Shown piece by piece: positions 1-64,000 of a DNA stretch of 64,000 nt. The first letter of the stretch is position 1. Each line of letters begins with the position of its first letter. A program made the position numbers and the translations under genes. Source of the stretch: Octopus vulgaris (lineage: Eukaryota); contig OX597821.1 in the NCBI GenBank assembly GCA_951406725.2, forward strand, positions 99,882,001-99,946,000. The letters are read 5' to 3'. The notes beneath the pieces were generated by a model. It had not been told where the DNA came from. It saw only the letters and a list, made by a program, of their open reading frames with translations, and did not search any database.

Positions 1-263
1 AACAACTGATGAAGGGTCCTTCTTTATGGTGTTTGCCTTGTTTTCCATTTGTGTCTTTCACTGTTCGAAAAAATAGCTCATATTCTATCTACTTGTACTT
101 TTTTATTGTTGTACACGTTTCGTGACGTCCTGTGCCCACATATGGTTATATATATACGTATAAATGTAAGTATGTGCATATACGTATGTATATATGCATA
201 TATATATAATTTATATTATATTATATTATATTGTATTGTATTATATTGTCTTATATTAAATAT

Positions 264-297
<34 letters not shown>

Positions 298-702
298 GAT
301 ACAAAATGATGATAACTACTTAGAAAGCGTTTTCTTGGCTGTGCTGTGTTCTATTTTCTAGCAGAAAATTTCTCATAAGTAATCTATTTTGTTGGTTATT
401 TTCAATATTGTACTCTCTATGATAATATCGGCGTCGTTTGGTAGGCTCCGTACCACATTATGTTATATCATTGAAGAACAAGTGTTGCCTGTCTGATATA
501 TACAGTGTTCTTCCATAAGAATACACTTAATATCTTGCAATATATTGTTGCATGGAAATGTGGATAACTGATTCTTGGATTTTGTGGTGGTGTTGGTGGT
601 GGTGGTGAGGAATTTGCTACGCTGAATGGGTAAAGGCGATTTTTTTCTTTTGTTCTTTGTAGTGGTTACGTTTCATCAGTGTTGCTGTTGATGGCTAATT
701 TC

Positions 703-705
<3 letters not shown>

Positions 706-745
<40 letters not shown>

Positions 746-803
746 CTTCCCCCACAGACACACATACGCATATACACACATATATACATATATAAAAGCA
801 CAC

Positions 804-838
<35 letters not shown>

Positions 839-893
839 GTCTTTCCCCACAGACACACATACGCATATATACACATATATACATATATAAAAG

Positions 894-924
<31 letters not shown>

Positions 925-1000
925 GTCTTTCCCCACAGACACACATACGCATATATACACATATATACATATATAAAAGCACACAAACACACACACACAC
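706..1000. repeat. Compound tandem repeat, ~80-90 bp unit x3, built from CA/TA microsatellite plus the core gaggtctttccccacagacacacatacgc
   Basis: Core sequence recurs at about 742, 836 and 922. Confidence 0.85.
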
Positions 1001-2006
1001 ATAACAGTTCTGATATATGCATTGAAGGCAATTTTTCTGTTTCTCTCACATAGACACGCATACATGTGGATTGAGCAATACACGTACGTATGTATGTATG
1101 TATGTATGTATGTATGTATGTATGTATGTATGTATGTATGTATGTATGTATGTATGCACGTGTGCGTTTGTTTGTGTGCGTGCATGTGTATAACTAAGAA
1201 CTATATAAGAATGGATAAAATGATTAACAATGAAAAGACGAAAAAAGGAGAAAAAAAAGAACTGCCGTAATGGAATCGCTGCATCAAACAAATAAAGAAT
1301 GTACAACATGTATTTATGCATTTTTGTATACGACAGCAGTTATTAAGGGATTTGGGGGAACATTCCTCGTAGACAATTGAAATTTGTGAAATGCATATTT
1401 TACTAATATTAAAATAGAGAAAGTGATCGGTGAGAAAAAATGGAAGAGGCCGTTGGTTGATTGAAAACTATTCACGTTTAACGGTTTTTCCTTCACATTC
1501 GAAACAAGAGGAATATACCAAAATTTCAAAAAATTTCAGATAACCAATAAGCTTCACTTTTATTATATTTTATTCCTTCAAATTCAATAAGGAAGTACCA
1601 TCGGTGATATAGTAATAATTTTTCTTTCAAAAGTTTCTTTCAATAAAGTGTTAAAGATACAAAAAAAGAAACAAGAAATATTTGTATTAAGTTTAATATA
1701 TGGGAGACACAAAGAAAGGGAAAAAATGGCTTCCATTGTGATATTTTTTATGTTATGAGTTCAGAAATTATATCGTTTGGGGATTTCCTTTAGCAGCAAA
1801 TTCCTCTCTCTGAGTATAGCAATAAGACTCTTTCTCTCCCCTCTCTTTCTCTTACTTACGTATACACATAAATATCTATCTATGTATAAGCTCACACACA
1901 CTCTCTCTTTCACACACACATGTAAATATCGGCTGCTAGAAATAACTGCTACAACTCTTTCAAGTAAAGATAAAAACCATCTTTAAAATCAGGTAAGAAA
2001 TATTGG

Positions 2007-2221
2007 TTTCAAATTTTGGCACAAAGCCAGCAATTTCTGGGGGAGTGGGTAAGTCGATTACATCGATCCCAGTGTTCAACTGGTACTTGTTTTATCGATC
2101 CCGAAAGGATAAAAGCCAAAGTCGACCTAGGCGAAATTTGAACTCTGAACGTAAAGACGGACGAAATGTCGCTAAGCATTTTACCCGGCGTGGTAACGAT
2201 TCTGCCAGCTCACCACCTTTT
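2007..2221 (-). mobile_element. tRNA-derived SINE, family 1 (head aaggcggcgagctggcaga)
   Basis: A-box/B-box-like head on the minus strand; 18-bp TSD tcaggtaagaaatattgg at 1989-2006 and 2222-2239. Confidence 0.85.
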
Positions 2222-3563
2222 TCAGGTAAGAAATATTGGATAATTTGGTTCAGGATATACACTGTTGAAGATCAGGATGTGATGGTCACAGCTCGATCGA
2301 GGCTGACATGGAAATAAAGCACAACAACAATTTGAACAGATTAAGAGCAATCCCATCGCCCGCTAAGGCGGCGGGCTGGCAGAGTCGTTAGCACGCCGGG
2401 CGAAATGCTTATCAGTATTTCGTCCGTCATTTACGTTTTGAGTTCGACTTTGCCTTTTATCCTTTCGGAGGATCGATTTGATTAGTACCAAAGAGGGAGA
2501 TAAAAAAAACAAACAAAAAAACTGGCACCCTTCTGCCGAGCCAGTGTAGAAGAACAGACTTGAAACCAGTATGATCTTAAGCTCAAATTCATGGCCTCCA
2601 CGCCAGACCGTGGTTGGTGGAGAGAACATGCAGAGTCCTTCATCTTGTAGTGGACTGAACATAGGCAACCGAATCCAATCCAATCCAATCCAATCCAAGA
2701 GCAATCCCAACAATGACAGAGAAGTCACCCAAGCTGATGCTTCTGAACATAGACACTACAAAAAAATCTGCCGACTTAGAGTGGACTTTATCATTTCCTG
2801 CAAAGTAGCACGATGTCTGTTACAACAGAACACATCTCTACACAAACAGAAGGACGAACTAACGCGGGAGACTCCACGTCAGTAGTTTCCAGCGATACTC
2901 TGTAACTTCCTGGCGTGCCTTAACCCTTTTAATACCAACCCACATGATACAGGCCTCTCCGGCTGCATAGCCATAGCATGTGCTGCATGGGTCAACCCTT
3001 GATTTTGCATTCCACCTCGCCCGGGGCGAATCCTCTCCTCCTCATTTCCTCACTCCGCCTCACTCACCCCCTCATCCTTCTAGCTAAGCCACTATGTCCT
3101 TGGTTCTACGATACAAGCATTTTATTTTAAAGTGTTTAATCTCAATGCGTGGTACTTTGGGCAAGTAGCTTCCGCTATAGTCCCGGGCCAACCAAGTGGA
3201 TTTGGTAGACGGAAACTGAAAGAAGCTCGTCGTACCCTCCTCACGTGTGTGTACACTTGTGTGTGTGAGTGTTTGTGTTTCTCCCCACCACCACTTAATA
3301 ACCAGTGTTCGTGTGTTTACGTCCTCGTAACTTAGCGGTTCGGCAAAAGCGACTGATAGAATAAGTACCAGGCTTAAATAATTGAGTGAGTCGGAGTGGC
3401 TGTTTCAACGCTTCTCCCTCGCCATCCTCTAGGCAACGCCATTTGTATTTTGTCCACTGAGACCACGAGGCAGACAGAGAAGTCTTTCTAGTTATAGCTG
3501 TTGTGAATCTAATAAGATAAACAGGAGTAAAAAGAAAACTAAATTTAAGATGCACAAGTTAAA

Positions 3564-3594
<31 letters not shown>

Positions 3595-4154
3595 TGAAGC
3601 GCAAAACTAACTGCGGAACTCGAACCATGCATCCACAAATGCATTAGAGTAGTTTTCTGACTTTTGTTCATCTAGATTAGATATTTTAATCTTACTATTA
3701 AGAAAACAAGTTTATTTGCAAACTGAGCGAAGCAACAGAAGCGTAAAGAAATACGTAAATAAGAGTCCTATAAATAATGTATTTTAAATGGCGACATACA
3801 TCGTTTATAGATAACTTATTTACATATTTCTCGATGCTTCTGTTGTTACTTTCTAAATGTAAACACATAATTTAAGGCTTTAGAAAATCGATACTAATGC
3901 TTGAGTATCTTGAAAAACGTGTTGTAATATTTGTGTATACAAAGATGATTAATATAGCAAGGTAAAGTATGGTTTGCTGATACTTATTGTTTTTTAACAG
4001 AGCATGTCCATAAGAGATGCTATCGCGGGAAAATACTGCAGTTACTGGCCTATCAATAGTGTATATACATTCAGTATATACACTATTTTAATTTAATACT
4101 GTCGTAGTTGCATATAGTTCTTTGCAAAAAAAAAAAAAAAAAAAAAAAAATTAG

Positions 4155-4311
4155 CGGCGTGCCTGTGTGCTAAGAAGTTTGCATCGCAACCAACTGGTTC
4201 CGGGTTCAGTCCCATTGTATAGAACTTTGGGCAAGTGTTTTCTACTATACACTCGGGTCGACCAAAGCCTTGTGAGCGGATTTGGTAGATGGAAACTGAA
4301 GGAAGCCCGTC

Positions 4312-4343
<32 letters not shown>

Positions 4344-4426
4344 TTGCGTGTTTGCGTGCCTGTGTTTATGTCTATGCTTGTCTCTACCCACCACTTGACA
4401 ACCGGTGTTGGTGTGTTTACATCCCT

Positions 4427-4427
<1 letters not shown>
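4155..4427 (+). mobile_element. tRNA-derived SINE, family 2 (CORE-like ttgggcaagtg domain), 3'-truncated at an (ATT)n array
   Basis: Aligns by eye with fuller copies at 8355-8765 and 47110-47526. Confidence 0.75.
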
Positions 4428-4487
<60 letters not shown>

Positions 4488-5040
4488 ATGAGCGAGCAGA
4501 GCAGCCATCAAAGTGACACTGGGATAAAATATACGAAGCCCAGTATACCCATCATGACTACCCGTCGATAAGGGTACACCGGGCACATGCATCACAACCA
4601 TATGTGCGTGACATAGCGATCCCATATCAAGATAAACAGCGCATGATCTTGCAAGTGGGGCCCAGTTAGAATTTTCTTCATGTCGAGTAGCCCATCTCGC
4701 TCAAAAGGTCCCTGAATAAGGGTTGTTTAAGGATGTTGAACGAAACACTCATGTTTCCAAAGGTGAATTATCCAAACCCCAAAGAATCCCTCTCAACACA
4801 CGGCTATGATGCTCCCCCACTACTTCTGCTCGTGATCAGAGATGCACATATCGTCAGCCACTAAGGGACATGCTCAACTGGTTACGGTGAAACAACTGAC
4901 GAGCAAATCTGTGGTATTGAGCAGAATATTTGCTGTAGCCCATCTTTTATACCAAGACAAAACAATGTACATGATAACACTTCCAATCAGTTAAGCTTAG
5001 AAGCCACGCGAGCCACTGCGTGGTACTGCATCAGGGCATT
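4488..5040 (-). mobile_element. Unclassified ~550-bp non-coding interspersed element associated with AAT/ATT arrays
   Basis: Reverse complement is colinear with 53793-54313; both copies share the terminus aatgccctgatgcagtacc; flanked by (TTA)n and (AAT)n. The strand assignment is arbitrary. Confidence 0.8.
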
Positions 5041-5051
5041 ATAATAACAAC

Positions 5052-5104
<53 letters not shown>

Positions 5105-5125
5105 TAATAATTATTATTATTATTA

Positions 5126-5327
5126 AGGCGGCGAACTGGCAGAATCGTTAGCAAGCCGGGTGAAATGCTTAGCGGCATTCAGGTTCTGAGTTCAAATTCC
5201 GCTGAGGTTGATTTTGCCCCTCATTCTTTCGGACTTGATAAAATAAGTACCAGTTAAGCACTGGGGTCGATGTAGTCGACTTACCCCCCACCACCAGATT
5301 TCAGGCCTTGTGCCTATAGTAGAAAGG

Positions 5328-5330
<3 letters not shown>
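5126..5330 (+). mobile_element. SINE family 1 with tail B and a long (ATT)n tail
   Basis: ggcggcgaactggcagaatcgttagc head; ggccttgtgcctatagtagaaagg end followed by (ATT)n. Confidence 0.85.
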
Positions 5331-5390
<60 letters not shown>

Positions 5391-6283
5391 ATCAACACTG
5401 TAAGGACAGCAAAACTTATCTTCCTCAACACTACCAACACCACCAGTACCACCACCACCACCACCACCACCACCACCACCGTCATCGTCACCAGCACCAC
5501 GTGATCTCCATTCTCGTTAATAATCTTAGCTTGAAATTGTCGCCGTTTGAATATCTCCTGGATTGAGCTGCCCAGATGAAGATTTCAGAGGCGCCAACAT
5601 TCCATTTTAAAATATCTTCCATGAATATATTATCTTGTTCTTTTGGAGAGGACCAACCAAGCATAACTGAATATTACATGTATCGTATCGATAAATCAGT
5701 TGCGTTATATTACACTCAATAATTATGCTCTTTGTGTATTGCCTATATATGTATACGTGTGCGTATGTATGTATGTATGTATGTATGTATGTATGTATGT
5801 ATGTATGTATGTATGTATGTATGTATGTATGTATGTATGTATGTATGTATGTACCTATACATACCTATGTATGTATGTATGTATGTATGTATGTACCTAT
5901 ACATACCTATGTATGTATGTATGTATCTATCTATCTATCTATCTATCTATGTATGTATGTATGTATGTATGTATGTATGTATGTATGTATGTATGTATGT
6001 ATGTATGTATGTATGTATCTATCTATCTATCTATCAGCTTGTCTGTCTGTCTACATGTAACATAGGAATATGTGCGTGTGTATGTGTGTGTGTGCACGTG
6101 CGTGTGTGTGTGTGTGTGTGTGCGTGTGTATGTGCGTGTGTGTTAGCGTGCGTATAGGTGAAAATGTTGAAATGTAATTTTCATACATAAACATACACAT
6201 TAATATTCATTAATATTCATATATTCTTCCTTTCTTTACATACACACACATATATACGTATGTATATGAGGTGTGTGTGCACG

Positions 6284-6315
<32 letters not shown>

Positions 6316-6463
6316 GGTAAACTATTATTTCCTACACAGTAATATTGAATATGTATATATATTGTAGATTATTATTCAATGCATATACACCCGTAAATAT
6401 ATGTATATATTGATACATAAATTCTATCCCTCTCACTATATATGTGCCTATGCAAGTACCTAC

Positions 6464-6553
<90 letters not shown>

Positions 6554-8354
6554 ACATACATACATACATACATACATACATACATACATACATACATACA
6601 TGTCCATTAGCACCCACACTCGCATATACATGTGCAGACACGCCTACATATACATAATCTTTTTCTTACCTGGCAGCAGAACTTTGAATAAAATAAAAAA
6701 AAAAGGAAAACAAAAAAAAAGAACAAGCCCTAAACAAATAAGATGCAAAGTGATTCGCCATATTCTCGTCAATCTGACTGGAAATTGGTGATTTAGAGTT
6801 CCAGTATGGAATGAATGTCTACGATAAAAGCGATTTGATGTTATATCTGTAATTTATTGTGATTAAAACTTCACTGCCATTAGAGCGATTAACGTATCTA
6901 ATTTTGCACGCGATTTTTAAAAGAAAATTTAATATTTTTGGCGCTTGCTATTCGGAGACTCGATGGTGAAACCGTTGGTTAAAGAAATACGCGTCAAATA
7001 TCGTATGTATGTATGTATGTATGTATGTATGTATGTATGTATGTATGTATGTATGTATGTATTATGTATGGATGTGTATATATGGTTAAGTTAGAGTTAA
7101 TTGAAGGATCAATATTTATTTTGCAATCGGTGGACGTAACTCACGTCTCATGACAGTCACGTGATTTCGATTTTCACTTGTAGCTATATTACATTTACAT
7201 AACTATTTCATTTACATAACTTCAGTATTTACTTTAGTACAATGTAATCTCGAATATAATGCGACAAACACTTTTACTGGTTAAAAATTAGTAATATACA
7301 TTTTACCGTTTAATATATTTTATGATTTTGATTTTTTAATTTTCACTAAATTTTGTACTCTATTTTTTCATCCATATTTTTTGTTTCAAACTTATATGTT
7401 CCGCGGCAGTATGCTGAAGATTTTTGTCACTTCTTGTGTAGTCAGTAACGTAATGTCCATACTTTGAACTGTAATATTCTAAATTAAATAATAACTTTTA
7501 AACGACAGATTGTATATAACCACACGCCATCAGTGTGCTAAGAGAATTAGTAATTGCTATCGAATATTCTCGCTATATAGACGATGATACAGTGTCATAA
7601 GTATGAAGGTTTTACATTAGTCGTTATATGCCTCGGACCATCGCTTCTGGTATCTTCATTTACACAGGTTTACTGATACATTTTTCTATTTTACTTTCGA
7701 ATACAATGTTACCCCTAATATTGGTTTCAGATTTTGGCACACGGCCAGCAATTCCGGGAGAGGAACTATGTCGATTCCATCGACCTCTGTGCACAACTGG
7801 CACTTATTTTATCGATCTCAAAAGGATGAAAGGATGAAAGGCAAAGTCGGAATTTAAACTCAGAACTTATAGACGGACAAAATGCCGTTATGCATTCTGA
7901 CGATTCTACCAGTTTTCCACCTTAATGCTACCTTTAATATCGATCCTAATTAATCATATTATATTTATGGCATTATACTAGAAGATAGCCTAAACAACTG
8001 ATTATTCTATTACTTCGCTTCTCCGAACTGTTTTTAAAAATTTGGTTTTAAGTTTATATGTTCCGAGTTCATACTCGAATGTTGGTCATTCTCCTGCATA
8101 GATGGTAGTAAAATACCTAGGTGTTCGAATTGTCTTAAAGTTTGTTAACCCCGTGAATCAAACTGTTATGTTGGCCTTATATCTACAGCGTTTTCTTGGC
8201 AGCTCACCATGCATATACTAAAAGAAAAAACAAAAACAATTGCAATGTGCAATACTTCGAATATCACAAAAGAATATCACTAAAAAACCTAGATAGCCTT
8301 GTATATTTTACGACAACAGAAATTCCTTGGTTAGGAAAATTAGTTTTGAAGCGG

Positions 8355-8765
8355 TGTAGGCATGACTGTGTGGTTAAGAGGTTTGCTTTGCAACCATGTG
8401 GTTTTATGTTCAATCCCACTGCGTAGCACCTTGAGCAAATGACTTTTACTGTAGCCTCGAACTAACCAATGCTTTGTGAGTGAATCTGGTGGGCGGAATC
8501 TGTGTGGAATCCCGACGTTCTCACACATGCGTGTATCTTTGTGTTTGTGGTTGTTCCTTCCCATCTCTCACAGCTTGACAACCGGTTTGGTTGGTTTACG
8601 ATCCCGTAACACAGCAGTTCAGCGAAAGACACCGATAGAATAAATATAAGAGTTAAAAAAAATAAAAGTATTGAGTTCGATTTGTTCGACTAAAACTCTT
8701 CAAGGTGGTGTACCAGCATGGCCGTAGGCGAATGACTGAAACACTCAAAGCAAGATAAAAGATAA
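8355..8765 (+). mobile_element. SINE family 2, near full length, diverged
   Basis: tRNA-like head, accttgagcaa core, GT-rich middle, cagcatggccg...atgactgaaac tail. Confidence 0.75.
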
Positions 8766-10061
8766 CAATCTCATCGCCGACAAACTCGTAGATTTTACGA
8801 AAACAAATTCATTGATTTTGAAAATTTGTTTTGAAGGATATAATTTTCAGCGAACAAAATGGCAGCGTATCTGATGTCACAAATAAGGCTTTTGTCCACG
8901 ATTGCTTCATTTGGACGATCACTTTACTGAAGAAAACCCACTTCCTTTATTAATTATAAACATTTTAGTCAACAAATAATAAAAGGATTTTATATTTGTC
9001 CTTTATGGTTATTATACAAATCTTTAATTAATATTTGCAATGAAAATATTCCTGCTTCGAAATTAATCACTGAAAATCAAGGCAATTGTTATTTTACTTT
9101 GCAGCATATGAATTACAAGTAGCGAGCCTTTTATATTAGGATTTTAATAATTATATCCTCATTGCCTCCCACGAATAGGAAAAAAAAAAAAGAAAAAATG
9201 TGATGAGATAACTGAACGTAATTGAATCTTGGAAATAGGCACGCGTTTTCTAATACGTTCGTTTGCAGGAGATTTCATTTCCTAAATGAACCTACTTATC
9301 GTTGTTAATTTTAAAATCTGAAGATATATTTATATTTTATATTTTATGTAATGGAAAAGAACGGCTTTATGTTTGTCCTTTACATCAAAATAGGAATATT
9401 ATCTGATAGAGAATATAAACAAGTATACGAGTAATACAGGTCCGGATTAGTTTCGAACATTAAATCCTTCATGCTTTTAAGATTATCGACACTGGTTTCT
9501 TTTTGCAAGTGATCTTCATATATTCTCATTAATACATCCTCATTAGCTGTGAACAAAGATATATTTATTGAACAGCTCCAAGCTATAAGGAGATTGTTAA
9601 CTCAAATTCTAAGTAAATGATATTGCTGCCGTATATTACTTATGTTTATTAAATATTTTAATTACCCATTATGATACAGAATATTATCATTAAGACACCA
9701 CTTAGAACATTTATTGGTATCATATAAATGATATATTCATTTCGAGTTAAATTCATCGAATGATAAAAGAGACGCAATAACACGACAATACTTCCAATCT
9801 TATGTAAATATTTATCAACATATCGGCTGCTGTGATAAATACCAATACTTGTCTAAAATATTTCGCCTCAACATGTGAAAATTCACGCTACATATGTGCT
9901 GGTCAACACTGCTTTTGCTTCCTACATCTTAGCCACCGTGTTGTTGCTTTGACCTTTTATTGGATACAACTCTAAACTAGTGGTTCACAACCGGTGTTCA
10001 TTCGGGGTCCACGCAAACAGAATAGTAAACTGGAGATCTACAGTAGTATTTTAAGGGCCTG

Positions 10062-10291
10062 GCGGCGAGCTGGCAGAAAGGTTAGCACGCCGGACGAAAT
10101 ACGTAACCGTATTTCGTCTGCCGCTACGTTCTGAGTTCAAATTCCGCCGAGGTCGACTTTGCCTTTCATCCTTTCGGGGTCGATAAATTAAGTACCAGTT
10201 ACGCACTGGGGTCGATATAATCGACTTAATCCGTTTGTTTGTCCATGTTTGTCCTGTTTATGTTTAGCCTCTTGTGGGTAGTAAAGAAATA
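10062..10291 (+). mobile_element. SINE family 1 with tail A (gtgggtagtaaagaaat)
   Basis: 17-bp TSD agtattttaagggcctg at 10045-10061 and 10292-10308; gttctgagttcaaattcc B-box. Confidence 0.9.
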
Positions 10292-10377
10292 AGTATTTTA
10301 AGGGCCTGTGAAAAGCAATTTTGTTTTAGATATATTTATTGCTAGAAACAGCTAGCTTTCTTTCTCTAATGTTTTAA

Positions 10378-10720
10378 ATAATTATCTCTGCCAAGGAAGG
10401 AGGTTTTGTTTTCATCGGCGCTGGTTTGTCCGGCTGTCCCTCTGTCTGTCCGTCTGTGTGCAAAATCACCCAAAACGTTGTAAACGGTATTTGATGAAAC
10501 TTGCAGGAAAAGTTCGTAATGACACAAGGAACAGATGATGAAATTTTAGTAGTGATCCGGGAATTTTTATGGATTCTTGAAAGATTTTTCATTTGTTAAA
10601 TTTACTTTACACAAAGTATTACGTTACGTTCTTTGATTATCTCCCTTGAAAACACGTTAACCGTTTCCACGTAACCTATGGTGGTGTTGCTGTTTTCAAA
10701 GTTTATTTTCGTTTCCCTAT
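10378..10720 (+). mobile_element. Helentron-associated non-autonomous element (HINE/DINE-like)
   Basis: Start attatctctgccaaggaaggaggttttg, GTCT/GTCC microsatellite, then ttgatgaaacttg...gtgatccgg; resembles known Helentron MITE ends; right boundary approximate. Confidence 0.55.
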
Positions 10721-11329
10721 TGGTAATTTTACTCTCGTTGTGTGTATATCACTCAAGTTTTAGGTAATTGTTGTTTCTTTTTAGTTGTATGGTGAAACTA
10801 GCTTGCTGTTGTCATTGATGTATTATAACTGCTTCAGATGATTCCTGATTTTAAAGATTTTTTTTTTAATCATATGGCTGTTATTTTTTGTAACCCTGCT
10901 GATTTAACCTAAATTTGAGACACCAGCAAAAGAAGAAATAAAGATAGACTTTTTTCTATTCCAAAGAAAAACGATTTTATTCACACAAATATGCAACCGA
11001 AGAGTTTAAAATACCAGTATTGATAAGTCTGTTGACTGGGAGAACACAAACATGGTTTAAACAGCAAGCTCGGCAGGAAAGAAACGTGTGTTTAAACAGT
11101 ACAAAAACAACAAAAAATTGAAGGTGTAGTTATATACAGGTTGACGGAAGAAAAGCAGGATAAAAACGGCTTTATCGATCGCAATCTCACCTGGAATCGA
11201 TTTTTGTAATTTTTTCAAGACACGCCCTGATACCGTCGGTATCTACATATCAAATGTGAGCGCAATTGGCTGGAGGATGCTCGAGATCCTGGAAGACACA
11301 CACACAGACATATAGAACGGATTTTATAT

Positions 11330-11386
<57 letters not shown>

Positions 11387-12045
11387 CACAAAAGTGTGTG
11401 TGTGTGCATAAATGGGCATAAAACATTTTATGGTAAAAAAAAAGCATACACATATTTACACACACACATGCATACATACGCCCTCACGCACATTCACACA
11501 CGTATACGCATCTCAATAGTGAGAGCTAAATAACAAAGATGGGATAAATGCTATTCTTTAGAAGAAATATATTAACATATAACACCAAGATGACATGACA
11601 TAACATGATAACGACGATAATTCTGGAGAGATTTCATAGCAGTGTTTACACAATGAAAACCTGTTTAGAAATAACAATAGAACAGGACTGATTTATCACT
11701 TCAGACAGTCTCGTAAATATTCGCAATGTCTCGTTGTCGTGTGATGACATATTGAACAGATTTTAGTAAATTACAATGATCCTTAGAGTGTTGTTTTAAG
11801 CTAGCTTCGAAATGTTTAGGTGTAAGAAGTGAACTTGAACAATAACTTGCTAGACTGATCAAACAGTGAGTGATTAATTAGAAATATAAAACATACGTCA
11901 ATGGTTTAACTGATTTGAATATAAAGAGAATCAATTGAGCTGATCTTTACTGATTGAGAATCTATCTATAAGTCTGTCTATCTCTCTGCCTGTCTGTCTG
12001 CCTGCCTGCCTACCTGTCAGTCTACCTGTTTGCCTGCCAGTCTGC

Positions 12046-12048
<3 letters not shown>

Positions 12049-12130
<82 letters not shown>

Positions 12131-12252
12131 CATTCAAATTCCCTAGCGTTATGTAGGTGCAGAATTCACCATACATACATACATACATACATACATACAT
12201 ACATACATACATACAAACATACAAACATACATACATACATACATACATACAT

Positions 12253-12291
<39 letters not shown>

Positions 12292-12590
12292 CATACATAC
12301 ATACATACATACATACATACATACATACATACATACATACATACATACATACATACATACATACATACACCATACATACATACATACATACATACATACA
12401 TACATACATACATACATACATACATACATACATACATACATACATACATACATACATACATACATACATACATACATACATACATACATACATACATACA
12501 TACATACATACATACATACATACATACATACATACATACATACATACATACATACATACATACATACATACATACATACATACATACATA
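12049..12590. repeat. Long compound microsatellite (CTAT)n/(CATA)n
   Basis: Seen directly; one of dozens of such tracts and the source of the YVCM/IHTY ORFs. Confidence 0.95.
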
Positions 12591-12629
12591 CGTACGTACG
12601 TGTATATATATGTATATATACGTATATAT

Positions 12630-12892
12630 GAGGCCCCCTTTGAACCTACAAGGTTACACCATGCATACCGGCCTCCCCTCTCCACGTCACCAGTGTTATC
12701 CAAGGGAAAGGCAAAGGCTGATACAGTTTGGCACCAGTGACGTCGCAACTCATTTCTACAGTTGAGTGAACTGGAGCAACGTGAAATAAAGTGTCTTGCT
12801 CAAGAACACAACACGCAGCCCGGTCCGGCATTCGAACTCACAACCTCACGATCGTAAGCTCGACGCTCTAACCACTGAGCCATGCGCCTTCA
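12630..12892 (-). mobile_element. tRNA-derived SINE, family 3
   Basis: Minus-strand head ggcgcatggctcagtggttagagcg...gttcgaatgcc and central ttgagcaagacactttatttcacgttgctccag; related copy at 55204-55400 (+). Confidence 0.8.
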
Positions 12893-12893
12893 C

Positions 12894-12930
<37 letters not shown>

Positions 12931-13016
12931 TATGTCATTCAAAATGTGACCGCATCTGTACCGTTGGCGATTTTTTTTCCTCCGTCTTCCTTTCTTTGGA
13001 TCTTTCTTTTTCCTAT

Positions 13017-13051
13017 GTTTCTGACGAAGAGCTCCGCTCGAAACGTTAAAC
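13017..13051 (+). ncRNA. Minimal type-I hammerhead ribozyme motif
   Basis: gttt-CTGACGA-a-gagc(tcc)gctc-GAAAC-GTT-aaac: stem I gttt/aaac, stem II gagc/gctc, palindromic minimal stem III. Confidence 0.7.
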
Positions 13052-13165
13052 CCTCTTTCTTTCCTTCCTTCCTTCCTTCCTGAGCGTCATATAATACTAT
13101 ATTTGTTCCACGTACTCGCGTTGTGTGTTTTCTCTTTGTGTTTTCATGTTTGGATTAACTTTATA

Positions 13166-13291
<126 letters not shown>

Positions 13292-13599
13292 GTATATATA
13301 TATGTATATATATATGTATATATATATGTATATATATATGTATATATATATGTATATATATATGTATATATATATGTATATATATGTATATATATATATG
13401 TATGTATATAAATATATGTATGTATGTATGTATGTACATGTGCAGATTTGTATGTTTTGTTTTATGTATGTATTCTCAGGCACATAGTTGCATATCTAGA
13501 GATGGTCATATATATATATATGGCGGTGCCCCAGCATGGTCACAGCTCGTGAGCTGAAACTAGATAAAATAAAATAAAATAAATACAATATATATATAT

Positions 13600-14190
13600 A
13601 TACATATCCCAGTGCTCCAGTAATTACAGGTATAAACCTGAACTTGTAATCTGGATAGGGTAACTGCAGATTTCTCAATAGTTCAGCATAGGTGTTCTCT
13701 TTTTCACTGATCTTCAGCTTTATGTTAACATCCGCTGGGCAGCTAATTTCCACAACTGTACACAGTTTCTTTTCTCTATTCCAAATCATTATATCAGGTA
13801 TGCTTCCATTTTATTGATGTCTTCACTGGGATATTCGACCAGAACTTTTTTTTATTATGAGTAGCCATGGCTTTTACAATACTGTGGGTTCTTATTTCTT
13901 TGTCCTCGGGTTTATCCTTCCGACGGATTCCATTATAGCCTGTCCTAGCATCAACATCATGTCGCATCGGTATATAATACCGTGATGACATTTTTGGACA
14001 ACTGTTTATGATGTGGATGATATCTTCGGTTTTAACTTCACAAAGTTTGCATCGGTTATCACATTTTGCTGCTTGGCGTACATCTCTATCCTTCTTATGC
14101 AGCTGGTGTTCGGTTGATATTTCCTGTTCCTGGATTACAAACGTATACTCTTCAAAGAGGGAGGTAGTAATCCGGTATTGCTATTGGCAT
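13600..14190 (-). mobile_element. Degenerate RLE-type non-LTR retrotransposon 3' fragment (distinct R4-like family)
   Basis: Broken frames give ...YYIPMRHDV... and PDIMIWNREKKLCTVVEISCPAD...VITGALG, i.e. zinc-finger remnant plus PD-(D/E)xK endonuclease. Confidence 0.75.
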
Positions 14191-15130
14191 GTATGTATGT
14201 ATGTATCTATGTATGTATGTATGTATGTATGTATGTATGTATGTATGTATGTATGTATGCATGTATGTATGTATGTATGTATGTCTGTATGTATGTATGT
14301 ATGTATGTATGCATGCATGCATGCATGCATGCATGTATGTATGTATGTATGTATGTATGTATGTATGTATGTATGTATGTATGCATGCATGTATGTATGT
14401 ATGTATGTATGTATGTATGTATGTATGTATGTGTGTGTGTATGTATGTGTGTATGTACGTACGTATGTATGTATGTATGTATGTATGTATGTATGTATGT
14501 ATGTATGTATGTATGTATGTATGTATGTATGTATGTATGTATAAAAGATAAACAAGTAGTTGCAAAGGTATCGAATCATTTATAACACAGTCATACAGAA
14601 ATGAGTATGAAAATATATAAATTTAGCGGAAAAAACTGGAGCCATAGGAGAGATGTTTATCGTTATTCATCGTAAAAAGTTATAAATCCTCAAAGTTATA
14701 AATACTGTAATATCACTGATGAGATAGAAGAGGAATTCGAGAAGTCCTTTGTATTGGTTCTATGCCATCTTTAGATACATACATACGTACACACACACAC
14801 ACACACGCACACACACACTTGCGTGGGCAGTTGTTTCCTCTGACGCTTATGATATAAAATTTAAGCGTCACATTTTACACTTGTGTTTATACTTTGAGAA
14901 ATTCGAATCCAGCTGCGCTGGTCTCTCAATGAAACATTTTGTAGGCTGAAATAACATTGAAATAAAATGATTTGAACATCTTTTTATGACTTGCAAACAC
15001 TTTATCCCAATATAATTCAAGACTAATACACACACACACACAGACACCAATGTTTGTTTTCATGTAAATTATATATAAACACAATTTAACATTAAACTTA
15101 AGGACTATTCAGTACCTTTTTCAAGGAAAA

Positions 15131-15176
15131 GGTCGATAGTAACTTCGAAGTTTCGCCTTCATCAGACGGGGCTTTA
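15131..15176 (-). ncRNA. Hammerhead motif with deleted stem II (inactive relic)
   Basis: Minus strand CTGATGAaggcGAAACTTCGAAGTT; homologous to 15783-15839. Confidence 0.55.
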
Positions 15177-15782
15177 TTTTCGTTCTTTTTGATTTTACAT
15201 TGTCTTTAGTATTTTTTTAGGACAGGGGGAGCATGTGAAGCTATGTAAAATGATAATTAGATGTGGTGTAGGTAGAGTTGTTAGAAGAGTATAGCAGGAA
15301 TGCATGTATTTGTAGAGTGAGGGTTGCTAAAAGATAATGGTCAGGAGATTTATTTTAGTTTGATATTGGAATTTTGTTATTGTTAAAGGTTCAGTCACGC
15401 GTTGAAGCAAAGATGTAAACTACTGTGCCAATCTGAGGTCACAACATTCATTAAATAGAAAATTGTCTTTTGTTATGTTTTTATGGTTAACAAAAGAATG
15501 TTTCTAGATAAGTCAGTCGGTCACACAATATAGCTCAGACTAAGCTGAATTAATGTTGGTGTTATTCGATTTCTAATAAGAAATTTTGAACCGGGGAATT
15601 TGAGAAGGTTAGAATTGAGGAAACTATGTTACTATAAGGATTAGGTTTTTCTAATCTGTTTCTAGCATTGCTATTTGTATGTATGTTATGTACATTATAT
15701 TATTGTAGACAATTACATAGATATAATTGCGTGATGTTACCTATACATCAAAAAACTATATAAAGCCGAAAACAACCCTAAT

Positions 15783-15839
15783 AAAGCTCTGTCTGATGAA
15801 GGCGAGCAAGCCGAAACTTCGAAGTCACTGTCAAGCTTT
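15783..15839 (+). ncRNA. Type-I hammerhead ribozyme motif
   Basis: CTGATGA-a-ggc(gagcaa)gcc-GAAAC-TTCGAA-GTC; stem III palindrome ACTTCGAAGT; GUC triplet ends at 15826; interrupted stem I. Confidence 0.75.
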
Positions 15840-15867
15840 TCCTTGTAAAATCATATACATACATACA

Positions 15868-15937
<70 letters not shown>

Positions 15938-16307
15938 ATTGCCAGTGCTATGTAAATAGCTCCCGTGAATCGTAGTCGTGGTCGCTGCCGGTGCCATGTA
16001 AACGACACCCGAGCATCGTAGATATGGTCGTTGATGGTACCATGCAAATGGCACCCGTGCACCTTGAGAACTATTGGTCTTTAATACGATAATGAATCTA
16101 AGTAAATTCAGCTTCTCTACCTTGCTTCTTCTTACTATCATCCCCTCCTCATCACTCACTCCATTATCACTACCCTATGCCTTGTCCATTTTGCGAAGAT
16201 TAAGCAGACATATAATCCCATCACTTTTGATAATTTAGTTGGCTGGCCTGGCATTAATTATTTCTTTCACTACTGGCCAGTACACATAAACAACTTATTT
16301 AAGATAG

Positions 16308-16475
16308 ATTTCTTTATTGGCCACGCAGGGCTGAAATCAGAAGGGACAAAATACAAAGTAGAACTTTTCTTTTTGGGAAGAAGAGAAGGAAAAAAAGGGT
16401 CGAATTCCGATCAAAAGGGATCGTGAAAAATAAAAAAAAGTGGAGACGATCGGAGCCTATCCTTCCTCTTTAGAG
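16308..16475 (-). mobile_element. 3' end fragment of a non-LTR element with tail-A terminus
   Basis: Minus strand tgtattttgtcccttctgatttcagccctgcgtggccaataaagaaat resembles the ends at 24858-24902 and 10248-10291. Confidence 0.6.
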
Positions 16476-18277
16476 TCACTTGGGTCAATTATCTCCCCCC
16501 ACTACTATAAATTCTAATAATCCCTAAATTCTTTGTTCTCACCAAATATACACTATTCTGATAAGTTCATTCTGCCAACTGAATGATAGTAGGATCAATG
16601 TAAATATTTTTACTCCATCAATTTGTTAGCTATGCTGAATAAGTTGAACTATTCTTTATGTTTGAAGATCGTTAATTCATCTGATGGCAGCGGTTTCTTT
16701 GCAATGATGTAATTAAAGGAGTCGTTAGGAACGGCCGTAATGAATTGACACCTGTACCTCTTTGGAATCTAGTCGGTTTGGCTGCTAGCATCAATTCTGT
16801 TCGAATTGATTTCATATTTAGTGTAACGATACACTTTTATAGGCGAAATTATGACGTGAAAGTAATTTTCGCTATAAATCAATAAATAGATTTATTAGCA
16901 ATTTAAGCTTCAAAATGTTGGTAATTTTAGCCAATCGTAAGTCACAGACGCATTCATGCCTGTTTCAGTAGCAAGAAGCGGAACATGAGAACTTTGGAAA
17001 CATTTAAAACAGAGGAAAATAAAGGAAAACTGTGTCGTACCTTCAAGAAAAGGTTGTTATACCCAAAAGAAAACTACGTAAAAAATGGCTTCTTATGTGT
17101 ACGAAAAGACATGGTGGGAACATATACTGACGATCGCATGCAACGTGTTGTTTATCGCATTTGCATTAAATGTATATTGAATGCTTAAAAGTTTGTTTCT
17201 AAGCATATTTATATTGTAATTAAACATATTTAAATTGTAATGTGTTTATCACACGTAATGTGTTGTTCATCGCATTAGCATTAAATGTATATTGAATGCT
17301 TAAATTTTTATTTACTCGTTTCTTTTTATCATTGAACATTGCGGTGGTTGTAAGGTAAATGAGATTTTTTGGATAAGTCTTTAAAATTAACATAAACGTT
17401 AATTTACATGAAAGAAAATTACAGGAGGCATAACAAGTGTTTACAAATATTGACAGCACATGCTATTTTCAGGATGTTGACAAAATGTGCAGTCACGCAC
17501 AAAATGACAGCTTCCAAATCCTGTTTCCTGACTGAGTGAACTTTTTAAAAACATTTTTCTGGAAAAAATGAAATAACTCCAGCAATTCAGTTTGGGCAAG
17601 TGTATTATAGAGACAAATTATAAAATTTTCGGTAAACTTTAATTTTTGAAATGCTCGCAGTCAAACCTATAAAACCCCCACTTTGTTACACACATATTTT
17701 ATTCACATATCCTGGAATCTACGCTTCGTAAATGTTATAGACAGTATTTTTAATATAAAGTACATGTCTGAATAACTAAGAGAGGATTTCTTCCCTCAAC
17801 TGGGTCTTATCATCTGCATACACTGCAAGAATATCATGTGACCGGCACTTATTCATGAAGTCTGATATTTCCTTAATATTCTTGAGCATGCGTCTTACTC
17901 AGCCCTAACAAGGTGCCTTAATTTAAGTACCTAATTCAACTGAATCTTAAGAGACACCCACAACGTTATCCACCATCTTTAGTAGACACCCACAACATTA
18001 TCCCCCATCTTTCCAACAACAACCTTGGGCAACTTTTTGCATTCCATATGACAAACACTCGCGGACATGCTTATAAAATAATACCCCCCCCCAAAAAAAA
18101 AAAAAACAAAAGAAAAAACAACATAGCACCCATGACTTTCGGAAACATTTTTCATGGAATCAGTTGTTAACTTCCTGAAATCCTCTAACATTACACCTGA
18201 TGGCCTTTTTTTATATATAGTTGTTGTGCATCTAAGCACTGTATACAAAAATTTTCTTCATTATATCAATGTATATC

Positions 18278-18403
<126 letters not shown>

Positions 18404-18710
18404 CATATATATATATATGTATTTGTTGTGTCAGTGTTTGCCCCCGTTCGCTTGGCAACTGATGTTGCTGTGTTTTATGTCCCTGTAACTTAGCGGTTCG
18501 TCAATATAAGCGATAGAATAAGTACTAGGCTTACAAAGAATAAGTCCTGGGATCGATTTGTTCAACTAAAGGCAGTATTCCAGCTTGGCCGCAGTCAAAT
18601 GACTGAAGTGTATATATATATAGTGAGAATTTACAAAAAAAAAAACGTAAGACGAAGACGGGTGTGTAAACAACAAACAGATGTTTAACGCTCGGGAAGG
18701 GAGAAAGTTT

Positions 18711-18744
18711 TTTTACGTTTCGAGCCTATGCTCTTCGACAGAAA
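18711..18744 (-). ncRNA. Hammerhead-like motif with variant core, in a ~190-bp element (18622-18805)
   Basis: ttt-CTGTCGA-a-gagc(atag)gctc-GAAAC-GTA-aaa; same stem II arms as 13017. Confidence 0.55.
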
Positions 18745-18807
18745 GGAACACAGAAATAAACAGGGAAAGCAAATAAAAAAAAAAGGTTTAGTGGCTGGCG
18801 ATCTTTA

Positions 18808-18916
<109 letters not shown>

Positions 18917-20820
18917 TTTAAATACAGCCACCAGTTAGTTTAAACAGCTTTAACAGTCGCAAATTTTGATGAAGTCTCCGGTCTACCTTTTCCTTCTATT
19001 AGTTTCAGAGGAACTGCATGCAGAATAATTAATTATTAGTGTTTCCTTTTCCTCTAAACAATAAAATAAATAGATAAAAATTCTATTGCAAAAATTCTAT
19101 TTTATATGTGTGTGTATGTAATAAATAATATGTAATATGTATGTGTATGTCTGTGTACGTGGTTGTGTTTGTTCCCCTCCCCCACAACAACTTGACAACC
19201 AAATAAATTAAGCATTCCTTTATAAAGTCACTGAATCAACTCATTAGGACATACAATGCAACAGATAAGATGGTAGATATGTCGGATTCATTGAGCAACA
19301 TCGCATTCGTTAGTTATTTTGTGGAATGTTTTTAATGCCTTAGTGATACCAAATTACACTGTACGCTGGAAATTTTAAACTGATGTCGCTAAAGTGGTGA
19401 GAAAAAGGAAAAAGAAATCCAATCTGAACACACGTGGTGTTATGTATGTTTGTGCGAACATATATTCGAGTGTATGGGTACCTGTGTGTTTATGTGTGTT
19501 TACGTGTGTGTGTGTTTACGTTTGTGTTTAAGTGTGTGTGCATGTGTGTGTGTACGTACGTGTGTGTGCGTGTGTGTATGTACGTGTGTGTGTGTACGTA
19601 CGTGTGTGTGTGTACGTACGTGTGTGTGTGTACGAATGTGGGATCTTTTCAGTTTGAAGGCCAGATTTTCTTAGTTAACTAAACAATTTGAAACTTCGTA
19701 TACTGGTAGAATGTGTCAAAAGAAAACATAATTGTAAACCAAAATGAAAACGGAATTGTAATTTCTAAGTTTAACGTTGTTTAATAATTCGAATTTTAAC
19801 CAATGATATTCTTTCTTTCGGCCTCATATTATTTACTGCCTCTCAAAATATTGTTACTGTGACGTAAACAGCTATTTTGTGACGTAGTTAACGTAAACAT
19901 GTAAACAGACCTACAGATTCGTTTGTAACGTAAACATCCGCTCATCGTAAATAGCTAAATTCGCTTGGCATCGTACACAGCTTTTTCAGTTCCCTAGAAT
20001 TATATTTCAAAGAAAATAAAAAGAAAAAGATTCATACGCATAAATATCCATCCTTAGACATCAGAAAATGAGTGTTTAAATTATTTTCCATTGTTTGCAT
20101 TGCTTACACACACACACATACATACATACACACATACTAAAATTACATCGTTGGAGCAGTAATTTATTTATGTATTTTTTGTTATACAATTTATTTTAAA
20201 GCTGAATCCCTATCCTGCCATTAACCCTTTTCTTATAAAATAGTTGAAGAATCTGGGGTGTAGGTATTGGGCCAGTATTGGAACTTTTAACTTCTTGCTC
20301 TCTATCTTATGATCTCCGAAATTTAAGAATCTTGTGTTAACTCGGCTCTTATTATTTACTCTGACTCTGCCACCACCTCAATGCAAAGACTATCAATATC
20401 AGAATCATCTTCACAACCACCACTACAACCATTAATACAACCTCGAATGCCACCACCACAACCATCTTCTGCAAACACAACCCCAAGATCAATACCAGCA
20501 TCATATTCAAAATCACCAATTTCACCACCACTACACTCTGCAATATCTTCAACACTACCATCCATGAGACATCCTAACATAATCAATGCTACTACTACTA
20601 TCATCATCATTATCATCATCATCCACTACCGCCACCACCACCACCATCTCTACAAAAACACCAACACTATAATTTCTGCCATCATACACATCCACTGTCA
20701 CCACTACACCACCACTGCCATGATAACCACATCTACCACCTCCAACACCATTGCCACCACTATCTATGAGACATCCTAAGTTAGAAACTACTTTCACTTT
20801 CTAGTTGCTCTTTGAGTTTA

Positions 20821-21216
20821 TCTTTATATATAAAAGAGAGGTTGTGTGTCTGTCTCCTACGATTTAGATTCCTAACTACTCCCACATTTTGCGGTGCAGT
20901 TTAACCAAAACCGGGTATCTTATAGTCGTGATTCATATCGAGCCCTTCTGGGTATTAGCGCGCGTCTACGATGAGTCTACGATTTAAAAAAAAAGTTACC
21001 ATTTTTTTCCATTTTAATGCATATTTTTTCGATATTATATAAGGGAAGTAACTCTCTAAAAATGTCTACGATGAGTCAACGATTTAAAAAAAAATTTACC
21101 ATCATTTTTTTCCATTTTTAATGCATTTTTTTTCTATTTTTTGGCTATAACTCTCTAAAAATGCTTATATAGTTATTTCCCTTACAAACCCGAGCAACGC
21201 CGGGCGATACTGCTAG
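20821..21216 (+). mobile_element. Non-autonomous Helitron
   Basis: 5' TC (tctttatatataaaag) after an A; subterminal hairpin cccg...cggg then CTAG; internal ~100-bp duplication. Confidence 0.8.
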
Positions 21217-21802
21217 CTATATCTAATCTATCTCTAAAAGATGCAAAGCAAGTAGCATTAAATGGTGAATGGATGTGAGCAGAAAGAGAGTAAGTTCCAT
21301 TCCAGTTTACAACAATTATAGAATTATTCTCAAACCATAAATGAAGGGTGGAGAGGAGTGAAGGAGGAGTCATGTTTCCTCTGAGGGGTTACAGAAGTAA
21401 TAAGCACTGAAAAGTGGAGTTTGCGTTATTATTTTTGTTTCATAGTTTACAATTATTTCTACAAATTCATTTTGACTTATCTTCAATCATGTTTATAAAC
21501 GTGACCGCTGTGCCGTCCACTACAAACATTGATTAATGTCCTATATTTAAGCGATAGACAAACACTTCAGCATATTATTTTTTGTAGAGAGTTGCGAGGG
21601 ATCATTTCTATGAACGGGGTATCTGTACAACGGATATGACTACATCATTAATTGTGGAGTCGTTTAAAAACACGATGCAAGATTAAGTCAACATGGAATT
21701 TTTGAAACAATCATAAATTGTTCTATATTTTAGAGATGAGGAATTCTGTACAATATTTACATTTTTTACATTGGACGAATATTTGTCATCTTGTTTGTTG
21801 CT

Positions 21803-21848
21803 ACCACAAAATTTCGGCTGATTTACTCTCCAGCCTTCATCAGGTGTC
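21803..21848 (-). ncRNA. Degenerate hammerhead motif
   Basis: gacac-CTGATGA-a-ggctg(gagagtaaat)cagcc-GAAA-ttttgtgg; stem III mutated. Confidence 0.55.
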
Positions 21849-22317
21849 CTGGTAGAATTTTGAATCCAACCCTAGGTTCTAAGGTGCCACGCAGTGTGAA
21901 TGAACCCGAAACTATGTGGCTGGTATGGCCGGTCAGGGAGTCACCTTTGCTTTCGCGCCTTTTACGTTCTTAGCCGTGGGAGACGTCTATATTGCTAAGA
22001 GTATAAAAAGTGTGAAACCAATGGTAACGTCCTGACTGGTCGTAAACCACAACTACATTAGATATTACTACGATATATCTAAAAAAAACATTTACTTGTC
22101 TCAGTCATTCGACATATTCTATCGGTTAATTTCGTCGAACTTCTAAGTTGCGGGGATAGAAAGGAAGTCAACAAGCGGTTGTCTGGGACAAGCACGAAGC
22201 TAGCCCCTCCGGCCCACAAACACGTATATACGACGGGCTTTTTTCAGTTTTCATCGTCCAAATCTATTTGACCTAGTGACCAGGCAGCAAACTTCTTGTC
22301 ACACAGTCACTCCTACG

Positions 22318-22408
<91 letters not shown>

Positions 22409-23052
22409 ATATATATACACGTCCCCGTAGCTTAGCGTTTTGGAAAAAGAAACCGATAGAATAAGTGCTAGGGTTCCAAAGAGTAAGTCCTGGGGTCGAT
22501 TTCTATAACTAAAAAACCTTCAAACTCTGCTTGTTGTTCTTTCACCTGTCATCGTCGTTTGTTTTCTGTAAATTTGAACTACACACACACACGCGCGCGC
22601 ACACACACACACACTCACACACACACACACACGCACACATACACACGCACACACATATATATATATAGGTAAAAGATTAATGAGTGCGTGCGTTACATAA
22701 ATAATATCTTCAGGATTAAATAAAAAGACAACAAACGGAAAATATGACATATCTATATATATATAATTAAAAATAAACGTATTGTAAATAAACAAACGAA
22801 CACATACTAAATGCACAGGCGAACAGAAAACACACAAGGTCACAAATTCTTCATCAGTTATCAGCAAGAGGAGTCAAACGCAATTTCGGGCATTATCGAT
22901 ACTATTGTTTCTTTCGCTGTTCGCAAAAAAGTTCGTATTCCATATTTTCATATTTCGTATTTCCTGTTGTTTACCTTCTGTGACGTCCTGAACCCATATA
23001 TGCATATGTATATACATATATATGTAAGTATATACATACATACATACATACA

Positions 23053-23133
<81 letters not shown>

Positions 23134-23357
23134 CATTATCTATAAACATTACAATTGTTTCGACACATTTTTACACTTGTTCATTGGTGAGATGTTGTGT
23201 AATCATTATCACCAATTCAAGGTGTGAAATGCACCTTCTTTGAGTAAGACTTTATACGAGCTTTATATAGCATACCACAAGGGTTTTACCCGTATATTTA
23301 CTCGCGTATGTGTGTATATGTATAAAAGCGGAGCAAGAGTACACACGAAGACAGAAA

Positions 23358-23404
23358 GTGTCGCTGAAGAGTTCACAGAGGTGTGACGAAAGATTTCCGG
23401 ACGA
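23358..23404 (+). ncRNA. Possible degenerate hammerhead motif
   Basis: CTGAAGA-gttcac(agag)gtgtgac-GAAAG; stems I and III imperfect. Confidence 0.35.
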
Positions 23405-23644
23405 TAAACATAAATTAGAATAAGAACAGTAATAAATGAGTGAAAAGGGAATTATATAGTGCGCCTGTTTATTTGGCAAAAAGAGGGAAAAAATAACAAC
23501 AATATCTGTTTCAACGCACGGTTTCACATCAAGAATCTTGCAGCACACATATATAAAAGGATATATTTACAGAAAACAACAAAAGACGAAGACAGGTGCA
23601 GGAATAACAAGCAGATGCATTAGTTTGACTGAATATATATAGAG

Positions 23645-23962
23645 AATACCAAATGAGTTCCCTATGGATACCGTATTTATTACAACGAGTGGCTTGTAAA
23701 CGAGTTGTAATAAATACGGTATCCATAGGGAATGAGTTTGGTATTTTATTTATTACATACGAATAAACGACCATATTTTATTAACCCAATAACTAAATTC
23801 TTCACGTTTAGTTGTAACTTATGAATGACAAAAGTAGTGCCGTCACCGTGACGTCGGGTCATCACCATGGATTGACCAATCAGAAGCAGCGCTCGCAGTA
23901 TCTGACATATGTTAGATACCAAAAATATCTCAAAGTGTTCTCACTCACATGTGTGTAATAAA
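23645..23962. mobile_element. Palindromic non-autonomous DNA element
   Basis: Perfect 29-bp inverted arms 23658-23686 and 23704-23732, extended by aataccaaa/tttggtatt; right boundary inferred. Confidence 0.55.
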
Positions 23963-23972
23963 GTTCCTGCTC

Positions 23973-24902
23973 GCGGAGTGCGAGCAGGAACTTGAAGAAA
24001 AGAAGAATACTGTAAATGAAAAAGAAAACATAGAAAAGGAAACAAAACAACAAGAGAAAGGAAATAATAAGTCAATGAAGGAAAAAGAAATAAAAGAAAA
24101 GAAAGAAATAGAACCAAAACAGAGTCAGGAAAAAAAAAGGAAAAAGAAACAATAGGAAAAAAACAAGAGAGGGATCAGAATCAAACGAAAAGAAAAGACG
24201 GCACACAAAAGGAAAAAGAAAAGGAACATAAAACACGAGAGAAAGAGAGAACAGAGAAAGAACCAAAAAGACAAGAGAAGGAAGGAGAAAGAAAAGAAGG
24301 CAAAAAGAGAGAAAGAGAGAAACAAAGAGAGGAGAACAAGGAAGAAATAAGCCCGAAAAGAAAAATGAAGGAAAACGTAGGACGGAAACAAGATTACTAC
24401 TACTACAAGTTAGTAACCTTCCATTTCTGCCCTGAAATGAAAGACTTGACATGTAATACGGAGGGACATATATGGGTCAACAGGATGACCGATCAGTGGC
24501 AGGAGACTGCTCTAATCCCCGAAGAAAGAGTCGCTGAGTTCCTCAGAGCTGCCGGAGAGAGTGTAATATTTTACACGAAGGTTCGAGTGAGAGAGCGGCC
24601 GCCTGAGGGCTCAGTGATGGACTTTAGAGAATTGAAAGCTATTATGGAATATGTATAGAATTGTGAGAAGAAAAAAAAAAAAAAAAAAAAGAGAAAAAAG
24701 AAAATTTTGTGAAATATATGTGACGAAAATGTAACCTCTCGATTCCGGGGATCGAGTGGGCATTTACATCTCATTGTAAATATTCTTTCATATGTCATTT
24801 TTTACTTTTATTTTTTCCTTTTCTTGTCATTCGCTTTCTTATTTTAAGTTCCCCGATTGTATTGTCCCATCTATGTTCGCCCCTAGTGGGTAATAAAGAA
24901 AT
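23973..24902 (+). mobile_element. 5'-truncated copy of an ORF1-only non-LTR element (ORF1 C-terminus plus 3' UTR)
   Basis: 23973-24495 nearly identical to 25763-26286; ORF stops at 24658; pyrimidine-rich UTR ends gtgggtaataaagaaat. Confidence 0.8.
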
Positions 24903-25045
24903 ACCGATAGGATGTTACTTCTATGCGTGTTGTTATCTGTGACTAGACGGTGAAATTTTTTCTGTGTAAATTGATTTGATATCGCGCGAGGCGTTTGCCT
25001 CCACGTGTGGAAACCTTCCGAAGAAGGTGAATTGACCCTCTAGTC

Positions 25046-26356
25046 ATGGCGACTTACGCGGGGGTCACCGGGAAAAATAACGATTCGTCGATAATCATAA
25101 AGGAGGTTTTCTTTGAGAAGGATAAACTCAAAGAATATGAAAAGCTCTTCAAAAGGGAGGGTGATAGCGTGAAGCTAATCCCCCCCGCGAAAGCAAAAGA
25201 GGACAAAGAAAGCAAGACAGTGACATACAGAACCCAAGACAAAAATACGAAGAAACTGGCAAGAGTGGAGATAGCCGAAATTGAAAAATGTCTGGGAGAC
25301 ATAATGGGGAAAACAACCTACGTGAGTAGAGGCAAGAAATTTGGTACGGTGGAGGTGAGATGTGCAACGGAAGAAATTGCAGCCTCACTGGCTACCACCG
25401 CACTAAGAGCCGAAAAATTCACAATGTGGCCCTCATACAAGGGAAGAAGAGGGGTCCGGGTTAAAATCCCGAATATACCCCCAGAAGTGAAAACAGAATG
25501 GCTGGCAACAGCTATTCTAGGAGCAGCAGAAGAGGAAGTGGAGGTGGAATCCTTTAAGGAGTCCAACGCGGTAAACTGGAGAGGATATGGGGTAGAACTG
25601 TGGTTGATGGCCACAAAAGAGGATATTGAAAGGTTCCCCTACAGAATTGAAATTGAAGATGAAAAAACCCTCAGTGTAATTGTAGAGGGAAGAAAACCAA
25701 ACTGTTACTTGTGTGGGACAAGGGGGAACATTAAAAAAGAGTGCCCGTTATACGAATTCGTAGCGGAGTGCGAGCAGGAACTTGAAGAAAAGAAGAATAC
25801 TGTAAATGAAAAAGAAAACATAGAAAAGGAAACAAAACAACAAGAGAAAGGAAATAATAAGTCAATGAAGGAAAAAGAAATAAAAGAAAAGAAAGAAATA
25901 GAACCAAAACAGAGTCAGGAAAAAAAAAAAGGAAAAAGAAACAACAGAAAAAAACAAGAGAGAGATCAGAATCAAACGAAAAGAAAAGACGGCACACAAA
26001 AGGAAAAAGAAAAGGAACATAAAACACGAGAGAAAGAGAGAACAGACAAAGAACCAAAAAGACAAGAGAAGGAAGGAGAAAGAAAAGAAGGCAAAAAGAG
26101 AGAAAGAGAGAAACAAAGAGAGGAGAACAAGGAAGAAATAAGCCCGAAAAGAAAAATGAAGGAAAACGTAGGACGGAAACAAGATTACTACTACTACAAG
26201 TTAGTAACCTTCCATTTCTGCCCTGAAATGAAAGACTTGACATGTAATACGGAGGGACATATATGGGTCGACAGGAATACCGATCACTGTGGTCTCGTAG
26301 CCACAGTGAGCCCAATGGCGCCCAGAGCCTTGCTCCCGACACTCCATGGACCATAA
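25046..26356 (+). CDS. Retrotransposon ORF1 (gag-like nucleic-acid-binding protein), 3' end disrupted
   Basis: 436-aa ORF with RRM-like region, VIVEGRKPNCYLCGTRGNIKKEC zinc knuckle (His replaced by Asn) and K/E-rich region; last ~23 aa are read-through into an unrelated insertion. Confidence 0.8.
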   Translation: MATYAGVTGKNNDSSIIIKEVFFEKDKLKEYEKLFKREGDSVKLIPPAKAKEDKESKTVTYRTQDKNTKKLARVEIAEIEKCLGDIMGKTTYVSRGKKFGTVEVRCATEEIAASLATTALRAEKFTMWPSYKGRRGVRVKIPNIPPEVKTEWLATAILGAAEEEVEVESFKESNAVNWRGYGVELWLMATKEDIERFPYRIEIEDEKTLSVIVEGRKPNCYLCGTRGNIKKECPLYEFVAECEQELEEKKNTVNEKENIEKETKQQEKGNNKSMKEKEIKEKKEIEPKQSQEKKKGKRNNRKKQERDQNQTKRKDGTQKEKEKEHKTREKERTDKEPKRQEKEGERKEGKKREREKQREENKEEISPKRKMKENVGRKQDYYYYKLVTFHFCPEMKDLTCNTEGHIWVDRNTDHCGLVATVSPMAPRALLPTLHGP

Positions 26357-26504
26357 GCAAGGCGTGTGTAAAATTTGAATGAAATTGGTTGTGTAGTTCT
26401 CAAGTTATAGGGATTCACACAGACAGACAGATAAACATTCTTAGTTTCATATATATCGATATACTAGCATTATGACCCGGTCGTTGCCGGGTCATAGTGC
26501 TAGT
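26287..26504 (-). mobile_element. Helitron 5' fragment joined to a Helitron 3' hairpin-CTAG terminus
   Basis: Minus strand: actagcactatgacccggcaacgaccgggtcataatgctagt, then atatcgatatatatgaaact...(TCTG)n. Confidence 0.6.
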
Positions 26505-26649
26505 CCATGTATATATGAGTATATATATGTGTTCATATTACATGTACATATATATATACATATATATATACATTTACACATAAAATACAAAATACAATGT
26601 TATATCTTGATATCGCTAGTGATAACAATACTCAAAATATATAACAGAC

Positions 26650-26830
26650 TGTAATTGTAGGCCCGTCTCTTGCAATTTCGACCAATTGTATTTTGTCCTC
26701 CCTCTGGTGTAGAAGTGTGGCTACAATCCAGCCTACCTCTACTTCTGCGGGGATATCTTTCATAGTCGCACCAACACACATTTCGATGGTGCTTTCCTCC
26801 AGGTGTTCAAATCTTTTTTTTCTCTCTACA
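26650..26830 (-). pseudogene. Old fragment of a related ORF1
   Basis: MKDIPAEVEVGWIVATLL...EDKIQLVEI resembles IPNIPPEVKTEWLATAIL...EEEVEVES of the 25046 ORF. Confidence 0.55.
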
Positions 26831-26961
26831 TTATATGCTTTATAGACAATTGTATATATGCAAATTGTAAATATGTATGTAAATATATGCAAATTGCATA
26901 TATGTATGTAAATATATGCAAATTGTATATAGGTATGTAAATATATGCAAATTGTATATAG

Positions 26962-27113
<152 letters not shown>

Positions 27114-27490
27114 CCATCTATTTAAGTGCGTGCGGGGTGTGTTCGTGTTTGCCTTTGTTCCTCCCTCACACTGCTGAACAACTGGTGTTAGTTTGTTGAC
27201 ATTCCCGTACAGTAGCGGTTCGGCGAATGTGACTGATGAATATGTAGTACCAGGCTTAATAAAAAAAAAAAAAAGAAAAAGAAAAAAAAGCTAATTAGCG
27301 GGGTCGGTTGTTCGATTAAACCCCTTCGAAGTGGTGCCCCAGCATGGCCGCAGTCTAAAGCCTGAAACAAGTAAAAAATAGATAGAGAGTGAAGGTAAGA
27401 GAGAATGAGAGATGGGCAGACATATACAGAGAGAGGGTGAGAGAAAGGTAGAGAAAAATGGAGAGAGAGAAAGAGAGAGTGAGGGTGAGA

Positions 27491-27526
<36 letters not shown>

Positions 27527-27920
27527 CAGAGTAGGCGGGACACTGAGATTGAGTCAAAGAAAGAATGAGTATTAAGAGACAGAGGGAATGAGCGAATGAA
27601 TGAGCATTGTGGAGAGGTATTCATTCCTTTGCCTTCTTCGCGGTAAAAGTAAACAACAGGCGTCGATCGAAGTGAAATTCTTTGTGTCGAGTTTTAGGAG
27701 AAAAATCTTTTGATTAAAGTGACATTGCGAGAGGGTAAAAAGGGGAAATAAATGTTCAGCCCTCTTTTTAATGTTAATTTATACGTCGTCATACTAATTA
27801 AAAAGAAAAAAAAAACTAGTATTCAATTCTTTTCATAACACACTTACGCTCACACGCACGCATACATGCATGCACGCACGCACACGCACGCACGCATACA
27901 TGCATGCACGCACGCACGCA

Positions 27921-27969
<49 letters not shown>

Positions 27970-28151
27970 TACACACGTACACACATACACACAGACTAGT
28001 GTAAACATATTTATACTTTTATACATCCATATAGAAACCTTATATGCATACAGATATACAGATACAGTGGCCCGGGAACAGGATTTGCTTAGGGGGTGCA
28101 AACCCAGGTCAAAAGCTTTTTACGAACAAAGATTTTTCCAATCTTGATATC

Positions 28152-28199
<48 letters not shown>

Positions 28200-28785
28200 T
28201 ACATACGCACACACACACACACACATATACATATACACGCACACACACACACACATATATACACATACACGCACACACCCACTCATATATATATATACAC
28301 ACACATATATACACAAACGCACACATACATATATATACACACACACATATACACATATATACACGGGAAAAACGGATAGTATCGGAAATATAAACATAGC
28401 ACATGTGTTATTTTATATATACGCAAGAGGCCTTTCGATAATACGACAGAATTAGGACAAGGTAAAAAATGAAAGTTGTCAATATTTAAGGCCTTTTGCC
28501 TATACTGCGGCTTTAAGATATGATAAGTAGTAATGCTAAAAGGGAACTATATCCAAAAGAACTCAGGAGAAGGATAAAAAAATGGGATAAAATGTATTAA
28601 AGACAGAAGGAAAGAAAACACAGAATGAAAAGTGAAAATTTAAATCAAGGGTCTGAAGCAGTGGCCCAGCAACAAAATTTGTTAAGGGGGTGCAAACCCA
28701 GGTCCTATTTCTTTTATGAAAAATTTGGATTTTTCCAATGTTAACATTAAAACAAATGCAGGTATAATAATAAGTTTTATTATTA

Positions 28786-29330
28786 TGAGGGTCGGCTGAA
28801 ATGTTCATAATCTCAGCAAGACACTCTCAATGGAATGTCACCAAATGAAGTTCATTTTCTAACATAGTTCCTCTTACTGTCCACACACTTCCATAAGTAG
28901 TTGCAGTGCTTGGATCGCACTGGTGAAGAAGCTTTTCTGTTGATCAAAATGGTCATCAACAACAGATAAGATGTTCTCATCATAGTGATACTGGTGCTCA
29001 GCTGAGTGTTTTTCTATGTTGGGAAACAGATAATAACCAGAAATAACCAAATCCCTAACATAGAGAGGGTGATCAACCAGTTCAAAGCCAGTCACGCACA
29101 GCAGCCATTGAAACCAGGGACTTGTGTGTTGAAGCATTGTCCTAATGAAAGAAGACCCCGTTCATCAATTTTTCTGGGTGTTTGGTCTTGATAGCCTTTC
29201 ATAACTGCCTTAGGAAGTTGACATTGAAATTTTCCATTGATGGTGAGATCATTGTGAAGATAGCCAATGATCACAATATTTTTTGCATTATTGCATAGTA
29301 TATGCAATAATGTGAAGTATGTTTTAGTTG
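28786..29330 (-). mobile_element. Mariner transposon relic (C-terminal transposase and TIR)
   Basis: GFELVDHPLYVRDLVISGYYLFPNIEKH matches the degenerate HPPYSPDLAPSDYYLF motif; TIR-like tatgagggtcggctgaaatgttc. Confidence 0.75.
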
Positions 29331-30572
29331 TTCGGTAGGAAACTGAAACTATCGAATTTTCATACATCATCTAACGACGGGAGAGCCCATGATATATATA
29401 TATATATATATCATATCTATAAAAGGGAGGATGTGTGCGCGTGAGTGTGTGTGTGTACGTGATTGTAATTTATGCACATCCACGCATGTCGCTCAAATTT
29501 TAGGACATTTGTCAACACCCTATCTGGGTTTTGTCAACTTATTTTTTTCCCGAGGCACCCGCGGTTGTGTAAAAATCTATTTTCAACCATTTTCAACCAT
29601 AGCTTTTAACCATAGCAAATATCAGCCATTGCTTTTTGATGGCGTCTAACAAAAAAAAAAAAGATAAAGAAAAGTGGAAGAAGGAGGCAGAGGGAGAGAG
29701 AGAGAGTAAGTGACTACGTTCATAAAAAATAAAATGTAACATGTTTTGTTTTTTGTTTTTGAAAGACACTATATTTCATAATCATAGTATATATACTTTC
29801 TCACACAACAATTATAATATATCTATTTTAAATCATTTATTTATTTTAAATCGTTCATCTTTCTCCCCCCTCTCTCTCACACACATTACTTTGGGTGCGA
29901 AAGAGTTTTGTCTTTATTTTACGCCGAGTAAAAAAGTGTTTTGTTGAAAATCCATTTATTTAACAACAAAGAAACAAAGAGGTGATTAACAATTTGTCAG
30001 TGAATTACCCAATATAAATGGGTACAATTTGCGAGGCTTCCACCACACCCCACTCCGTTTCACGGACCACAAAAAGGGTTTTGAGGCCAGAGTAGTTGAT
30101 TCCATGTACAAAAACCGATTTTTTTCTTAGGGAAAATTGTGCGAGTGTTAATCTACAAATTTTACATTTTTTCCATTCATTTCTGTTTATGAACATGTAT
30201 GCGTGCACAAAACATGCAATAGGTGTACGTACCTACGTGTGTGTATGTATGTTCGTGTCTGTTGTCCATATATATTTATATTATATATATATATATATAT
30301 ATAATATATATATAATATATATAATATATATAATATATATATATAATATAACTAATTTCAACGGATTTCGCCCAAATTTGACGTCTATATTACTTAGTTC
30401 GGTTTGAAATAAAGAACTTATATATATAATAGTGTTCAAACTATTGAGTATTTATACACGAAAGAGGTGACCTTTGACAGGACAGCTTATATGCTAGAAA
30501 GGGCCGTCAAATCCCAAACCACGAATAAAAGCAATTTCAAAGAGAATGAAATTAAAATTATCTTTATAGTTA

Positions 30573-30642
30573 ACCTCAAACTCGAGTTTCTGTAATAATG
30601 AGCAACTAAATTCATTTGTCATATGTACTTCATCAGTGAGAT
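30573..30642 (-). ncRNA. Type-I hammerhead ribozyme motif with extended stem II
   Basis: atctca-CTGATGA-a-gta..atga.caa(loop)ttg.tcat..tac-a-GAAAC-TCGA-GTT-tgaggt; stem I atctca/tgaggt; stem III palindrome AACTCGAGTT. Confidence 0.7.
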
Positions 30643-32285
30643 CGCTAAAATTAATATATAATTATACAGCTAATACGTACCGAAAACACGTGCGTGCTGT
30701 ATACTTAAACATTATATTTTCAAATCCACCGCGCAAGCGCAGTTAGATTCAGCAGTAAATTAAAACTGTGAGTCGATCTCGGTGGAATTTGAACTAAAAA
30801 AACAGACGAAATGCCGCTAAGCATTTCGCCTGGCGTGCTAACGATTCCGCCAGCCCGCCCACTTAGCAACATCATATAATAATAACATTTTAATACTTGT
30901 GTTCTTCTTCAATGTTGGGATACAAAATTTCGATGATCCAACGCCACCCAAAATAGTATTTAGTAACGATTCGTACTTTACACTAAGTACGGTGCATTTC
31001 TTTGGGTTCACCTTTAATTGTACCACACTAGATGTTATCTGACTTTCTTGGTGGTGTCCATTTTAATTTGACCTTTGGTATCTGATACTGGTTCATTCTA
31101 TCTACATAGTGTAACCTTGTCGTACAGTTTCTCATTTGATACTACACATACACACACACATCACACGCATGAATACACACACAAACACACACACACACAA
31201 GCTTTGTATATTGCCACTCAACCTTAGACTACATATTTCCAAGTCCGTTTGGCACTGACGGAAATAGTGATCCTGTCTATGAGTGTCAAAATCACGTTGA
31301 TTACTGTTAGACAGCTGAAGGGGGAATTCCTGGCTTTGTCAATCTAATTCCTTAGTTGGTTATATTTGTAAGGTTATCTGATTGATTGAGTACTATTTGT
31401 AGGTGTGATTGTTTATATATTTATTAGTTTAAATGTTGAATTCTGATATTTGTGGCGTGTATTTTATTTTACTTTATTGGTGCTTAAGTCAAACACTTGA
31501 TTCTGGAATTGGTTAGTTCTCGGTTAGTTCACTTCATAACTTTCTGGATTTAGCTTATTTGATTTTAGGTGAGCGGTATAACTTCCCTTATTAATTTAAC
31601 GATATCGGATTAACACGTTGCATATATATACATACACGCACATATATATATACACATACGGCTTGTAGGTATAGTGTGACGTCATGTGTTGCTGAATAAC
31701 ATATGAAATAAAGGAGTGCCAAATCAATGCCCACAATTTTCTTCTTGTGTTCTTGCTGTGCTCTTTGCATTACGTCATAGCTAAGCCTCGAATGCAGATG
31801 ACCTGTGAGTACAAGCGACGGTGGACGTCTAGAGCTGAAAACTGGATGGTTTAATTGTCGTGTGTCAAGCGCGTCCAATCATACATACATACATACATAC
31901 ATACATACATACATACATACATACATACATACATACATGTATGTGTATCTGTGTGTATTGTGTGTGTGTGTGTGTGTGCAAAAGTTACGGTTAATTGTTT
32001 TTGTGCCTTAAAATACTTTACATCTTTTCATCCAAATTTATAATATACATCTATCCACCCGTCCACACACACACACACAAATATGTATACACACATCAAT
32101 TACTCATAAGTACAACTTATTTTGTTATGAAACCATAATATACCATCAAGTATATTAAATACTTTATAAGTCAATACAATGTCCTGTCGTGTTAGCAGTG
32201 CGATTCATCTACTCTAAATTTATCCACAGATTTTCTATAGATTTTCAATAGTGACTATAATTTGTATAGAGATAACTTTAAAGAC

Positions 32286-32356
<71 letters not shown>

Positions 32357-32368
32357 TATATATATACA

Positions 32369-32435
<67 letters not shown>

Positions 32436-33499
32436 GCATACATACACACACATGTACGTGTATATATACTACGTATATATATACACATACATATATACTC
32501 ACACACAGATATACATATATATTTATAAATTGAAGCTATAACTTGAAAAATCTTTTTGGATTCAAGAACTAGACGCTAAACGTTAGAAGTGTTTACATCT
32601 ATTACAGCTTCAACTTCTCGAGTCACGAAACATCCATCACAGATGACATCGTAAACTAAAATAAATATATAAGTCTTCATTCACTTTTTGAACAACATAT
32701 TGTCTGTCGTATATACTATTAATAGAAAGATGTTATGATTGTATTGCAAATGTATATTCGAAAGTAATAAGTAAAAAGAAAAAAAAAAACGATCGTAAAT
32801 CTTATATTGTTTTATTAATATATAAGAAACATTGGACTAGAATGTATGCATAAGTTATATTACACATAAATACATACATACATATGTATGCATATATTAT
32901 GTTATACATACATAAATATTACATAATAAACGCACTATGATACTTGAAAAACCTTTGCTATGACAAAAAACAAAAACAGACTACAACTAAAATACTTCCC
33001 AAAAGCAAAATGACTTGTTTGAGTCTAGAAATAAATAAGCAAACTTTAAGTATTACAAATCTCATTTCTCCAGTCACGAATTATTTATCACAGTTGATTT
33101 CTCAGAATACAATATAATACGACTAGAAATATATTAAAATATATTAATAATGCGAAAGTTTATAATTATTAAAATGGTACTAACTTTTTTTTAGTATGAC
33201 TGTTGTCATAGCTATAAGAAGATTCATTCTAAGTTTGTGTTTAATAGTATTGTTTGTTACTAGTGTATATTCTTGAAACTTATTTTTGTTTTGCATTTAT
33301 TTTTTTTAGATACAACAGCTATAACTAAAAAGACTTCGCAGTCCACCTCATGATCCCGTCGGACAAAACGGAAGAGGTGTGGTCTCAGAGGATTGCAAGG
33401 AAGATGCGCTGGAGCGCCCAATCCGACTGTTAGGGCCCGCGCTAGTAGATAGCCATCTCTGCCAAGCTAGCAGTGAGCAGAGATGTACTCCGGGGGCCC

Positions 33500-33870
33500 A
33501 AGAACGTCGAAGGTTTTCACTGTAAATCTGTCAGAGAGCGGCCAATACTTTGACATTTTGCCCTTCTCCGATTCATGAGCGGCGAATATATCAAAAGAGA
33601 GCAAGCATTACAACAAGTACTTACGGCCCTATCCTTGATGGGTTTTGCTAAAGAGACACCCAGAAAGAAACATTTAGATGTTTTAGCCCGTATTAATGCC
33701 GTAGTTAGCAATTATGAAAACATGAATGTGATACAATATTTGCAAGGAACCGCGTATAATTTTCACTTTTAGATGATGATTTAAAAATTCTTAACATATT
33801 GGAGGAGTAATTAACCAAGGGGGTAATTGTCCCAGTGGGTAGTTGTCGGGGGGAATTGTCCTGATACGAT
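33500..33870 (+). mobile_element. MULE/Mutator-like transposase C-terminal relic with terminal repeat
   Basis: KNVEGFH...IKREQA...RKKHLDVLARINAVVSNYENMNVIQYLQGTAYNF resembles MULE C-termini; followed by repeated gg(g/t)aattgtcc motifs. Confidence 0.55.
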
Positions 33871-33924
33871 ATATATATGTCTGCAATTACTTTGTAAGCA
33901 GTGCCGAATTTTACACTTCTGTAC

Positions 33925-33970
<46 letters not shown>

Positions 33971-33972
<2 letters not shown>

Positions 33973-34323
33973 GGAATGATAGCGAAAGGGACTGATTGCT
34001 ACCTAACTCAGATACCAGGAAACCCCAAAATGGTAGAAATTCAAAAGATAGTGCTCATGGGAACTGCTCATATCCTACGCAAAATACTCTCTATGTAATC
34101 CCAAGGTTTAAAACAAACTTTTTTTATTTAATTATTTATTTATTTTTTATTTTTTTTTTTAAAAAATTAATTTTTATGTATTAGACATTCACTAGTACAA
34201 CACCAAAAAAAAAAAAAAAAAAACCCAAATATATGGCACAGAACTTCCAACCTGTTGTCTCTTGAGGTTTCTGGGTGAGACTTGGAGCCAACTTGTACAG
34301 ACATAAAGCAAAAGTCAAACATA

Positions 34324-34324
<1 letters not shown>
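33971..34324 (+). mobile_element. R4/Dong-like retrotransposon 3' fragment, subfamily C
   Basis: GMIAKG...IQKIVLMGTAHILRKILSM* plus its own 3' UTR; (AAT)n on both sides. Confidence 0.8.
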
Positions 34325-34376
<52 letters not shown>

Positions 34377-34968
34377 TCAAAACTGCCGACAAGTGGTATA
34401 ATCACCACCCTGAGGCTGTAACTGAAGGAGAAAATGTAACCATTCTGTGGGACTTTCCAGTACATACAGACCGAACCATCAAGGCCAATAAACCAGATAT
34501 TGTTGTGAAAGACCAAAACAATAAAGTTTGTTTATTGATCGACATGAGCATCCCCTATGATCATAATATCTCAGCGAAAGCGTTTGACAAGCTCAGAAAA
34601 TATAAAGACCTACTCACTGAAATTGAGAAAATGTGGCATCTCAAGGCGGTTACAATACCAGTGATCGTAGGAGCACTAGGAATGATAAGAAGGGAACCGA
34701 AAATTATATGAGAATGATCCCTGGCTTACCATCCCTGCAAGAAGTGCAAAAGATTGTCTTAACTGGTATATCACACGTATTGAGAAGAGCATTGTCGATG
34801 TGAGAATTATTACTACCCATGTATTTTAATTTAACTTAAAAAAAAAAAAAGAACGAACTATTGAGTTTGGTTTGATGGCCTACCGGTGTGTACTATGAGT
34901 TTCTTTGCCCTAGGAGTCGGGAAGACACTCGGCAAGAAATGGAAGCAAATTTGAAAGAGGAAAAAAAA
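34377..34968 (+). mobile_element. R4/Dong-like retrotransposon 3' fragment, subfamily D
   Basis: ILWDFPVHTDRTIKANKPDIVVKD...LIDMSIP...KYKDL RLE domain with a frameshift; (AAT)n on both sides. Confidence 0.85.
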
Positions 34969-35025
<57 letters not shown>

Positions 35026-35522
35026 TTTATAGCCTTAAGGCTTATAAGCGATCACTGTGCATCGACTAAAGTAAATAGTCTAATATTGGAGTATATAAGA
35101 CCTCGACAGAAAAAGGGTTTCCCGTACGCTTGAGACACGAACCCACACCTCCACATATGTATATCCATACAAATAAATATGTACATCAACATTTTATTCA
35201 TATATATATATGCATACATATACTTATCGACAAACACGCTTTTTATAACGATAACGTCGACAATGATATATTTATAAAGTTACATTTCAGAGCTTAATAA
35301 TATTACGTTATATTGAGATTATCTTGAAACTGGAGTCTTTGTCTACTGATCAGTCACAAAATATAATGTTTTTAAATAAAAATGTTTGAGTGAATCTGTA
35401 TGCATTTGGCTTTATATTTTTTTACATTAGATATGTATTTATATTTTTCAGACAGCGCTAATCGATTTATGACCGAATTGACCTCCTGCTAGGAATCTGA
35501 TTGGCGTTATCTTTTCCCATTG

Positions 35523-35726
35523 AAAGGCGGCGAGCTGGCAGAGTCGTTAGCACGCCGGGCGAAATGCTTAGCAGTATTTCGTCTGCTGCTACGCTCTGAG
35601 TTCAAATTCCGCCGAGGTCGACTTTGCCTTTCATCCTTTCGAGGTCGATAAATTGAGTACTGGGGTCGATGTGATCGACTTACTCCTTCCCTCAAAATGT
35701 CAGGCCTTGTGCCTATAGTAGAAAAG
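35523..35726 (+). mobile_element. SINE family 1 with tail B
   Basis: 17-bp TSD gttatcttttcccattg at 35506-35522 and 35727-35743. Confidence 0.9.
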
Positions 35727-36276
35727 GTTATCTTTTCCCATTGTTTCATTTTCCTTGTTTTTTTTAAAGATTTTACAAGTTTTCTCTTTTCGTTCTCTCC
35801 CTTTGTCTCTCTCATCTCCCTCTTTCTCTGTCTTTCTCTCTCTCTCTTTCTTGCCGGGCGCACATATTTGGTTTTGAGAAAAGCGTGGCGTTGTCAGGAC
35901 TGCCTCGATATGATGTCTTGCCTGCTATTTTATGTAATACACGAGGTCGTTGACCATTTGCATCACGGAGAAAAGCGTATATATTTAGAGCCTCAACATC
36001 GATTGTGGGACACTGATGAAGTGAAATGCATGATTACACAATGTTTCTAACAATGTTATGTAATTATTACAGCATTCTGACAAGACGTGTGTATTATGTC
36101 CAATAAAACTTTGCTCAACACACCTGTTTTCTAATTATTTTTCTATTATTTGGCTCGTAATCTGCACTCTATCCTATCCCAATGCTGGTACCCCGCATCG
36201 TACTTACACAAGATACTGGAATGGAGCGTGGTATCCACTACCAAGCCCGATTTAGGTTGCGTGCCACACTTTACTG

Positions 36277-36330
<54 letters not shown>

Positions 36331-36550
36331 ATATATATGTATGTATGTATTTATAAATATATATAAGGAATTGCTCACTCCATTCTCCTTGGTTACAATT
36401 GTAAAACCCCAGCGGGTCTTTGTGGATTTTCAGACATAAGTTTGATATGACAGTCCCCGAACTGTCATATGTCTGATGGTCTGGACAGATGAACGATAAC
36501 ACTCAAATAGTAATTTATCTGTAAATATAATATGTGACAATTATTCGGTA

Positions 36551-36620
36551 GCCGTGATAAAACTCCGAGTTTCGGATGTCGGTGCGGAAACCCACGCCAC
36601 TATCTCTTCAGTTATCCGGC
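36551..36620 (-). ncRNA. Type-I hammerhead ribozyme motif
   Basis: gccg-gataa-CTGAAGA-gat...atc-c-GAAAC-TCGGA-GTT-ttatc-a-cggc; stems I, II and III all pair. Confidence 0.75.
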
Positions 36621-37257
36621 CATCGAAAACATCTTTTTCGATGCAAAAAACCCGCAACCATGTGGTTGGTAAGCAAGCTACTTACCACACAGCCACTCCT
36701 ACGCCTCCAATATCTCTTTCTCTTTCTTCTCACTGACATATCAATGTCATTTTAGCAGTAAACTTGTCCATAGAGTCCAGCCTACGAAATACATATAGAA
36801 ATTCATCGCAAAAAGCTCAGATAAGATAACATACAGTATCCAAGATGATCGGGGAAATAGTTCCCACGTCGAACATATGAAGTTATGATCGAGACTTTTG
36901 TAAATACACGTTACATCTCAGCAATGATTGTCAGATTTGTACATTTCCTCTATACGACCGAAAGCCATCTGTTGAAAAGATGCTTTGCTATATGTCCGGC
37001 GAACAAATGATTTTGTATCAATTATGAACAAAGAGATGAAGCGAAATGTTGTTGCAAGAACAGCACCACTTACAGAGCTGATGGAATATTTCCAAATGAG
37101 AATTAGAGACCCAGAGGCAGCATGGCTGTGTACTGTGTAAGATATAATATCTTATATCTTACGGATGTTTATTCGAACGGTCGTTTGAATACTCACAACG
37201 GTGAGATTCAGAATTACAGTTCAAGAAGTTACAACTTCTAACACACAAACACGCACA

Positions 37258-37324
<67 letters not shown>

Positions 37325-37420
37325 TAATGTTTGTTTTTATGAAGAGTGTTAATATAAAAATTACAATAAACTGAAAGATTACTCAATGCTTTATGTAACT
37401 TATTCTTTAAAAAGAACAGT

Positions 37421-37470
37421 GTTGACAGTGACTTCGAAGTTTCGGGCTACTTAGCCTTTATCGGACAGTC
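37421..37470 (-). ncRNA. Degenerate hammerhead, same family as 15783
   Basis: ccgataa-aggc(taagta)gcc-cGAAACTTCGAAGTCactgtcaa; core mutated. Confidence 0.5.
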
Positions 37471-37633
37471 CAAGGAAGGCTAAGCGGGCCATCCCTGCAA
37501 CTTAGTGATTCGGCAAAAGCGCCCGATGGAATAAGTACAGGCTTAAAAAAAAATTTAAGTCATTTTCGTTCGACTAAATTTCTTCAATGCGCTGCCCTAG
37601 TATGGCCGCAGTCTAATGATTGAAAAAAGAGAA

Positions 37634-37738
<105 letters not shown>

Positions 37739-38059
37739 GTCTGTCTGTCTGTTTGTCTGTCTTTATACACACAATTCCCGGACACAAATATTGTGGCGCG
37801 CGAGAGCTCTGCTGCTCGGAATACTACTTCTTTGGAGCCATACAGTTTCCTAAGCATGCATGTTGATGTATTTCGACAGTTAGACGTTGAGTACTGCAAT
37901 ACGTCAGCATTTGTAGCATTCAACATGGCAGGTGATTTTGTCGACAAGAATAGCTAACTTTAATGTTGTGTGAGTTGAATAGTCTTAAGTAATTGCGTGT
38001 GAATAGGAAATAACGTCATATAGAACAATGAATAGAACAATGAACGCTAGTAATGGTAT

Positions 38060-38620
38060 CTTTAAATTTGTGTGGTGGGTTGAACCAGATTACCTTCCTC
38101 TTCCTGGTCTTATTCTCTAAGAGGGTGGGTTGTGTCATATCCATATAATCTAGCTTCTTGTTGAAGCCGCTTCTAGATACCGCATCATTATAATAGGGGG
38201 ATGCTCTATTGAAGATACCCCTGTCCATCTATAGACGAAAGACTCTCCGTCTAGGTCCACCACATCCTTCATATTTATGATGGATTTTGTTAAGTTAGTC
38301 ACAATGCCTCACCTGTGCGATTAGATGTTCCTACGTTGGAATTGAGGTGGTGCATCTCGTGGGATTGAATATTCTTCGCTTTCTTCCAAAGTGCACGAAC
38401 TTCACAACTTCGGATTACACCGAGATGAGGGATAAGCAATTTGAAAGGAATACTTTAATATTTAAACAGCTTGGTTTAAATACAATCGTAAGTTCCAACT
38501 TAATGATAGCCAACTTTCCAGGCATATCTGTGAACTTAAAGCCGAAAGAAGACGCCATCTATATCTCAAAAGATTACAACCAGTCGCCCGCCATAATTAG
38601 GGAAATTGTGTGTTGCCGAT
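38060..38620. mobile_element. Rearranged Penelope-like element RT relic
   Basis: Minus 38060-38228: IFNRASPYYNDAVSRSGF...RKRKVIWFNPP. Plus 38330-38620: EVVHLVGLNIL...FKQLGLN...NLMIANFPGISVNL...IYISKDYNQSPAIIREI. Both resemble PLE RT/thumb segments. Confidence 0.7.
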
Positions 38621-38846
38621 AACAGAAAGGCCTTAAGGGCATAACTTCTGTTTTTATTCACAATATTATATGATTGATCATACACACACACACACGCATC
38701 TCGTGTGTGTGTGTGTGTGTGTAATGCCATCCAACGATAGAGAAAGCCATAAACTGTTTTCCAGCAAATACAAACTGTATTTTTATATATTGAGTACTCT
38801 TTCCTTTCATTTGAACAAATTAAACGTGTACACATATTTATATGTA

Positions 38847-38913
<67 letters not shown>

Positions 38914-38952
38914 TCTATCTATCTATCTATCTATCTATCTGTCTGTCTGTCT

Positions 38953-39008
<56 letters not shown>

Positions 39009-39011
39009 CAA

Positions 39012-39042
<31 letters not shown>

Positions 39043-39426
39043 CATATGTATATATGTATATGTATATATTTATGTATATACATATATATATGTGTATATA
39101 TATACATATATATAGGTGTATATATATATATATAAATACATATATACAAACCTGCGCGTGCGCGCACACACACACGCACACATATACATACATATTTCTA
39201 CACACTTTGTAAGAATTCTACTCTTTGAGTTTAGTTAGGAAGAAAGGACTAAGCAAGAACAAAGCTACCTTCAGATGGACATTGATTGGATGTTAGGAAC
39301 ACGAATGATGAATGTTTTACTTTACACAAATGTAATCTATTCATACACTAATGTGCAGCCTTCAAACCCTCTATTCACAGGTACTTTGTACACACACGCG
39401 TGCACACACACATATACGTAAATATA

Positions 39427-39529
<103 letters not shown>

Positions 39530-39810
39530 CTATACGTATATATTACATTCTTTCTCCCATTCTTTCACACACATATAAGTCTGTTTATATGCAATGAACG
39601 GCTACAATGCATTTTTGTTAAAGGGGGAGGGTGTATAGCCACTTGATTTGGCTTCAGTAAGTGGTAATTATTTTATCCAGTTCAGAAAGATGAAAAGAAA
39701 AGCCGGACCCTATTATAGATTTGAATTAGGAAGCTTATAACGCATACACCTTACAATGTACTAATGTACCTACATTGTTAATTCGTGTGTGTTTGTGCGT
39801 GTGAGTGCAT

Positions 39811-39882
<72 letters not shown>

Positions 39883-39970
39883 ATCTATATATATATTATA
39901 TGAATGCATACGTACTCATCCGTCATATAAATCGAATACAGGAAGATTATTATTATTATTATTATTATTG

Positions 39971-40001
<31 letters not shown>

Positions 40002-40184
40002 GAGTAGGAGGTGTAGTAGAAGCAATAGCGTTAGTATTATTAGGATTTCGTCCCCACATCTTTTCTACCTCAATGTTCAATCGTGTTGCGACAATTCATT
40101 ACAGACAATCGACTTACTTAAATATTTATGGATGTCAACCATGTCAGGTGCCAGCTAAAAGTCTTCAATCATTCAAAGAAGGGA

Positions 40185-40216
<32 letters not shown>

Positions 40217-40815
40217 GGAGAGAGAGAAATTTCGAGAAAGAAAAGAAAGGTGAAAACGAAAAGAAAAATGGCGGGAAAAATAGAACAATGAACGCTAGTA
40301 ATGACATGTGCAATTATGCTATTACAGTATAAGTGCTTTTATTCGGCTTTCGTACATTTAATCGATACACACTAAGGATACAGATTTAGATGAAGTTGAT
40401 GGAAGCTTGTGAGCGTTGTATGGTTGTTACTGTTGTTGTTGTTGCTGCTGTTGTTGTCTTCTTCTTCCAACCAGGACTCACGCGGTTAGCCACAAAGAAT
40501 ACTCTCTAATTCGAGCCCACTCTAAGCTACTAAGAATGCCTGTGGCAACTTGAAGATCCACCCACCACACGCGATAGACTGGCGGTTGCATGGGCGCGAA
40601 AGCTACGTTGTTATCCTCATTCCGTTAACGGTGGCTTTTAACGGGTGGAGAGCTGAACCACCTTGGGGTACAGAGGATTCGTAATCTAGACTAGGGTCTG
40701 AAAGTTTACCACACCATAGTGGGCTACACCATGGTTCCTCTGCTTTGTGGAAGAAGTAGGAAGAAAGAATGAGAAAGTTGTGGTGAAAGAGTACAGCGGG
40801 GTTCACCCCCCACGT

Positions 40816-40849
<34 letters not shown>

Positions 40850-41119
40850 CGAACTTCCTCGGAGTTTCCGTCTACCAAGTTCATTCGAACCGAAGCCGAA
40901 GCAAGAAATACTACATGGTTGCGAAGCGAACTTTCTTAACCACAGAACCATGTCTGCGATTTAAGTGATGATGTATATGTATTGTGTATGTGACTAGTGG
41001 TGTATATAAGTTGGTTAAATATTTGAATGATTGTTAACAAGCTCCCTTCAGGGGCCACTTATTTCGGTTATTGACTTATTCACGAATATACCGACACTAG
41101 CGCTGCTGAGGGTAATATT

Positions 41120-41445
41120 TTCTGGGAACGCACAAAAGCCCCTTTCGGAGTTATTTGCTTTGAATTGTTATTATCCTATATCTGATTAGCCTGTTATTAC
41201 GTAACACGCATCACGATTTTAGTGTATATACCTTATTAGTATTTCCTCCTAAATTCTATATACTCTGGGAACGCACTAAAGCCCTTTTAGGGACTACTTT
41301 ATTTGAATTCTTACTATCGGGAAACTAATTTCATGTTAATACATAACCGACTTCACAATTTGGGTATTCATAACACATTGGGAATAAAGATCCTGTGTAA
41401 GACAGTTCGGTATTCTCTGTAAATGCACAAAAACCGTTTTAAGGT
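41120..41445. repeat. Degenerate ~145-150 bp tandem repeat, about 2.3 units
   Basis: tctgggaacgcac(a/t)aaagccc at 41121 and 41265; weaker copy at ~41417. Confidence 0.65.
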
Positions 41446-41538
41446 ATTGTTACTGGATTAGCGAAACAATAATGAGAACGGAACCAAGGGATAAGCCCCG
41501 CTTTCCCGGGAGTTACCGGGTATGTCAGCTAGTATATA

Positions 41539-41572
<34 letters not shown>

Positions 41573-41590
41573 CATACATACATGCATACA

Positions 41591-41667
<77 letters not shown>

Positions 41668-41819
41668 TATGTTTACGTTAGTTGATTTATGGAAAACATT
41701 ATAATGTTAAATTTTTGAAATGCTAATATGTGAAAGGAAATTAAGTTTAATTTGTAGCCGAAATAGTACTGAATCTTTAGATACTTCAAAATCTGTAACT
41801 CGGTTTTGGAATGCATAAG

Positions 41820-41876
<57 letters not shown>

Positions 41877-41895
41877 TACATATATACATACATAC

Positions 41896-41936
<41 letters not shown>

Positions 41937-41969
41937 TATACGTATATACATACATACATACATACATAC

Positions 41970-42058
<89 letters not shown>

Positions 42059-42989
42059 GGAGAGACTTCTTTCAAACTGAAAGTATTATCTTACATGCCC
42101 CGCGCCCTCATGTATCCATGTTTAAAATTTCAGCGCGATCGAATGAATAATACTCTAGTTATAAACGCACAAAATCAAATAGAATTGAATTTATATATTA
42201 GATGAGCCAATTAAGGAGACGTCTACATGGTAACCAGACCTGCTAGAAGTAACAGCCAAATCTCCCTCAAATCGCACCTTGCTGTCTTATGTATGTCTAC
42301 ACGTATGTATAAGTCAATAAGGGAGCCTCTACGTGGTAGCTAGACCTAGTAGAAATAGCAACCAAATCTCCCTCAAAACATTATACTGTCTTATATATGT
42401 ATATATACGTGTATTAACAGTTCTTTGGCTTTTTGCATTTGATAATTGTTGCTTTAAGATAATCGTATTGGGTCCTCTACGTATAGAGAGAGAGGCGCAC
42501 AGAGAGGGAGACAGAAAAAGGAAAAAAAGAGAGACAGCATAACGACAGTTTTGTCTGACTGTCATCCTATACTCCCTACTCCCCTTGTTGCCTGGGAAAT
42601 GGTATGTGCCGGCTGTCTGAGCACATCGTTACTTTTAATGGCGGAAGGAACAGGACTAGAAGATTACAAAAATAGCGATTCTCACTTTGAAACTAACAGT
42701 TTTGAAAATCTTTTGAAATTACGGAATGCTCCGCTCTCTCATGTATCCATGATTAAAATTTCAGCACGATCGGATGAACAATACTCGAGTACAAACAGAT
42801 AGACTGAACGGGATTTATATGTCTCACTATATATAAAAATTTACAAGAAGAATGTAGCAAATATACTAAAAAACAAAAAAAGGACAGTCATCTCATTTGT
42901 AAAACTACAAAAGAGGAGGCATGATACCCCAGTATCAATTGATTTCACTTTCTGTTATAATTATTTTTTAAAGATAATAACTTGAATTT

Positions 42990-43022
<33 letters not shown>

Positions 43023-43064
43023 CGGTATAAGGGTATTTTTTTCATAGCGTTTTTCAGATGGCCA

Positions 43065-43125
43065 GATAACCGAAGAGATGGTGTTGTGGATTTCCACTTC
43101 GGCATCTGAAACTCAGAGTTTTATC
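43065..43125 (+). ncRNA. Hammerhead motif, same family as 36551, in a ~210-bp element flanked by (TA)n
   Basis: gataa-CCGAAGA-gatg...catc-t-GAAAC-TCAGA-GTT-ttatc; U4 to C change in the core. Confidence 0.6.
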
Positions 43126-43741
43126 TTGACTATTGAGTAAATGTAACATATTATTTTATAGATAAATTTCCTGTATTTACATAATATTGAGGTCTCTTTC
43201 TTTCTTTTGTTATCTTACCGTTTTTACCAATATATATATATATATATATATATATCAATAATAACAAAGGGTAAAATTAATTAATTAACTGGTAATCAAT
43301 AATTTCACCAAGTAGAATGCGGCATGAAAAGGGACCATTTCTCGGTAAACGTAAGTAATATTTTATAATTAGGGTTCAGCAAAGATTTGCTTTACCACAT
43401 ACCGAAGTTTAGAAATAGCAGCCTGAGAGCCTTAGCTATTTCCTCTACTTTAAAAAGAGATTCCCGGAGAAAAACAAAGTACTCGAAAACAATCCACGCA
43501 GGCAGAGATGAAGAATAACGAATATATATACAAACAGGGTATGCAAACAGGAAAAATAGAACTCGAAACACAGCGTAAATAACGCAGTGTAAATAACGGA
43601 CAGAGTCAAGACTATTGAAAAGGTTGCAAGACGCAACGAAAGTTTTAGAAAATAAAAATAAGAAAGAAGTGGATATTTTACCGGTGAGTGTGTTAAATAA
43701 TAAGGCACTAAAAGAGAATGACTCTCCCCAGACACAACAGA

Positions 43742-43805
<64 letters not shown>

Positions 43806-44885
43806 ACACACACATACACCTATACAGAAGACACATACAAACATATACACAAGAGAGACGTAGAGGGTCAGGCGAAATACTCCTTCCCTTCTAAAACTGA
43901 ACGTAAAGTTATTATTACACTAAATCAATCAATTTGTCAATGTAACTGATCAAAATATTCATTATGGAAATGTAGTTAGTAAGTTTCGACGGCGGATGAG
44001 ATTATAGTCGCGGGAAACCGTTGATGTGTCGATGAGTGAATGACTAATAATTCAAATGTTATGACAGCACTTCACCTCAAAGTTGACAAGTATTTCTCTC
44101 CTTCCATATGTGTGTGTGTGTGTGTGTGTGTGTGTTTGTTTTCATTTCTCTTTTCCGAATTTATAGTTTCTTTCGTATCAATTGACTTGTCTATAATGAC
44201 GCACGCATGCCCACACACACAGTTAGCCCAGACCCTGGCTCATAGACAAGAGATAAGTAAGAGAACGTGTTTAGTAAAAAACGCCGCCGCCGTGGTCGTC
44301 GGAGTAGGAGGAAAATGCAAACGAGGGCGGGAGGAATCGAAGCGAACGGGTTCGTATATAATCGTATTCCGTCGTAGCTGATGGAAATATGGACGAGACA
44401 GTAGGCTATGTGGTTGGTGTCTTTTTTTAACACCAGGTCGTCGGTTGTCATGGAAATGTTTTTTTTTTCCGACCTCAAAATTTTCGCCCATTCCGGATTA
44501 AGCATGCAGTCTCACAAGATTTGATCTTACCGTTGAATTAAATTGTACCAACAATAGTACTTTTGATTCGAACGGGCTAAAGGGTGTAGCTCTAAACTTT
44601 ATATTTCGTTTCTTTCATTCCACGTTTTTCATTTACCTTCCTCTCGCCCTTTCCGTGTTTTCTCAATGACCAGTGTCTTTCTCGATGTTTTCGCTAAACA
44701 GATCGTCCTTTCACGACTTTTCGAAAAGGAGACCAGCCATGTTGTATATTTGGCTCTGCAAGATTCATTGGAAACATACGGCTAGCTATGCAAGCTTGTC
44801 CGATAATCGTGTTTTTACAGTATGAAACTAATTGTCGCTCGAATCTAAATACTGTGTATATTAAATTATATAGATATGTATATAT

Positions 44886-45055
44886 AAAGAAAAGAGAAAG
44901 TGGAGAAATATTGATGAACAACAATTGACTTACATCAATTATTTTTCAATACAAAGAAACTGTAGTCTATTTGCATTAAGTTAATAAATAATAATTGATG
45001 TAAGTCAATTGTTGTTCATCAGTATTTCTGTATTTCTCCATTTTCTGTTTTCTTT
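44886..45055. repeat. Inverted repeat (fold-back)
   Basis: Perfect 32-bp arms 44912-44943 and 44990-45021, with ~25 bp of imperfect extension. Confidence 0.85.
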
Positions 45056-45388
45056 AAATTTTGATTCTTGATAAACTCATGTATATCCTTGTCTTTATCT
45101 ATAATTTATAAGCATAATATGCTGGCATATGTATGCCCATGGTTAAACATAGGTAATATACCGGTAGCATAATGGATCCCTCTATCCTTTAGACGGTTAT
45201 TTCAACCTCTAACCCAGCTAACCTTTTATATATATATATGTATAATATATATGTATATATATTTATATATATGTGTGTGTGTGTTTATGTACATACGTAT
45301 GCATATGTATGTACATCACCATACGCTTTGCAATCTAGTTTGCAGGGCGTTTTCTGCTCTAGGTGTGGGCCCTTGCGTCCAGTATAAG

Positions 45389-46762
<1,374 letters not shown>

Positions 46763-46934
46763 AATAATAATAATAATAATAATAACAATAATAATAACAC
46801 AATTAGGTACTGCACGTATATTGCCTAGAGTAATAAAAAATACAAATGAAAAATACAAAACCAAAACAAAACGTTTATATTTATCGCAAAGTTTAAGAAG
46901 TTACTTTCTCTATTACAAAAGTAATAAGTCATGA

Positions 46935-47710
46935 ATTACTTGGAATGATCAAAAAAGGAACTGAAAATTATTTAAGAATGATCCCTGGTTTACCATCTTG
47001 TAGAAAATGCAAAAGGTTGTCTAAAACTGGTACGTCATACGTACTGAGAAGAGCATTGTTGCTGTGAATTTTCTTTCCATTTTTCCTCCTTTATTTTCTC
47101 TTTCACTCTTTTACTCTTTTAATTGTTTCAGTCATTTGACTGCGGCCATGCTGGAGCACCGCCTTTAGTCGAGCAAATCGACCCCAGGACTTAGTCTTTG
47201 TAAGCCTAGTACTTATTCCATCGGTTTCTTTTGCCGAACCTCTAAGTTACGGGGACGTAAACACACCAGCATCGGTTGTCAAGCGATGCTGTGGGGGGGG
47301 GGGGCACAAAAATAGACTCACAAACATATACACACATACAAGCATATATATGCATATATACGACATGCTTCTTTCAGTTTCCGTCTACCAAATCCACTCA
47401 CAAGGCTTTGGTCGGCCCAAGGCTATAGTAGAAGACACTTGCCCAAGGTGCCACGCAGTGGGACTGAACCCGGAACAATGTGTTTGGTAAGTAAGCTACT
47501 TGCCAAACACAGCCACTCCCACGCCTGTGTTTACTTTATTATTTTTCCTTTTTCTCTCTGTCATTTTTTCCCTTTTTCTCTAACATGACTTTGTAAATGA
47601 ACAACCTGGTGTGTTTATTTTAATGGCCTACCAGTATATACAGTGCGTTCCCCTGTCCTAGGTGTCAGGAAGACACTCAGCAAGAAATAGAAACAGAATT
47701 GGAAGATGAT
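46935..47710 (+). mobile_element. R4/Dong-like subfamily D relic interrupted by a family 2 SINE (47110-47526, minus strand)
   Basis: 46940-47067 matches 34680-34803; 47620-47705 matches the 3' UTR at 34875-34955. Confidence 0.7.
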
Positions 47711-48009
47711 AATAATGAAAGCAATAATAATAATCATAATAACTCAGTAGTTTTAATTCTTGACTTGCTCTTTTTTGCAACAGAGAAAACTACTCTGTGA
47801 GTCTTGCGAGAAATGCAAACGTTTTTTTTTTAATTGTCTTTTCTATTACTCTAGACAATATACGTGCACTGCCTAATCGTGCTATTTTCTGTATGCTGTA
47901 CATAGCTTTAAGTCTTAAAGTTTTGGTGATTTATTTGTTTGGAATATTAAAAAAAACCCCAAAAAACAAAAGAACTCTCACACAAACTGCCGGCATCAGT
48001 TGTTACTCG

Positions 48010-48220
48010 TCGGAGCACTGCATACTTCAAAACTTCCATGCTTCCTGAGATTCGCCAACACTACACCTGATTTCCTCCCCTCCATACACACGCAAGTATG
48101 TATCTGACTCATACACTGTTCACTTTCCACACATTTGTACATTACTGCATATGCTTTATACGCACTTTTGCCAAGTTGTGGTGAACCTGGGCACCGTATA
48201 CAATAATTTCATTATTATTA
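48010..48220 (+). mobile_element. Probable LINE 3' end (CR1/L2-like) with short (ATT)n tail
   Basis: Ends gcaccgtatacaataatttcattattatta; classified by resemblance only. Confidence 0.4.
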
Positions 48221-48603
48221 AAATTTCCTCTAATTTTTGCTTTGAGTGGGCAAAGAAATTTGTTAGTGCGACGTTTGTGTCGCATCCGTGCCAAGTAACA
48301 ATAATCAATTACTAAAAATTTAATTAGAGTGAATGTTCTCACGGATCTCTTCATAGGGATATTATTTTTTCATCAGAATCCCTACACCCTGTTATCTCTA
48401 TTTGCAGTTCTTCTATTTTGGTAATTCCTCCATTTCATTTAAGAGATACATTTGCCTTTTATTTGGACTTATTACGTCAAGTAGGAGGCGCTTCCTTTTC
48501 TGATGGTTACTGATAAAAATATCCGGTCAGTTAGTGTTGATCCCGTTATCTATGTGGATAATCTTCCCATGAAAGAATTATTATTATTATTATTATTATT
48601 ATT

Positions 48604-48642
<39 letters not shown>

Positions 48643-48845
48643 GCTGCTGCTGTTTTTTTTGCTGCTATTGTTGCATTTCTTGCTTCTATTGTTATGGTTA
48701 ATGATCAATATTAATATCATCATCATTATTATTTCCTCCTCCTCCTACTACCTCCTCCTTCTTTTTGCTATTATCAAATAAAGGTTTCATAATTGCGTTC
48801 TGATTCTTGAAACTTTGGTAATGGCAATGAAATTATTTTTAATAT

Positions 48846-50060
48846 TTAATGAACAAATCCATTACCATTCTGTCTAAAAGTCTCAAATTTCGTTCCGATG
48901 TAAAGTGCTACTAATGTACTTATCGAAAGTGAATAAGATAAGGTGAAGAGCCGGACTTGAAGTTTTATGAATCTATCTGGCAGAAACGGTATGGGGCAAA
49001 CCAAGGACATTGTAGAATTTAAGGTCTCTCTGTCTTCAGGGATCATATTACAGTGAATGAGTGGGATTAAGTGGTGTGGGAGCATTATTGCCTTTCATCT
49101 TCCCATTCTTCTAGTGTCTTGTAATGATGTGTTGGTACTAATGGTTGTAGATGTGTGAGACGGTCCATAACCTTTTTGTTTCTGGGATTCAGGATGAGTT
49201 GATTGTTTTCCTGCTATCCTCGTAATTCCAGCCATTGGCGCAGAAGATAAAACAGTTTCTAGGACCTGCTACTGCTGTTGTTGTTGCTCTTTTCTCTGCT
49301 TTACCTGTTCTTCCGGGAAGAAAGTTCTCTTACTATCACACATATAACATGTAGGCTTTCTGCCTTGTACCACTAGTCTCATGTCCTTCGACGGAGCACA
49401 GTTCAGGAATAAGTTTAGTTTTCGGAGGTTAATGAATACAAATTGAGATCCTATCCGGTAGTAACATGCCATTCCTGGTTATCTTGCCTCTGACCACCTG
49501 CTCATACTATAGGACAAAGATGACGACGAGCCAAAGTTCACTGCCAGCACCTTTCATACTGAGCCATGTAATGCGGCATCTGATATTATGGCGTCAGTGC
49601 GTGAGTAGGTGTATGATTGCTGTCTCATCTTGCCTCATCGCCCGTCCACTCTTGTGCCACATGTGTAGTAACCCAGCTTTCTACTTTACACTGCTTGTCC
49701 CATCACCTTTCCTTTTTCGATCACGACTGGGAACAGTTCCAGGATAGTATAGTGGCTTTCGCGAGGTTCTAAAGACGTGTATGTCCATTGAAACAGCGCC
49801 TAGATACATGTCTTTTTCGTGAACTCAGCACCAACTACTCACTCAAAATGCGACGCAAGCTGATGACGTTGCCAAGAAACAGCTGTTATCAACATCCTTT
49901 GACTCCGTCTCATTTGCTTCATCGCCCTTCGAACTCTGACCCAAGTGAATGTTCTGTTTGCTTCTTTCGTTCTCATTTCTGACAAACACACATACAGGTC
50001 CGCACGCTTTACCTCGATAAATTGAAACAACAGTTTTCCACACGTCAATCGGAACTGCTT
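48846..50060 (-). pseudogene. Old degenerate ORF1-type element related to the 25046 ORF
   Basis: RLVVQGRKPTCYMC matches SVIVEGRKPNCYLC; acgtgtggaaa motif near 50040 also occurs in the 5' UTR at ~25003; boundaries approximate. Confidence 0.55.
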
Positions 50061-50406
50061 GCGGGTGCTGTTTTAAGGATGCTGAAAAGTATGTGTGTCC
50101 CTAGTGAGTAAAATATAGATACATACTTTTCTTCTCCCCTCTTGAACAACGTTTTCAGGAAAAATAGCATGTTTCATGGTTAAACACCTTTGCCATACTG
50201 ACCTCATTTATACAACATCACCCACATCGAAGTTTTGTGTGTAACTTGAGACGCTTATACACAAAAATTAATAAAATATTTCTGATCTGACAGCACCATT
50301 ACTCGATAAAGTTTTTGTGTATATGCTGCCATTATCGTTAATAAAATCATTACTTTTTTATTTCATTATATCAATATTTTTTTACAGATATATATTGTGA
50401 CAAATT

Positions 50407-50457
<51 letters not shown>

Positions 50458-50845
50458 GTATATATTTATATATATGTTATAAAAAAACTTTTTCATTTAT
50501 TTCTTTTCCTTTCCATTTATTTCATTTATTTTCTGTAAATGTTGAGTGTTATTCGCTTTCGCTTTTTGTGTTTCGGGGGCGTATCATCTTTTATTTATGT
50601 GGAAGCCATTGTTTACAAAATTTCCGAAGCAACAACAAAAAAAAAATAAGAAAAGAAAAGAAAAAGAAAACATTTAGGAACATTTACTTTCTTCTAAGAA
50701 TAAACTCTATTTTTTGAGGATATCTTTTTTTGTGATAATCTTACCGAAGAAAACAATTTTATTCACAGTGAAACTGTGAAAATTATCCACAATTTTCAGA
50801 GCTGTCAGAAACAACCAAAAATTAGTTCCTTATCAGTTTGCACTA

Positions 50846-50931
<86 letters not shown>

Positions 50932-50940
50932 TGATAATAA

Positions 50941-51293
50941 TGAGTATTCCTTGCGATCACAATATATCGGCGAAAGAATTTGACAAGATCAGCAAATATA
51001 AAGACTTGCTAATAGAAATCGAAAAAATGTGGCATCTCAAGGCGACTACAGTACCAGTGATTGTAGGATCTCTAGGAATGATAAAAAAAGGTACTGAAAC
51101 CTATTTGAAAATGATACCAGGCTTACCATCCCTAGAGGAAGTGCAAAAAATCGTGTTAACTGGAACGACTCATGTACTGAGAAGAGCATTATCGCTGTGA
51201 AGACAACATCCATTCATGAATTTATTTATTTATTTATTTATTTTTTTAAATATATATTTTACCTGTGAATTTGCGTGTGTAATCTGGGAATGC

Positions 51294-51295
<2 letters not shown>
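50941..51295 (+). mobile_element. R4/Dong-like 3' fragment, subfamily D
   Basis: MSIPCDHNISAKEFDKISKYKDL...VQKIVLTGTTHVLRRALSL*; (AAT)n on both sides. Confidence 0.85.
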
Positions 51296-51344
<49 letters not shown>

Positions 51345-51346
<2 letters not shown>

Positions 51347-51450
51347 GATGTGGAGCCTTGAGACAGAAATTTCCTTGTAATAATAGATGTATTAGGTATG
51401 GTTAAAGACATACAGATAAATACATAACCCAAACTCCAAGACTTATCTAT

Positions 51451-51510
<60 letters not shown>

Positions 51511-51512
51511 AT

Positions 51513-51544
<32 letters not shown>

Positions 51545-52075
51545 TTATATATATACTAGCAGTATCGCCCGGCGTTGCTCAGGTTTGTAAGGGAAATAAC
51601 TATAAAGCATTTTTAGAGAGTTATAGCCAAAAAATAGCAAAAAAATGGAAAAAAATTATGGTAAATTTTTTTTTTAGTTAAAAAAGGTGGAGTTGCGTCC
51701 CCTAGACATTTTGCGGTTTATGTTTCTGATTGTCGACCCCATGTCGAATTTATCGATTTTTTCAGAACTGGGGGAACTTTTCAAAATTTTCGCTGCGTTA
51801 TTGAATTATGACATTGGGCTATGTGTGTGTCAAGTTTCATCAGAATCGGTTGAAAGCCGTGGTCAGGGTGAGGGTACAAGCAAACAGACACACAGAAACA
51901 CGCACAGACAAACTGCCGTTTATATATAGAGAGATATATAAACACACACAACATACAGAAAATAGCACTGCTCGGTACCGTACGCATTCTACGATAGCAT
52001 TATCAATACAGGGAAAATAGCACTAAAACAAACCACAGCTCATACCTAAGACACACAGAAGGGCGCTCTGTAGTA
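51345..52075 (+). mobile_element. R4/Dong-like subfamily A relic split by a TA/TG microsatellite and a Helitron
   Basis: 51345-51445 and 51940-52075 are colinear with consecutive parts of 46480-46720. Confidence 0.7.
51556..51934 (-). mobile_element. Non-autonomous Helitron
   Basis: Minus strand A|TC start, subterminal hairpin and CTAG|T end; 3' ~110 bp nearly identical to the 20821 copy. Confidence 0.8.
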
Positions 52076-52393
52076 AAAACTCTTTTTTTATTTTGGCACA
52101 AGGACGACAAATTTACGCAAATGTAAAAATTACTGCTGCAGTAATTGGTGCATCCGGCACAACACACAAAAAGCTACCAACGAGGCTGAAGGATATTGGA
52201 GCGATCACTGTCGACCTGCAGAAAAATACCATTCTGTATTTTGCCGGAAACCCAAGCAAGATTCTCGAGATTTATTATTATCAAACTTCATCAAAATATT
52301 CCTCTTAATTAAATAGTAATAATAATCATCGACATGTTTCTGTATTAACTGTTCTTTTCTTCTTCGGTTTAATATTTCATAAGATGTACTCAC

Positions 52394-52546
52394 CCAGCGC
52401 AATGCGGTCCGACGTCGCTTCTCGGTTGATCCAGAATGATACCCAGGAAAGGACTACTAACAGAATACACGGGATATAAACCTGGATGAGGAAGAATCCC
52501 GTGTGTCTCCGTAAGAAAAACTTCACAGCCAGAATGGTGTGAGGAG
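52394..52546 (-). CDS. Internal coding exon of a Cys-loop ligand-gated ion channel, GABA-A-type subunit (GRD/CG8916-like): pre-TM1, TM1 and TM1-TM2 linker
   Basis: PHTILAVKFFLRRHTGFFLIQVYIPCILLVVLSWVSFWINREATSDRIALG; acceptor tttttgctcttattacag, donor G|gtgagt; 153 bp, phase 1/1, matching the conserved TM1 exon of GABA-A alpha/gamma-type genes. Confidence 0.93.
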
Positions 52547-52574
52547 CTGTAATAAGAGCAAAAACAACAATTTC

Positions 52575-52639
<65 letters not shown>

Positions 52640-52707
52640 TAATAGTAATAATGATGATGATAATGCTGTTGCTGCTGCTACTGATGATGATGATAATAAT
52701 AATAATG

Positions 52708-52775
<68 letters not shown>

Positions 52776-52780
<5 letters not shown>

Positions 52781-53772
52781 CAAACAAGAAATCATACCAC
52801 CTAATAAACATGAAGAAGAAGAAGATGAAGAAACAACAAAAGCTATAAAAAAAATGAAATCCAAACTAAAAATAGAACAGCAACGAACCATGATAAAACG
52901 ATGGCAAGAAAAGCCCCTTCATGGTAAATACTGGACTAAACTAAACGCAAAAGAAATAGACAAAGAAAAATCCCAGCAATGGTTGAGAAGCTCAGGACTC
53001 AAAGCAGAAACAGAGGGATTTTTAATTGCAGCACAAGACCAAAGCCTCCCCACCAGAAATTACCAAAAACATGTAATGAAAAGAAATATTACAAGTAACT
53101 GCAGAATATGTGGAGATGGACCAGAAACAATAAATCATATTATCTCTAGCTGCCCAGTCCTGGCTAAGAAGGAATATATTCACAGACATGACAGAGTTGG
53201 AACTTACATACATTGGAAGCTATGCCAACATTATGGAATAACAACAGAAAAAAGATGGTATAGGCACACACCAGAAAAGGTCACAGAAAACGAGAAAGCA
53301 ACCATACTCTGGGATATGCCGATACACACAGATAGAGAAATTAAGGCCAACAGACCAGATATAGTTGTCAGAGACCATGAAGAAAAAAAATGCTTTCTAA
53401 TTGATGTATCAGTACCGGCAGATGACAACGTGTCTCTAAAAGAAATGGAGAAACTCTCAAAATACAAAGACCTGGAAATAGAGGTAACTAGAATGTGGAA
53501 TCTGAAAACAGAAACAATTCCTATCATAGTAGGTGCATTAGGCATGATAAAAAAATATTCAGACAAATACATAACAAAAACACCAGGACTTACAAACACA
53601 TATAACATACAGAAAATTGCACTACTAGGCACTGCACACATCCTACGCAGAACACTTTCCATACAATAACCATCAGAGCATCACAACAAATCACAGCACA
53701 TACCCAAGGCACACAGAGCTGCGCTCGGTAGTGAAGTGAAAGCACGCTATAAAAATAAAAATAAAACTACTG
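52776..53772 (+). mobile_element. R4/Dong-like RLE non-LTR retrotransposon, 5'-truncated, subfamily A
   Basis: Uninterrupted zinc-finger plus RLE reading frame to 53669; nearly identical to 45763-46762; (AAT)n on both sides. Confidence 0.92.
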
Positions 53773-53792
53773 AATAATAATAATAATAATAA

Positions 53793-54313
53793 ATGCCCTG
53801 ATGCAGTACCAGGCTGTGGCTTTCATGGCTTCTCATCTTAACTGATTGGAAGTGTTATCGTGTGCATTGTTTTGTCTTTGCATAAAAGATTGGCTACAGC
53901 AAATATTCTGCTCAACACCACAGATTTGCTTGTCAGTTGTTTGATCTTACCCAGTTGACCATGTCCCTTAGTGGCTGACGATAAGTGCATCTCTGATCAC
54001 GAACAGAAGTAGTGGGGGAGCATCATAGCCGTGTGTTGAGAGGAATTCTTTGGGGTTTGAATAATTCACCTTTGGAAACATGGGTGTTTTGTTCATCATC
54101 CTTATACAACCCTTATTCAGGGACCTTTTGAGAGGGATGGGCTACTCAACCTGGAGAAAATTCTAAGATAGCCCCACCTGCAAGGTCATGCGCTGTTTAT
54201 TTTGATATGAGATCATGTTGCGCACATATGGTTGTGATGCATGTGCTTGGTGTACCCTTATCAGACGGGTAGTCATGATGGGTATACTGGGTTTCCTATA
54301 TTTTACCCCAGTG
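53793..54313 (+). mobile_element. Second copy of the unclassified ~550-bp AAT-associated element
   Basis: Colinear with the reverse complement of 4515-5040; lies between (AAT)n tracts. Confidence 0.8.
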
Positions 54314-54340
54314 TAAAAAAAAGGCAAAACAAAAGAGAGA

Positions 54341-54410
<70 letters not shown>

Positions 54411-54411
<1 letters not shown>

Positions 54412-54559
54412 GCACTACTAGGCACCGTACACACCCTACGTAAAACATTCTCAATACAGTGAAAATAAGAGCACCACAACAAACCACAGCGCACACCCAA
54501 GACACATAGAGCTGCGCTAGGTAGTGCAGTGAAAGCACGAGATAAAGATAAGACCACTG
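54411..54559 (+). mobile_element. R4/Dong-like subfamily A extreme 3' fragment
   Basis: ALLGTVHTLRKTFSIQ* plus homologous 3' UTR ending ccactg; (AAT)n on both sides. Confidence 0.8.
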
Positions 54560-54611
54560 AATAATAATAATAATAATGATAATAATAATAATAATAATGA
54601 TGATGATGATA

Positions 54612-54643
<32 letters not shown>

Positions 54644-54651
54644 AATAATAA

Positions 54652-54868
54652 TGGTTTCAAATTTTGCCACAAGGGCAGCTATTTTGGGGTAGGGGGCTAG
54701 TCGATTGCATTGACCCCAGTGTTTCACTGGTACTTAATTTATCAACCACGAATGGACGAAAGACAAAGTCGACCTCGGCGGAATTTAAATTCAGAACGTA
54801 AAGAAGGTCGAAATGCCACTAAGCAATATTCCCGATATGTTAACGATTCTGCCAGCCCGCAGCCTTAA
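54652..54868 (-). mobile_element. SINE family 1 whose (ATT)n tail runs into the AAT array
   Basis: Minus-strand head aaggctgcgggctggcaga; end ttgtggcaaaatttgaaaccattattatt. Confidence 0.8.
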
Positions 54869-55776
54869 TAATGTAAAAAAAAAAAATAATAGGAGAAATA
54901 TTGAACAGTGAAAAAAAAAAAAACAACACAAAAAAGGGGATAGTCACATTACTGGCCGAGAAGTGCCAGACGGAAACCGGAGACTATAGAATTCTTTGTT
55001 CCGGCACAAAATCATTTGTTACATATAATGAAGCAGAATAACATTGAATAACATTAGCATATTTGTAGAGATCATGTAGAAGCGACCATTTTTCTATCTC
55101 TGCTTTGTCTTAGTCAAGTGAATACATTTAGTTATAGTGCATATAGGGTGTTTATTCACTGAAAATAATACCAGCATTATGAAATACAAGTAGAAAAAGA
55201 ATGAAGGTACGTGGCTTAATGGTTAGGGTTTTGGACTCATGATCGTAAGATTGAGGTTCCAATTCATGGACCGGGCGACGCGTTGTGCTCTTGAGCAAAG
55301 CACTTCATTTCACGTTGCTCCAGTCCACTCAGCTGGCAAAAATGAGTAACGCTGCGATGGACCGGCGCCCCGTCCAGCAGAGAATATATACGCCATTAAA
55401 ACCGAGACCAAGCCATGGATATGGGAAAGGACCAGATAAAACGCGTATTCTTTGGGATCTGGCAATCGACTCAGACAGGAAGATCAAAGCTGTTTGGTTC
55501 GTGATCAGGTACTTCCAGGAAAAGACGTGCATCCTAATTTAGTACCAATCACATCTCACTTTTACTTGTTTCAGTCACTGGGGTACTGCCTTGAAGGGTT
55601 TTGGCGAATGGATTGACCTCATTAAAAATTCATATTTTTTGAGTATTGTATATATTCTATCAGTTCTGTTAGCGAAGCGTTAAGTTGAGGGAGAGGAACT
55701 TAAAGCGACTCTGCTTGTTAAGCTGCGTGTGCGCGCGCAAGTGTGCGTGACAAACAAAAACACGTAGGCACATCTG

Positions 55777-55861
<85 letters not shown>

Positions 55862-56004
55862 TTATCTATCTATCTAACTATCTAGCATACATGTATCAAA
55901 TAAATCCACTTGTAAGACTTTGGTCAGCTTGGGGCTATAGCAGAAAAAATACTTGTCCAAGGTGCTGAGCAGTGGGAATGAACCAGAAACCACTTGGTAT
56001 TTCT

Positions 56005-56845
56005 AAGAGAAATGGAAAAATGATCCAAATATAAAGAAATGGAAACAGAGAAAACTATCATAAAATGAAGGGACTGAAAGGAAAACAATTCCTAAACTAA
56101 TAGGCGCCTCGGGAATTACATGAAGATATGCACAAAAATAAAGAAATAAAAAATGCATAACCAAGACCTTAGGGCTTATATGTATGCACAAAATACATAA
56201 AATGTTATTACTAGGCACGGAACACATATCACTTAATGTACCGCTAGTACAATAGAAAATACAAAACCATAAAGAAAATAAATCACTGCACATATCCAAT
56301 ATTTACGAAGCTAAGCTCAGTAATGCAATAAAAAATACAATATATATATTTATATGGGGTGTAAGGGATTTTCTTCAACTAATATATTATCATAATATTA
56401 CCTATAGCTGGAGTGTAAAAGTAAGTATCTACTGAAAACTAAGGAAAAACTGTTACGAAAAGCAAAACTGAACGAACAAAAAATAAATAGAAACTGTTTT
56501 CTATCTTTTAGGAAGCCAAAAAATCTGAAACAAGCTAAGATAAGAGACAGCAGTATGTAGAATGGAGAAACCACTAAAGAAGATACTAAAGTACTAAAAG
56601 TTAAAGAGAATATTGGATAAGAAAATACGTTGTGATATTGGCAAATAACTACTCTGTAAGGCAAATATCTACCAAGAACGGTGACGGTAGAAATAAATAC
56701 AGAAATGGAAAAACACTCTCGGCTCTGATTGAGAAGTGCAGGACTCAAAGCTGACCACGGGAAATTGTTGATTACCACACAGAGCTTAAGTCTTCCTGTC
56801 TTTCTATCAAACCCTATCAGAAGCATATCATGAAACAGAATACAA
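56005..56845 (+). mobile_element. Old R4-like relics
   Basis: Degenerate matches to subfamily A: agaaatggaaaaa...ttactaggcacggaacacat and gattgagaagtgcaggactcaaagc. Confidence 0.55.
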
Positions 56846-57597
56846 CCAAGAATTTATTCTACTTGTGCAGTACCATTGAAAATCTGCCATTCGGAAGTGA
56901 CTCGTGTCCGCAGTATTGATAAGCTGCAATTATCTACCGCATGTTATCTCTTGTCGCAATTTTGTTTCTCCTGGCTTTGAAGTATACATTCTGTTTTTTT
57001 TTAAAACTATACGTATGTCAAATATGTGGGAACGGTAATTTTTACATTATAAAGTTCCTTCTATTGCATAATCTGATTTTATTATAATTCTGCTGTGTAA
57101 CTGCATCTCAACAAATACAGATAACCAAAGGGTTCAAAGGCAGAATCGATTTGGGCTCGTAACATAAAGAGCTAGAGATAATACTGCTAGGAATTTTTTC
57201 TGACATTCTAACGATTCTGCTTTCCCATCAGCCTTACTAATGGCCTCTCATTGGGCACAAGGCCAGCAATTTTAAGGAAAGAGTTAGCTGTCGATACCAT
57301 TAATCCAAGTGCTTCAAAGGTGAAGTTGACCTCGGCAGGATTTGAAATCAGAACGTGAAGAGCCAGAAGGAAAAATGCTGCAATGCATTTTCCCACTGCT
57401 CTAAGTATTCTCCTAATTCTACTCAATGATTTTAAAGAATAAAAGATATATTGAACAATGGACAATGTATCACCTAGTATACAAAATGACAGCGGTGGCT
57501 ATTTCATCATAGCTCCACACGATAAGAAAGATGAACCGAGTCTAAAGAGTGATCAACGAAACAGAAGCGATAGAATATATGTTGAACATGAGTGAAA

Positions 57598-57645
<48 letters not shown>

Positions 57646-58184
57646 GTGTGTGTGTGTGTATGTGTGTGTGTGTGACAGTGACAAGACAATAAACCATTAA
57701 GTATCCTCTTAGCACAATAAGACCACTAATGAAGAAAAATCGAGCAATATCGGAACATGTAATCTCATAAACCATGAACTCTTTAAACATGTTCAACCTT
57801 ACGAGAATCAAGGACAATTCAGATATAAAAGATTCACAGGTAACAAGAATATTGAACATATATTCCCATCATCTGTTGCCTAACGGATTTCACTATTGTT
57901 TCGACCATTGAAACCGATGGTGTCTGTAGCATTAAATACAGTAAACGCTACCTGGAAATGAAAAGAAAAGCAGCAAGAGCGAAACAGCGTAATATGTTCA
58001 TTACACGTACACCGGCTTTGTATCACAAATATCAACATCGAATATAAACAAAATCGTATTACTTTATTGCTAAAAGGCTAGAACAATAGAAACACTATCT
58101 CATTTTCTATATGAAAACACACAAAGAACAAACAAAACAAAACAAAAATGCACTGAATGTAAAGTAGTGAAACAATACACCTTT

Positions 58185-58620
58185 TAGCCAACGTTCCTGA
58201 ACCATGTGCAAGGGAAAGGACAAGCAAAGATCAATTTCCAGTCGTGGCACTCCGTCGGTTACGACGGCGAGGGTTCCAGTTGATCTGATCAACGGAACAG
58301 TCTGCTAGTGAAATTAACGTGCAAATGGCTGAGTATTCCACAGACATGTGTACCCTTAACGTAGTTCTCGAGGAGATTCAGCGTGACACAGTGTGTAATA
58401 AGGCTGGCTCTTTGAACTACAGGTACAACAGAAAAAGGAAGAAAGAGTGAAAGTTGTGGTGAAAGTGTACAGAAGGGTTCGCCACCACTCTCTGTCGGAG
58501 CCTCGTGGAGCTTTAGGTGTTTTCTCTCAATAACCACTCACAACACCTGGTCTGGGAATCGAAACGGCGATCCTACGACCACGAGTCCGCTGTCCTAACT
58601 ACAGGGCCATTGCGCCTCCA
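58185..58620 (-). mobile_element. tRNA-derived SINE, family 4
   Basis: Minus-strand head ggaggcgcaatggccctgtagttagg...gtttcgattcccagacc; internal segment also seen at 40755-40810. Confidence 0.7.
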
Positions 58621-58717
58621 TAATATCGAGTAAATATAAATAATAATAGTAACTGAAAAATTACTATTTAAAAATTAAAAATTAAGAATTAATCAAAATA
58701 AATAAGCAAATAATATT

Positions 58718-58927
58718 CTTTTCTACTCTAGGCACAAGGCCCAAAACTTTTGAGGGAGGGGGCTAGTCGATTAGATCGACCCCAGTACTCAATTGGTACT
58801 TAATTTATCGACCCCGAAAGGATGAATGGTAAAGTCGACCTCGGCGGTATTTGAACTCAGAACGTAAAGACAGACGAAATACCGCTAAGCATTTCGTGTG
58901 CTAACGTTTCTGCCAGCTCGCCGCCTT
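58718..58927 (-). mobile_element. SINE family 1, tail B
   Basis: TSD aataag(c/t)aaataatatt at 58701-58717 and 58928-58944. Confidence 0.88.
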
Positions 58928-59006
58928 AATAAGTAAATAATATTAATTATAAAATATTATTCTTAAGACAAAGACTTTCAAACAAATTACTAACATAAAT
59001 AAACCA

Positions 59007-59220
59007 AGGTGGCGAGTTGGCTGAAACGCTAGCACGCCGGCAAAAAGCTTAGCGGCAATTCGTCCGACTTTATGTTCTGAGATCAAATTCTGTCGAGGTC
59101 GAGTTTGCCTCTCATCCTTTCGGAGTTGATAAAATAAGTACCAGTTGAACACTGGGGTCTATGTAATCAACTAAACCCCTCCACCGAATGTTTTGGCCTT
59201 GCGCCCTAATTTGAAATTAA
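59007..59220 (+). mobile_element. SINE family 1
   Basis: Head aaggtggcgagttggctgaaacgctagcacgccgg and family body. Confidence 0.8.
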
Positions 59221-60344
59221 TTTAAATAAAACCACCGAAATGCAAACAAAACGAATAACTTTCTCTTTAAGCATACGGCATTAAATGCCTAATATTTAGG
59301 AACAACTAAAATTAGACTCATAAATATTGAATAGAGTTAATTATAGAAAGTATTCAAACTAATACTTTCATCTAAAACCCATAAATATTTATAAGATGAC
59401 CCGGAAAAACAAATAATGTTGAAAATATTCATAATTTAAAAATAAATAATTCTCACGTGCTGCTAAAAAGTTGACGAAAACACGCATTTTAACCACATCG
59501 GTGCCGTAAACCAAAAGGCAGGTAGAAGTCCATATCAATTTTCTAACGGAAGTGACGTTGTACACAATAATATATGACAACCAACTCAAAAACTGCAAAT
59601 AGTGATTTAACCTTCACATTTAATTAAATCTAATCATTCCTTAGAACTCAGTTCATGCAAACTAGTGATCACTCCATATTTTCTTAAAATTTCATTACGC
59701 CTCTTGAAGTAACAGTTAAAATATTTAACTAAACTTTTCTTAACGTTACCTTGTTTTTCCATATATATATATATATCAATAATTTTAAAAATTCTATCCC
59801 AAAGTATTTCAACCAGGATAAAGATGTAATACGAAAATTAAAAGTATCAGTTTTATTGTAAATACTAGGCACAATCTTTTCATTTACACTTTTCAGCTTA
59901 ACAGCTGAAAGTAGTTAACCTCATCTATCAAGTCTACCATTTCTAGTCGCTGCAAGATCTGGATATATTTTCTGAAGTAAATATTCAAAATAATTGTAGT
60001 TAAGAATAAAAGCTCTCATCAATATATCTGCAACATCCACTGTGCTGTTTGATTAAAAATTTCCCCTTCGGTATAAACAATTAAAGAAAGTAAATTCACA
60101 TGAAAGTAAATTCACATGTATATCTGCTAACAAAGAGCTACAATTACTATCCATCGGAATCCCCTTAATTTGTCTAAAGACCTTCCCAGCTTATGTAATA
60201 TATGCGTTATTAACGATGAATGAATTCCCTGAAATATTTAAAACTTGGCACTTATCTGGTAAGATCCAGATAAGATCAAAATATAGATATCTGATTGGAG
60301 ATTTATAATTTTTTTAAGAATCATTTTTTCATTACTGTGAAAAA

Positions 60345-61567
60345 TTGGGTCATCCCATAAATAGTGGGCTTTTTCAATTGCATGAACTAAAAGTCTGAGG
60401 AGTAGGGGATAAACAAGTAATTTTACCTGTACTTATTCTTAGTGCAAATTTTGAAGGATGCAGTTCGATTTTAACAGTTACTTTTTCAAAGCTACAATGG
60501 AAGTGACAAAGGAGAATATCCGGCATATTTTGCTTTATGAATTCAATAAAGGCAATAACGCAACAGAAAGTGCGGTGAATATTAATGCAATATATGGGGA
60601 TCGGACAATAAGTGTAAGCCAGTATCAAAGGTGGTTCCAGAAACTACAGCCTAGAAGACGAACTTCGTCCTGGAAGATCTGTAGAGGACGTCCTGCAAAC
60701 CATAGTGCAACAAAATCCCACCGTAACTGTTGAGGAACTAGCAGGGAAAGCTTGGATTTAGTCATTCAACCATTCATCGACACCTGCGTGCCATCGGAAA
60801 AGTCAGAAAATTAGGTCAATGGGTTTCTCATAAACTTTCCGAGTTTAATCCCGAGTAGAGAGTGAATGTGTGCTCTTCTTTGCATTCACATCTCACGAAT
60901 GAACCTTTTTTGGACCGAATAGAGACTGGTGACGAGAACTAGGTTCTCTATAAAAATGTCAAGCGCCGAAGACAGCGGATAGCGAAAGGAGAAACACTGG
61001 TACCTCAGGCTAAAGAAGGGCTTCACTGACGTAAGGTGTTGTTACCTGCTTGGTGGAATACGAAAGGTTTAGTCCACTTTGAACTTTAAAACCCAAACCA
61101 AACGAGAACAAAGATCTACAGCGAGCAGTTTGAGCAGCTTAAGTCAGCGCAAGCAGAAAAACGACCATCTTTGGTGTCGAGACGAAAGGTGCTTTTCCGT
61201 CAGGATAATACTCAGACATACAGCAAGGATGACTTTCCAAAGGCTGGAACAGTTTGAATGGGAAACGATGTCCCACCCACGATATTCGCCAGACATTGCC
61301 CCATCTGATTATCATTTATTTCGCAGTCTTCAAAATCATTTGGACGGGAAAAATATGAATTCTTTAGACGAGGTCAGAAGAATACTGGAGGAGTACTTTT
61401 CGTCACGGACAAGTGAATTTTGGAAAAGGAGCCTTGTAAGTCTACTAGATAGATGGAAGAGCATTGTAGAAAATGAAGGAGAGTATATTTTAGATTAAAA
61501 AAGAACTTTGTTTATCTTAATTTTGAAAAATAAAAGAAAATAACCGCATTATTTAGAAGATGACCAA
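60345..61567 (+). mobile_element. Full-length, inactive mariner (D,D34D) transposon
   Basis: Imperfect TIRs ttgggtcatcccataaatag / cattatttagaagatgaccaa; transposase 60497-61498 with frameshifts and stops: MEVTKENIRHILLYEF, WVSHKL, TGDE, HPRYSPDIAPSDYHLF. Confidence 0.92.
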
Positions 61568-62097
61568 AGAGATTAAATACTATCATACATTTTAATTATG
61601 ATAGCCTTGAATTAGCTAAGAGCAAGTCTCTTCCTCTTATGAAGAAATGAAATGGATATACTAACCAAATTGATCAATCTCAAAAATATAATAGTCACTT
61701 CAACAGGGAAATAAAAGTATTATTACGAATAGAAAAAAAATAAAGAAAAACAAATTTGTAATCGAAGTGTCCAAAAACTAATTTAAGTATCTAATCGAAG
61801 TGCCTAAAAGGCTAAGCGGAGACTGTGAGATTCTTAAATCGATATAGAGGAGTTCCCAATTATCCACTCTCAATATGTGTCACACTTCGAAGCAATATTC
61901 ATATCCTGAAGTTTATACGAATGTATGTATGTATGTATGTATGTATGTATGTATGTATGTATGTATGTATGTATGTATGTATGTATGTATGTATGTATGT
62001 ATGTATGTATGTATGTATGTATGTATGTATGTACGTAAGAGTACGTACATGCATACATGCATGCATACATATATACATACATACATATATACATACA

Positions 62098-62191
<94 letters not shown>

Positions 62192-62730
62192 CCTCCGTGT
62201 TGAGTCTAAGACCGTGTGGGAAGATGAATGGAGGCATAACATCACCAGCACTAGTGTTCATTTCAAATATCATGATATTAACAGGATGTTTGATTTTTAT
62301 CAATCTCGGTACATGTCCTCAGATTGCACTGTCCTCTGATTGACACCCAAACACTCTGAAATGTTCATATTGGAACTTCCGACGCGAATGCCAAAGAAGT
62401 ACAACATGTTGTTTCCAAATTTCTGGCAGAGTGAATTGTGTCATGGTGCGATTTTTCTCACAGACAGTGCCCAACTGCCCCTACTATACTGTGAAGTCGA
62501 CAAAAGAAAAACAAAACAAACAAACAATACACATGCGCGAAATTAAAAATTATAAAATGGCGACAATTTACCCATTGTACCCTGTATGCAAACACACACA
62601 CACACATGTATGTATGTGTATATATATGCATAAGTCTTTAAATATATTCAATAAGAATATTATGTACAGAATTTATATTGAGTGCTTAATTGTATCAAAA
62701 TATTAATACTATTAAAGTATTTATATATTA

Positions 62731-62777
<47 letters not shown>

Positions 62778-62892
62778 TTATATATATGTATATATATATA
62801 TATAATATATATATATAATATATATATAATATATAATATATATATCACTGTGTATATATATATATGTAATATATATATCACTGTGTACATAT

Positions 62893-62999
<107 letters not shown>

Positions 63000-63401
63000 G
63001 TATAGCTTTCGCTTTAGAGAAGTGTCTTTTATCATCCACCAAATCAAGAACTGCTGAAAATAAGAGCTAGATTCCTTTAAATTCCCCACTTATGTCTTGC
63101 TAGTTGAAGGGTAGATTGTATAATTTCGTCCTAGATATATGCAAAGACGTGATGGTCAAGGCTGGAATGCATTTGATGATAGATCTGCTTCATGAAAACT
63201 GACTTAAATGTAAACAACATCAACAACATTTATATCGATATTAATTCTTATCATTTATTGTAAAGGCGAAGAGACATTTATTGCTGTCGATCATGACCGA
63301 ACAAACTTTTGGCTAAAACAGAAAAAAACCCACCCCGGCCATGATCACCCTGTTTATGGTAGGCCTCTATAGAGACACGTATCTAATATATCCTTCTAAA
63401 G

Positions 63402-63660
63402 CAGGGGTTCTCAACTATTTTTTTTACCTATGGGCCCCTTTGAATCCTATTTTTTTAAGTGGACCCCTATAGCCATTCGATGTTTAAAAAATGCTACTGT
63501 TTTTTTATAATTATAAGGACATAAAAGAACAAATTTATTGCATCTAAACTTTTACTGGTCAGAAGCACAGTTTTTTTATGGTCCCTGAAAAATGACCATT
63601 GATCCTCAGTTTACTATATTGCATCCATGGACACCCCAAAATCTTATCTGGACCCCGATT
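63402..63660 (+). mobile_element. hAT-type MITE relic
   Basis: Starts caggggttctcaac with repeated ggacccc motifs; right TIR not clear. Confidence 0.45.
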
Positions 63661-64000
63661 GATTCCCCCCCCTGTTTTTTTGTTTGTTTGTAAGACAGTG
63701 GAACGTAATTTTGGGGACGACTAGCAAAAAAGCAGCTGCAGAAAGTCACCGCCATTGGATCAGGCGAACACAGAAATGGTCTGATGGTCTTTCAGCAGTG
63801 CAAAGAAATAATGAGCATTAGCTTTGTAAAGAATTCTGCTTCAGCTGAAGAACTGAAGCTAGAACGCAAACTCAGGTACGTATGTGCATTCACAAAACTA
63901 CCTTAACCATTGAAATAATTCTTATCCTAATAATATAAATATGATACTATAAAAATAATGAAAAAATAGTGAAAAGCCATTTCGGGAAATATTATTATTA

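Follow-up and report, generated by a model that had tools for sequence, protein, structure and literature searches.

Two adjacent copies of one element in the window

The window analyzed here is a 64,000-nt stretch of the Octopus vulgaris genome (contig OX597821.1, positions 99,882,001 to 99,946,000), and its relevant features are collected in Table 1. The pieces 23973–24903 and 24921–26289 are adjacent copies of one unit, which we call element A. A head-to-tail unit of about 1.8 kb had been described at this place in an earlier note, and its coordinates proved correct: the segments 23973–24498 and 25763–26289 are 98.1% identical over 528 nt, with a repeat period of 1790. The ORF1 stop of copy 1 is at 24656–24658 and is followed by a 3' UTR of 245 nt (24659–24903) up to the tail end, in agreement with the stop at 24658 and the UTR of about 245 bp reported before. 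The 45-nt tail comprises a short stem-loop and AATAAA, without poly(A). It does not abut the 5' end of the next copy at 24903, as had been thought, since a 17-nt spacer intervenes. This spacer is no part of element A and is read as a target-site duplication (TSD) of the landing site termed 2a.

Table 1. Position and strand of the features of the window
Feature	Position	Strand	Remarks
SINE with the shared tail	10062..10291	+	17-nt TSD at 10045–10061 and 10292–10308
Tail-only fragment, GTGGCCAATAAA class	16308..16355	-	Like LINE-III, unlike element A
12-nt inverted copy of 23980–23991	23963..23974	-	At the left break of copy 1
Element A, copy 1	23973..24903	+	Lacks its 5' part (cut near unit position 860); frameshifts in A-runs
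45-nt 3' tail	24859..24903	+	Common to LINE-I, LINE-II, families B and C, and the SINE
17-nt spacer between copies 1 and 2	24904..24920	+	Sequence also found 3' of the tail at T01, T03, T07, and T13
Element A, copy 2	24921..26289	+	5' UTR, ATG at 25046, ORF1 open to codon 415
Helitron-like repeat, 5' end, with short repeat unit	26290..26459	-	Copy 2 is broken off there
Empty target Helitron-1, internally deleted	26464..26850	-	Captured ORF1 scrap inside
Degenerate ORF1 relative with knuckle start	49329..49454	-	E 3e-5 to 6e-5

The ORF1 of copy 2, which runs to the 3' break at 26289, contains a predicted pair of RRMs, a knuckle (25703–25744) and a K/E-rich linker. The zinc knuckle noted earlier is reported as zf-CCHC by Pfam in an intact copy, but in copy 2 of the window its His is replaced by Asn. 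Pfam gave no domain match for the window's own ORF1 pieces, because copy 1 is cut and frameshifted and copy 2 is 3'-cut and carries this replacement. The inverted 12 nt at the left of copy 1 may be a scar of repair or of twin priming. The high-copy inverted-repeat element at 23637–23962 ends at this same break.

The closest relative of the window copy elsewhere is the head-to-tail array, or train, T01 (1.2–1.3% divergence), and the window copy is what remains of a train at site 2a after a cut at either end. Its neighbor on one side is the short inverted-repeat element; on the other side lies the 5' end of a Helitron, followed by an empty Helitron-1. The former Helitron piece is 84–94% identical to the 5' end of Helitron-1 and 85% to a piece downstream of train T07. 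The empty Helitron-1 retains landing site 1a (26788–26813), a site resembling 1b (26641–26657) and its hairpin and CTAG end (26464–26493). What had been taken for an older relative of the element at 26650 is in fact an ORF1 scrap within this empty copy (88–94% DNA identity), while the relative placed near 49269 was confirmed as a degenerate, knuckle-bearing one. Elsewhere in the window, 45649–46659 and 52515–53669 (plus strand) are near-identical 3' pieces of another LINE with zf-RVT. We take the minus-strand frame 52377–52865 to resemble a ligand-gated ion channel exon, and the plus-strand frame 61073–61498 the C-terminus of a mariner transposase.

Element A is a multicopy ORF1-only family

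Multiple TSD-flanked copies had been anticipated and were found. A 27-mer specific to the 3' end of element A has 118 exact matches (control, 0), and copies outside the usual landing sites are 5'-cut and, where both ends are visible, bear TSDs of 14–18 nt. With the 5' half of A as query, 245 candidates yielded 41 matches (40 of them scored); with the 3' part, 1195 candidates yielded 40. All 40 scored 3' matches pass unbroken from ORF1 into the tail, so that the absence of ORF2 observed in the window cannot be put down to a local deletion. The distance from the ORF1 stop to the tail end is 231–246 nt in 101 of 105 A sequences, and the ORF1 estimated at about 467 aa measures 467–469 aa from its ATG in intact copies elsewhere. 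Element A is therefore a true multicopy ORF1-only family with a unit of 1.79 kb.

The earlier comparison with HAL1 holds in that A encodes ORF1 alone. It does not hold for the protein, which is of the RRM plus CCHC type: in five ORF1s, Pfam found zf-CCHC and no Transposase_22, the mark of an L1-type ORF1 (types distinguished as in excerpts of PMC5203782). The HAL1 label is thus an analogy only. Matches of the A ORF1 in the protein atlas are CCHC/ZCCHC3-RBD clusters, and its predicted structure has two RRM-like lobes similar to RRM folds (Z 7–9), in a weak model with a mean pLDDT of 51. For the C-terminal 95 aa there was no usable atlas match, and the predicted model has a pLDDT of 30–60. In the ORF1 tree, an O. 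bimaculoides protein (UniRef100_A0A0L8FKL1; support 99/99) clusters with A and the related family B, apart from the ORF1s of LINEs. ORF1s of this type stand in the databases as uncharacterized host proteins, the nearest of them under Octopus vulgaris.

The selection on ORF1 suspected earlier was assessed among 81 full A copies with those variants that occur at a minimum of three loci. In codons 1–240, the RRM/knuckle region, 49 such variants are synonymous and 15 nonsynonymous (pN/pS 0.08, against 0.44 for private variants). The ratio for shared variants is 0.19 in the linker, and constraint is weak in the C-terminal domain (0.49 shared vs. 0.47 private). These figures support purifying selection on the A ORF1. 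As assembled, only four of 103 copies have an ORF1 open over at least 460 aa. Because 144 of the 218 frameshifts lie inside homopolymer runs of five or more, 70 of them in one C7 run that short-read contigs cross ungapped, the majority are likely to be assembly errors.

Partner LINEs and the shared tail

An RT-encoding LINE with the same tail, as the earlier note had supposed, was identified. LINE-I is 5.2 kb long and has an ORF2 of 1132 aa with EN, RT, and zf-RVT. Its last 45 nt score 41/45 against those of A, while the 45 nt before them score 16, and DNA identity between the two is restricted to the final 47 nt. The A ORF1 is only 25–29% identical to the ORF1s of two LINEs and of the ORF1-only family C; together, these observations reject A as a recent deletion of LINE-I. 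The other ORF1-only family, B, has 60% ORF1 identity to A, compared with 29% for C. By its domains, LINE-I classifies as a Tx1-type LINE: ORF2 combines an APE endonuclease with RT and zf-RVT, ORF1 has RRM and CCHC, and a named database match carries ZCCHC3-RBD, EN, and RT. In having a 3' end in common with a LINE, TSDs, and 5' truncation, A behaves as ORF1-present non-autonomous LINEs in general do, and it likely uses the EN and RT of a Tx1-type LINE through the common 45-nt tail.

LINE-I is one of at least three complete LINE families with related tails, the others including LINE-II (72% ORF2 identity to LINE-I) and LINE-III (59%), and further fragments (62–74%) carry such tails as well. The tail is best regarded as the mark of a lineage, and not of one pair of LINE and passenger. 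Its stem-loop is a candidate structure, since none of its four pairs showed compensatory change. The fragment at 16308 does resemble the tail, as had been stated (score 29), but it has the GTGGCCAATAAA form and belongs to a LINE family other than that of A.

LINE-III itself emerged from a search with a divergent ORF2 that was aimed at the partner of the SINE. Its young copies (L247–L270; e.g., G000:C4:93.80–93.83 Mb, C47, and C50) have an ORF2 of 1145 aa, and their tail is followed by (ATT)n at 23 of 24 loci. LINE-III also builds tandem arrays of 5.87 kb.

Landing sites lie within Helitrons

The main host of these insertions is a 1-kb repeat that begins with TC, ends in a hairpin and CTAG, and lies between an A and a T nucleotide. 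By these end features, we take it to be a non-autonomous Helitron (Helitron-1). It holds a scrap homologous to the ORF1s described above (best E 6e-7; 0 control matches), with no DNA match to any present element, and the landing sites are inside this scrap. Site 1a is represented by 166 exact empty copies, and site 1b, used by an older subfamily, is about 290 nt downstream. For site 2a, the joined empty form had no exact match; of the second host repeat, one copy (at the flank of train T03) has a Pif1 2B fragment and a CTAG end.

Among 57 A loci, 43 have a Helitron-1 flank (one of these, L200, being a diverged relative of A), five lie in the second repeat, five are trains in which the script detected no flank, three are off-target, and one is the window. 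The loci were picked by exact patterns and best scores and are weighted to the first 100 matches listed, so that young copies are over-represented. Similarly, a Helitron site or a train spacer comes next after 28 of 30 LINE-I tails. Both figures exceed the threshold of 20% of flanks of one type by which target preference of Tx1 LINEs is recognized in excerpts of PMC4494074. At five loci (L199, L207, L208, L215, and L216), one full-length A stands alone with a Helitron half on either side. One off-target A fragment (L114; G000:C22:17.77 Mb) is apparently located in the ORF1 of another Tx1-like relative, before the knuckle. Site-directed, polarized stacking within Helitrons is the main feature of the system, and the earlier reading had overlooked it.

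Trains probably grow mainly at their 5' end

In the trains, A is found in the same direction as LINE-I, LINE-II, and families B and C, with up to 22 A copies. Examples enclosed by both host halves are U07 (22 A and a LINE), T20 (eight A alone), and U13 (A-A-LINE-A-A-A-LINE). U07 is interstitial, as it lies 100.1 Mb into a contig of 128.6 Mb. Trains of diverged copies occur on many contigs, which disposes of the tandem as an assembly artifact. Two trains, T06 (C10:43.60 Mb) and T10 (C15:65.73 Mb), include a LINE-I that an internal deletion has reduced to 981 nt and that lacks any long ORF. Other tandem arrays, with a period of 1.68–1.71 kb and probably of family C, were seen at G000:C5:100952980–100980423 and C2:158832418–158839163.

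Of 76 pairs of neighboring 12-nt spacers, 46 are identical, compared with 5.1% of 3960 cross-train pairs, and the same is true when the neighbors belong to different families (nine of 17, vs. 3.1%). In the 13 trains where it is visible, the 3'-most spacer is the plain target or nearly so. We therefore regard the spacers between units as TSDs that have been passed across families. The nearest relative of 29 of 57 copies is found at another locus and not next to them; train neighbors are up to 7.6% apart, whereas partners at other loci can differ by 0.17%. In trains of mixed clades, the young clade, with 1.4 private changes per copy against 4.6, is 5' in eight of eight cases. Given the inheritance of spacers and the 5' position of young copies, it is likely that copies arrive one by one, by sequential insertion at the 5' junction, although a LINE sits 5' of A in T01 and T07.

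A different origin would be satellite-like growth by unequal crossing-over or rolling-circle duplication, followed by spread as Helitron cargo. The hosts are indeed Helitrons, and some neighbors are near-identical: U07 copies 5–9 and 13, and those of T20, are 0–0.06% apart, which fits unequal crossing-over better than retrotransposition. Moreover, T06 and T10, as well as T01 and T07, have sub-trains and flanks in common and cannot be counted as independent loci. As a general account, this origin is very improbable. It does not explain the divergence of neighbors relative to partners at other loci, the mixture of unrelated families with inherited spacers, or the consistent order of ages, and the filled hosts include both empty-site variants plus private ones. 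Satellite-like growth is thus contradicted as the main cause but probably accounts for some of the length of the longest runs, to which some local duplication appears to have added.

That whole trains were made in one event, either by template jumping of the RT from the 5' end of one RNA to the next tail or by copying of a multi-unit read-through RNA, is scarcely credible. Every junction has a target-like spacer, a LINE is absent from 11 of 24 complete trains, and copies of one train differ in age, although the LINE is mostly 3'-most, the common tails would permit such jumping, and relics of earlier spacers persist in A leaders. Stepwise 5' insertion remains the reading that we follow below.

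The SINE stands apart from the trains

The SINE does share the tail, as first described: it scores 33/45 against that of A, compared with a mean of 13.3 and a maximum of 23 in 2000 shuffles. The earlier note had joined an autonomous LINE, the ORF1-only element, and the SINE into a three-part system united by this tail. In the strict form of this proposal, a single LINE would mobilize both A and the SINE within a closed system, and besides a tail similarity far beyond shuffles, similar TSD lengths speak for it. The SINE, however, is present in none of the 24 complete trains. It does not use the target site of LINE-I, as the sampled copies are at unrelated sites or in the SINE's own head, their 3' flank being either its position 47–48 or unrelated DNA that often starts with GGTA. 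Since related tails occur in at least three complete LINE families, the partner of the SINE may be a LINE other than that of A. The strict form is therefore unlikely; LINE and SINE both carry the tail, and the three-part reading holds only loosely.

Many SINE copies (L077–L096 and L137–L166) appear inserted into another SINE copy, with the flank running from position 47–48, and other SINE TSDs often begin with GGTA or TATA. At L158, L163, and L165, the tail alone (about 24–30 nt) is inserted, with apparent TSDs. The head of the SINE had no Rfam match at E 1.

Mechanism and choice of site

The explanation that we favor, with considerable confidence, is that the ORF1-only element A borrows the EN and RT of a Tx1-type LINE through the tail and has been stacked, one copy at a time, at the 5' side of earlier insertions in non-autonomous Helitrons. 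The ORF2 of the LINE would bind the 45-nt tail in trans. The nick would require Helitron sequence on the upstream side of the cut; only the 5'-most junction still has it, and this requirement would account for the polarity of the trains. A 5' leader that still holds an old spacer could anneal to the target overhang and give rise to chimeric spacers, and local duplication may have further enlarged the long near-identical runs.

No poly(A) was found in any insertion examined, and AATAAA is at the very end of the tail. It is an even question whether the transcript passes AATAAA into the spacer, so that the first spacer bases pair with the nicked strand; such pairing would account both for the absent poly(A) and for the subfamily-specific sites. 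The start points of off-target insertions match the usual flank of their own subfamily in 11 of 12 cases (p 5e-5 against an expectation of one in three), with site classes assigned by tail type post hoc, when the data had already been seen. For this reason, and because EN differs by 5–8% between site classes, a role of RNA pairing in directing insertion is suggestive only.

Site choice by the endonuclease and upstream DNA, with no RNA pairing, stands only just short of an even chance. The EN domains of the LINEs at sites 1b and 2b are those that differ by 5–8% from the ones at 1a, the polarity of the trains itself demands upstream DNA, and excerpts of PMC4494074 ascribe Tx1 specificity chiefly to EN. 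Against EN as the only determinant, the LINE of T03, whose EN is 99% identical to that of site-1a LINEs, is found at site 2a and carries the tail variant seen in the neighboring A copies; A subfamilies sort by site even though A has no EN; and the off-target starts fit the flank of their own subfamily.

If pairing does operate, each subfamily would carry its own address in the read-through bases 3' of the common tail, one enzyme would serve different sites, and a stray insertion could found a heritable new site. The trains would then be dated strata, largely of ORF1-only lineages older than the split of two Octopus species. We put this fuller picture forward tentatively, as one with rather less than an even chance of being right.

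One copy, L214 (G000:C2:150.14 Mb), stands out among the 105 sequences in that all of its 41 private changes are A to G. Comparison with its nearest relative gives 74 differences, of which 56 are A to G; 53 of the 56 fall inside 480 nt, and a G is the 5' neighbor in two of the 56 sites, compared with 31% in the background. We take this pattern to be consistent with the signature of A-to-I editing copied into DNA, and L214 is likely a case of RNA editing that became fixed in the genome.

Relation to known systems

The comparisons in this section draw on excerpts of the papers cited. HAL1 and Ag-Sponge are ORF1-present non-autonomous LINEs of the L1 and CR1 clades (PMC5786205, PMC5753468). Like A, they have ORF1 only, retain the 3' end of a LINE, and need the RT of a partner, but A differs from them in its Tx1-type ORF1 with RRM and CCHC, its several old families, its fixed sites, and its long trains. 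In Drosophila, the pol-less HeT-A forms same-direction, head-to-tail arrays with its autonomous partners TART and TAHRE (PMC5537684), as A does with its own. HeT-A arrays, however, are telomeric and thought to be nick-independent, neither of which applies to A, whose arrays are interstitial, occupy dozens of loci, lack poly(A), and have a TSD spacer between any two units.

Tx1 LINEs that favor a site in a DNA transposon, as in the octopus, are also known: Tx1L inserts in Tx1D, the crocodilian Tx1-Mar, together with SINEU, in Mariner-N4_AMi, and Tx1-9_AMi in Harbinger (PMC4494074). SINEU, like A, is a passenger on the site of a LINE, and its tandem insertions enclose a TSD. The octopus system is distinguished from Tx1-Mar by its target, a Helitron cut within a captured ORF1 scrap (the excerpted text of PMC4494074 mentions no Helitron as a target), and its passengers are distinguished from SINEU by an encoded ORF1 under selection and by age-ordered trains of up to 22 copies. 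For R2Ol, insertion is more efficient when the bases that follow the element on its 3' side match the target (PMC6530143); this was shown at one rDNA site, whereas the pairing proposed for the octopus would, by analogy, vary between subfamilies.

The repeat annotation of O. vulgaris lists 13 recently active L1-Tx1 families, described, in the excerpted text, without this structure (PMC13282606), and the words Tx1 and Helitron do not occur in PMC9115989. Octopus ORF1-only Tx1 elements or Helitron-targeted trains were not described in the literature consulted, and the families may be held in Repbase, Dfam, or the Zenodo library of PMC13282606. The parts of the system are known from HAL1, HeT-A, and Tx1-Mar; no description of them in combination turned up in that literature.

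These findings extend ORF1-only parasites to a lineage of Tx1 type, and the octopus trains are an interstitial, many-locus counterpart of the HeT-A arrays. For annotation, they concern proteins currently filed as belonging to the host. The edited L214 copy would tie RNA editing in the octopus to heritable change. Dozens of independent, ordered trains offer tests of why ORF1 is retained, of how specificity shifts, and of pairing by the RNA 3' end in TPRT.
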